Shown here one piece after another: positions 1 through 64,000 of a DNA stretch of 64,000 nt (position 1 is the first letter of the stretch; each line of letters begins with the position of its first letter). The position numbers and the translations under genes were made by a program. This DNA is from Malacoraja senta (taxonomy: Eukaryota), in contig CM075988.1 of assembly GCA_038087875.1 (NCBI GenBank), forward strand, positions 5,952,001 to 6,016,000. Reading direction: 5' to 3'. Below the pieces are notes generated by a model that was not told the origin of the DNA, did no database searches, and saw only the letters and a program-made list of their open reading frames with translations.

Positions 1-1055
1 TGGGCTCCACCCTTCCTTGGTCATCTGTTACCAGCCCTGTTTTGTTCTGTCCTTTTACCTTCCTCCAGTTCTCTCCCCTCTACCTGCAGCCAGAAGAAGG
101 CACCGGACATGAAACGTCACCCATCCTTTTCCTCCAGAGATGCGGGCTGATCTGCCGTTACTCCAGCACTTTTTGTCCATCTTGGGTATATACCGGCATC
201 TGCAGCTCCTTTCTACACATCAATATTAGCGTAATCTCCTCTGTCTGTACATGATCTATAACCCTCCATTCCCTGCGTATCTATGTGCCTATCTGAAAGC
301 CTCTTAAACGTTACTATTGTGTCTGAAACCCACCACCCACTGTGGTGGGTGGCAGACGGCCCGTACAAAACGGCCCGTACATCTCCTTTAAAGATGTCCC
401 CTCTTACCTTAAAGATATGTCCTCTAGTCTTTAACAGTCCCAACCTGGGAAAAAGGTTCTGACTGTCTACCCGACCCTATTTATGCCTCTCATAATTTTA
501 CATACTTCAACCAGGTCTCACCTCAACCTGTAATGCTCCAGAGAAAACGATGCAAGTTTGCCCAAGAGTTTAAGAAAGAACTGCAGATGCTGGAAAAATC
601 GAAGGTAGACAAAAATGCAGGAGAAACTTAGGGTCGTCACCTATTCCTTCGCTCCATAGATGCTGCCTCACCCGCTGAGTTTCTCCAGCATTTTTGTCTA
701 CCTTGAAGTTTGTCCAACCGCTCATTATAGCAAAGACCCTCTAATCCGGGCAGCATTCAGTTGAATCTCATTACACCCATCTTCAAAGCTTCCACTTCCT
801 TTCTGCAATGGGGCACCCAGAACTGTGTACTGTACTCCAAATGCGCTCCAAGCAAAGTGCTATATTCCTGACTTATACTCAGTGGCCCGACCGATCAAGG
901 TTAGGATACCATATGCCTTCCTCGCCACTCTATGTTCTTGCATTGCTATTTTCAGAGAGCTATGTATTTGGAACACAACATCCCTGAGAGGGAAACGTAA
1001 TAAAATTACAACCAATGCCAGAGATCACAAGTTGAGATGTAGAGTGCGGACTCAC

Positions 1056-1119
1056 GGATTTGGATGGTCTTTCCAGCAGCTGAACACAGGAGCAATGAGA
1101 TGATGACAAGGTGCATCAT
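1056..1119 (-). CDS. First coding exon of an unidentified secreted protein (signal peptide MMHLVIISLLLCSAAG-KTIQI); gene continues leftwards
   Basis: ATG with A at -3 (1119), hydrophobic core ending in small residues (SAAG), phase-1 donor GTGAGT at 1055-1050, TATA-like box about 53 nt upstream. Confidence 0.6.
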
Positions 1120-1171
1120 TGTGATGAGCCACGGATCTCCCTGCAATGGTCTCCAGACCTTTGGCACCCTG

Positions 1172-1179
1172 TATAAATA
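1172..1179 (-). promoter_or_regulatory. Candidate TATA box (TATTTATA on - strand)
   Basis: Spacing to the signal-peptide ATG fits a short 5' UTR; motif only. Confidence 0.45.
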
Positions 1180-2984
1180 CACAGCCCTGGCCAATCCCCT
1201 GGACTTGAGGAACCATGCGGGCTGGTATATATATCCTGGAAATATCGTTGGCAGTGTCAATACTCGTGTTTCTGTAAACATATACGCGATAAAGTTGCTG
1301 AGCGACAGATCCTGGCTGAGCCAAATATCCATATTAATATTTAATGGGAAATGAGGAGGCAAGACTGGGAATGAGTCAAGGCACTACACCTGTACTGACA
1401 GTGGGAAACTACAGTCTGACAGGTAGTAGACACAATATGCTGGAGTAACTCAGCGGGACAGGCAGCATCTCTGGTGAAAAGGGAAAGGATGATATTTTGG
1501 GCCACAATGTCACCTATTCCTTATCTCCAGAGATGCTGCCTCCCCCCGCTGAGTTACTCCAGCATTTTGTGTCTGTCTTCGGTGTAAACCAGCATCTGCG
1601 TATAATCTGATAGGTACTGTGTGCTGAAGGAGTGTGCGGTTATGTCCACAAAAGTAATTCAGACAACGTTTTAGGGGTAGAGGGGGGGGGGGGGGGGAGG
1701 GGCGGTGGCTTCTCCTCACTTCAGCCCGGCTTCAGGCACCAGCCTGCCCACTGTCATGGCATGGGTAAATGGCAATGTAGGGAGGAACTGCAGATGCTGG
1801 ATTACAACGAAAATAGACACAACATTCTGGAGTAACTCAGTGGTCAGACAGGATCTCTGGAGAAAAGGAATTGGTGTCATTTTCTCACAAAGACGCCCGG
1901 GTTTGTAGGTCAGTTTGAAGAACGGTCTCGACCCGTAAACGCTGTCAATTCCTTTTCTCCAGAGATGCTGTCTGATCCGCTGAGTTACTCCAGCACTTTG
2001 TATCTATCTTAGGGGAACCCTGCTTCTGCCTTCGACCAAGTATTGAATGAGTGGCCAGGCCGGGACGCCCAGCGGGGGCTGAAGCCGGGGCCGGCGATAG
2101 ACACAAAGTGCTGCAGAAACTCAGCGGGTCAGGCAGCATCTCTGGAGAAGAAGGAGGAAAGAAAGTTTCTATACATTGGGGCTTGAGCCCGAGCATTGGA
2201 AGCGCTCACAGATACAGGAGGCGTAAGGGTCCTAAGGAGAGGTGCAGTTGGGAGAATGCAGTTTAGTGAGCCAGAGGAGATTGAAGGTCATAAGGTCATA
2301 AGGTCATAAGGAATAGGAGTTGAATTAGTCCATTCGGCCCATCAAGTCTACTCCACCATTCAATCATGGCTGACCTATCTCTCCCTCCTAACCCCATTCT
2401 CCTGCCTTCTCCCCATAATCTCTGACACTGTACTAATCAAGAAGGTGAGAGTGGTCATGGGTTGGGTTAATGAGAGATAAGGAGTGGGGCAAGAGATGGG
2501 CAAAAGATCCTATGTGTGAGCCATCTCCTCAGCCTGAAGAAGGGTCTCGACCCGAAATGTCACCCATCCCTTTCCCCCAGAGATGCTGCCTGACCCGCTG
2601 AGTTACTCCTGCACTTTGTGTCTATCTCCTTCTTGTGGTGAATTTTGATTGATTGAAAGATACAGCATTGGAACAGGTCCTTCGGCCATCGAGTCCATGC
2701 TAACCATCGATCGCCCGTTCGTACTAGTTCTATGTTATCCCACTTTCTCATCCACTCCCTACACACAAGGGGCAATTTACAGAGGCCATTAACCTACAAA
2801 ACCCGCACATCTTTGGGAAGTGGGAGGAAACCTGAGCACCTGGAGGAAACCCATGTGGTTCTTACTTGCTGCAGCTTTACAGGTGCATTCAATGCAACAA
2901 CAACAAAAATATATATACAATGTTCTTCTAAATAAAGTATACCATGTTAGAAAAACGTACTGTACATTGAGTTTTTTGTTGCTG

Positions 2985-4481
2985 TTGATTCAATGTTCTA
3001 TAGATTCAGGATCAGTTCCTGTGGATTGAGGGGTAGCTAATGTTATCCCACTTTTCAGGAAAGGAGCGAGAGAGAAAACGGGAATTATAAATCAGTTAGC
3101 CTGACATCAGTGGTGGGGAAGATGCTGGAGTCAATTATTAGAGAAGTAATAATGGTGCATTTGGATAGCAGTATAGGTATTGGTCCAAGTCAGCATGGAT
3201 TTATGAAGGGTGAATCCTGCTTGACTAATCTTCTGGAATTTTTTGAGGATGTGACAAGTAAAATGGATGAAGGAGAGCCAGTGGATGTAGTGTATCTGGA
3301 CTTTCAGAAAGCCTTTGATAAGGTCCCACACAGGAGAATAGTGAGCAGAATTAGAGCACATGGTATTGGGGGTAGGGTATTGAAATGGATAGAGAATTGG
3401 TTGGCAGATAGGAAACAAAGAGTAGAATAAACGGGTCCCTGTCAGAATGGCAGGCAGTGACACGTGGAGTGCCGCAAGGCTCGGTGCTGGGGCCGCAACT
3501 ATTTACAATATATATTGATGATGTAGATGATGGGATTAAATGTAACACTAGCAAGTTTGCGGATGACACAAAGCTGGGTGGCAGTGTGAACTGCGAAGAG
3601 GATGCTAGGAGGTTGCAGGGTGACTTGGACAGATTGAGTGAGTGGGCAGATGCATGGCAGATGCAGTATAATGTAGATAAATGTGAGGTTATCCACTTTG
3701 GTGGCAAGAACAAGGAGGCAAATTATTATCTCTATGGTGTCAGATTAGGAAAAGGGAAGTGCAACGAGACCTGGGTGTCCTTGTACACCAGTCACTGAAA
3801 GTAAACATGCAGGTAGAGCAGGCAGTGAAGAAAACTCATGGCATGTTGGCCTTCATAACAAGAGGATTTGAGTATAGAGCAAAGAGGTTCTTCTGCAGTT
3901 GTACAGGGCCCTGGTGAGACCACATCTGAAGTATTGTGTGCAGTTTTGGTCCCTAATTTGAGGAAGGACATCCTTGTTATTAAGGAGTGCGGCGTAGGTT
4001 CACAAGGTTAATCTTCGGGGTGGCGGGACTGTCATATGAGGAAAGATTGAAAAGACTAGGCTTGTATTCACTGGAATTTAGAAGGATGAGAGGATATCTT
4101 ATGGAAACATATAAAATCATAAATGGACTGGACAAGCTAGATGCAAGAAATGTTCTCAATGTTTGGTGTCCAGAACCAGGGGGCCACAGTTTAAGAATAA
4201 AGGGGAGGCCATTTAAATCTGGGATGGGAAAAAAACTTTTTCACCCAGAGAGTTGTGAATTTGTGGAATTCTCTGCCACAGAAGGCAGTAGAGGCCAATT
4301 CAATGGATAAATTTGAAAGAGAGTTAGTTAGAGCTCTACGGGCTAGCTGAATCAAGGGATATGGGGAGAAGGCAGGGACGGGTTACTGACTGTGGATGAT
4401 CAGCCATGATCACAATGAATGGCGGTGCTGGCTCGAAGGGCCAAATGACCTCCTCCTGCACCTATTTTCTGTGTTTCTATG
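2985..4481 (+). mobile_element. CR1-clade LINE (HER1-like), 5'-truncated, frameshifted reverse transcriptase
   Basis: Peptides QHGFMKGESCLTNLLEFFE, VDVVYLDFQKAFDKVPH, GVPQGSVLGP, FADDTKLGG, LGLYSLEFRRMRG; CR1 3' end gatcagccatgatc...ggctcgaagggc...tttctatg. Confidence 0.95.
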
Positions 4482-6313
4482 ACAACAAACCCGAAGTACA
4501 TAGAAGAACCATAGAAAGGTTATCGATCAGAAATATTAATAGTTTCTCTCTCCACAGATGCTGCCTGACCTGCTGATTATGTCTTCTATGTTTTTATTTC
4601 AGATTTTCAGCTTCCAAACACCACACTGAAATGTCAGTGTCAGGGGTTATGCGGATAAGACAGGAGAATGGGGTTGAGAGGGAGAGATAGATCAGCCATG
4701 ATCAAATAGCATAGACTTGATGGGTCAAGTAGCCTAATTCTGGTCCCAGAACCAATGAACTTATGAATTTATGAAATAAAAGCGGTTTGTGCATGGATTA
4801 ATCGGTTAGTTTGGTTGGTTATTTGACCTGGTTTTACTAGTTAGGGCCTTATTGCTCAGCTTGAGGCCTGCACAGGTGGTGCTGACATTGAAAATAAACA
4901 AGTGATAGCGGAACCGCATTCATAGAATGTAATCTTTGGCAAACAGGCATTAACCTCTATGATAAGCAAACAACTTCACCTCATGGCCAGAATATCAAGA
5001 GTGTGTGGAAAGTAAAGGCATCAAACAGATGTTTGGAAAGTATAAATAAGTGCCTGTGAATTTAATGTCTGCACGCACGTGACATCACACAGACAGTTTC
5101 ACAGCCCCACCTGTTCATGTAGATCACCTTGAACATGTACGAGGACCACACATGAGCCCTATAAATGACCCCGGCCCACTCTTACGCAGAGGGATAAAAA
5201 TACGTCTTCCCTACAGCCATCAGGCTATTTAACACAACAACCTGAAAATGAGCTCTGAACCTGTTAGCACCATTTCTGTTCGTTTTTATGTGTATGCATG
5301 TGTGTTTATGTGTGTGTATATATGTGTATAAACAAAATACAAATAATAAATGCAAACAAGTTCAATATATATATATTTTATATGTGCATATATATACAGT
5401 GTATATCACACACATTAAAACAAACATATTTATATATATGCAGAATTTGTTGTTACTTTATTACACATTTGTTACAGTGTACCATGTTGATATATTCTGT
5501 TGTGTTGCTGCAAGTAAGAATGTCATCGTTCTATCTGGGACATATGACAATAAAACACTCTTGACTATATCTTATCTAAACCTTATCCAAACAGTGATTA
5601 GATCCTGTATGGCTTAGTGCTGCACCCAGCTTTGATACTGAACTCAGGTGCTGTCTGCTTGGAGTTTGTACGATCTCCCTGTGACCGCGTGGTGCTCCGA
5701 CTTTCCTCCCACATCCCAAGACGTTCAGATTTGTAGATTATCTGGCCTCTCTAAATTGTCCCTGGTGTGTTGTGTGTGGATGGGAGAGTGGGATAACGTA
5801 CATAACTAGTAATAAAAAGGAACTGCCGATGCTGGTTTATATTAAACATGGACAAAAAATGTTGGAGTAACTCAGCGGGTTGGGCAGCATCTCTGAAGAA
5901 AATGGGTCGGTGAAGTTTCCGGTCGGCTCTGAAGAAGGGTCCTGACTTGAAACATCACATATCCATTCTCTCCAGAAATGCTGCCTGACTCATTGAGTTA
6001 TTGCCAGCACTTTGTGTCTAACATAGAACTAGTGTTATGTGTTCGCTGTGGACTCGGTGGGCTGGAGGGTCTGTTTCTTATGCTGTGCCTCGAAGCAACT
6101 AAGTAAAGTAAAGTAAATTAAAACGACCATACAATCTGACCCACACCCAGTGTCAACTATCAGTAGTTAGAAGCGACATAATGATATCCTGCACGTCATG
6201 TTAGTGCGGATGTTGTTAGTTTGCAATAAGTGGACCACCTATGTTTGGAGGTTTCTGCTGCCTCTTGGGGTTTTATTACAGATAGTACGCACCAAACCCA
6301 GCCCACAAACTAG

Positions 6314-6660
6314 GGTGGCACAGTGGCGCAGCTGGAAGTGCCGCTTCCCCACTGGCCCAGAGACCCGGGTTCGATCCTGACCTCGGTTGCTCTCTGTGTG
6401 GAGTTTGCGCGTTCTCCCTGTGACCGCGTGGGTTTGCTCCGGGTGATCCGGTTTCCTCCCACATCCCTACGACATGCAGGTTTGTAGGTTAATTTGCCTC
6501 TCTAAATTACCCCTCGTGTGTTGGGAGTGGATTAGAAAGTGGAATTACATAGAACTACTGTGAACGGGTGATTGGTGGTCGGCGTGGGCTCGATGGGCCG
6601 AAGAGCCTGTTTCCATGCTGTGTCTAGAAACTAAAAAAAACAAAACTAACTAAACTAAAC
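6314..6660 (+). mobile_element. HE1-like tRNA-derived V-SINE
   Basis: A/B-box head (ggtggcacagtggcgcag...ggttcgatcc), V-domain core gtggagtttgcgcgttctccctgtgaccgcgtggg, CR1-type tail gggccgaagagcctgtttcc...(actaa)n. Confidence 0.85.
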
Positions 6661-6825
6661 ATTCAATATAGTGCAACTATAGACATGTATTAGTCAGATA
6701 GAGCGATACAGTGTGGAAACAGGCCCTACGGCCCAACTTGCCCACTCCGGCCAACATGTCCCAGCTACACTAGTTCCACCTATCCCTCCACTTGGTCCAT
6801 ATCCCTCCAAACCTGTCTTATCCAT

Positions 6826-7284
6826 TGTTACAAGGGGAAGGTTGAAGGATCTGACTAGTAGAACAGAAAAAGGCTCACTCGTCTGTTTAGTTACAAATTA
6901 GTTTTATTGGCAAGAGAGAACAAAAACAATACTTGTCTTGGCATGCGCGGGGTCCGGTTTACAGCAGCACACACCTCTCTCTCTCTCTCTCTCTCTTTCT
7001 CTTTCTCTGCCTCCGTCCGCAGCGCTGATCGCGACAGCCCTTTGGGAACAAAGCGCTATCAGCCGCAGACTGGCGCATAAAGCAATCGACAGCGCTACAG
7101 ACTTCTACACACAGCGCTGCCGGTTTGGCGCGCAAAGGTTTAAACAGATCGCTGTCGGCTTAGTGCTGTTGGCTGCAACACTATCGATTCTAAATATAGA
7201 GCTACCGGCCACAGCGCTATGGGCTTTAAACATAGCGCTATGGGCTTTAAATAAAGACTGTTCGGGCAAAATTCTTGTAGAACA
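6826..7284 (-). mobile_element. Solo LTR (BEL/Pao-like termini) inserted in a CR1 3' fragment
   Basis: TGTT...AACA ends, 5-bp flanks tccat/gccat (1 mismatch), AATAAA on - strand near 6905; removing it restores the CR1 sequence tatccatgtacctgtc. Confidence 0.65.
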
Positions 7285-9772
7285 GCCATGTACCTGTCTA
7301 ACTGTTTCTTAAACGTTGGGATAGTCCCTGCCTCAACTACCTGTCTAAAATATGTGATTCTGTTCCATTCTGTTTGCAGTTTGTTTGTTTGTTTTTTGCA
7401 CAATCCACGAGCATCGCCACTTTTCATTTCACTGCTCATCTCGTATGTGTATGTGACGAATAAACTTGACGAACTTGAACTTGAACTTGAACTCCTCTGG
7501 CAGCCTGTTCCATACACCCACCACCCTTTGTGTAAAGAATTACCCCTCAGATTCCGATTGAAGCTTTTCCCCTTCACCTTAAACCTATGTCCTCTAGTCC
7601 TCGATTCACCCATTCTGGGCAGGAGACTCTGTTCATGTGAGACAGAACCCTTACAAATGTTGGTTCCCAAAATAGAATGGTGGTTTCAGCTTCCCTGAAG
7701 CTGCCACTGACAACTATTGACTGACAACACTGACCACAGTGGCTCAGGAACCCAGAGAGCGGAAGTTTTCAGCCGCTCTCAGTGAGCTGTTGAAGTTGAC
7801 TGGGCTGTGGCGATTGTGAAATGTCACCCAGAAGAGTCTGCAGCAGGGAAATAAGTGGTGATAACAGGGAGCGTACGGACACAACAGAAGGGAATGCAGC
7901 AGAGAGAAGCCTCAAGTGTTGCAGCCTCACACTTTAAACGGGTAATCAGGCAAACTGGCTGCTCGAGTAAAGATAGTTTATATAAGCACTTTAGGCAGTG
8001 TTTAGTATATATATTGTGGAGTCGGGTTCGGCAGTGACCACACCGACACTCGCTGTAGGGTGAACTAGTGTCATAGAGTCACAGAGTGATACAGTGTGGA
8101 AACAGGCCCTTCGGCCCAACTTGCCCACACCGGCAAACGTGTCCAAGCTACACTAGTCCCACCTGCCTGCGCTTGGTCCATATCCCTCCAAACCTGTTCT
8201 ATCCATGTACCTGTCTAAATGTTTCTTAAATGTTGGGATAGTCCCAGCGTCAACTACCTCCTCTGGCAGCTTGTTCCATTCACCCACCACCCTTCACGTG
8301 ATACATTTTATTTACAGAGACTAGAAGGTCCAGGACCACATGGGGGCGCTGTCCCTTGACGTCGGGGCATGTGGGTGGTGGTGCTGGCGATCTCGGGCTT
8401 GTCCTGGCAGCTCAGTCCAGGCCTTCGCAAGAGGAGGCCTGGCGATCTCAGGCATTTCCCCGCAGTTCACTCTTGCCTCAAGAGGAGGCGCTGGCAGTCT
8501 CAGGCTTAACCTGGCGACTCAGTCTTTGCCTCTGTGTGTGGGCACAGTCCTTTGTTGTCTGTGGGCAGGGAAAGGCACTGGCATCTCAGGCTTGCTCTGG
8601 CCACTCAGTCTTACTCTCAGTAAGGTGCTGGCTGTCTAGGGCTTCTTCCCGGCACCCCAGACTTGACCACATGGTGGTCTTGGGTTTGTTCCAGTACATT
8701 ACTGGTCAAAATGGCAGTAAGTAATGTCAAAGTATTGCGACATAACTGGTTTGCAGAAGTGAACATAGATACATCAGCAGATTCTTCTGTTATGTCTAGA
8801 GATCTTTACAAAGGAATGAATGAATGAATCAATTAATTAATTAATGATACTTTATATACTTTGTTATCACATGTGACATTTTTTGTTTTGTAAGGTTTCA
8901 AATTGTTCGATGTAGTCTTAATAGCCCTGTATTCTCGACGCACCCCTTCCCCCACACCGAGTCCTTCTTTATTCTCTCAACGGCACGTCCTCGTCCGTCC
9001 CAACTCCAGCACCCACCGCGGGTCATAAGGTCATAAGGAATAGGAATAAAATTAGGCCATTCGGCCCATCAAGTCTACTCCGCCATTCAATCATGGCTGA
9101 TCTATCTCTCCCTCCTAACCCCATTCTCCTGCCTTCTCCTCACAACCTCTGACACCCATACTAATCTATCTCTGCCTTAAAAATATCCACTGACTTGGCC
9201 TCCACGGTCTTCTGTGGCAAATAATTCCACAGATTCACCATGTTCAGTCCATCCTTGACCTCCTGTTGCCGGGGCCTCTTTAAGAGCTCCTCAAAGGTAA
9301 AATGTGAAGGAATTCAGTCCTCTGCTGGACACAAACATGCTAGCAACTCATGGTGATCAAGCAACAGTGAAAGCTACGTTCCTTAAACGTATTCAGCATT
9401 ACGTCAGTGCAAATGGTGGAGTTCTGGCAATAGTAGCCATGGCAGCCACTTGCAACAAGCCGGGTGCTTTAAAGCTGAATGTGTCAGGGTTGAAGAAATA
9501 CTTCAAAGCCTTTCTGACAACATGGCCTCAAATCTCCATGCCACAGGATAGAGAGGAAACAGTCCATGCTTTGGCTGGTTACACAGTGCAAGAAATGTCA
9601 AAATCTAGCATGGGATTCACGGCAACAAAGTTTCATCATCGATTTTGAGTTTGCTTCGTTTAATTACAACATTGACTACAGGGCAGTACAGTGCTGCAGC
9701 GGGTAGAGCTGCTGCCTCACAGAGCAAGAGATCCAAGTTCGATCCTGACCACGGGTGCTGTCGTTGTAGGAG

Positions 9773-10485
9773 TTTGCCTCGCCAACAGTCTGTCTGTCCC
9801 TTCCTTCTTTGTTGTTTTTTTTAGCATGTGTTAAATATGTTTTAATGTTCTTTCGCTTGTTTTATGTGGGTGGCGGGGGGATGGGGGTTGGGGGAAACTT
9901 TTTTACACCTCTGACCTTGACAGAGATGTGATTTTTTTCTGTATCGTATCTCCGTCTGCACTGCGGAATAACATCACGGCGTTGGCGGCCTTTGCCGGAG
10001 ACCGATTTCGGGAAGTTACAACCGTGGGAGCCTGCGGACTTAACATCGTGGAGCTGGCGATCCCTTTGTCAGGGATCGACTTCTGAGCCTGTGGACTTTA
10101 ACATCGTGGAGCTGGCGGTTTGTGGTTAGAGACCGACATCGGGATCTCCGAGCCGCAGGAGCTTTGATCGCACCGACGAGGGAGTTTCGACCGCCCCGAG
10201 GCGGGGACTTCGATCGCCGGCTGCGTGAGCTTTGATCACCCCGACTGCGGATGGTTCGACTGACCCGACGGCGGGAGAAAAATGGGGGATGAAAATTAGA
10301 CTTTATTGCCTTCGATCACAGTGAGGGGTGTGGGGAATCCACTGTGGTGGATGTTTATGTTAACTTTTATGTAGTTGTGTGTCTTGTTGCTTTTTTAAAG
10401 TCTGGCTGTATGGTAATATGAATATCACTGTACCTTAATTGGTACACGTGACAATAAAAGACCTTTGATACCTTTGAAACCTTTG
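9773..10485 (+). mobile_element. Non-autonomous GC-rich retroelement with Rex1-type 3' tail, inserted in a SINE
   Basis: Head gcctcgccaacagtctgtctgtcc, internal subrepeats (ggacttaacatcgtggagctggcg), tail cactgtaccttaattggtacacgtgacaataaa plus short repeats; related copies elsewhere in window. Confidence 0.7.
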
Positions 10486-10939
10486 ACCCGTATGGGTTTC
10501 CTCTGGGTGCTCTGGTTTCCTCCCACATACAAAGCCGTGCGGGTTTGTAGGTTAATCAGGCTGTGTCACTTGTATGTAGAGAGTGGATGATAAAGTGGGA
10601 TAACATAGAACTAGTGTGAATGGGTGACTGCTGGCCAGCATGGACTCGGTGGCCTGTTTCCACGTTGCATGGCTAACTAGAGGTCTGGAGCAGAAAGAGA
10701 ACTTGAATCAAAATTAACAGATCATATGCGACAGACTCGGGTGCAAAGCGAAGTAGTTCAAATAACACGAGGAAATGAGAGGATTAAACTAATGAACAAT
10801 TTTAATGTAAAGAAGTGGGACATTGAAATGTTAAGTCTATAAGTGTTGTTTTAATCTGGTGTAACATGGTGACTTTATCATACGTAGGCGTAGGTCCCCC
10901 CCTCGGTCATGGCTGACCATGGTTGACGGCTGCAAGCCT

Positions 10940-11915
10940 GGGCAATGTCATACCGTTGGGTTGTAAGGTATCCAAGCAGAATATGAGGTGTTGTTCCTCC
11001 AGTTTGTCACTCTGGCAATGGAGGAGGCCCAGGACAGAAAGGTCAGTGTGGGAATGGGAAGGGGAGTTAAAATGGTTAGCAACCAGAAGATCCAGTAGGC
11101 CTTGATAGACTGAGCGCAAATGTCCAGCAAAATGATCATCGAGTCTACACTTGGTCTTGCCGATGTGGAGGGGGATATTTGGCGAAACACTGGACGCAGT
11201 AGATGAGGTTAGAGCAGGTGCACGTGTACCTACGTCTCACCTGGAAAGACTGCCTGGATGGAGGTGAGGGAGCAGGTACAGGGGCAGGTGTTACATCTGT
11301 GGTTGCAGGGGAAAGTACCTGGCGAGAGGGTGGCTTGGGAGGGAAGGTTTGAGTGAACTGAGGAGTTGCGGAGGGTGCGGTCTTTGCAGAAGGCGGGGAG
11401 GGGTGGAAATGGGAAGATGTGAGTAGTGGGATCACGTTGAAGGTGATGGAAATGTCAAAGGATAATGTGTTGGATGCGGAGGCTGGTGGGGTGAAAGGTG
11501 AGGACCAAGGGAACTCTATCCTTGTTTATTCTGGGGGGAAGGAGAGCAAGAGAGGAACTATGGGATACAGAGGAGACATGGATGAGGGATCTATCTATGG
11601 CAGCAGGAGAGAAATTATGTTTACTAAAGACAGAAAGAGTTTGTACAATGTCCCCGTGACCCGCGTGGGTTTTCTCCGAGATCTTCAGTTTCCTCCCACG
11701 CTCCAAAGACGTACAGGTATTTAGGTAAATTGGCTTGGTAAATGTAAACATTGTCCCTAGTGTGTGTAGGATAGCGTTAATATGCAGGGATCGCTTGAGA
11801 TGGGGAATTGAGAGTCGGGGATAGTTGTCATTCCAAGAGGCAGGGTGGGAGAGAGTATAGTCCAGATAACTGTGTGAGTCTGTCGGTATATTCTGCATGA
11901 TTCGGGCAAGCAACC
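10940..11915 (-). mobile_element. Penelope-like element fragment (RT C-terminus and GIY-YIG endonuclease), split by a SINE at ~11635-11800
   Basis: Peptides PTDSHSYLDYT..HP, NKDRVPLVLTFHP, FQVRRRYTCTCSNLIYCVQC, VANHFNSPSHSHTDLSVLGL, LEEQHLIFCLDTLQPNGM. Confidence 0.85.
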
Positions 11916-12366
11916 TGGCAGAGCAACTAGATAGGCCTTTAAACTGTCCACTTGTAATTCATGCTACCATCAGGAAACAAAATACCACATGCAGCAACAG
12001 CAAACGCATGCAATGCGACCCAAACTCATGGCCGGATGCGCCGATAAAAACCACGTTAACCACAGAACCGTTGGTGATAAGTATTGCTCCTCACCATTTT
12101 TAACATAGACTGCCGCTGTCGTTTTTAAACTCATCCAATACACACACAACAAAGTGTTGAATTAATCTTACTTTATTAATGTTTGCAAAGAATGTGGAAC
12201 GCACATTTAAAATGACTGGGGAATTCAAGAAACTTAAACAGATTACACGCAAAGGCAAATGCTTTTAACCAAGAAAAACACATATGTCTTGCAATTCTCA
12301 CACTTTTGGTGGGTAATAATTGTGCACGAGTCCATAAGGGGTTAAATCTGAGAGCCAACAATATTT

Positions 12367-12675
12367 GGGCAGCACGGTGGCGCAGTGGTAGAGTTACTGC
12401 CTTACGGTGCCAGAGACCCGGGTTCGATCTTGACTATGGGTGCTTGTCTGTACGGAGTTTGTACGTTCTCCCCGTGACCCGCGTGGGTTTTCCCCGGGTG
12501 CTCTGGTTTCCGCCCACAATACAAAGACATGCAGGTTTGCAGGTTAATTGGCTTAGTATAATTGTAAATCGTCCCTAGTGAGTGCAGGGTAGTGTTAATG
12601 TGCGCAGATCGCTTGTCAGCGCGGACTCGGTGGGCCGAAGGGCCTGCTTCAGCGCTGTACCTCTATAACTAAAAA
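12367..12675 (+). mobile_element. Full-length HE1-like V-SINE (representative of more than 20 full or partial copies in the window)
   Basis: tRNA-like head, V-domain, CR1-like tail. Other copies e.g. 14575-14883(-), 15766-16020(-), 19475-19760(-), 26726-27030(-), 30035-30300, 33498-33790, 36490-36785, 55982-56285(-), 62120-62455. Confidence 0.9.
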
Positions 12676-13017
12676 ACAAAATCTAAATTCACAGCCTGGA
12701 ATAAACACATGCAGAACTCACACTGTGGTTAATCAGATAGTCTGGTTTGTTATTCCCTCTGGTTCATGAGTGTTAGAATCTTATCGGTCAGGCTGATGAT
12801 TCTACACATGGTGCTGACATTGAAAATAAATAATTGATAGCAGAATGGTATTGAAAGTACGTAATCTGTCTAAAACACCCATTAACCTCCAGGATATCCA
12901 AACAAATTAACCTCACAGCCAATATATCTGGAGAGTAAAATAACCCAATTGATTATTAGAAAGCATAAATGGCTGCCTGGGTATTTAGTGTTGGCACACA
13001 GGGTGGCAACAGATCTG

Positions 13018-14095
13018 GGTGGCATGGTGGCGAGGTGGCACGGTGGCGAGGTGGCATGGTGGCGAGGTGGCATGGTGGCATGGTGGCGAGGTGGCATGGT
13101 GGCGAGGTGGCGAGGTGGCACGGTGGCGAGGTGGCACGGTGGTGAGGTGGCACGGTGGCATGGTGGCGAGGTGGCACGGTGGTGAGGTAGCGAGGTGGCA
13201 TGGTGGCGAGGTGGCACGGTGGCGAGGTGGCATGGTGGCGAGGTGGCATGGTGGCGAGGTGGCATGGTGGCATGGTGGCGATGTGGCATGGTGGTGAGGT
13301 GGCGAGGTGGCACGGTGGCGAGGTGGCACGGTGGCATGGTGGCGAGGTGGCATGGTGGTGAGGTGGCATGGTGGCATGGTGGCATGGTGGCGAGGTGGCA
13401 TGGTGGCATGGTGGCGAGGTGGCATGGTGGCGAGGTGGCGAGGTGGCACGGTGGCGAGGTGGCACGGTGGCGAGGTGGCACGGTGGCGAGGTGGCATGGT
13501 GGCGAGGTGGCATGGTGGAGAGGTGGCATGGTGGCGAGGTGGCACGGTGGCGAGGTGGCACGGTGGCGAGGTGGCACGGTGGCGAGGTGGCATGGTGGCG
13601 AGGTGGCATGGTGGCATGGTGGCGATGTGGCATGGTGGCGAGGTGGCGAGGTGGCACGGTGGCGAGGTGGCACGGTGGCATGGTGGCGAGGTGGCATGTG
13701 GCACGGTGGCATGGTGGCGAGGTGGCATGGTGGCATGGTGGCGATGTGGCATGGTGGCGAGGTGGCGAGGTGGCACGGTGGCGAGGTGGCACGGTGGCAT
13801 GGTGGCGAGGTGGCATGGTGGTGAGGTGGCATGGTGGCATGGTGCATGGTGGCGAGGTGGCATGGTGGCATGGTGGCGAGGTGGCATGGTGGCGAGGTGG
13901 CGAGGTGGCACGGTGGCGAGGTGGCACGGTGGCGAGGTGGCACGGTGGCGAGGTGGCATGGTGGCGAGGTGGCATGGTGGAGAGGTGGCATGGTGGCGAG
14001 GTGGCACGGTGGCGAGGTGGCACGGTGGCGAGGTGGGCCACGGTGGCGAGGTGGCATGGTGGCGAGGTGGCATGGTGGAGAGGTGGCACGGTGGC
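13018..14095 (+). repeat. ~1.08-kb G-rich minisatellite of 8-bp units GGTGGCAT/GGTGGCAC/GGTGGCGA
   Basis: Directly visible; explains all the long low-complexity ORFs here. Confidence 0.97.
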
Positions 14096-14139
14096 GCGGC
14101 AGGTAGGGCTGCTGCCTCACAGCATCAAAGACTCGTTTT

Positions 14140-14572
14140 CGATATATGATGAAAGAATGGGCCGATTGGGCTTGTATTCATTGGAAGTTAGAAGGATGAG
14201 AGGATATCTTATAGAAGCATATAAAATTCTTAAACAATTGGACAGGCTTGATGCAGGAAAAATGTTCCTGATGTTGGGGGAGTCCGGAGTCCCAGTTTAA
14301 GAACATTTAGGACGGAGATGAGGAAAACCTTTTTCACCCAGAGTTGTGAATCTGTGGAATTCTCTGCCACAGTAGGCAGTGGAGGCCAATTCAATGGATG
14401 TTTTCAAGAGAAAGTTAGATTTAGCTCTTAGGGCTAAAGGAATCAAGGGATATGGGGAAAAGCAGGAACGGGATACTGATTTTAGATGATCAGCCATGAT
14501 CATATTGAATGGCGGTGCTGGCTCGAAGGGACGAATGGCCAAATCCTGCACCTATTTTTGTATGTTTCTATG
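14140..14572 (+). mobile_element. CR1 LINE 3' fragment
   Basis: YDERMGRLGLYSLEVRRMRG peptide and CR1 3' tail ending atgtttctatg. Confidence 0.9.
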
Positions 14573-16813
14573 ACCCCACACACCAACACTACCCTATACA
14601 CCAACACTACCCCACACACCAACACTACCCTATACACCAACACTACCCCACACACCAACACTACCCTATACACCAGGGACAAGTTACAACTTTACTGAAG
14701 CCAAATTAACCGACAAACCTGTATGTCTCTGGAGTGTGGGAGGAAACCAGAGCACCCGGAGAAAACCCACGCAGTCACGGGGAAAACGTACAAACTCCGT
14801 ACCGACAGCAGCCGTAGACAGGATCGAACTCTGGTCTCTGGCGCCGTGAGACAGCAACTCTACCGCTGCCCCACCGTGCTGCCCATCACATCAGTAAACA
14901 TCAGTAAATGAGTGTAAGAACCAAACGTGGCAGCAGGTCACTCAGCAACCCAGTACTACTTAAGTTAGGATTAGGTTTATTTTTGTCACTGTATCGAGGT
15001 ACAGTGACCCACCAAAGACCCCGCTTAGATCCCGACTACGGTGCTGTCTGTAAGGAGTTTGTACGTTCTCCCCGTGACCGCATGGTTTTCTCCGGATGTT
15101 CCAGTTTCCTCCCACACTCTAAAGACCCACAGGTTTGTAGGCTAATTGGCTTTGGTAAAGATTGTCAATGTCCCTAGTGTGTAGGATAATGCTAGTGTAC
15201 GGGTTAGTGTCGACTCGCTGGGCTGAAGGCATGTTTCCATGTTGTATCTCTAAACTAAACTGAACTACAATAGGTAGATTGAAGTGAAGATACAGAATGC
15301 AGTATGTAGTTCTCAGCACTGTAGCGCACTAGTTCCTGATCCAACAAATTAAGCGTCAGGATATCATATCCAAACAAATTTCAACCAGACCCGCACTTAG
15401 TAATCACCACATCTCTCCTCCAATGTGTCCCAGAAATGAGTGACAATGGGCAAAGGACTGGCAATGCATTCCAGGGACAATACACAACATTTGCACAATG
15501 TGTTCCAAGCCCAGCTATCTTGGTGTCAATTTGGGACTCAATGTTCCAGCTGATTTATCACTGAGGAGTACAGAAAATCACCATGTATTTCCAAGTATGT
15601 GCACCATTTTTAAGGGTTGTTCATTTTCTGCGTCTTATTGGCCATTGGTAAGCCAGTGTTCATTGTCCATATCCACCTGCCCTCCAGAAGCTACTAATAA
15701 GCCCACCTGCTTCAAATGCTGCTGTCCTTCCAGTGATGGTATTTGTCAGACGTTAGACATTACACGTTAGAGATACAGCGTGAAAGAGGACCTTCGACCC
15801 ACTGAATCCGTGCCGACCAACGATTTACAGAATTTACAGAAGCCTATTAACCTACAAATTTGTACGTCTTTGGAGTGTGGGAGGAAACCGGAGCACCCGG
15901 ATAATGCCCACGAGTTCCGAGGGAGAACGTATAAACTCCGTACAGACAGCACCCGTCATCAGGGTCGAACCCGGGGTTTAGTCGCAGTAAGGCAGCAACT
16001 CTACCGCTGCGCCACTGTGCGGCAATTTTTAGCTTTGCGATACAACTTGGAAATTGGCAACTTCGGCCCACCGTGTCCATGACGACCAGCACAGAGTCCA
16101 CGCCAGCACCCTATGGTTCTGTTGGATAGGGAGCTGCAGAATTGGAATCCATCCACAAGGCAGTACCGGATCGTAAGTTCATAAGACATAGCAGCAGAGT
16201 TAGGCCATTCAGCCCATCGAGTCAGCTCTGACCATGGCTGATATTTCCCTCTCAACCTCGTTGTCCTGCCTTCTCCCTGTAACTTTTGACGCCCTTACTA
16301 ATCAAGAATCTATCCATCTCCACTTTATAAATACCCAATGACTGGGCCTCCACAGCCGTTTGTGGCAAATTCCAAAGATGTACAGGTTTGTAGATTAATT
16401 GGCTTTGTTAAGAATTGTAAAATTGTCCCTAGTGTGTAGGAGAGTGCTAGTGTACGAGGTGGTCGCTGGTCAGCGGCGACTCGGTGGAACGAAGTGCCTG
16501 TTTCTGTGCTGTCTCTAAAGTAAAGTAACATGACATTCTCCAACATTGCTGCCAGCCTCAATGTGATCCCACTACGAGGCACACCTACCCTTCCCTGCTC
16601 CTTTCCTGGTCTCTACAGAGACTCCCCACTCTGTCACTCCCTAATTGCAGATCCCTCCTCAAGCACACCCACCCCTTCCCAGGCACATTCCCCAGGAACC
16701 TCCATCCCTACTCCTCTCCCTCATCTCCATTGGGACCTATAACAGCTCTTCCAGATGGTCTTCTGCAAGACTGGAGTAGAGAGGAGACAGTGGGTAGAAA
16801 GAGGTGATTGTAA

Positions 16814-17106
16814 AGGGCCTGTCCCACTTACGTGACTTTTTCGGCGACTGCCGGCACCCGTCATAGGTCGTTGCAGGTCGCCGAAAATGTTCAACGTTGA
16901 AAATCCAGCGGCGACCAGAACAAGGTACGACTCTTTGGGCGACTACTCGCGACCATACAGGCTTCACCCCCCGTGACATGTCGCCAGGGTGTTGCCTGTA
17001 TGGTCGTGAGTAGTCTCCTAGTCACCAAAGAGTCGTAGCGTCTTTCTGGTTGCCGCTGAATTTTCTGGCAGTCGTCGAAAAAGTGGCGTAAGTGGGACAG
17101 GCCCCT
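16814..17106. mobile_element. PIF/Harbinger-like MITE
   Basis: TIR gggcctgtcccacttacg / cgtaagtgggacaggccc, TWA-type flanks. Confidence 0.8.
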
Positions 17107-17107
17107 T

Positions 17108-17650
17108 TAATAATAATAATAATAATAATACATTTTATTTGTATAGCGCTTTTCAAGGACTCAAAGTCGCTTTACATGGAGAGTCAAGAACAAAACAAAA
17201 TAGAGCAGTAAGACAGAGATGCAAAGGGAGGGGGACATGGGACTAAGGGTATGCAGAGGTGAAGAGATGGGTCTTGAGGCGGGACTGGAGGATGGTGAGG
17301 GACTCAGAATTTCGAATCAATTGTGGGAGGGATTTCCAGAGCCTGGGAGCTGCCCTGGAGAAGGCTCTGTTTCCAAAAGTGCAGAGGTTGGATTTCGGAA
17401 TGGAGAGGAGACCGGCTGATGTGGATCTGAGGGACCGTGAGGGTTGGTAGGGGGAGAGGAGGTCAGTGAGATAAGGGGGGGCCAAGTGGTTGAGGGCTTT
17501 GTAGGTGAGGACCAGGATTTTGTCGATGATCCGGTGGGAATGGGAAGCCAGTGAAGTTCTTTGAGAACTGGGGTGATGTGGTGCCAGGATTTGGTGTGGG
17601 TAATGAGTCGGGCGCTGCATTCTGGACCAGTTGGAGTCGGTTGATGTTGC
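17108..17650 (-). mobile_element. L2-clade LINE 3' fragment
   Basis: KILVLTYKALNHLAPPYLTDLL..YQPSRSLRS...RAFSRAAPRLW..LP...KTHLF; tail tgtaaagcgactttgag...aaaagcgctatacaataaa(tat)n. Confidence 0.92.
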
Positions 17651-18257
17651 TGGAATTAATGCTTTAGGGATGGGCAGGCACGTTTACATGCACCTCCTCC
17701 AACCTCCTCTGTTGTATTCGGTGCTCTCGATAGTGCCACCTCCACATCAGTGAGACCAAGCGTAGACTAGGCGACACTTGCACCCTGTGTGCCAGGGATG
17801 GCAAGTCAATTCAGTGAATACAGGGGGCTAGAATAAGGCAGAGGGAGGAAGGTCAGAGTCTTTGCTGGCGGGTGGGTATGTCACAGGGAGAGAGTGTATT
17901 TGACTCCACCACCATTCCTGGCATGGCGTTCCAGGCCCCCACCACCTCTGTGTAAAAATCTCACACCAGATATCTTCCATAAGGCCGTCACTTGTGGCTG
18001 TTTGTCTCTCCCTGCGCAATTTGCAATTCACTTCCGCGACAGGGCGCAGACAATATTTTGCAGCTATTTCAAATGCGGATGTTACTGGGCAGAGACAGGA
18101 AATGGTTGAGACTGTGAAACGCGTTCAGCTCCTTGTTCCCACTCAGACTCAGCGTTAGTTTAGGCTTGAAGGAGCTGCCGCTGGATGTTGCGATGGTCAG
18201 TCTGTGTCTCCTGTAACTGCAGCAACAGAACCCGATAGCAAGCCACGTGTTCTCAAG

Positions 18258-18282
18258 ATGGCTTTGGAGGGGCAGGCTCTGG
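18258..18282 (+). CDS. Probable first coding exon of the ITPRID/TESPA1-like gene (MALEGQAL)
   Basis: Kozak aagATGG, phase-1 donor GTAAGT, splices in frame to the exon at 22648. Confidence 0.55.
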
Positions 18283-18628
18283 GTAAGTGATGCACATTGA
18301 GTGAATTACGAATCATCGGCAAGAGACGAGGAGGTCTACATTGCTCACACTACCATCTAACTATTACAGTCTAAGATAGACCAGGTCCACAAGGTTGAAA
18401 GGAATGCAGTCTGAAGAAGGGTCTCGACCCGAAACGTTACCTATTCTTTTTCTCTGGAAATGCTGCCTGTCCCGCTGAGTTACTCCAGCTCTTTGAGTCT
18501 TTCTTCAGTTTAAACCAACATCTACAGTTCTTTCCTCCACTAGGTTAAACTATATAAAATACATGATTATTAAACATGAGAAGCTTTGGACGGCTTTATT
18601 GGTTTAGAGAAGGGCATTAATCAAACTA

Positions 18629-18958
18629 TGGACCTGTCCCACTTGGCGATTTTTTAGGCAACTGCCGGCGACTGTCATAGTTGTAGCTGGTCGCCGAAAA
18701 ACCGGCAACCCCCCCTACGTCATCCTGGCGACAACCTGCGCAGCACCTACGTCAGGAGTAGTCAAGCTACGCTCATTGGCATCAAACCCACTGTCGTCGA
18801 AACATTTTCAACATGTTGGAAATTTAGCGGCGACCAGAAAGATGTTTCGACTTTTTAGCGCGACTGAGGAGACGACTCCCGGCGACCACCGGTCAACATG
18901 TGGCGGCAAACTAGTCGCCTGTAGTTGCCTAAAATAACGCCTAAGTGGGACAGGCCCA
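18629..18958. mobile_element. PIF/Harbinger-like MITE
   Basis: TIR cctgtcccactt / aagtgggacagg. Confidence 0.75.
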
Positions 18959-19885
18959 TAAAGAGGACGGAAACCTCCAACCCACACGTTCGAATGAAAG
19001 AGAGCTTGTCATTGTTCATACAAGCAGCGTTCACGGGCAACGTAGCTGAACTGGGGACACAAGGAACTGCAGATGCTGCATCTTGGCTAAAACACAAAAG
19101 TGCTGGAGTAACAGCGGGTCAGGCAGCATCTGGGGAGGGAATGGACAGGCGACAATTCGGGTTGGCAACCTTCTTCAAACGTGGCTTCAGATAGATGAAC
19201 CGATGACACAAATGGAAATAGATAGGTACAATGTAATGCCCAGGACAGAGATATGGTTGCAAAATGATTAAGGTTGGGAATTAAATGTTCCAGGATGTTG
19301 AACTACGAGGTAGACAACATGGAAAATGAAGAGATCTATCCCTGCCAACAAGTGTGAGATCAAGGCGACAGAGAGAAAGGATCACAGCTTGGGAATCAAG
19401 AAGCAGAATCCGTTTGGGTAGAGCTAAGAAAGAACAAGTGACAAGGAACATTGGTTCATAAGTTGAAAGGTTATTAGTTTAGTTTAGTTCAGAGATACAG
19501 CGCGGAAACAGGCCCTTTGGCCCACCGAGTCCAGGCTGACCAGTGATCCCCACACATTAATACTATCCTACTAGGGACAATTTACAATTACACCAAGCCA
19601 ATTTGTCTTTGGAGTGTGGGAGGAAACTGCAGCACTTGAAGAAAACCTACACGGTCACAGGGAGAACGTACAAACTCCGTATGAGCAAGCAGCTGTAGTT
19701 GGGATCGAACCCGGGTCTCTGGCGCTGTAAGGTAGCAACTCTACCGCTGCGCACCATGCCACTGTTAAGTTATAGGAACACAATTAGGCCATTCAGCCCA
19801 TCAAGACTTCCCCATCATTTGATCATGGCTGAACTTTCTTTCCCTCTTCTCCTGCTTCCCCCATAACCACTGATACCCTTATTAA

Positions 19886-20184
19886 AGGGCCTGTCCCACT
19901 GTACGAGGTAATTCAAGAGCTCTCCAAGTGTAAAAAAAAACCAACTCGTGGTAAGTACGTAGAATGTACGTAGCGGCTACGTCGGAGCTCGTGGATGTCT
20001 CGTAGGGCTCCTAATGCTAACGCAGGTACTCGGGAAACGCGGTAACCCGTGAAGTCTTTTCAGCACTGTGAAAAATGTCCATGAGAGCCCGAGTACCTAC
20101 GGACGGCTATTACCGTAATTCTCCGAGTTTGAATCAGGGGAACTCGGGAGAACTCTTGAATTACTTGTACAGTGGACAGGCCCT
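19886..20184. mobile_element. PIF/Harbinger-like MITE inserted in a CR1 tail
   Basis: Long imperfect TIR agggcctgtcccactgtacgaggtaattcaagag / ctcttgaattacttgtacagtggacaggccct. Confidence 0.8.
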
Positions 20185-20904
20185 TCATGAAGAATCTGTC
20201 AATGTCCACCTTAAAAATATCCATTGACTTGGCCTCCACAATGAATTTCACAGATTCATCACCCTCTGACTAAAGAAATTCCTCCTCGTCTCCTTTCAAA
20301 AGGAACGTCCTTTTATTCTGAGGCTATGGCAGCATTGCCGGTTGTCCACAGTAACGGCAGTGGTAATGTTGGGGATAGTACAGTGAAGATGCATGATGCT
20401 GCTCAAACTATTACAGAGTGGACCGACACATTCAGCTCACATGATCATAATCTTGGAGGAGTTTAGCCCAGTAAACATTCATTGGGTAGAGAGCCACGAC
20501 TCTGTATAATTTAAAATAGAGCTGATAAAATCTACTGTGCTCAAACTAGTATAGCGCAGAGATAAACTATTCCTCTCAAAGGAGATATAACATAGAACAT
20601 GGAACAGTCCAGCATTCTCTTCAGCCCACAATGTCCGTAGGGGACATGATGCCAAGATATATTAATCTATGATCCATAACCCTCCATTCCCTGCACATCA
20701 TGTGCCTGTCTAAATGCCACTTAAATGCCACTCTCGTATCAGGGGGCAGCTAAGCGGAGGTGGTGAGCGACAGAGACGGAGGAGAAGGCAAGGGAGAAGA
20801 GGGAGAGCGTCAGGGAAAGGTGGGAGAGGGCAGGGCGGGAGAGAATGTGGAAAGAGCAGCAAAAAGAGAGAACAGCAGGGGGAGCAGTTGAGCAAGGTGG
20901 GGGG

Positions 20905-21074
20905 GGGGGAGAGAGAGAGAGAAGGGGATGGTGAAGAGAGGATGATGACTATCAGAGAGATGGGAGAGGAGGAGAGAGGAGAGAGGGAGAGAGGGAGAGA
21001 GGGAGAGAGGGAGAGAGGGAGAGGAGGGAGGAGAGGGAGAGAGAGGGGGAGAGAGAGGGAGAGAGAGGGAGAGA

Positions 21075-21164
<90 letters not shown>

Positions 21165-21201
21165 GGAGAGAGAGAGAGAGGGAGAGAGGGAGAGAGGGAG
21201 A

Positions 21202-21281
<80 letters not shown>
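20905..21281. repeat. (GA)n polypurine microsatellite
   Basis: Directly visible. Confidence 0.97.
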
Positions 21282-21283
<2 letters not shown>

Positions 21284-21894
21284 TAACTACTGGGAAATGG
21301 GAGATCAGCAGGTGCAGGTGGATGAAGTGCGGAGGGAAAGGCAGAGGGAGGAAGACAGGGTTACAGAATACTGGCTGCATCAATAATGAAGATCATGGCT
21401 ACACGGTTTTCATGCCCAATCCCCAGGTACGCCTGATTCCTCTTGTGTGGAGAATTCCATTGGATATTCGAAGATGCCACACAAAATGCTGGAGTAACTG
21501 AGCGGGACAGGCAGCATCTCTGGAGAAAAGGAATAGGTGACATTCAGGTTGAGACCCTTCTTCAGACTAAGAGTCTCAGTCTGAAGAAGGGTTTTGGCCC
21601 GAAAACGTTGACTTTTCCCTTCGCTCCATAGATGCTGCCTCACCCGCCGAGTTTCTCCAGCATTCTGTCTACCATCATTGGATATTCTTTTGGAATACAA
21701 TCCATGACAATACTTCCATAGCCATCCAAGGGAGAGGATTCCAAGCACTCTCTACTCTGTGTGAGGAAACTCCTCCTCACTTCATCAGTGGCCGACCCGA
21801 GACTGATTTCGACCCTGCTTTCAGACCCTGGCCCAGGGGGAATATCTTCCACGTTCAGCTGCAAAAGAATGGTTGATGTTTCAGACCTGTAGGA

Positions 21895-22372
<478 letters not shown>

Positions 22373-22647
22373 GAAAAAGCATCTTCTAAGGGCAGCAGAT
22401 AAAGAGAGCCAAGTGCAGAACAGACAAACGAGAGTTTGGTGCAAGAGAGTACCAGAGGATAAGCAGCAGAGAGAAAGTGAGGTGGAGCTGGAAGAGGGGG
22501 GATGAGCAGTGAAGAGAGGGAACATAGCAGAGAGAGAGAGTTAGTCATTCAGTTGGAATACACTGGGCATTCTGAGGTTACAACGGAATGTTGTGCTATT
22601 TCATTGTCGCTCCCTTGCCCAATCCTTGAACTCGGTTTACTTTGCAG

Positions 22648-22790
22648 TGGGTGACCAGATGGAGGGCTCCTCCCCACAAACCCCGTCCACTTTGGAGAGA
22701 GGCATCTCCAGAAAGCGCCAGGCTGGGCCCAGAGCAGAGGGCAACGGCAGAATGTGGAAGAGAGCCTCACGTTTCCAAGCAACGGCCCAG
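22648..22790 (+). CDS. N-terminal exon of the ITPRID/TESPA1-like gene; probable 1-bp deletion near 22722
   Basis: tttgcAG acceptor and GTAAGC donor. Adding one base gives RKRQAWAQSR, resembling the KRxAW motif I recall at the N-termini of TESPA1 and ITPRID2. Confidence 0.65.
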
Positions 22791-23751
22791 GTAAGCACAG
22801 GGCTGGTCCGCTGCCTGGTCCATCGGCCCTTTCAGCAGCACTAGTGATCACGGACTGACATCCATTTTACATGTAGATACATTGCGGACGTTGATTTACA
22901 AAATACGACACACACAGTGCTGGAGTAACTCAGCGGGTCAGGCAGCATCTGTGGAGGACGTGGATAGGTGACGTTTCAGGTCGGAACCCTGTTCATATTT
23001 TAAAATATTTCATAAAAAGGAGCTGCAGATGCTGTTTTATGCTAAAGGTTAACTCAAAATGCTGGAGTAACTCAGTGGGTAAGGCAGCATCCCTGGAGAA
23101 CATAGAGAGATGATGTTTTGAGTCGGGACCCTTCTTCAGACTGACCAGTGTGGAGAAGTGTCCCAACTTGAAATGCCATTCACACACCCATGTTCTACAG
23201 AGACACTGCCTGACCCGCTGAGGTGCTCCAGCACTTTGTGTATATTTTGTAGACTTTTGGATTTGCTTTTAATGGTCCTGGTGAAACTTAAGCCATTCTG
23301 ATTCTCCTGGTGCTGTCTGTGGGGAATTCTGCCTTTTTGACCCTGGTTTGATAAGCTGTCATCTGACAGTGGGAAGGGTGTGATGCTCCGAAGTCCAAGT
23401 TGTTCTCGTCCTTCCAAGTGACGGAGGTGGCATATCTGGGAGATGCTGTGAAAAAAACACTCAGTGAATGAACACAGCGGATTTTGTAGATAGCACACAC
23501 CAAAGCTTGTGAAAGAATTTTGATATGTTTCGTTGTTCATCCCTCGTACTCTGGAGAGAGGTGCAGAGGAGGTTGACCAGTATGATGCCTGGATTAGGGA
23601 GTATTAGCTACAGGGAGAGGTTGTACAGACGGATAGTTTTCCTCTGGAATGCCGGAGTTTGTGGGGAAATCTGAGAGAAGTGTGTAATATTATAGGGGGG
23701 AAGGAAAAAAAGCTGGACAAGGAGTGAGGAAGGACAAAGCTTGGCAGGTAA

Positions 23752-23986
23752 AGGCCTGTCCCACTTGGCCGTCATTTGCGCGTCATGCAGATGGCACACA
23801 AAGATTTTGTACATCACAAAATCCTGCGACACCGCGCGTCACTGCCTATGTCATCGCACATCATGCGCGCTTAATGCGCACCATGCACGCATCACGTGCG
23901 TGTCACAACACGTGCGTCGTGCATCGTGACGCGTAAATGATGTCGCGTAAATTACGCGCAAATGACGGCCAAGTGGGAACACGGCC
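23752..23986. mobile_element. PIF/Harbinger-like MITE, CpG-rich and nearly palindromic
   Basis: cccacttggccgtcatttgcgcgt / acgcgcaaatgacggccaagtggg. Confidence 0.75.
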
Positions 23987-25518
23987 GAGGGTTTTGTTTA
24001 GATAAGCAGACAGTTGGAAGCAAAGATACTAGAGCAAAGGCCAGAGAAAAGGACAGAAGGGTTTAAAGGGTTTAAAGAGTTGTGAAGCCTGAGGAAAGAA
24101 GAAAGTGGGGCGGTGGGGAGGAGGGTGGAGGGAGAAATTGGTGGGAGTCCAGGTGAGACACAGGAAAGGAGGGGGGGGGGAGGAGACAGGGGGAAATAAG
24201 AGTGGGGATGGGTTTGGGGTGGGGGTGGTGAGACACCTAAATTACCTACAGTCATTTTTACAAGTGAAATGAGTCAACAGAGAAGTTGTTGAGGATACTG
24301 ACCCAGTGTGTGGCTTTATGGGCTGTGATTACTGTGGGAAAAATAGCCGCAGCTAAACGTGGCAGCGGAACTATCAGAAAGCTCACCACTTCCCATATGT
24401 GGCAGTGTTTTCCCGCTTGTGCCTCGCACTTTCTCCATGGAGCCACAATTGGCAGCGCGTAGCACATAACGTTGGCTTAATGTTCCAGTATAGTTGCTGA
24501 TGAAGTTCTAGACAATAGTCTCCACAGGAATGCAAATCCGTCCCCAGTTCACCAAGGAAGTCAAGGATGGTTTAGTTTAGCTTAGAGTCCTTTGGCCCAA
24601 CAAGTCTGTGGCCAACCAGCAATCCCCCATACACTAACCCTATCCCAACCACAAGAGGGACAATTTAAAATTATACCAAACCAATTAACCAACAAACCTG
24701 TACGTCTTTGGAGTGGGAGGAAACCAGAGATCCCAGAGAAAAACTCATACAGGTCACGATGAGAGCGTACAGACTGACAGCACCCAAAGTCAGAATCGAA
24801 CCTGGATATCTAGTGCTGCGTCACCGTGCCAACCCAGAGAGAATTGAAGAGAAACCAGGCTGGGAATTGGACCAATTCCAAAGAGGAGCAAAATATAACC
24901 AAGATAATCAATGATAAGGAAGAAAGAAGAATATTAAATTAGCTATTAGAATAAAAAGCTAATTATAACCATTTCTAAATGAAAAACTGAAAAGAATAGA
25001 AATATTATTCTTGCTTCCTTGGAAGATGTGGCATGGATATTCAAAGGGGGAATAATGAAATGGGAAATAAAGGCATTAAATGAAGATATTGCACTTATCT
25101 TCACAATGACCACTTAAAAAGATATTATAAACATACTGCACATGAGGGAGTATGAAAAAAGGTGGCAAGGGGTGGAAGGAACAATGATTATCACCAGGAT
25201 AAAGCACCAGGCAAACTACTGTAACTGGACTAAAGACTTTGGAGTGTAGGAGGAAACGAGCACCTGGACCAAAAGGACAGGGGCAGCACGGTGGCACAGT
25301 GGAGTTGCTGCCTCACTGTGGCAGAGACCTGGGTTCCATCCTGCCTGTATGGTGTTTGTACGTTCTCCCTGTGACCATGTGTGTTTTCTCCGGCTGCTCC
25401 AGGTTCCAGGTTTGTATGTTAATTGGCTTCAGTAAATTTGTAAAATGTCCCTAGTGTGTAGGATAGTGTTAGTGTACTGGGTGTTCAGTGGTTGTCACGC
25501 TCGGTGGGACGAAGGGCC

Positions 25519-26178
25519 AAAAGAAAGCAAATGGCATGTTGACCTTCATTGCGAGAGGATTTGAGTATAGGAGCAAGGAGGTCCAACTGCAGTTGTACAG
25601 GGCCCTGGTGACACCACACCTGGAGTATTGTGTGCAGTTTTGGTCTCCTAATTTGAGGAAGGATATTCTTGTTATTGAGGGAGTGCAGTGTAGGTTCACC
25701 AGATTAATTCCCGGTATGGCGGGACTGACATATGATGAAAGAATGGGTCGACTGGGCTTGCATTCACTGGAATTTAGAAGGATGAGAGGAGATCTTTTAG
25801 AAGCATAAAATTCTTAAGGGATTGGACAGGCTAGATGCAGGAAAATGTTCCCCATGTTGGGGGAGTCCAGAACCAGGGGTCACATTTTAAGAATAAGGGG
25901 TAGGCCACATAGGACTGAGATGAGGAAAAACTTCTTCACCCAGACAGTTGTGAATCTGTGGAATTCTCTGCCACGAAAGGCAGTGGAGGCCAATTCACTG
26001 GATGATTTGAAAGGAGAGTTAGATTTAGCTCTTGGGGCTAACGGAATCAAGGGATATGGGGAAAAAGCAGGAACGGGGTACTGATTTTGGATGATCAGCC
26101 ATGATCATATTGAATGGCGGTGTTGGCTCGAAGGGCGAATGGCCTACTCCTGCACCTATTTGCTATGTTTCTATGTTT
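25519..26178 (+). mobile_element. CR1 LINE 3' fragment inserted in a SINE tail
   Basis: KKANGML..IARGFEYRSKEV.LQLYRALV.PHLEYCVQFWSP; CR1 tail. Confidence 0.93.
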
Positions 26179-27743
26179 CCGTGCTATATCTCTACAGTCA
26201 GACAGCATCTGCAGAGTGAAATGCAGTTAATGTTTCAAGAAGCTGACATTTCATTCATACAATGGTGAGAGTGGAGGGTGAGGTTGAGGATGCGGGCACT
26301 TGTTTTCGACTGTGGCGGGCACCTGTCTTGGCTTGTGGCTAGTGACTGAAGATGCAGGAAAAATGTTCCCAATGTTGGGCGAGTCCAGAACCAGGGGCCG
26401 CAATCTTAGAATAAAGGGGAGGCCATTTAAGACTTTATCTTCAGTTTAAAACAGCATCTGCAGTTCCTTCATAGGCTTCCAGCATTTATCCAATTCCTTC
26501 TGGAAAACCCAAACATTCTACATCCAACTGTTCTATGTTTAATGTTACACCCAACGAGCCATTGGAATTCCAGACCAGATCTACTCACTTCATATAAACT
26601 ATTTTACCTCAAGTTTTTTTGTTGCTATTCCCCTTAAACCTGTATTCTGTGGATCTTTCCCTTCTGCCATCACAAGAAGTTGCTCCATGGTAATGTTTAC
26701 AAATTTGATGAAGTTGAACACCTATGGTTAGTTTAGAGAAAGTGTGTGGATACAGACCGTTCGGCCGACTGAGTCCACGCCGACCGTCGATCACCCATTC
26801 ACTAGCTCTATGTTACCCCACTTTTGCATCCTATACACTATGGACAATTTACGGAAGCCAATTAACCTACAAACCTGCATGTATTTGGAGTGTGGGGAGG
26901 AAACCAGAGCACCCAGGGAAATCCGACCCAGTCACAGGAGAATGTACAGACCACACAGCCAGCACCCGAGGTCAGGATCGAACCTGGGTCTGTGGTGTTG
27001 TGAGGCAGGAAATCTATCGCTGCGCCACCCAACGCTTCTGTTCCTCACGGGGTGGCGCCACCAGCAGTGGCTGCCTCGCCAACAGTCTGTCTGTCCTTTC
27101 TTCTTTTTGTTATTTTTAGTATGTGTTTTAGTGTTCCTTGGTTTGTTTTATGTGGGTGGTGGGGTTGGGGGAAACTTGTTTTCAATCTCTTACCTCGATG
27201 GAGATGCGATTTTCCGTATCGTATCGCCGGCCGCTCTGCGGCCTAACATCATGGAGTTGCCGGCTTTTCCTGGAGATCGCTCCGACTGCCGATGGTTCGA
27301 CTGCCCCGACCGTGGGAGAAGAAAGAGGAACTTTATTGCCTTCCATCACAGTGAGGAATGGTGGATGTTTAGGTTAACTTTTAAGGGGTTGTCCCACTGC
27401 GGCGACCTAATATGCGAGTTTAGAAGAGTTTGCCCTTGACTCAAATTCACAGCATGGTCGACACTTGGCCCTAGGAGGTCCTATGAGGTCACTGGAACTC
27501 TCCTTCATGCTCGAGGGACGTTCCCGAATACTCGCAGCCTCAGCTAGTTTGCAGAATAAAATTTGGTCGCCATGGTTCTTTTTGACTCGTAGTGCAGTGG
27601 AGTGGGGTCGCTAGTTAGTTACAGGCAGTCGAGGGCAGCCCTAGGCAATTTCCTTCGCTGACCGGGCATTTTGATTGGCTCATTGAAGTTTTCAGGACCA
27701 GGGAAAACCGACCGGTAGGTAAAATGCCCGCTAAACTTTATTA

Positions 27744-29055
27744 TCTATATAAATAAAACTCTGATCTTTACCACTTCCTGTTTGCACTGCATATATATTT
27801 TAGAAAGAATGCTACCACTTACGGCTGTGATTTTTGACCATCTTACTCAGAGTCCCCCTCCGCTGCTCAGGACAAGAGGATTTTTCCCATCGATGAAAAA
27901 TAAAAGACTTATTAATGTTTAAAAATTGTTGAGATTCTCTCTCCTGTCAATCACGCCATGAAGGGCATGGCCCTTCTGGTGGGAGGGACTATAAAACCCG
28001 GAATTGTGGACTTGCCTCAGTTCTCTGCAAGATGGGGGAGGGAGAGGTCACAGCTCTCTGTCTGAGCTGTGAATAATACTGAACACATGTCTACTAAACT
28101 GTGAGTGATTTTACTGACCTGTCAGTGCCCTTAATGTGGTTTGAAAAGGTAGATTGAAATGCAAAAGCGTTTTTTGGTTTGAAAATGCAAAAACTGTTTT
28201 TGGTTTGAAAATGCAAAAGTGTTTTTTTGGTTTGAAAATGCAAAAGTGTTTTTTGGTTTGAAAATGCAAACGTGTTTTTTGGTTTGAAAATGCAAAAGTG
28301 TGTTTGGTTTGAAAATGCAGAATCTGTTTTTGGTTTGAAAATGCAAAAAGCTGTTTTTGGTTTGAAAATGCAAAAGCTGTTTTTGGTTTGAAAATGCAAA
28401 AGCTGTTTTTGGTTTGAAAATGCAAAAGCGGTTTTGGTTTGAAAATGCAAAAGCGTTTTTGGTTTGAAAATGCAAAAAGCGGTTTTTGGTTTGAAAATGC
28501 AAAAGCGGTTTTTGGTTTGAAAATGCAAAAGCGGTTTTTGGTTTGAAAATGCAAAAGCGTTTTTTGCCTTATAGAAAAGCGTTTTTTGCCTTATTGAAAA
28601 GCGGGTGTTGCCTTATTGAAAAGCGGGTGTTGCCTTATTGAAAACTGCACGAGTTTGGTGGCCTCGCACCTTGCCTGAAGTGGCATGAAACTGCACTTGA
28701 GTTTGGTGGCCTCGCACCCTGCCTGAAGTGGCATGAAAACTGCACTTGAGTTTGGTGGCCTCGCACCCTGCCTGAAGTGGCATTTCAAGGAATAGCCGTG
28801 AGTCAACTGCCAGCCCACCATCCGCGAGTGAGTGAGCTGCCAGCACATCAGGCTTGAGTGACTGAGCCGCCAGCCCAAGATTCCATTCGGCCCACAATGT
28901 CCATACTAGCCCTCTGGAAACCAGTCCCTTCAGCTCCAGAAAGCCCCCCCCCCCACTGGCCACCAATATTGGAATTGGTGGAGAGGTGGAATATTGCGTT
29001 GGGGGACCAGCCCTCCCATGTGAAGCTGGGACCCAACAGGTCCCACTTAGTCTAG
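27744..29055 (+). mobile_element. Non-autonomous Helitron
   Basis: 5' TC, 3' CTAG, inserted between A and T with no TSD, subterminal hairpin tgggacc-caaca-ggtccca (29027-29045). Confidence 0.85.
28138..28790. repeat. Tandem arrays inside the Helitron: ~23-24-bp unit ggtttgaaaatgcaaaagc(g)ttttt, then ~20-bp and ~48-bp units
   Basis: Directly visible. Confidence 0.93.
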
Positions 29056-29241
29056 TACTTCTTAAAAGTGTCTCCACTCCTTCTCCCCCCCTTCTCTCCC
29101 CTCCCTCCCCCTTCTCTCCCCCTCTCTCCCCCTCTCTCCCCCTCTCTCCCCTTCTCTCGCCCTCTCTCCCCTTCTCTCCCCCCTCTTCCTCTTCATCGCG
29201 CAGACAGTGCTCCCCTGCTTCCCCTGGCCCCCGCCTTTGCG

Positions 29242-29242
<1 letters not shown>

Positions 29243-29334
<92 letters not shown>

Positions 29335-29360
29335 CGTGCGTGTGTGTGTGTGTGTGTGTG
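29243..29360. repeat. (TG)n microsatellite preceded by a CT-rich tract
   Basis: Directly visible. Confidence 0.95.
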
Positions 29361-30711
29361 CGGTTGATCCAGCTCGTGGTTTTTCAACGCGGACGGTCGA
29401 TCCAGCTCGAGGTTTTCCAGGCGAGTGCACTCGAGCTTGAAGGTCGAAGGCACTCTTCTTAACTCACAGATTAGGTTGCCGCAGTGGGACAGCCCCTTTA
29501 TGTGTGTATTGTTGCTTTTCACTTAATATGGCTGTATGGTAACTCAAATTTCACTGTACCTTAATTGGTACACGTGACAATAAACTGACCTTGAAACCTT
29601 GAACCTTGAACTCTTCTGTTCCTCCCAGAACATTCCCCGTATAAAAAAATCATAAAATTGTCGCAGTACAGAGCAAGGCCATTCAGTCCATCCAGTCTGC
29701 TGGCTTCTCGTGGGATGATCCTGTTGATTCCATTGTTCCGGTCGTTCTCCATAGACTCAAGTGTAAAGCCTGGAGTTCCCCCAACCCTGCGACAGTGAAT
29801 TCCAGACCATCGCCTCCCTCTGTGCAGAGGTTTCCTCACGCCATTCTTGTGTCTTTTATCCACAATATTAAACCAGTGCCCAGGCTGCCTGAGGTATCTG
29901 TCAATGGGAACTGCTTCCCGATATCTATTCTCACAAAGCCATGAATCAATATATAACTCTGCAGTCAAACTTCCTTACTCTTAGGGGAGCAATCTCGGCC
30001 TCTTGTATATAACTTGATAGTTGAAACTATACATAGCACAGTAGTGCAGTGGTAGAGTTACTGCCTTACAGCACCAGAGACCTGGTTCAATCCTGACTAA
30101 GGGCGCTGTCTGTACGGAGTTTGTACATTCTCCCTGTGACTGTGCGGGTTTTCTCCAGGTGCTCCAGCTTCCTCCCACACTCCAAAGGTATACAGGTTTG
30201 TAGGTTAATTGACTTCTGCAAAAATTGTAGATTGTTCATGTTGTGTTGGATACTGCTAGTGCATGAGGATCACTGGTCAGCGCGGACTCAGTGAGCTGAG
30301 AAACTGTACCCCAGTGGGTTTTAGACACGTTCAACATAATTTCCCCGTTTTCTTTGCCTCTGTTATGAATCCCAGGGTCCTATATGCTTCCAAGACGTTT
30401 TGCTCGCTTCAAGGATATGCGCAGATTATCGTCCAAAACTTTTTGTTCCTTCACAGTCGTTCAGTCGACAATGTCACCGCGTACCTCCTGCTGCCACAGT
30501 GTATCACCTCACACCTCACCGGATCCATTATATTCTGCCAGGCTAACTATGTCCTCTTGCTTTCTGTTGCCACATTTACAAACTTTGTGTCGTCCAGAGG
30601 TTTGGACATGTCATCAATTCCCCAACAGTGGGGGGTAAAAAGAAATCCAAAGACCAAAGCAGAAACATGTGGTAAAAAGCAACTGACTATTTCTATACTT
30701 TCCCCCCCCAG

Positions 30712-30751
30712 GTAATGTGTCACGGAGTCCGAGTCAGCCAATGTTATTGGG
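30712..30751 (+). CDS. Candidate 40-nt micro-exon of the ITPRID/TESPA1-like gene
   Basis: Polypyrimidine tract plus CAG acceptor, GTAAGT donor, open in phase 1 to 2 (NVSRSPSQPMLL); no recognisable homology. Confidence 0.4.
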
Positions 30752-31633
30752 GTAAGTCGAGGTTGAACTCACTCTGTTGCTTGCAAGCAAGATATATTGC
30801 AGAGCTGCTGCCTCACAACACCAGAGACGCAGGTTTCGATCCTGACCTCGGGTGCTGTCCATGTGGTGTTTTAGAATACAGATGAATAGAGAACAGCAAG
30901 AGTAGGCCATTTAGCCCTTTGTGTCCTTTAGATTTTGACCCAACCTGTCCATGCAAACCAAGATGCCCCATCTACACTGGACCCATTTGTCCCCTCCTAT
31001 GTTTAATACAGTTATAATGAATCATTCACCTTTTATTTTCTCTCTCCACCAGAAAGTTTGACTTCATTGAAGAGCTGAGAAATTTAAAGAAAAAGTCAGT
31101 CATGGTTACTTAAACAACGAGAAACTAATTCATATTTTAAATCTCTTGTTTATATCCATTAACTAAATGAGGATGGCACAGTGGTGCAGCTGATAGAGCT
31201 GCTGCCTCACAGCGCCAGGGACCGGAGTTTCCTCCAGGGGCTACATTGTCTTTCCCAAGAAGCTTGGGTTTGTAGGTTAATTGGCCCTCTGTAAATTGGC
31301 CCTAGTGTGCAGGATAGAACTAGTGTATGGGTGATTACTGCTTGGCGTGGACTTGGAGGGCCGAAGAACCTGTTTCCATGCTGTATCTCTAAACCTAAAG
31401 CAAAAAAAACAAATTATAGATTCTCAGAAATCAGTCTCTTGACATTTAGCCTAAATATCTCCCTTGAGAACATGACGTTGAATTTCCAGTGAATAGTTCC
31501 TTGGGGTTATTGGGACTGATGGTGAATGCTTCACAGAAAGAACAGGTTACGAAGATTCACTCTGCTTGCTGGAAGTGAAGTATATATATTTGTGTGATAT
31601 ACTTACAATATTATTATTATATTTGTTCTCTAG

Positions 31634-31842
31634 TATCTCTCAGATACTGGAATTATACAGGGAGGATCCTGAGGATATTCTGTACAACCTTGGCTTTGGA
31701 ATGGAAGAGCCGAATATTACAGCAAAAAATTCCGTCTCGCTTTTTCAGCTACACCTCCCACGCAAATGGAATTAACTTCCGGGTCTTCTTGGAAGCTCAG
31801 GTGAAGAGACTGGGGGAGGAAAATCCAGTTACACGCTGGCAA
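31634..31842 (+). CDS. KRAP IP3R-binding-domain exon (ITPRID2/TESPA1 family) with a +1 and a -1 indel
   Basis: Corrected reading [69 protein letters not shown] matches the family domain; tctctAG acceptor, GTGAGT donor. Confidence 0.9.
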
Positions 31843-32019
31843 GTGAGTTACAAATTAATGTCCAGATTAGAAGTGCACCAAGGCTTACCTTTCCGTGACT
31901 CTAATGGAAATAGTTCTCCTATAGAAATTGGTACCTCCAACCCCAATTATTGGCATCCACGTGAAGCACCCTTGGACACTTATGGACGCCAACACAGAAT
32001 TTATAGCATTTCCATTTTT

Positions 32020-32350
32020 ATACGGAGGCTTGAAAGAGCACACGACCAGACTCAGGAACTGCTTCTTCCCCTCTGTTATTAGGCTTCTGAACGGTCCTTC
32101 CATAAGCTAGGGTACTGTCCGATTCACCTCTACCCCATTGCGGACATTGGACTTTGTCTCTGGAACCGATGCGTTACAATGTTGAAGATTGTGTTCTGCA
32201 TTCTGTATCTTCCCCTTTGCTCTACCGATTGTACTTGGGTTTGACTTGACTGTATTGATGTATGGTTTTATGTGATCTGTTTGGTCAGCATGCAAACTAA
32301 ACCTTTTCACTGTGTCTCAGTACATGTGACAACAATAAACCTAAACCTAA
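32020..32350 (+). mobile_element. Rex1/Babar-like LINE 3' end
   Basis: TTRLRNCFFPSVIRLLN C-terminus; tail cttttcactgt...catgtgacaacaataaa(cctaaa)n. Confidence 0.8.
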
Positions 32351-32436
32351 TGTTGAACATGCTCCGCCAGTGTGAGCTGCCAGTGAGTGAGACATGGGCT
32401 TCCTATTGACCCTGCATGTTTGTCCTTGTTTTCCAG

Positions 32437-33155
32437 GTCGTTTCCGGCAAATTGAGGTCCTGACGACCATGGCGAATGCCCTGACTTCCCTCTACTCCCG
32501 TGTCTCCAAAACGCCAGTGACGAAGATCGGGCCTGCCCACCAGTTCTCCTTCAGTCCTGAGAAAACCAAGAAATGGCAGGAAGGGAAGCACCCGGGAGGA
32601 AAAGCCGTTCAGAAACTGCGGAAAACAATTACCAAGTTGTGCTTGTACGGAGCACCCAAGGAGTTGGGAAATCTGAAGCAAAGGAAAGAATCGTCAAGCA
32701 AAGCGAGCTCAGGGCTGGACCAGTCTCAAGGTTGCTCTGCAAAGGCAGACTGTGTGAAAACCGAGCCTCGAGGCTCAGGAGAAGGTTGCGAACAGGCCTC
32801 CAATTCTAGAGACGGACAAAACTCTGAGAGTCCACACCTGAAGGGGGAAGTAGATCGGCAATCTAGCGGGGCCGTGACCAAGGAGACGTCGGATGCAGAC
32901 ACCAGGAAGTCCAAACTTGACGCCCACAACACAACGGCAACGGCACACCAGTGTCCGGGAATGGAGTTTCCCAATGAACACTCGGAGTGCTCCAAACCCA
33001 TGCCGTCACTGTCGGAGCAAGAGGTTGTTTCCAACTCTGGTGGCTCCCAGGACCTGCACATCAATACACAGGAGTCAACACATCTCATTATTTCCCCAGA
33101 GCTACCAGAGCAGCTCAAAACATCGCCTGAAAGTCCAGAATATGTTGCAAACTGA
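32437..33155 (+). CDS. Large exon of the ITPRID2/TESPA1-like gene; 3' end uncertain
   Basis: ttttccAG acceptor in phase 1; RFRQIEVLTTMANALTSLYSRVSKTPVTKIGPAH and KLRKTITKLCLY; frame open to TGA at 33155. Confidence 0.88.
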
Positions 33156-33794
33156 GGTTTGTGGGGCGACATGATAGCGGTCGGAAGGATGAGTTTTAGT
33201 CCTTTGACCAGTCAGATTGGTTTCTCGGGGATACATCTGATGAGAATGTAATACGTCACGCCAAATTCAACAGGGAGTAGATACCCTGCTGCATCCCACT
33301 CCTCATCATCCTGGATATGCAAACTTGACTTTCAACGCAAATCACAATGTGTTCATAAAACGAAGACAAAAGCAAAAGGGGCCATTTAAAACAAAGAACC
33401 ACAGCCAGCATTTTGCCTGCTAGTGAACTGTAGTAAGAGTGGTGATGTGAGGGTTTGCTGTTCTCTATAACATGATGATTTATAAAACCATAGAATAGCA
33501 GTGGTGCATCTAGTAGAGCTGCTGCCTCACAATGCCGGAGTCCCGGGTTCGATCCTGACCTTGGGTGCTGTCTGTGTGGAGTTATCATGTTCTGCCAATG
33601 ACCATGTGGGTTTCTTACGGGTGCTCTGGTTTCCGCCCACATCCCAACGATACGCGGGTTTGTGGGTTAATTGGCCTCTGTAAATTGTCCCAGTGTGTAG
33701 GGAGTGGATGTGAAAGTGGAATAATGTAGAACTAGTGTGAACAGGTGCTCGATGGTCAGCATGGATTCGGTGGGTCGAAGGGCCAGTTTCCATT

Positions 33795-34075
33795 TTCTTC
33801 TTTTTTTTTTCCTTCTTCTTCTTCTTCTTCTTCTTCTTCTTCTTCTTCTCCTCCTCCTCCTCCTCCTCCTCCTCCTTCTCCTTCTTCTCCTCCTTCTTCT
33901 TCTCCTTCTTCTCCTTCTCCTTCTCCTCCTCCTCCTCCTCCTTCTCCTTCTCCTTCTCCTCCCCCTTCTCCTCCCCCTTCTCCTCCTCCTTCTCCTCCTC
34001 CTTCTCCTTCTCCTTCTCCTTCTCCTTCTCCTCCTCCTCCTCCTTCTTCTCCTCCTTCTTCTTCCCTTTGCTCCT
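33795..34075. repeat. (CTT/CCT)n polypyrimidine microsatellite
   Basis: Directly visible. Confidence 0.95.
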
Positions 34076-37000
34076 CTAGGGAGCATAGGCCATTGACAAA
34101 TGTCCTCCACCTCACCCGGTTGTTGGCAGTTCCTTTGAGATCGCCCCAGTTGAGCCCACTCTCCACATTTCTCCACCTCTTCTCCAGCTGTTCCATGCTG
34201 TACCTTACAATATATCAAGAGCAAATCTCAACTAGATTTTTAAGAGAAAAATCCAGGTATTTCTCCCAACCCTGCTCTTCGCCTATATCCTTGTGATTTT
34301 TTTATTATTTCATTGACTCATTTCTGAAACTTCCCATTGAATCCATATCAAAACCATATCACCGCATCCCAAATCCTAACACACTTTGCAAATGTTTATT
34401 TTTTAATTTCTCATATCACTTCTGGCTCTTCCCATCAACACCTTACCAGAAGAGAAAAGTGTGGTTTCTACTGCACTTGCTCCAGTCATCTCCGCTTCCA
34501 AAGTCTCCAAGAGTTTTGTAATGGATAGCAGCAATTACGAAGCCGCCGCCTCACAGCTCCAGTGATCCAGCTTTAATCCTGATCTCCGCTGCTACCTGTG
34601 TGGAGTTTGCACGTTCCCCCTGTCATCTGGATTTCCTCTGGGTGCTCCGGCTTTCTCCCGCATCCCATAAATTATGAATTGGCAACATAATTGGGAATCG
34701 AAATCGCCCCAAGTGTGTAGTTGTATGAACGTAGGGAGAATAAAATGGGAATTGTGTAAATGGTTGCTTCATTATCGTCGTGGAGTCAGTGATTCTAAGG
34801 CTTGTTACTAAGCTGTGACTATGACTTCATAATTACATCAATAGTTGTAAAGTGCATTAAACTACACATTTTTAATGGTACAGATTTAAAACCAATTTCT
34901 GATTTTTTTTGCACTAAGTAGAGCTTAAAACCAGAGATCCAATATGCGTTGCTAAGTGATCTGTTAGCCTACCCTTCCAAACAAACATGTCCTGTCTCTT
35001 GCATCATTCAACCAACAGTATCTCTCCTCATCCTTCCTTGCAACATAAATCACCTCAAATCCTTAACCGTTGACTTCTGCCTGCCACTTCTTTGGCTTTT
35101 CACAGGCAAGTTAACATTCTCACGGGGTCCGATCGGCCGGAAGCGGGGGAGATGAGATTTCCCCCCCGATGCAGGAGCTTGATCGCTCCGACGCGAAGGC
35201 CCAAACGCCACCGGACATGGGAGCTAAGATCGTCAACGGAAGGCTCAAGGCCCCCGACCATGGAAGAACAAAAAAGGGATGAGATCACAGTGAGGAATGT
35301 GGAGGAGTCACTGTGGTGGATGTTTATGTTAAAATGTATTTTGTGTGTTCTGTTGCTTTTTATTGGTATGACTGTATGGCAAATCAAATTCCTTGTATGT
35401 TGCAAAACATACTTTGCTAATAAAGTATTATTATGATTATGATTATGATTATGAGACCATTTAGTAGATTGCCTACTGTTAGCACTTTCTCGTTGAGCGA
35501 TTTATGCTGTGATTAGTTTAGTTTAGTTTGCTGTCAGGTGTACCGAGGTACAGTGAAAAGCTTTTTTATTGAGTGCTATCCAGTTATTGTAAAGATTATA
35601 CATGGTTACAATCAAGCTGCCCACAGTGTACAGATACAGGATGAAGGGAATAACATTTAGTGCAAGATTAAATCCAGAAAAGTCTGATTAAAAAGAGTCT
35701 GAGGGTCTCCAATGAGGTAGATGGTATGTCAGGACTGCTCTCTAGTTGGTGATGTTGGTTGCCTGTACAGAATTTGTACGTTCTCCCTGTGACCTGCATG
35801 GATTTTTTCCAAGATATTTAGTTTCCTCCCACACTCCGAAGATGTAAAGGTTTGTAGGTTAATTGGCTTGGTATAAATGTAAATTGTCCCTGGTGTGTGT
35901 AGGATAGTGTTAATGTGCGGGGATTGCTGGTTGGTGCGGACTCGGTGGGCCGAAGGGCCCGTTTCCACACAGTATCTCTGAACTAAACTATGCTGCTCAT
36001 AATTCCATCAAAGAGTTAAAGGAATTCAATAATGATGCAAAAACCACAGCACTGATGCTCCCAGAGCCCCCTTGAAAAGTATAACGTCTTTGTTAACTGA
36101 TGAAGAGTCACTGGCTCATGACTGCTCGAATAAAGGTGGATTCAGGAAAACACAAACACCTTAATCCTCTATGATAAGAGTGTGTGGAAGTAGTCAACAT
36201 CCAAAACCCATCCCACCTGTCCCATCATGGACTACTTGTCTTACTTGTGGCAGAGTCTGCAGATACCAAAGAGGACTCTTCAGCCATCTCAATCCCCACA
36301 GGTCTGGATGAGAAGGAAGTTATCTTTAATGCTAAGGGACCGCCTAAGATATCAGTCATGCAGCTGGTGGAGCTGTTGCCTCAATGAGATATGATCTGGG
36401 TTCAGAAGAATAAGTAGAATCAGCTTGAGTAGAGAAGAAATAGCAAAACAAATGAATCATTGGTTGAAAAATCTTTAGGTTCACCAATATGGCAGCCGTG
36501 TGGTGCAGCGGTAGAGTTACTGCCTTACAGCGCTTACAGTGCCAGAGACCCGGTTCGATCCCGGCTACAGGTGCTGTCTACACGGAGTGTGTACGTGCTC
36601 CCCGTGACCGCGTGTGTTTTCTTCGAGATCTTCAGTTTCCTACCACACTAAATATCTATGATATAAATGTGAATTGTCCCCAGTGTGTGTAGGATAGTGT
36701 TAATGTACGGGAATCGCTGGTCGGTGCGGACTCGGTGGGCCGAAGGGCCTGTTTCCGCACTGTATCTCTAAACTAAACTAAACAAACATTGTAATAAGTC
36801 AGAATTAAAGGTCTTTATTTAAGCACATGATGTCAGGTTGACCGAGGTCGATGGATGGAGGTTAAAGCAATGATGGTAGGCATTGGTTTAATTAACGGTA
36901 CCCATTAGTAATCATGAGGATGTATTCACTGCTCATTCCTGGCACAATCTGTCATGGATCAAGAGTTGTCATGACGGGACCAAGCTATTTTAGGTCCAGA

Positions 37001-37334
37001 CTCTTGTAATGAGGCAGGGCTAATTAATGATCGCAGAGGTAAGATTCCTTTGGGAAGAGTAATTGACAAAGGCTAGAATGTCACATTTAGCTTGAAATTG
37101 AGAAACTTGCATCCAAAGTTATGGTCTCAAACGTAAGGGCAATTACATAGGTTGGAAGAGAGAATTAGCTGACATGATTTTGCAAATTAGATTAAAACAA
37201 ATGATTCTAGATTTACAACGAAGATGCCATTGAATCTGTCAGAAAAGGGATGTATACATGTCTAACTGAAGTTGTTCCAGATGATATTAGTTTTAAGGAA
37301 AAAGCTTATGATGCCAAAATGCTATTGGTAAAAG

Positions 37335-38200
37335 GTATATTATTATCACATGTACCGAGATACAGTGAATAACTTTGTTTTGCGTACAATACGGGCAGAT
37401 TATATCATCCTTGTTTACATTAAGTAGAATAAAAGAGAAATCAAACAGAGGTAAAAATGTAATGTTCCAGATACAGAGAAAATGCAGATAAGAAAATGCG
37501 AAGGCCACAACTAGGTAGATTGGAAGATTTGGAAATTCATTGTTTGCGTGAGAGGTCCGTTCAAGAGTCTGATAACAGCAGTTCTTGAATCATGCTTTCA
37601 AGCTTTGTACCTTTTGCCTGATGGGAGGAGAAGAGGGAATAACTGAGCTGTGTGAATGGTCCTTAAGTATGTTGGCTGCCGTCCCAAGGCAGCGTGAAGT
37701 ATAGATGGAGTTGATCATGAGTGAGGGTGTTTTGCGTGATGGACTGAGCTGCATTCACAACTCTCTGCAATTTCTCGTGGTCTTGGGTGGAATAATTGCC
37801 CAAACAAGCTGCGATGCATTCGATAGGAGTTTCGTTGATGCATGTGGAAATTGGTAAGTCAATGGGGACATGACAAATTTCCTTAACTTTCCAGGAAGTC
37901 GAGACATGGATGTGCTTTCTTGGTTATAGTTGGCTGTAGCATCAATGTAGTTGGACAGACTGTGGTGATATTTACACCTAGAAATCTGATGCTCTTGACT
38001 ATCTCCAGTTCAGCACCATTAATACAAATTGAAGTATGTACTCCATCCCATTTCCTGAAGTCATTCACCAGCTTCTTTACTTTTGTGACATTGAGGGAAA
38101 GGCTGATGTCTTGACTCAGTGCTACAAGCACTGTATGCCCTTTGCGTACTCTGTCTCATCGTTGTTTGGCATCTGGCCCACTGCGGTGCTAAACCTGACG
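37335..38200 (-). mobile_element. Degraded Rex1/Babar-like LINE fragment
   Basis: LNVTKVKKLVNDFRK...INGAELEIVKSIRFLGVNIT...KKAH; tail ctcggtacatgtgataataa. Confidence 0.8.
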
Positions 38201-40385
38201 ATTGGGTGAACGTTGGAGACTAACAAATAGATAAAGAGCATAAAATGAGAAAAAACAGCAAGAAAAAGAATCAAATCATAGGAATTTGGATTTGAATTTG
38301 CATACATGGATTTGACAGAAAGAAGGTAGAAAAAGTAAATGCTATTCCTTCAGAAGCAGAGACAGAGGAACTGATAATGGGTTATAACAAATTTGGTATG
38401 TCATTGATTATTTTTTAAATGTGGTCTTCATAACAGATATCATTAAAGGCAAACCAAGAGAAGGGGAAATCGAAGGGCAAATGGGGCTGGGGTATTGATT
38501 GTGGATAATCAGCCATGATCACAGTGAATGGCGATGCTAGCTCGAAGGGCCGAATGGCCAACTCCTGCACCTATTGTCTATTGACTTTTGAAGTTAAAAG
38601 AAGAAAACTCATTGGAGAGAAAGTATTAGGCAAACTAATGGGACAAAACAGCCATACAAGGATCTGAAGGAAATTACTAAAAATATATAATGCATGTTGT
38701 TTGCGATATTTCAAAACTCCACATTGTGCAACGTTACTATGGTATTGGCAAACCACTTTAAAAAAGAGGAACAAGAATGCAGGTGAGTATGGCTAATCGA
38801 TTTCAACCCAGTCGTTGGATAAATGATAGAACACATCCTTACTGAAGGGGTTAGGAGACACAAGAAATCAAAAAGACATTCAAATTAACCATTGGGATAC
38901 TACAGAGATGAACACTGAAGTATCGGCCCATGTTAATGACATAGGTAAATGGATGTGTTGTATCAGGGCTTGTTCATTATACAAGGATAATGGGAAAACA
39001 TGATGGGAGGGCGATACAAAGAGACGGCAAAGGGATGCATATAACAGGCAAAGATTTGTTAGTTGCCATATTTCGTGCAGAGATGTGAGATTGTTAATTT
39101 TGGAAGAAAGGCTAGAAAAGCAGAGTGTTGCCTCAGTGAAGAGAGATGCTGATTTACAGAAGAACCTGGATGTGCCCATACATGAAGCTGAAATTAGCAT
39201 CCAAAAGCAGGGCGGAAACCGCTATCAAAACATGGGGGGCCGACACATTTCTTGGTGCATGCGTGCGCATGTGCACATACACACACACGCACGCGAGGCT
39301 CAGGAGGCTTCAGCCGTGGGCCCTGTGGACAGTAACATCGGGAGCTGACCTGGTTGGTGACCGGCTCCGAACTCCAGCAACAGCAGCTTCGTCCGCCCCG
39401 AAACGTGGGGCTTGAATCGGCCCGTTCGCGGGGCCTTTCATCGCCCGACGCGGCTTAAAATCGGCCGGTGGGGGCTTCAACATCAGGAGCCTCGATCGCC
39501 TCGATGCAGCAGTTTAATTTTAAGCCACGCCAGGCAATGAATGGCTCCGCGAACGGGCCGATTCAGACTTTAGAAAGTGCCTGATACCCGCTTGAATCTT
39601 TCAAAAGCTATAATGTGATAAATAACACTTAATCAAATAAAACTGAAGCAAATAAAGGCAAACAGAAGAACCAACCTTGGAGGGGGGAGAGAGAGAGATG
39701 GGTAAAAAAATACAAAATAACGTGAGTGACCTGAATGAGGGAATTACCTGTAAGCCAGCCAGGAAACCCGTTCGACCAGAGCCCTTAATGACCTGACCCG
39801 TTTAAATCCGATACTTGTTTAAATCTTTCCCATCCACCAATACATCCAATTAGTTCAAATGGTAATTGTACCTGCCCACATCAGACAGCTTTGGAAGGTC
39901 AAAACACAATTGGTGACACATCGTGTTAATATGGTGTTAATAGAGACATTTAACAAGCGCTTAACAGTGACACCCCCGCGGAAAGCGGAGATTTTAATAG
40001 TTTTTTTTTCACTGAAATTCAAAATCTGGATTACAAAACATGGGGGGGGGGGATTGTCCCTCTCAAAACATGGGGGGGGGGAAGGAGGGGACATGCCCCA
40101 TCCCCCCCCCCCCCAAATCCAAGTACATGAAACAATTAGAAAGGAATTAGGAGATGCTAGCCTTGATTATAAAGAAGCTGGAGTACAGCTGTAGGAATGA
40201 TTTACTGCAATGGTACAGGAGGTTGGTGAGACAACATCTAGATTTGAGATTTGGTCTCCTTCTCAATGGAGAGATTTACTTGAATTTCTGACAGTGCAGC
40301 AGAGGTTTATTACATTGACCCCCTAGTTTAATGGGACCTCCAGGGAAAGATCAAGCATATTGGCCTAATGATGTAGAAAAATGAT

Positions 40386-43300
40386 TTTTTGCCTTGTTTT
40401 TTGGATAGGCCAAACATATCAATCTTCATATATCTCTAAATCTAGAGGTACAGCAATTATTATTCGTAAAGGTATACCATTTAAATCAAAGAATATCATA
40501 ATAGATAAGGAAGGGAGATATCTCATAGTTACCGGAGAGATTCATGCTACTCCAATCACCATGGTAAATATTTATGCGCCTAATTTTGATAATCCCCGAT
40601 TTTTTAATAAAATCCTGAATATAATCTCAGAGTTTAATTAACAAAACGTGATAATTGGGGGAGACTTTAATTGTGTTTTAGATCCGTACCTGGATAAATC
40701 TACACAACAAAAGAGGGGTAACACAAAATCTAAAACTAGTGAACTCCTAAATACATACATAAAAAATACAAATACAACAGATGTTTGGAGGATCGCTAAC
40801 CCAGCTGGAAGGGAATACTCGTTTTATTCAACGGTACACAAAACTTATTCACGTATTGACTATTTTTTAGTGGACACAAAATTAATTCCCTATACAATGA
40901 ATCCAAAATATCACAACAGCATTATTTCTGACCACTCCCCGTTAACTTTTTTTTTTTTTACTTGAAGGAATGCCTAATAAAAAAATCGTTTTGGAGGTTT
41001 AATCCTCAAATTCTAAATGATCCACAAGGTGGTATATATTTAAAACAACAGACTTTTTTTCGAGACCAATGACACCCCAGATATTTCACCCGCTTTACTA
41101 TGGGAATCTTTTAAAGCATTTATCAGAGGATCTATAATTTCATATCAAGCTTTCCAAAATAAAAAGAATAAGAATGAACAAAGGCAGTTAGAAGAACGAA
41201 TTAGACAATTGGATCTAGATAACGCTAAAGAGACAACTATAGATAAACATAATAAAATAACAATATTGAAATTGAAATTAAATTAAATGTTATTAGCAAA
41301 AGTTATAAGATTATTTCAAATTACAAAACAGGAAAATTTTGAATTCGGTGATAAACCGCATAAACTTTTGGCATGTCAATTGAAAAAACGGGAAAAAGAT
41401 CATACGATTTTAAAGATTAAATCAGATAAAGGTGAACTGTTAACACTACCTAATGATATTAATAAAAGATTTGCTCAATTTTATCAAAATTTATATACAT
41501 CTAAAATGTCAGCAGATAGTACTAAAGTTATAGAGTTCTTGGATAACTGTAATCTCCCAAAACGTAACCTGATCGAACAAGAGGAATTAGGAGTACAAAT
41601 CTCAATTAAGGAAATAGAAGAAACAATAAACTCACTAAAGAATGGAAAAACACCAGGACCAGATGGATTTATAATGAATTTTATAAAAGATTTTATGAGA
41701 TAATTTCACCACGTTTACATAAAATGTATACATATGCTTTCAAAGAACAAACATTACCAGAAACATTAGCAGAATCAACGGTTACACTTATACCTAAAAA
41801 AGATAAAGATTTAGAAGACCCTGGTTCATACAGAGCCATTGCGCTGTTAAATACAGATAAAAAAATACTAGTGAAAACATTGGCTAGAAGATTAAGTAAA
41901 TATGTTAGTAAATTAATAAATGCGGATCAAACAGGGTTTATACCCAAGAGATATTCATGCAATAATCTGAGACGTCTGTTTAATATAATGCATTCATACA
42001 AAACTGAAGAACAAGACTTATCAATTATTTCATTGGACGCAGAAAAAGCATTCGATCAAGTGGAATGGGATTACCTTGTTAAAGTTTCAAATGTTTCAAA
42101 TGGGAGAGAATTTTATCTCATGGGTAAAACTATTATATGACTGGCCCACTGCTAGAATATTAACTAATAACATGTCGTCCCCGAAATTTCAATTATCAAA
42201 GGGCAATAGACAGGGATGCTCACTATCACCTCTGCTATTTGCTCTTGTAATAGAACCTCTAGCTGAAAGCATTAGAACACATCCGAATATCCATGGTTAT
42301 AATACAAAATACTCAAATAATAAAATATCATTATACGCAGATGATGTACTATTATACATCACAAAATCACAAATCAGTATACCAAATATATTAAATCTAA
42401 TAGAGGAATTTGGATCCTTTTCAGGATATAGAATAACTTGGAATAAAAGTGAAATTATGACGATAAAACCCCAAGACTCAACACACCTGTTAAAATTCCC
42501 TTTTAAAATTGCTACAGAAATTTTTTAATATTTGGGAATTGAAATTACTAGAAAATATAAATCTTTATTTAATGCAAACTATATGCCCCTACTTAATAAA
42601 TTAAACGCCCTGATTAAATTTTGGAAAACTCTTCCGATGTCTTTAATAGATCTTTCTACCACAAATTTTATATCTATTCCAATCAATACCAATATACTTA
42701 CCAAAAAAGTTTTTTTATAAACTGGATTCCGATATCACAAATTTTATTTGGGACTATAAATCCCATAGAATTCAAAGAAGACATTTGTGCAAACCTAAAG
42801 AATTTGGTGTATTAACACTCCCTAATTTTATGTATTATTATTGGGCAGCAAATGTCAAAAATGTGATTCACCTGTTGGACAACTCTGCCCAGCGGGTGGA
42901 TTGGATAGTAATGGAGAGAGAGGATTGCTCCCCTTTTAATATAGGAGCGATCCTTCTCTCACCAATAAAATTGAATAATACAATATACAGTAAAAATCCA
43001 ATTATTCATAGTACAATTAGAATTTGGAAACAAATAAAATTAACCCTAAAATTAAGAAACCTATCGCTTCTCTCTCCCATAGTTAATAATCTGTCGTTTA
43101 AACCATCTATTATAGATAAATCATTTACACACTGGGAAAGAATAGGAATTAAAACGTTTGGAGACATGTATGAAAATGGAAATTTTTTATCATTCCAACA
43201 ACTACAACTTAAATACAATCTGAGAAGTAACCAATATTTTAAATATTTTCAAATCCGTGATTATTTGAAAAAATATACACAAGAATATCAAAATTTGTCT

Positions 43301-44336
43301 CCAGACCTACTAGACGAAGCAATGTATATAAAGGCGGAATCAACTAATTTAATATGATACTTGTATAATATCATCCTAAATATAGAAATACCATCATCCG
43401 ATAGAATTAGAAGAGATTGGGAACAAGAACTAGCTATATAAATCTCGAAAGAGAGTTGGGATAAACACTTGCTATATGTGCACAAATGCTCGATCAATGT
43501 AAGACATATTCTAATCCAATTTAAAATTTTACATAGACTATATTACTCAAAAACTAAAATAATTAAATTTTTTCCAAATGTCTCCCCCATCTGTGATAAA
43601 TGTCTATTCCAAGAAGCAACCATAGCACATTCCTTTGTTTTTTGTATAAAAATCCAACATTTTTGGAATGAAATCTTTGAAATTTTTACAAAATTATTTT
43701 AAATAAAACTGAAACCGAACGCAGAATTGATTATTTTTGGAACAATGGAAGCCAGCTTTGAGCTGACTTCGTTCCAAAAGAGCTTCCTTAATTACGGCTT
43801 AATAATGGCAATAAAACGTATACTTAAATTCTGGAAAAACGCTCCCGCACCAACGATAAAAATGTGGATTTCAAATATGTCCGAAATGTTACACCTGGAA
43901 GACATGAGATTCCTCCTAGCAGGCAAATCAGACCATTTCCAAAAGATTTGGTCTCCATTTATCGACTTATTACAAGCATAGTGTGCAACATAACTGAAAA
44001 TAAATGGTTTCAGGACCTGGTGAGGGGTGTGTAAAGATACGAAGTAGGTACATCCCTTTTATCTTATTTTACTTTCTTATATCTTCTGTTCTCTATTTTT
44101 CTCTTTCTTTTTCTTTGGTTTTCTTTTTAACTCATTCTCGTGTTTTACGTTTCTACGGGTTTCTCCTGATCACTCTTTCACGCACTTACTATACTATCTT
44201 ATCTAACTCTCTCTATTTTTCTTCTTTTTAAAGTTTAAAACAAGAAGTGGTACAGGAAAATGTATTATGTTATTTTTGGCTTATATCACTGTAATGTACA
44301 TTACTTCTAATAAATAAAATATTTAAAAAAAAAAAA
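40386..44336 (+). mobile_element. L1-clade LINE, 5'-truncated in ORF2 (APE endonuclease, RT, CCHC), multiply disrupted
   Basis: DKEGRY, IYAPN, GGDFN, SRIDYF, SDHSP, SLDAEKAFD, RQGCSLSP, YADD, CDKC..HSFVFC; AATAAA and poly-A; TSD-like gatgtagaaaaatgat (40370-40385) / gatgcagaaaaaggat (44337-44352). Confidence 0.95.
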
Positions 44337-46495
44337 GATGCAGAAAAAGGATAGCTGATCTAACGGGAACAATGTAGAATTCTGAGGGGTTTTCGTTTAG
44401 TTTAGTTTAGAGATACAGCTCGGAAACAGGCCCTTCGGCCCACTGAGTCGCACCAACCAGCAATCCCTGCACATTAGCACCATCCCGCATACACTTAAAC
44501 CAAGGCAATTTACCTACATACCTGTTACACAAAAATGCTGGAGAAACTCAGCGGGTGCAGCAGCATCTATGGAGCGAAGGAAATAGGCAACGTTTTGTGT
44601 CGAAACCCTTCTTCAGACTGATGGGGAGTGGGAGAGGGTGGGGAGTCTTGTACGTCTTGAGTGTGGGAGGAAACCGAAGGTCTCGGAGAAAACCCACGCG
44701 GTCACGGGGAGAACGCACAAACTCCGTACAGACAGCACCAGTAGTCGGGATCGAACCCGGGTCTCCAGCGGTGCAAGCGGTGTAAGGCAGCAACTCTACA
44801 GCTGCGCCACCGTGCTGCCCGGGTCTTTGAAAATTCTGAGAGGGTGTTTTTTCTGGAAGGGATCAAAACTAGGAGGCATAACAACAAGTTTAAGGGTCAG
44901 ACCTACTAGACGAAGCAATGTATATAAAGGCGGAATCAACTAATTTAATATGATACTTGTATAATATCATCCTAAATATAGAAATACCATCATCCGATAG
45001 AATTAGAAGAGATTGGGAACAAGAACTAGCTATATAAATCTCGAAAGAGAGTTGGGATAAACACTTGCTATATGTGCACAAATGCTCGATCAATGTAAGA
45101 CATATTCTAATCCAATTTAAAATTTTACATAGACTATATTACTCAAAAACTAAAATAATTAAATTTTTTCCAAATGTCTCCCCCATCTGTGATAAATGTC
45201 TATTCCAAGAAGCAACCATAGCACATTCCTTTGTTTTTTGTATAAAAATCCAACATTTTTGGAATGAAATCTTTGAAATTTTTACAAAATTATTTTAAAT
45301 AAAACTGAAACCGAACGCAGAATTGATTATTTTTGGAACAATGGAAGCCAGCTTTGAGCTGACTTCGTTCCAAAAGAGCTTCCTTAATTACGGCTTAATA
45401 ATGGCAATAAAACGTATACTTAAATTCTGGAAAAACGCTCCCGCACCAACGATAAAAATGTGGATTTCAAATATGTCCGAAATGTTACACCTGGAAGACA
45501 TGAGATTCCTCCTAGCAGGCAAATCAGACCATTTCCAAAAGATTTGGTCTCCATTTATCGACTTATTACAAGCATAGTGTGCAACATAACTGAAAATAAA
45601 TGGTTTCAGGACCTGGTGAGGGGTGTGTAAAGATACGAAGTAGGTACATCCCTTTTATCTTATTTTACTTTCTTATATCTTCTGTTCTCTATTTTTCTCT
45701 TTCTTTTTCTTTGGTTTTCTTTTTAACTCATTCTCGTGTTTTACGTTTCTACGGGTTTCTCCTGATCACTCTTTCACGCACTTACTATACTATCTTATCT
45801 AACTCTCTCTATTTTTCTTCTTTTTAAAGTTTAAAACAAGAAGTGGTACAGGAAAATGTATTATGTTATTTTTGGCTTATATCACTGTAATGTACATTAC
45901 TTCTAATAAATAAAATATTAAAAAAAAAAAAAGATGCAGAAAAAGGATAGCTGATCTAACGGGAACAATGTAGAATTCTGAGGGGTTTTCGTTTAGTTTA
46001 GTTTAGAGATACAGCTCGGAAACAGGCCCTTCGGCCCACTGAGTCGCACCAACCAGCAATCCCTGCACATTAGCACCATCCCGCATACACTTAAACCAAG
46101 GCAATTTACCTACATACCTGTTACACAAAAATGCTGGAGAAACTCAGCGGGTGCAGCAGCATCTATGGAGCGAAGGAAATAGGCAACGTTTTGTGTCGAA
46201 ACCCTTCTTCAGACTGATGGGGAGTGGGAGAGGGTGGGGAGTCTTGTACGTCTTGAGTGTGGGAGGAAACCGAAGGTCTCGGAGAAAACCCACGCGGTCA
46301 CGGGGAGAACGCACAAACTCCGTACAGACAGCACCAGTAGTCGGGATCGAACCCGGGTCTCCAGCGGTGCAAGCGGTGTAAGGCAGCAACTCTACAGCTG
46401 CGCCACCGTGCTGCCCGGGTCTTTGAAAATTCTGAGAGGGTGTTTTTTCTGGAAGGGATCAAAACTAGGAGGCATAACAACAAGTTTAAGGGTCA
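43302..46495 (+). repeat. Near-identical 1,596-bp direct tandem duplication (L1 3' end, SINE and flank)
   Basis: Identical ORFs offset by 1596 (43469/45065, 43727/45323, 44638/46234); junction at 44898-44899. Confidence 0.95.
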
Positions 46496-47349
46496 TCCAT
46501 CTCTAACTGTGATGAGAAGAAATTCCTTTCTGAAAGGGTTGTGGATCTTTGCAATCTTCTATCAGAGAGTTGAGAATACATGGTTTTTATGGGTGAGATA
46601 GATAGATTTCTGCACTATGAAGGAATTCAGTGTTGAAGAGATTAAACTATTTGTGACTCAAATCACATCAGCTTTTTGTCTTTTTAAAATAGCTGTTTTT
46701 TCCTTTTTTTTCTCTCCCACAAATATGTAATTACTGATTCTGTTCCATTCTGTTTGTAGTTTTTTTTTGTGCACAATCCGCAAGCATTGCCACTTTTCAT
46801 TTCACTGCACATCTCGTATGCGTATGTGACGAATAAACTTGACTTGACTTGACTTGACTATGGTCGTATTGAATGGTAGAGCAAGTTGACAAGCAGTTAA
46901 GAAAGTAAATTGGAATGGAATTTTTTAATGCAATGTAGATTAAAGGGGCTAGCATTTCGAGCTCTTTAAACATTTCTGTTGTCTCACCACTGATGTAAGA
47001 TCGTTAATTGCTGGTCTGGCCCTGATGTTGTGTCTGTAGTCATGGGAAGTAGAGTTTTGGGGGATATGCCAGCTTTAGAGGGAGAACAAGATAAACTGGT
47101 CAGAATGGTTCAAAGGATGAAATGTTACATCGAGATAGATAGATGGGAAAACTGGGGTTGTTCTAATGAGACAAAGCAGACGGACAGGACAGAGGTCCTT
47201 TTCCTCCAATGGATGAAGCAAGAATGTTGGATTTTTAGATATTTTGAGGTAGTGCAAGATCTAATGTTACTGTTCAGCCAAATTACATTGCTGTGAATCG
47301 TCTGCTGACCACTGGCAGTGCCAGTCTCAAACTGGTTTTACCCTCGCGT

Positions 47350-47952
47350 TTCCTGAGGGGACCGGCCAGAACCACGGCTTCAGCGGCGGCACAGCGCTGG
47401 AGCGCTATCACGGAGCGGGCGATGCCTTGCCCGGGTCACCGCGCTGGAGCTCCGGAATGCTGAGACCGCCGATGATATCATCGCGATGCTGCGGGTCTGT
47501 GGAGCGGCCAGCCGCGGGCGGCGACGCTGAACTTTACATCGGGAGCCTGGGATCTCTCGCCGAGATCACCGGTGGTGAAGCTCCATCCAGCACGGCCTGT
47601 TGGCTTCGGAAGCCGCGTTCTCGGGTAAGGAAGAGGCCGTTCCAGGTATCCCAAGCCGCTGTGAGAATTCTCCCGACGCCGGAGCACCATCATTCGGCGA
47701 GAAGGGCCTGGAACATCGGGCCTCCGTAAAGGCGACTGCGGAGGCCAAAATTGGCCCGACTATGGGTGGACATGGGGATGGGGACTGGACTTTGTGCCTT
47801 CCCTCATAATGGGAACCATTGTGGGGGATGTTTTTTATGTTTAAATTTCTTTATTATTGTTATGTTGTATTCTTTTTTTATGTGCTGCAATGGCAATATG
47901 CATTTCACTACACCAATTGGTGTATATGACTAATAAAGAACCTTTGAACCTT
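47350..47952 (+). mobile_element. GC-rich non-autonomous retroelement copy
   Basis: GC-rich body, gccttccctcataatggg motif, tail cactacaccaattggtgtatatgactaataaa. Confidence 0.65.
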
Positions 47953-48084
47953 AGATCAGATCTTAGCCCCATCTCCATCGTGATCTCTTTGTCTCTCTGG
48001 AGAGTAGAAAAACATCAGTTTGTTACCGTAATGTAATCTGATCCAATTACTTCATACTATTTATCATTTTTGTTTGCAGTTGAG

Positions 48085-48878
48085 ATGAGATGAGATTGGT
48101 GAGATGAGATTTTATTTCTTGTCATTTGAACCTCAAAGAGGCTCAAACGAAACTCCGTTTCCACAGCCATACAAACAAAACAATTCCTACACGACACACA
48201 AACAATTCAATTTACAGAAAAACATCCATCACAGTGAATCTCCTCCTCACTTTGATGGAAGGCAAAGTCTTTTCTCTCCCCTGCACCATTTTCTCCCGAT
48301 GTTGAAGCCCCAGGCGGGCAATGTTAAGTCCCATGGCCGTTGAGGCCGCGCCGGGCGGTGTATGGCCTCGCTCCGGGCCCAAAAGTCACAAAGTTGGAGC
48401 CCCCGGCGGGCGCTGGAATGTCCTGCGGCCATTAAAGCCGCGCCGGTCGATTTACGGCCCCGCTCCGGGTCGTTCCAACCCCGCGACACGGGCGGGAGAA
48501 GTTGCGTTGCGGGAGCTCCGGAAAGCGGTCTCTCACCCGGACCCGCGAGCTCCCGATATCATAGTCCACAGGTCTGCAGCTAGAGCTCCGGAAGTCGGGC
48601 CGCAGCAGCGAGCCACCACCGCTCCTCACACTCCCAGGTCGTCCCGGTCGGAGGCCGCTACACGGAGCTAGGCCCCAACGACAACGGAGACCCGACAGGG
48701 AAAAGGTCGGGTCTCCCGTGCAGGGAAGAGATTTTTTAAAGTTTCCCCCTCCCCCCCCACATATACACAGTTAAAAACAGTATAAAAAACACAAACAACT
48801 ACATTTAACTAGACAAAAATAAAAAAATAAAAAGACAGACAGGCTGTAGGGGCCACTGCAGTAATCCGCGCCCCCGCA
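48085..48878 (-). mobile_element. GC-rich non-autonomous retroelement copy (inverted)
   Basis: Reverse complement has ctttgccttccatca...cactgtgatggatgttt...ctgtggaaac...gacaagaaataaa. Confidence 0.65.
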
Positions 48879-50182
48879 CTTCCAAGTTGACAGATATATG
48901 TCTATTAACTGTTGAAATTGGCAAAATGTTGATGTCTGTGTTTACTTTGTAGTCATATCTCATGTTATTCTGACCTGGACGTTCGAGTTGCCGAACCAGG
49001 CCATTATGTGACCGGTCAAAGTGCGCAAACCCAACTAGTGATACAACCTGTGTCCCTGTAACAATATAAACATAATCCATTCAGGAGGATTCTGAGCAGT
49101 GTGAATGCCAGAGTTGATTTTGTGTTTACGTGTTCATAGACACAGACCCATTCTGTCCATTGTGTGACTATCTATGAAGTACCAATAAGCATGGGTAGAC
49201 TGTCGATAAAGTCTTATAGTGTATGGTACAGGTTTGCTGAGTGTCTGTCTAGATTTTACGAAGACATGGACCTACTTGGCTCTCCTTGCAGATTCACTAC
49301 AACGCAGGGCCATTATAGTCTGCACATTCAGAGTAACTTTGCAACAAACCATCTATAATCCTAGAGCCATACTGTGACACCTCTACATACTGCCTGTAGC
49401 ATGTTATGTACTATCTATTTATACAGCACCACTTGTAAATTCTGTACATGTTGACTGTCTTGTGCAGAATTTACAAGCGCAAATCCAAACTTTGACTCCC
49501 CACGTCTCAACATTCTCCAATTTTAACCCATCTGTGAATTTCCCCTTTATGTTTCCCCTGTATGTTTGAATTGCTATCAATTCAATTGACAATTCGCTCT
49601 ATGTCAAAGAAAATGGGCAAATTTGTCATTTTATTTTGGCACAATTAGCAGCCTGTGCTCATTAGGCCACGTATGCATCCATTTCCAGGTTAATTAGCAA
49701 CCACTGGGAAATGGGCGCAGGTGTGACTGTCGCGAGGGTGTCTCGTGTGTTGCTTGGCTGTGGTGTGCATCTAATCGCATTAACTAATTGGCAGCAGGCA
49801 TTTTGTTTTATCAACAGAAATTGTCTGTAAAAAGATGTGACCAACGACGTGCTTTTTGCCCTCAAAGTTAAATGATCAGTAACGGTGGGGGACTTGCAGG
49901 TGAAGTTGTTTCGCGAGAGACATGGCGATGAAATTTGTGAATTGTGTTCTGCACTGATTTCCTGTGGCTCTCTGAATTAAGTGCTAGCCAAACAGAGCTC
50001 AGAAAAAGCACAACAGAATAAACTCCAACTCCTTCTCTGGAGCCTCCGTGACCAGAAAAACTCCCTCTCTCCCTCTCCAATATTGCATGTATTTCCACAT
50101 AAAAGAAACTCACTCTTTGATCCCATATTGCAACCACCACCATTGCAGACTCGCCTAATAGTGCTTGATGTGAATTGCAATA

Positions 50183-51747
50183 CAGTGATGGAAATGGGGG
50201 GGGGGGGGGGGGGTACACAGGGGGACGGTGTTCCCCTCCTTTTCAGTTTCCAGTTTATATCCAATTTCTGTACTAGAAGGGAGTCAGAGACGCACGTTTA
50301 TTAGCTATCCTCATAGCTGCCAAGTAGTACGGATTTTCCGTATTTCGTACGGAAATGCAATACGAATATGGAAATACGAATTTGCGTTGTTAAACTACGG
50401 GTTAAAAAAAACCTACCATGGATAATCGTTACAATGAGTCACGCTGCACCGGCCATGAGACGAAAACGATTTGTTAACTGCCACTGTTAGCACTTGTTAA
50501 CAGCCAGTAGTTAACACGTAGTTATACAATGTATCATAAATACATCGATCCACATTCCTCAGTAAATGTAATTGTGTTTTGACCAAGTATTAATGACGCT
50601 GTGTTCCTTTGAATAAAATTCACGGGAGAATTTCTTAACTCACTGTCATTGAGGGCTCCGAACCGCGAGCACGGGCTTCTTCCTGGTGTGCAGGTCAAGT
50701 CATTCACCCACGTTATTTTTAAGAAGGAACAGCTCCCCATCTCGTCTGTCTATCGCTCTCTCACTCCCTCTCTCTCACCCTCTCGCCTCGGCATTCCCGG
50801 AAAAAATTGGCATTTTGCGGTGACGGCTGTATCTGCGGTTCCTTCCTGTTGAGGGGGAGCCCTGGCCCGTGGCGGCTCCTGGTCCATTCCCTCCGCGGGT
50901 GCCGCCTGGCCCGCTGAGTTCCTCCACCACTCTGTGTTTTTTGTTTGGCTCTGGAGTTGGAGGTGGACACGGGGGGCTGGGTTCGCTCAGCGGAAAGGGT
51001 GGCGGCTCTGGAGAGAGGGTCTTCTATCCAGAGTCACTGCCTGTCCCACTGAGTTACTCCAGCTTTATGTCTATCTTCAATTTCAGAGTTAAATTAAAAA
51101 CACAGAGTGCTGGAGGAACTCAGCGGGCTAGGCGGCATCTGTGGAGGGAATGGATTAGGAGTTGTTTCGGGCCAGGGTTCTTCTTCAATAGGAAGGAACT
51201 GCAGATCAAAGATACTAGAGCAGATACTAGTATCTTTGCTGCAGATCAGGCATGATATTTTTCCGATTTAAATCAGAATTTCGATTTTATTGTTATCCTA
51301 TTTGTCAATTTTTTGTGCCCGATTATTTGGCGGCCAATCAACCGGTCTCTAATGGGGTTGCGTCCAATCACCGACCAGCTTCCCTTAAAATTCCCGCCCA
51401 ATCAACAAATCGGTCTCCTCCCGTCCAATCAGCCGCTGTCTCCAAGGGCATTGTGTCTAATCACATAATGTGCTGGTCACTTGGCGGCCAATCAGACACA
51501 GTCTCCGAGGGGCGTTGTGTGACCAATATTTGTTATGCCTATCTTTATTTGACTGAGTTACTGATACAATGCGTATGTAATCATCGTACCCAGTGCATAA
51601 AGGCTCAAAATGGCCCTGAAATTTACCATATTACAAAAAAATTCTCACGGGGGGCTTATAACGTTTAACCCCACCCCCCTTCCTTCCCAACCTCAGCCTC
51701 ACGGATCTTAGCGTACCCCTAGTTCCTAAAACCCATTTCCATCACTG
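50183..51747. mobile_element. hAT-like non-autonomous DNA transposon (composite)
   Basis: Perfect 16-bp TIR cagtgatggaaatggg / cccatttccatcactg with CAG...CTG ends; 8-bp TSD not cleanly preserved. Confidence 0.65.
50831..51206 (+). repeat. Inverted repeat (~180-bp arms, 14-bp spacer) with A-to-G-biased left arm
   Basis: 50831-51012 aligns to the reverse complement of 51027-51206. Confidence 0.92.
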
Positions 51748-52357
51748 AATGCAGATCCCACTGGATGTCTGTAATTCTAGACCCCTGGGTGGAATCTGTT
51801 ACGGAGACCAGTTGTGTAACTCCTCCAGTGAACTCTCTGCGGATACATAACCTTTATGTACATCTTCCTTCAGAGTCTTTAATTGCAGAGCCAATTGGTA
51901 ACTCCCCGGCAGCATCTCCATAGTTACTGGATAGTTACAGCGGATGTGGAGAGTATACAGCCGCTCGACGACTGTTTACCGTTTCCAAATACAGTAAACC
52001 CTCGGTATAACAGCCCAAATGGCCAAATGGCCACAATAACCGAGTAAGGTTAATAAATATTTACTAGTTTAACCCAGGGCTGGGAGGGAAGAAACCGTGG
52101 TACAAGTGACAATAAACTAAACTTAACTCAAGTGCAGATCTGCCCTGCAACCCTCTCTGTTGTGCCAGGGGGGGGAGAGTGGGGTTAAATCAGTGGGTAT
52201 TGACAGGCGGAAGAGCCGGACACGCAGTGCGCTGGAGACGAGTCCGGTACCCACGCTCCCTCCGTTCCCGCGACTGGAAGCTCCCTCCGTCTAGCGCCAG
52301 CTTGTTGGGTAACCGACGGGAACCTTGCACCATTGTGTGCAGGGAAGGAACAGCAGA

Positions 52358-52655
52358 TAGAAACATAGAAAATAGATGCAGTAGGCCATTCGGCCCTTCG
52401 GCCCTTCGAGCCAGCACCGCCATTCAATGTGACCATGCCTGATGATCATCCAGAATCAGTACCCCGTTCCTGCTTTCTCCCCATATCCCTTGATTCCGTT
52501 AGCCCAAAGAGCTACATCCAACTCTCTCTTGAATACATCCAGTGAATCGGCCTCCACTGCATTCTGTGGCAGAGAATCCCACTGATTCACAACTCTCTGG
52601 GTGAAAAAGTTTTTCCTCATCTCTGCCATAAATGGCCCACCCCTTATTCTTAAAC
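52358..52655 (-). mobile_element. CR1 LINE 3' end
   Basis: EMRKNFFTQRVVNQW.SLPQ...KGYGEKAGTGY and CR1 tail. Confidence 0.9.
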
Positions 52656-52664
52656 CGTGAGTCA

Positions 52665-53462
52665 TCAGGTGGCGCCGTGCACGACAGCCTCGCCAGCAGT
52701 CTGTCCGTCATTTCACCCTGTCTAAAAGTATGTTTTTGGAGGTTTCTTAGTCTTTTGTTATGTGGGGGAGGTGGGCAGGGGAAGGGGGAAACTGTTTGCC
52801 AGTTACTCCCTGGTCGAGGATGTGTCTATTCTCCGAGTCGCATCTTCGCCCCCCTCCCCCCTCGCGGCCTACCAACTGGATTGGTGCGGCCTTTCCTGCC
52901 GGAGACCGGCCAGAGCTATGCCTTATCGGGGATCGCCGTGTGGACCTCCGGGGTGTTGGGCCAGCCGACTTTAACATCGTGGAGCTGTGGTCTGCGGAGT
53001 TTCTAGCCGCGGGCAGGGCTGACTCTAACATTGCGGAGTCCTGGGATCTTTTGCCAGAGGTTGCCAGCGTTGAATCTCCGCCCAGCTCGGCCTGTGGACT
53101 TCGGGAGCCGCGGTCTCCGGTAGGAAGTGGCCGGTTCGGAAACTCCAAGCCTCTGAGTGTGTTCTTCCGTTCCGACGCCGGAGCTCCGATCATCCCGGCG
53201 AGAGGGCCCGAACATCGGGCCGTCGTAGCGGCGACTGCGGAGGGTTCAAAGGCCCCGTCCACGGGTGAACAAAGAGGAAGATGGCTGAACTTTATTGCCT
53301 TCCCTCACAGTGGGAAACGCTGATCCCGCTGTGGGAGGATGTTTATGTTAAACTCTATCGTGTATTGCGTTCTTTTTTATTTGTATGGCTGTATGGTAAC
53401 TCAAATCTCACTCTACCTATTGGTGCATGTGACAATAAATGTAACTTGAACTTGAACTTGAC
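52665..53462 (+). mobile_element. GC-rich non-autonomous retroelement, apparently full length
   Basis: Head ggtggcgcc...gcctcgccagcagtctgtc; tail ctttattgccttccctcacagtg...catgtgacaataaa(acttga)n. Confidence 0.7.
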
Positions 53463-53754
53463 CCTTGGTTCTGGACTGCCCCAAACATCGGGAACAGATG
53501 CTCATTTACGCCAAAGATAGACACAAAATGCTGGTGTAACTCAGCGGGACAGGCAGCATCGCCGTGAGAGAGAGGGAATGGGTGACGTTTTGGGTCGAGA
53601 CCCTTCTTCAGACGGTGGGCGCGGCATGCATTGCCAGGACGACGCAGGTACAGTGGCACACACTGTGGCTGCATCAAACACTCCGGGACCTCACTTTGTG
53701 GCAGCCGCTGCAAACCCATGCCTAATGCAAGAGTGTTTACTGCGCTCTCTTGTT

Positions 53755-54330
53755 TTTTAAAATAATAAATAAATTTCATCAATTATTGCAAGAATAATAT
53801 ATACAATACAACACAATACCAAATAAACCCACCACCATAATACAAAATCACCCTATCATCTAAACTAATATTCTTAAATGTCAAATACACTCTTAAGCAA
53901 CTGTATCACCATCCTTAGTAAGGATGCATTCCACCCCCTGTGGTACCCAGCGGTCCCTGGAAATCCCCCAGGGCGCCCGTGGACAGCAGGCGCGGACATA
54001 ACCCCGGAAAAGGGGCAGGCATCCGGCTCGGGCAGAGCCCTCTTCTGCCTGACTCCGTGACTCGCGGGTGGCCAGCTTGGCCAGGCCGTGCAGCAACCCA
54101 ACCAGGACATCTTCAGCACGACCCTCTCCCCTCCACACAGGGTGTCCAAAGACGAGGATGGTGGGTGTGAAATGTAGCGAGAAGGCGAGGAGCATCGCCT
54201 TTACAATATTGGAACGGAGGTTGCAACTTACCGCTCACTCTCACCACCACCGCCTCGCTGTTCCCCAGCACTGCGCAGCCCGCCCGCCACCATGTACAGT
54301 CGCCTGAGTCCGCTCTAACCAAGATCTGTA
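53755..54330 (-). mobile_element. Tx1-clade LINE 3' fragment
   Basis: LHFTPTILVFGHPV...EDVLVGLL.GLAKLA...CLPLFRGYVRA; A-rich tail. A second piece is at ~62600-62860. Confidence 0.75.
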
Positions 54331-54611
54331 CTGTCGAGGTCTGTAATTGCGAAGGTTTACTGTAGACCCACTATGAGACTACCGTTAGTTTCCTACAAAT
54401 GTTATTTGTTATAACATTATCACTTATTTGTACACTGTGGACAGCTCGAGTATAATCATGCATTATCTTTCCGCTGACTGGTTAGCACGCAACAAAAGCT
54501 TTTCACCATATCTTGGTACATGTGACAATAAAATAAATTCAACTCAAATGCAGATCTACCCAGCAACCCTCTCTGTTGTGCCTCAATTGACACAGAACAA
54601 TGGTCCTCACC

Positions 54612-54811
54612 NNNNNNNNNNNNNNNNNNNNNNNNNNNNNNNNNNNNNNNNNNNNNNNNNNNNNNNNNNNNNNNNNNNNNNNNNNNNNNNNNNNNNNNNN
54701 NNNNNNNNNNNNNNNNNNNNNNNNNNNNNNNNNNNNNNNNNNNNNNNNNNNNNNNNNNNNNNNNNNNNNNNNNNNNNNNNNNNNNNNNNNNNNNNNNNNN
54801 NNNNNNNNNNN
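54612..54811. other. Assembly gap (200 N)
   Basis: Run of N. Confidence 1.
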
Positions 54812-56597
54812 CAATGACCATCTTCAACATGACAGAGATTATCTGCTTTCCCTTGACATTCCCAATGTAACCATTACAGAATCCCCACCAGCAGTAGGGT
54901 CATCGTCAACCAGAAACCCAACTGGTCCAACTGAGTATGTACTATGTCTGAATCAGCAGGGTAAAGGCTGGGTATTCTTTGACAATTGTCTCATCTCCTA
55001 ACTTGCCAAATTGTCTATACCTATCAATAAATAATCTATGCTCTCCATTTACTCATCCGTCCCTCCCCACCCTAGTTCTCCGACTAGTTTCACTGTCCTT
55101 CTGATTAATTTTACTGATTGTATGCCTCCTTGTCACCTTCCCCTCTGCCAACAATGTACCATTCTGCATTTCCTTAACATCGTCCGCTTTGATCTGTTGT
55201 TTTCACACCTCACCCTTCCATGTCTCTGTATCTCCCTCTCCCCTGAGTCTCAGTCTGAAGAAGGGTCTCGACACAAAACGTCACCCAATCCTTCTCTCCA
55301 GAAATGCTGCCTGTCCCGCTGAGTTACTCCAGCGTTTTCTGTCTGTCTCCATTTGCCTGGATGAGTTTGTCTTAGGAATATCACACAGGCAGAGCTGCCT
55401 ATTGACTGATATGTGGTGTGTTAACCCCATCATTACTAGTGCATCTTGGCTAAAGTACCAACTATAAAGTGCACAAGAGCCACTCATGAGGAACTGCAGG
55501 ACACAACGAACAACAGATGGTGGGTTTTTAAAAAAAGCTACTAAATGCTGGAGTAATTGAGCAGGTCAGGCAGCAGGAGGACATAGACAGGTGTTTAAGA
55601 AGGAACTGCAGATGCTGGAAAATCAAAGGTAGACAAAAGTGCTGGAGAAACTCACGGGTGCAGCAGCATCTATGGAGCGAAGGAAATAGGCAACGTTTCG
55701 GGGCGAAACCCTTCATGGACAGGTGACAATTTGGGCTGGGACCCTTCTAGTTCAGCACTCTGAGGTTTCATTAGCAGCACATCCCTTCTTACAACCTTAC
55801 CACAAGAAAGCAGGAGTATGGAACACCACCACAGAAACATCTCTCCACCAGTTTCACTATCCTGATTTGTAAATTCCGGGACTCTCTAGGCAATTGTAGC
55901 ATGTCAGTATCTCCATCATATAAAGTGTCTAACCTGCTCCTGCCCACTGTGGTCTTCTTACTGCCCGAGAACAGTTCCAGATTTAGTTTAGTTTAGAGAT
56001 ACAGCACGGAAACAGGCCCTTCAGCCCACCCAGTGCGAGCCGACCTGCGATCCCCGCACACTAATACTATCCTACACACACTAGGGACAATTTACATTTC
56101 TACCAAGCCAATCACCCGACAAACCTGCACGTCTTTGGAGTGCGCGGCGAAACCAAAGATCTCAGAGAAAGCCCATGCGGTCATGGGGAGAACGTACAAA
56201 CTGCGTACAGACAGCACCCATAGTCAGGATCGAACCCGGGTCACGGCGCTGTAAGTCAGCAACTCTACCGCTGTGCCACCTTGTTGCAATACAAAGATGT
56301 TGTCATCTTTTTAGAGATTATAAGTAAAGATATGCAAAGCTGCTACAAATCTCACCCACCCATTCCCCCACCACAATGCCACTTCTTGTTTCTTGTGCTC
56401 TGGTGAAAAATAGGTAGCAATGGTTTTATTAGGTATGATTTTAAACTGCGATAGTGAAGTTGAATGCCTAGAAATTTGATTGCATAATATCTGATATTAT
56501 TCAACTATGAAGAAAATGCACTGCCATGATTTTCAGCTTGCATCATGCCAAAATAGAAATTCAACACAGGGGTTCCTGGCATCAGTCTCTCTCATTA

Positions 56598-56891
56598 AGC
56601 CCCTGTCCCACGATGCGAGTACACCCAAGAGCTCTCCTGAGTTTAAAAAAATCAAACTCATGGTACTTCATCACAAGTATTTTTTTACACTTGGAAATTT
56701 TTCACACTGTTGAAAAAACTTCACGAGTTTCCGCGTTTCCAGAGTACCTGCCGTTAGCGTTACAAGCCGCTATGAGACATCCACGAGCTCTGACGTACCC
56801 GCTACGTACATTCTACATACTTACCACGAGTTTGATTTTTTTTAAAACTCGGGAGAGCTCTTGGATAAACTCCCATCGTGGGACAGAGCCT
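56598..56891. mobile_element. PIF/Harbinger-like MITE with TTA TSD
   Basis: ctgtcccacgatg / catcgtgggacag; TTA on both sides. Confidence 0.8.
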
Positions 56892-57539
56892 TTACCTTTT
56901 TCACTTTGGAGCATGTGGATTGATATCTATTGTCTGTCCATTTCCTCCACAGATGCTGCAAGAGTCACTGAGTATCTCCAGCACTTTGTCCTTTCCTCAT
57001 GATCCCAGCATCTGCAATTTTCCTTGTGCCTTCATTAATCCAGGAGATATGGGTTCAGATTCCACCACAGCAGCGGAGGGATGTAAAATCAAGCAATTAA
57101 TTGATCAGGTTTTTAGTCAGTGGATGTAGCCACAAAACTACTGGATTGCTGTAAAATAACATCTGGATAGCATATGTCCTGACCTGATAGGAACTCTACC
57201 ATTTGTATCCAGTCTCCGTAGTGTGACCTTGATCCATGTTCATCTCAGTTCAACAATGATGAGGGAAGCTCACTGTATTCCTGTGAATGGATAAGACAAA
57301 TAACAATTTTAGTACAGTAACAAATCGGCTGATATCACGACACACTTGTGGTGTCAGTGGGAGAGCATTTTGGGACCAGTGACCACATTTCTATTAGTCT
57401 TAAAACATTTATTGCAAAGGACAGAATTGTCCACAAGTTCTAAATTGTTCTAAATATCCAAGTTCTAAATTGGTGCAAGGTGAATTTTGTTATGGTATTG
57501 GATGGGAGGCGCTTGCAAACATTGATTGTAGTAGAATAT

Positions 57540-58785
57540 TTGCAGGCAAAAGCCCGTGTTGAAATCTGGAGGATTTTAAAAGAGAGATTGCGTGAGGTCT
57601 AGCTCTGCCTGTTCCCCTTAGAGTGAAGGGCAAGGCCATTAGGAGTGGGGAACCTTGGATTGCAAGAGCTCTGGTCAGAGAAAAGGAGGCATGGGTCAGG
57701 CAGAAGCAAATGGGATCCAGTTAATCCCTGGATGAGTATAGAGGATGCAAGAGTGTACTTAAGAAGGAAATCAGGCGAGTAAAAAGGGGATATACAATAA
57801 TTTTGGCAGTGAGGATTGAGGAGAATCCAAAGCTTAAGTATATTCAGAGAAAAACTGCAATTAGGGAGTGAATAGGGCCCTTTGTTTGGAGCTGCAGGAA
57901 ATGGCCGAGGTCCTCAATGGATATTTTGTCTCTTTTTTGCCGAGGTGAAAGACATGAAAGTTTGGGAGTTTGGAGATGTCTTGGGGATAGTCCACTTTAC
58001 AATAGAGGAGGTGCTGGATATCTTAAAATAAATGAGTTTAATTTAGAAAGGTGTGAGATGTTGCATTTTTTGGAAATCAAACCGACATAGGGTAGGACTT
58101 TCACAGTGAACGGTCGTCCCTGGGGAGTATTATAGAAGAGAGGGATGTAGGAGTATAAGTGCAGTGGCATCACAAGTAGACAGAGTGATGAAGAAGACTT
58201 TTGGCATGTTGGCCTTCATCAGTAAGGGCGTACAGTATAGGTTGGGATTTTATGTTGCAATTGTACAAATCGTTGGTGCGTGAAGCAACAATTGGGGTAT
58301 TGTGTGGAGTTTTGGTCATCCTGCTGTAAGAAAGAGCAATTAAGCTGGAACGAGTGTAGAGAAGATTCATGAGGATGTTGCCAGGACTCGAGGGACAGAA
58401 TTCTAGGGAGAGGCTGGGGGAGACTATCCCTTGGAAAGTAGGAGACTGAGGGGAAATCTTATAGTGTATAAAATTGTGAGATGCATAGATTGGGTGAATG
58501 CACACATTCCCAGGGTTGAGGAATCGCGAACTGGAGGGCACACATTTAAAGTGAGAAGGGAAGATTGAATAGGAACCCGAGGAGTAACTTTTTCACCCAC
58601 AGAGTGGTACGTAGTTAGAATGAGCTGCCAGAGAAAATCATTAAGACAGGTACAATAACAACATAAAAATGGTATTTGAACAGGTAGATTGATTTGAAAG
58701 GTTGAGAAGCATGCGTGTCAAATGCATGCAAATGGGACTAGCTGAGATGGACGTCTTGGTCAGCATGGCATGTTGGAAGGACTTT
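57540..58785 (+). mobile_element. Old degraded CR1 LINE fragment
   Basis: Remnants ttggcatgttggccttcatc, agaagattcatgaggatgttgccaggact, aactttttcacc...agagtggt. Confidence 0.75.
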
Positions 58786-59032
58786 AATTTAGTTTAAAGA
58801 TACAACGCGGAAACAGGCCCTTTGGCCACCGAGTCTGCGCCGACCAGTGATCCCCGCACATTAACACTATCCGACACACACGAGGAACAATTTACTCTTA
58901 TACCAAGCCAATTAACCTACATACCTGTACGTCTTAGCTGTGTGAGTTTTTGACTCTATAATACTTAACCAAACTGATAAACATACTTGTGGCCTGATGT
59001 ACTATTTCCCTGTTTGTTCCCCACTCTCGCAG

Positions 59033-59931
59033 CCAACATAATGACGATTATAATATTTTCTCGGCGAAAGTGTGGCCTGTCCAAAAACGTCACTCGTTAC
59101 CTGGTTGCCATGGCAGCGGCGGATCTCCTGGTGATCGTCACCGACCTGATCCTGAGGCACATCCCGATTGTCTTCTGGGACCGATTCCTGTTTATGGAGT
59201 CACTGCATGTGTGCAACATCCACGCCACCTTCCTCTTTGCTGCCAGCGACTGTTCCGTCTGGTTCACCGTCTCCTTCACCTTCGACCGGTTTGTGAGCAT
59301 TTGCTGCCAGAAGCTGAAGACCAAGCACTGCACGGGCAAGATGGCGGCCGTGGTCCTGGGAACGGTGACCGTGCTGAGCTGCCTGAAGAACATCAGCTGG
59401 TATTTCATGCTCAGCGGGAAATACTGGCTTTTGAACAACCCTTGGTTTTGTAACGTGGAATACGATGCTCTATTCTCACGGGCTTGGGGGGTCATTGAAA
59501 CATTGCATTACATTATTACCCCAGGGATGGCATTTGTTATGATTCTGCTGTTCAATGCTTTAACGGTCAGGCACATCTCAATAGTCAGCAAGGCCAGGAG
59601 ACGGCTCCGAGGTCACAACAGTTTGGAGAACACCAGAGACCCAGAGATGGAGAACCGAAGGAAGTCTATCATTTTGCTGTTTGTCATCTCTGTGAATTTC
59701 ATACTGTTATGGTCAACCTTGGCGGTGCACTGCTTGTGGAACCGAACATGGTATTTCAATCTCAGTTCTGAAATTCCACCCAACTTTGTTCAGGAGATTG
59801 GCTTCATGCTTCAGCTGCTGAGCTGCTGCACGAACACCTTTATCTATGCGTTGACCCAGACTAAGTTCAGAAAGCATTTGCAGAATATGCTTTGTTGTTC
59901 TAACTGTTGTTGCAGAATTCATCGGGTTTAG
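59033..59931 (+). CDS. Main coding exon of a class A GPCR, GPR139/GPR142-like; exon 1 not located
   Basis: Intact ORF with end of TM1 through TM7: ANIM...KCGLSK..TRYLVAMAAADLL, FTFDRFVSICCQKLK, ENRRKSIILL, LQLLSCCTNTFIY; pyrimidine tract plus gcAG acceptor, phase 1. Confidence 0.9.
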
Positions 59932-61161
59932 AGAGACTGCAATGGAAACAGGCCCTTTAGCTCACCGTGTCACCAATCACAAATCACCCGTTCACACTAG
60001 TTCTATGTTATCCCACTTTTACATCCACTCCCCATGCATGAGGGCCAATTGACCTACAAACCCTCAAGTCTTTGGGATGTGGGAGGAAATCGGAGGAAAC
60101 TCAAGTGGTCGTCGGGAGAATCTGCAAACTCCACACAGACAGTACCCGAGGTCAGGGTCGAAACAGGGACTCTGACGAGATTAGGCAACAGCTCAATTAG
60201 CTGTGCCACTGTGCCACAGCTGGTAGTTTCCAATGGTGAAACTTCATCTCATCTCATATTCTACCTGACCATTATTTTCCTGAAGGTTTTGGCTTACACA
60301 CAGACACACACGGAGGGTTAGGATGAGGAGGGGTTGAATGGGCCAGCTTGTTTATTATGCAGGATGTTCTTCCCCAATGCATATTTTCAAACCAAGAATT
60401 GTATTTAAGATGTGATGAATTAGGGAACTTTATTTGTATTAGGAGGTGCTGTATTGATTATAATGTAATTTTGATCGGGAACAAGAGAACCACTTAAAAT
60501 CATAGAGTTATAGAGTCCTGTAGCATGAAGACAGGCCCTTCGGCCCAACTTACCCATGCCAACCAACATGCCCATGTTGTAAAGATCAGATTAGTTATAG
60601 TCATGCAGCACAGAAACAGGCCCTTCGGCCCAACTAGCACATGATGACCAATATGCCCCATCTATGCTAGTCTCACCTGCACATGTTTGGCCCACATCCC
60701 TCTAAACCTTTCCTATCCATGTACCAGTCCAAATGTCTTTTAAGGGTTGTTATAGTACCCGCCATAAATACCTCCTCTGGTTGCTCATTCCATATACTCA
60801 CCACTCTGTGTGAAAATGTTGCCCCTCAGTTTCATATTAAATCTTTCCCCTCTCTCCTTGTACCTATGGTGCTTGATTCCCCTACTCAGGGCAAATAACT
60901 GACATTGCATTCACCCAATCTATTCAGCTGAAGGTTTTGTAATATGGATACAGAGAGTGTTAGGATGGGGAAGAGGTGAATGGGCCACCTATTTCATTGC
61001 ACAGATAGTTCTGCCCTAACACATGTTTCATGTATTTTGTGTTTTTTATGACTTTTCCTCCTGGGATAAATAAAGTTCTATGGTCTCGTATTGGGCATGT
61101 TTCCATAAAACAAATGGGATATAACTTGTGTGATGCTTTAGGGAATGTTATTTCTATTATG

Positions 61162-61426
61162 TAATTGTATTTGTTAGTCTGTGTTCAAGATGGCGGTCGG
61201 AGGGGGGAGTGGACGCTGGCGTTAAATTGCCGCTGCTCTCTCCTCAAATTGTGCTTCTGATTTTCTTTTTTTGTGTTTTTGGAAGGAATTCTGTCCCTGA
61301 TTTATGTATTGGTCTTTATAACCTATTTTTTTTAATTCTGATTATATGTTTTCTATAAATCTCTGTATGGTGTCCTTGAGACCTCGGTATAAGGCGCCCG
61401 TAAATAAAATCCATTATTATTATTAT
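61162..61426 (+). mobile_element. Short bipartite retroelement (LINE-like 5' head, L2-type tail)
   Basis: caagatggcg head, tgtccttgag...aaggcgcc..taaataaa(tat)n tail, tattatg on both sides. Confidence 0.55.
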
Positions 61427-63845
61427 TATTATGTGGAGTGAATTGTTTATAATGTGATTTTGATTGTGAACTTGAGAACCACTTAAAAGTTACTTTGGAA
61501 ATTGACAAGCAGAAAAAAAAAGCTGTCTGTGATTTAAACAGTAAAGAGGACAAAAAAATTGTTTTCACGTAACCTCCTCGCAGTAATCAGACACCATTGT
61601 CTCATTAAAACGCAGTATGTCAATTTCACTGCAGGGGATCAAGCAATTGCTTCTATTGATATTTGTGCAATGATACTCTGTAAAACAATATACCATACGG
61701 CCTTTTGTATTTTAGCTTGCCGTATCGAAAATAAACGTATTACTCTTGATTTTGAAATCCTGTGGAAAAAATAATTTGGTTATTGTGAGCCAGAAACTCT
61801 CTAGACCCTACCCTTCTTTCCCCAACAAAAACATAATGGTTTTCATAGCACTATTTTCTGTGACACAATGTTTGGCCAACTATAATGCTAAAGTTGTCCA
61901 TGAAACTCTATGCACAAAACCTGTTACTTGCTCCTCACTGAAACTACAACCTTACTGTGTGTGACCTTCCTCACTGTGAAAAGTTGGCCTCAGAAATATC
62001 CCTGCATCTGAGACCTTCGGGGATCTCTACCTGAAATGTCACCTACCCATGTTCTCCAGAGATGCTGCCTGTCCTATTAATTATTCCACTACTTTCAGTC
62101 TTTTTTTTGGTCATGTTTAGGTGGCATGGTGACGCAGCGGTAAAGTTGCTGCCTTACAGCGCCAGTGACCCGGGTTCCATCCTGCCTACGGGTGCTGTCT
62201 GTACAGAGTTTGTACATTCTCCCCGTGACAGCTTGGGTTTTCCCCAGGTGCTCCGGTTTCCTCCCACACTCCAAAGACGTATATGCTCATGGTTAATTGT
62301 CTTTGATAGAATTGCAAATTGTCCCTAATGTGTAGGATAGTGTTGGTGTATGGGGATCGCTGGTCGGTGAGGAGTCGGTAGGCCGAAGGACCTGTTTCGA
62401 CATTGTATCTCTCAACTGAACTAAACTAAACTAAACTAAACTAAACTAAACTAAACAAGATCTCAAGTGGCCAACTCTTGCTTCTCTCTCTTGTGTTCTT
62501 ATGTTCTCAGTTAAGTACAGAGCCTCTTCAGTCTGCTCTCTCCCTGCCTTGCCAAGCTCTGTCAGTACCTGGGGACACGTGGGGTGAGCAGGGCAGCAAG
62601 CTTTTACACCTTATATATTGTTACATGATAAAACCATTTTGCTTCACTGTTTTCTTTTTACTAATACTTTTATTCATAAAACAAAAACAGACATACAGAC
62701 TATTAACACGACCAAAGGCTGCCTATATTGGCAGTTAACAAACAGACAGTCATCAAATTAATATATCACCAACTTTATCAATAATACACTCAACCTCCCG
62801 TGGCCTCCAGAGTCCCCGTGGACAGTGCATGTTCCCTCTCCAAGGACACGCGGGCACGATTTTGCTTCACCGTGGGAGTGGACCAGCAGGTCAGTAATGT
62901 AGAAACAAGTGGCTCAATTATTGATGCTTTCATCTTAGAATCTTTCAGCAGGTGGGAGTTAGGATTAGAAACTCAATCTGTAACAAACTCCTCTCTACTG
63001 TGTGAATTATTCAGTTCACCGGTCCATCACATCAAGCATATCAGACCTCTGTTCTTTTATAAATCTGTTTTTGTGCTCTTGACAATGTTTCTGTGTGTTT
63101 GCTATTGTCTAATGACTTCTTAAGTTCCATTCAGATGCTAAATTCGAGTGGTACATCGTGAAGGGTCTAAATTCATCCCTGTCCTTTCAGCCCATGAATG
63201 ATGGATATCTATATCTGACAAATATCTACGATAAAACAATACTCGCTGGTGGTTTATGTCCATAGTATGTTTAGATGCTACCCATCCTATTTCTCCAGAG
63301 ATGCTGCCTGACCAGCTGAGTTACTCCAGCGCTTTGTGTCTATCTTTGACATCTCGCTTAGATGCTCAGTCACTTAGTCATTCAGTCACTCCATCCTCAA
63401 AATGACAAAGAGAAAGATGATCCTTGCACAGCAACATGATCACCATCGACGGGTAATTATCATCGGATATATATTCAGTTGGAGTTCACTGGTCCAAGTG
63501 GAAATGCCTGATTTCCAGTGCCATGTGAAACCTCTCACATACCCTACTCCATTCCTCCTGGACCACGATCGTGGTTTAAATTAATATTGTTGCTTCTACA
63601 CCATCATGTTTTAAAGCCCTGGATCACATCATCGTCTCAAGCTCCTCTCCTGCTTTGCGAAGGCAAGATTCCCTCCCCTGCTGTCAAAGCAAGAATGAAA
63701 CGATTGAATATTTAAAGCAACTTATCATTTCATGAAGAGGCTTACAAAATAATTAATGATGACAGTGCTGGGGAGTCTGATGAACAGCTTCAAGCATTAC
63801 ATTCTCTTCCACAAAAAACATACTCATTTGTTTTCACTTTCTTGT

Positions 63846-64000
63846 TTAAGAAGGAACTGCAGATGCTGGAAAATCGAAGGTAGACAAAATTGCTGGAGAA
63901 ACTCAGCGGGTGCAGCAGCATCTATGGAGCGAAGGAAATAGGCAATGTTTCGGGCCGAAACGTTGCCTATTACCTTCGCTCCATAGATGCTGCTGCACCC
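63846..64000. mobile_element. Palindromic pair of Penelope-like terminal-repeat fragments
   Basis: Near-perfect inverted repeat centred on gtttcgggccgaaac; similar pairs at 570-705, 1425-1600, 1780-2010, 5820-6020, 21478-21670, 23020-23250. Confidence 0.7.

What the first reader, a model, noticed from the sequence alone, without database searches (positions are those of the whole stretch)
50831..51206. Genomic hairpin with one arm hypermutated A-to-G (ADAR-like fossil or strand-specific G-U hairpin)
Seen: aligning 50831-50970 with the reverse complement of the right arm (140 bp, no gaps), I count 24 A-to-G differences, no G-to-A, and only 4 other mismatches. About 24 of 37 A's are converted, e.g. 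gaagaagaac to gagggggagc and aacaactcctaatcc to ggcggctcctggtcc. The right arm matches the common Penelope-derived repeat elsewhere in the window, so A is ancestral. The arms share private variants, so one was copied locally from the other. A's following T or A are nearly all converted, while several after G are spared. Established: this matches ADAR 5'-neighbour preference; ordinary drift gives the opposite CpG-type bias. Inference: either a hyper-edited RNA was written back into DNA, or the locus was shaped so that only the + strand RNA folds (G-U wobbles) while the - strand RNA and DNA cruciform do not. That could make it a hairpin/endo-siRNA source against a very abundant repeat. Why only one arm changed is unexplained.
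Basis: partly seen in the sequence, partly recalled or inferred. Interest (0 to 1): 0.85.

Follow-up and report, generated by a model that had tools for sequence, protein, structure and literature searches.

The report
Transposon family carrying an A-to-G-edited hairpin arm
The one-sided A-to-G changes are real, but they were made once in the founder of an abundant cut-and-paste transposon family and look like RNA editing copied back into DNA.

Summary
In detail: 50831-50970 against the reverse complement of 51067-51206 gives 24 A>G, 0 G>A and 4 other mismatches. In this copy the arms really run 50831-51016 and 51021-51206, with 32 A>G.

It is not a local event. The hairpin lies inside a ~1.56 kb non-autonomous hAT-like DNA transposon (50183-51747), with terminal inverted repeats and 8-bp target duplications. 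The left arm alone has 1457 first-look candidates in the genome. All 29 other copies examined carry the same G-rich left arm and A-rich right arm.

An unedited version of the same module exists outside this family. Against it, the family's left arm differs at 45 of 243 columns, and 43 of these are A>G. That is 43 of 58 scorable A's in one 212-nt tract, with no C or G changed. The right arm differs at 4 of 183 columns. Conversion by 5' neighbour runs T 7/7, A 18/21, C 11/16, G 7/14.

Best reading: one ancient ADAR-type hyperediting burst on one arm of a long duplex RNA was written into the founder's DNA and then spread by DNA transposition. How it reached DNA, and why only one arm changed, remain unexplained. 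No RNA data were available.

The parts
50183..51747 (+). One copy (1565 bp) of a non-autonomous hAT-like DNA transposon family that contains the whole hairpin
   Evidence: Other copies start and end at these same positions. The terminal inverted repeat was found (I2). The 8-bp flanks match with at most 1 mismatch in 7 of 13 TIR pairs. This copy's own flanks do not match (6 of 8 mismatches).
50183..50198 (+). 5' terminal inverted repeat, followed by a G run
51732..51747 (+). 3' terminal inverted repeat
   Evidence: The 3' end is conserved in 24 loci listed.
50733..50818 (+). CT-rich stretch and leader that are homologous to the unedited module but lie outside the edited tract. The four A's of the leader are unchanged in the family majority.
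50819..51012 (+). A-to-G converted tract, i.e. the left arm. It begins 12 nt outside the inverted repeat as it now stands. In full-length copies it spans 212 nt; this copy has a central deletion.
51017..51020 (+). Core of the short spacer (one search gives 6 nt). This copy and L024 lack the 79-110 nt centre that most other copies keep.
51021..51206 (+). Unconverted right arm. The reverse complement of its family majority differs from the unedited module at 4 of 183 columns, with no T>C.
51220..51239 (+). Probable remnant of the outermost 14 nt of the right arm, displaced by a small palindromic insertion (51207-51219)
   Evidence: Alignment with the unedited palindrome L046; inference
51311..51520 (+). 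Tandem units of about 30-34 nt containing CCAAT. They are loosely homologous to the 33-nt tandem repeats of the unedited module.
   Evidence: D1

Best explanation
The hairpin is an internal module of a non-autonomous hAT-like DNA transposon family. Before the family amplified, its founder carried a long palindrome of roughly 270 nt per arm with a 36-nt spacer. Relatives that still exist in the genome carry the same module unedited.

In one burst, about three quarters of the adenines on the + strand of the left arm became guanines. Nothing else changed, and the right arm was untouched. The size, purity, strand specificity, neighbour bias and extent of the tract match promiscuous adenosine deamination by an ADAR enzyme on a long RNA duplex formed by this palindrome or an equivalent antisense partner.

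The edited sequence then became DNA. The most likely route is a cDNA of a + strand transcript covering the left arm, which recombined with the element (RT-mediated gene conversion). The edited founder afterwards spread by cut-and-paste transposition to at least hundreds of copies, of which the window holds one.

Shown: the family-level inheritance, the polarity, the spectrum, the context bias, the coincidence of the tract with the ancestral repeat, and the transposon class. Inferred: ADAR as the agent, and the RNA-to-DNA step. One proposed consequence is also inference. The conversion left the + strand RNA hairpin at full stability through G-U pairs but weakened the DNA palindrome and the - strand hairpin, which may have helped this variant to persist and spread.
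For: 1. Family trait. All 29 other loci carry both arms in the same layout. Arm against arm over these 29 copies gives 839 A>G, 15 G>A, 37 T>C and 60 C>T. Each G site in the arm-versus-arm table is held by 22-30 of 30 copies. At the 43 edit sites, left arms show 33-43 G while the 13 unedited S/P loci show 0-3 G, with no intermediates. A pattern search with R at the edit sites found 155 exact matches. Of the 100 listed, 20 are G-rich and 80 A-rich (73 with no G, 7 with one G), and there is no independent edit pattern.

2. Single burst. The unedited-module majority and the family left-arm majority differ at 45 of 243 columns: 43 A>G, 1 A>T, 1 T>G. That is 43 of 58 scorable A's in a 212-nt tract, with 0 of 55 C substituted, 0 of 44 G substituted and 1 of 49 T substituted (3 further columns are gaps). 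The right arm differs from the module at 4 of 183 columns. Changes after amplification are ordinary (C>T and G>A dominate, about 4% per copy).

3. ADAR-like context. Edited/unedited counts by 5' neighbour are T 7/0, A 18/3, C 11/5, G 7/7. T or A against C or G gives p=0.016, and G against non-G gives p=0.033. G depletion upstream is the known ADAR hyper-editing motif (PMC4365171, passages).

4. Duplex partner. The tract starts at the point where the inverted repeat of the unedited palindrome L046 starts, and it stops about 30 nt before the inner end of the repeat.

5. Polarity. Generic repeats in the window show A 183, G 15, T 25, C 9 at 23 covered edit sites.

6. Enzyme. The genome encodes the ADAR-type deaminase domain PF02137 (14 matches over the cut-off, on five contigs).

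7. Precedent. Proviruses with about 50% A>G in an inverted repeat have been reported (PMC12925331, passages).

8. Transposon class. TIRs and 8-bp target duplications.
Against: - ADAR normally edits both strands of a duplex, yet the right arm has no T>C at all. No step shown here explains this.
- The carrier is a DNA transposon. The unedited relatives also look like DNA elements: one has a TIR-like end, and no coding or reverse-transcriptase signal was found in 10 flanking ORFs. No RNA intermediate is therefore part of the known life cycle, and the reverse-transcription step is pure inference.
- 74% conversion exceeds the roughly 50% quoted for hyperedited viral repeats.
- The 3' neighbour shows no G enrichment (G 12/4, C 7/6, A 15/4, T 9/1).
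- The context tests rest on 58 sites and are only nominally significant.
- Copies were sampled as the best matches to this copy, so older or divergent subfamilies could have been missed.
Confidence: 0.65

Rival explanations
1. ADAR deaminated deoxyadenosines directly in the + strand DNA of the left arm while that DNA was paired with a complementary RNA (an R-loop or trans hybrid). No reverse transcription is then needed.
For: ADARs deaminate dA in DNA/RNA hybrids in vitro, with their usual sequence preferences (PMC5389660, abstract and section 13). This route removes the need for a reverse transcriptase in a DNA transposon, and a hybrid could cover one arm only. The context bias fits this route equally well.
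Against: In the 90-bp perfectly matched hybrid, full-length ADAR2 edited only 3 sites, which is far from 43 of 58. A review states it is unknown whether this happens in vivo (PMC12925331). A simple co-transcriptional R-loop would place the edited dA on the template strand of an antisense transcript, and nothing predicts that it would stop at the spacer (inference).
Confidence: 0.08
2. A DNA-level mutational process unrelated to ADAR produced the tract. Examples are error-prone repair synthesis through the palindrome (a polymerase-eta-like WA>WG signature) or another adenine deaminase.
For: A's after T or A are the most converted (25 of 28), as in a WA>WG signature (recalled, not from a call). 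Palindromes are break-prone, and hAT excision gaps are filled by repair synthesis (established knowledge). No RNA step is needed.
Against: 18 of 30 A's after C or G are also converted. A 74% conversion with only 2 other changes in 243 columns is far beyond any polymerase error rate I know of (recalled). No C changed, which argues against damage to single-stranded DNA (0 of 55). GC-biased conversion is excluded because T>C is 0 of 49.
Confidence: 0.1
3. The G's accumulated gradually under selection, or by hard-wiring of edited sites. This would keep a + strand G-U hairpin RNA (for example a small-RNA source) while disabling the DNA cruciform and the - strand hairpin.
For: The + strand RNA keeps full stability (-320 to -369 kcal/mol, against -331 for the unedited L046). 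The - strand RNA drops to -231 to -252, and the DNA hairpins to -145/-121 against -203.
Against: There are no intermediates: 33-43 G against 0-3 G at 43 sites, and the pattern matches are bimodal. Over the same period the right arm gained 4 changes and the left arm only 2 non-A>G changes. Forty-three separate fixations would therefore have had to occur almost without neutral change. The few partial copies have G and A in contiguous tracts, as gene conversion gives.
Confidence: 0.05
4. It is a local, recent event at this locus, or an assembly or sequencing artefact.
For: None beyond the single-locus alignment.
Against: 29 of 29 other copies share the pattern. There are 1457 first-look candidates for the G-rich arm. 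Contigs of four public runs carry the G-rich arm.
Confidence: 0.01

Closest known systems
[quoted passage not shown] 1994, as summarised in PMC12925331)
   Same: A dense, one-type A>G cluster in a region able to form long duplex RNA, fixed in DNA after passage through RNA. The conversion fraction is of the same order (about 50% there, 74% here).
   Different: Those elements replicate through RNA with their own reverse transcriptase. This carrier is a cut-and-paste DNA transposon with no known RNA stage. Here the event is ancient and inherited by a whole family, and it is strictly one-armed. I saw only the review's passages; the primary paper was not held.
Editing footprints in genomic retroelement copies (APOBEC G>A clusters in LTR elements and Alu; PMC2873906, PMC4866542)
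   Same: The logic is the same: a deaminase cluster seen by comparing a copy with its relatives, polarised by a family majority, then inherited.
   Different: Those papers document C-deamination of cDNA (G>A). PMC2873906 calls editing of retrotransposons followed by their re-integration into the genome 'expected to be rare' (passages). The A>G class is used there only as a control.
Hyper-edited inverted-repeat transcripts, such as inverted Alu pairs (PMC4365171)
   Same: A long inverted repeat as substrate, clustered A>G, and G depleted upstream.
   Different: Those are RNA-level events that are not written into the genome. Here the change is in the DNA of every copy.
Non-autonomous hAT transposons with internal palindromic rearrangements
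   Same: TIRs that begin with CAG, 8-bp target duplications, no coding capacity, and internal inverted duplications.
   Different: I know of no hAT family, and found none in five literature searches, whose internal palindrome carries a one-sided deaminase-type tract.

Membership tests
ADAR hyperediting footprint fixed in DNA | Dense cluster of a single change type (A>G) on one strand with almost no other change | tested here: met
   43 A>G among 45 differences in 243 columns; no C or G substituted
ADAR hyperediting footprint fixed in DNA | Polarity: A ancestral, G derived | tested here: met
   Unedited module copies have 0-3 G at the 43 sites. Generic repeats show A 183 against G 15 at 23 sites.
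ADAR hyperediting footprint fixed in DNA | A long complementary partner covering the edited tract | tested here: met
   The tract coincides with the left arm of the palindrome, out to the repeat's outer limit as seen in unedited L046
ADAR hyperediting footprint fixed in DNA | 5' neighbour preference U>A>C>G (G disfavoured) | tested here: met
   T 7/7, A 18/21, C 11/16, G 7/14; p=0.016 and 0.033. The sample is small.
ADAR hyperediting footprint fixed in DNA | 3' neighbour G enrichment | tested here: not met
   G 12/16, C 7/13, A 15/19, T 9/10. At this conversion level the test has little power.
ADAR hyperediting footprint fixed in DNA | Editing on both strands of the duplex | tested here: not met
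   The right arm has 0 T>C and only 4 differences in 183 columns
ADAR hyperediting footprint fixed in DNA | An RNA intermediate and a reverse-transcription step | not testable with these tools
   No RNA holder listed; the carrier is a DNA transposon
ADAR hyperediting footprint fixed in DNA | Host encodes an ADAR-type deaminase | tested here: met
   PF02137 matches over the cut-off on five contigs, two of which give identical scores
hAT superfamily, non-autonomous element | 8-bp target-site duplication | tested here: met
   7 of 13 TIR pairs have 8-bp flanks with at most 1 mismatch, 5 of them perfect. The window's own copy fails, with 6 mismatches.
hAT superfamily, non-autonomous element | Short terminal inverted repeats beginning with CAG (the YARNG motif, recalled) | tested here: met
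   19-nt arms at 95% complementarity; conserved ends in many copies
hAT superfamily, non-autonomous element | A related autonomous element with a hAT transposase | not tested
   No search was made for an autonomous partner
Penelope-like element derivative with hammerhead ribozyme | Hammerhead ribozyme motif recognised by a covariance model | tested here: not met
   No hammerhead hit at E<=1 in 50000-52000. No hit at gathering score in the whole window. No hit at E<=1 in four unedited loci. Only weak miRNA-like hairpin hits, all below threshold.
Hairpin / endo-siRNA source locus | Small RNAs mapping to the arms, and strand-specific transcription | not testable with these tools
   No RNA holder listed. 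The one run guessed to be RNA was judged probably DNA.

The most novel reading that the evidence does not exclude
A natural, heritable write-back of ADAR editing into a cut-and-paste DNA transposon. A transcript of a perfect roughly 270-bp palindrome was hyperedited, and only its 5' arm was copied back into germline DNA, either through cDNA-mediated conversion or through ADAR acting on an RNA:DNA hybrid. This turned an unstable palindrome into a strand-asymmetric G-U hairpin. That conversion is what allowed this variant to amplify to about a thousand copies or more, while unedited full palindromes stayed rare.
Probability: 0.25. Interest if true: 0.75.

Novelty: new variant of a known kind. 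Interest (0 to 1): 0.5.

Why it matters
Deaminase footprints in genomes are well documented for APOBEC acting on retroelement cDNA. Fixed ADAR footprints are known mainly from a few proviruses.

Here a clean ADAR-type tract (43 of 58 A's) sits in the founder sequence of a DNA transposon family, which has no RNA stage of its own. If the reading is right, edited RNA sequence (or ADAR activity on a hybrid) entered the germline DNA of a vertebrate-type genome and was then multiplied many times.

That would give a concrete natural case for testing RNA-to-DNA transfer of edits. It would also allow a test of whether editing can detoxify long palindromes in DNA.

For annotation, the practical point is that the locus itself is an ordinary old transposon copy.

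Tried and rejected
- Local-event reading: rejected.
- GC-biased gene conversion: rejected, since T>C is 0 of 49 while A>G is 43 of 58.
- Damage to single-stranded DNA: rejected, since 0 of 55 C's changed.
- Reverse polarity (G ancestral, G>A by an APOBEC-type enzyme): rejected by the outgroups.
- Recurrent editing of the module family: not seen. There are no independent A/G patterns among the 100 listed of 155 exact pattern matches. The few partial patterns (L047, L048) show contiguous A tracts, read here as gene conversion.
- An unedited member of the same hAT family: not found. The three T-preceded A-rich matches turned out to be non-hAT module copies. The one full unedited palindrome found (L046) lacks this family's flanks.
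- Rfam: no gathering-level hit in the window. Only sub-threshold miRNA-like hairpin hits turned up.
- Pfam on 10 ORFs flanking unedited module copies: 0 families, so the class of that module is unresolved.
- RNA evidence: no RNA holder listed. X16, guessed to be RNA, was judged probably DNA when laid. Nothing can be said about expression, present-day editing or small RNAs.
- Contigs of the four runs are short (mostly under 300 nt), and none spans the element.
- Earlier scan notes: nothing for this genome.
- Hajjar & Linial 1995 could not be read. I therefore do not know whether that provirus was edited on one arm or both.
- The window's own target-site duplication could not be recognised.

Full report
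**1. The observation**

An ungapped comparison of 50831-50970 with the reverse complement of 51067-51206 gives 24 A>G, 0 G>A, 2 A>T, 1 G>C and 1 T>C. The A-rich arm holds 37 A's. The repeat finder reports the same arms at 81% complementarity.

With gaps allowed, 50831-51016 pairs with 51021-51206: 184 positions, a 6-nt spacer, and 32 A>G against 1 G>A, 2 T>C, 1 C>T and 8 transversions.

Twenty-two other inverted repeats of 60 nt or more in the window show mixed changes with many transversions. The largest single class among them is 15 G>A next to 30 transversions. The skew is therefore not local background.

**2. It is a family trait, not a local event**

The window is G000:C12:5952001-6016000 of a 1.94-Gb assembly. 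The G-rich arm alone gave 1457 first-look candidates. Of 42 matches listed, 39 are other full-length places at 88-96% identity; the rest are this locus and two right arms at 81%.

All 29 other loci fetched carry both arms in the same order, plus about 300 nt further to the right and about 100 nt further to the left. Summed over these 29 copies, arm against arm gives 839 A>G, 15 G>A, 37 T>C and 60 C>T. Each G site in the arm-versus-arm table is G in 22-30 of 30 left arms, and A leads in the right arms at each (14-29 of 30).

Contigs of four public runs under four organism codes also hold the G-rich arm. Among the rows shown, 50960, a private G of this copy, is the only left-arm G that most contigs read as A. 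Two limits apply: 106 rows were not shown, and only contigs at least 85% similar to the G-rich arm could be laid.

**3. The carrier**

Copies begin and end at window positions 50183 and 51747. The ends are inverted repeats of 19 nt at 95% complementarity. In 7 of 13 TIR pairs the 8-bp flanks match with at most 1 mismatch, and 5 of them match perfectly. No coding capacity was seen.

This is the signature of a non-autonomous hAT-type DNA transposon. The YARNG terminal motif is recalled, not taken from a call. The window's own flanks do not match (6 of 8 mismatches).

Most copies keep 79-110 nt between the arms. The window's copy and L024 share a central deletion.

**4. An unedited relative gives the polarity and the extent**

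A pattern with R at the edit sites found 262 matches with up to 2 mismatches. Among the 100 listed, 32 were A-rich copies preceded by C rather than the G that precedes the family's right arm.

When fetched, these turned out to be a separate module family that I call S/P. It does not lie between this transposon's ends. It contains, unedited:
- a CT-rich microsatellite and a leader;
- the whole left-arm sequence;
- the 36-nt spacer;
- about 100 nt of the right arm.

One locus, L046, holds a full unedited palindrome followed by 33-nt tandem repeats and a TIR-like end. This is the same layout as the inner part of the transposon.

The majority of 12 S/P copies and the majority of 30 family left arms differ at 45 of 243 columns: 43 A>G, 1 A>T and 1 T>G. 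Inside a 212-nt tract, 43 of 58 scorable A's are converted. None of the 55 C's or 44 G's is substituted, and only 1 of 49 T's is (3 further columns are gaps). The four A's of the leader just upstream are unchanged.

The right-arm majority differs from S/P at 4 of 183 columns, with no T>C.

At the 43 sites, family left arms hold 33-43 G and the 13 S/P loci, L046 among them, hold 0-3 G, with nothing in between. A second pattern search found 155 exact matches. Of the 100 listed, 20 are G-rich and 80 A-rich, and no other A/G combination appears except a few contiguous partial tracts.

Generic repeats elsewhere in the window read A 183, G 15, T 25, C 9 at the 23 of 32 edit sites that they cover. 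A is therefore ancestral.

The change happened once, before amplification. After amplification the copies drifted about 4% from their majority, with an ordinary C>T/G>A spectrum.

**5. The tract fits a duplex**

The tract begins 12 nt outside the inverted repeat as it now stands in the transposon. That point is exactly where the repeat begins in unedited L046. A remnant of those outer 14 nt is still recognisable beyond a small insertion at 51220-51239. The tract stops about 30 nt before the inner end of the repeat.

The converted stretch is therefore one arm of the ancestral palindrome. It cuts across the two oppositely oriented sub-units of that arm and across the loop of the arm's own local hairpin. 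A local fold of the arm cannot have been the substrate. A full-length complementary strand must have been.

**6. The agent**

Conversion by 5' neighbour is T 7 of 7, A 18 of 21, C 11 of 16 and G 7 of 14. T or A against C or G gives p=0.016, and G against the rest gives p=0.033.

Depletion of G upstream is the known ADAR hyper-editing motif (PMC4365171, passages). The downstream G enrichment reported there is not seen here (G 12/16, T 9/10).

The genome encodes the ADAR-type deaminase domain (PF02137; 14 matches over the cut-off).

The alternatives fit worse:
- GC-biased conversion would also raise T>C, and it does not.
- Damage to single-stranded DNA would hit C, and it does not.
- A polymerase-eta-like WA>WG process would not convert 18 of 30 A's after C or G, nor three quarters of all A's (rates recalled).
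- Gradual selection for G-U pairs would need 43 fixations in the time in which the partner arm gained 4 changes. It leaves no intermediates.

**7. What remains unexplained**

Two things remain unexplained.

First, only one arm changed, although ADAR edits both strands of a duplex.

Second, the carrier is a DNA transposon, and the S/P relatives look like DNA elements too. They have a TIR-like end, and 10 flanking ORFs gave no Pfam family. An RNA-to-DNA step therefore has to be assumed.

My preferred route is inference only. A + strand transcript, or a fragment ending near the spacer, was hyperedited. A cDNA of its 5' part then converted the genomic left arm, using the unedited leader and the unedited inner 30 nt as flanking homology.

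Direct dA editing in an RNA:DNA hybrid is possible in principle (PMC5389660). However, ADAR2 edited only 3 sites in a 90-bp matched hybrid, and a review calls its occurrence in vivo unknown (PMC12925331).

**8. Consequence for folding**

The + strand RNA folds as well as the unedited palindrome: -319.5 kcal/mol for this copy and -334 to -369 for four full copies, against -331 for L046. The - strand RNA falls to -231 to -252 but still forms the hairpin (z -19.0). The DNA hairpins fall from about -203 to about -145 (+ strand) and about -121 (- strand).

Whether it helped this variant to spread is a hypothesis. In the samples, edited arm pairs outnumber unedited full palindromes (5 pairs against 1 among the listed matches), which is weak evidence.

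**9. Literature**

- Fixed A>G hypermutation is reported for avian retroviral variants, including an inverted-repeat region with about 50% of A's converted (PMC12925331, passages). The primary paper was not held.
- Surveys of editing footprints in genomic retroelements concern APOBEC G>A. [quoted passage not shown]
- Five full-text searches listed no paper describing an ADAR-type tract in a DNA transposon. The library lacks most subscription journals. I recall, but did not see, a 2015 review by Knisbacher and Levanon on DNA and RNA editing of retrotransposons.

**10. Verdict**

The local, single-locus framing is wrong.

The locus is one old copy of an abundant hAT-like element. The interesting object is the founder event: one clean, one-armed, ADAR-type burst fixed in a DNA transposon. 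I rate it a new variant of a known kind, of moderate interest. The mechanism of write-back is open, and no RNA data were available.

Noticed in passing
L046 (G000:C1:119468300-119472600), about 1965-2460: A full, unedited palindrome of the same module, outside this transposon family's flanks, with both strands folding equally (-331 kcal/mol). It is the only such pair among the 100 listed matches. It could be a sister or progenitor form of the inner part of the transposon.
   Followed up: partly
window 51017-51020; L024 (G000:C1:71475230-71478368): The window's copy and L024, which lies on another contig (91.7% identical over 1021 nt), share the same deletion of the 79-110 nt centre. The deleted form therefore seems to have transposed, or been duplicated, after the deletion.
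   Followed up: no
window 51311-51520: Tandem units of about 30-34 nt, each holding a CCAAT-containing motif (4 copies of a 14-nt core). They are loosely homologous to the 33-nt tandem repeats of the unedited module. Function unknown.
   Followed up: partly
window 51187-51253: A small secondary palindrome just outside the right arm that looks like a local inverted duplication. It displaces the last 14 nt of the ancestral right arm.
   Followed up: partly
window 50197-50214: A run of about 18 G directly after the 5' terminal inverted repeat of the transposon. Its length varies between copies.
   Followed up: no
window, e.g. 640-701, 1427-1599, 2566-2627, 19089-19146, 22910-22980, 44536-44587, 46132-46183, 63891-63956: At least 31 partial copies of a short, hairpin-prone interspersed repeat related to the arm sequence, often in inverted pairs. 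Rfam finds no hammerhead ribozyme in them, so the 'Penelope-derived' label is unverified.
   Followed up: partly
window 44460-44660 and 46060-46260: Two near-identical stretches about 1.6 kb apart, each containing the generic repeat with the same flanks. This looks like a local duplication.
   Followed up: no
window 54612-54811: An assembly gap of 200 N.
   Followed up: no
L047, L048 (G000:C1:143952800-143955900; C2:71868200-71871600): Family copies whose left arm has reverted to A in contiguous blocks (4 and 8 of 43 sites). This suggests gene conversion between the two arms or from unedited relatives.
   Followed up: partly
runs X1-X15: Runs under eight different organism codes (A-H) each hold 27-35% of the sampled words of the element, and none holds half. 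The family, or close relatives of it, appears to be shared by several labelled organisms, which would make it old. The codes were not resolved.
   Followed up: no
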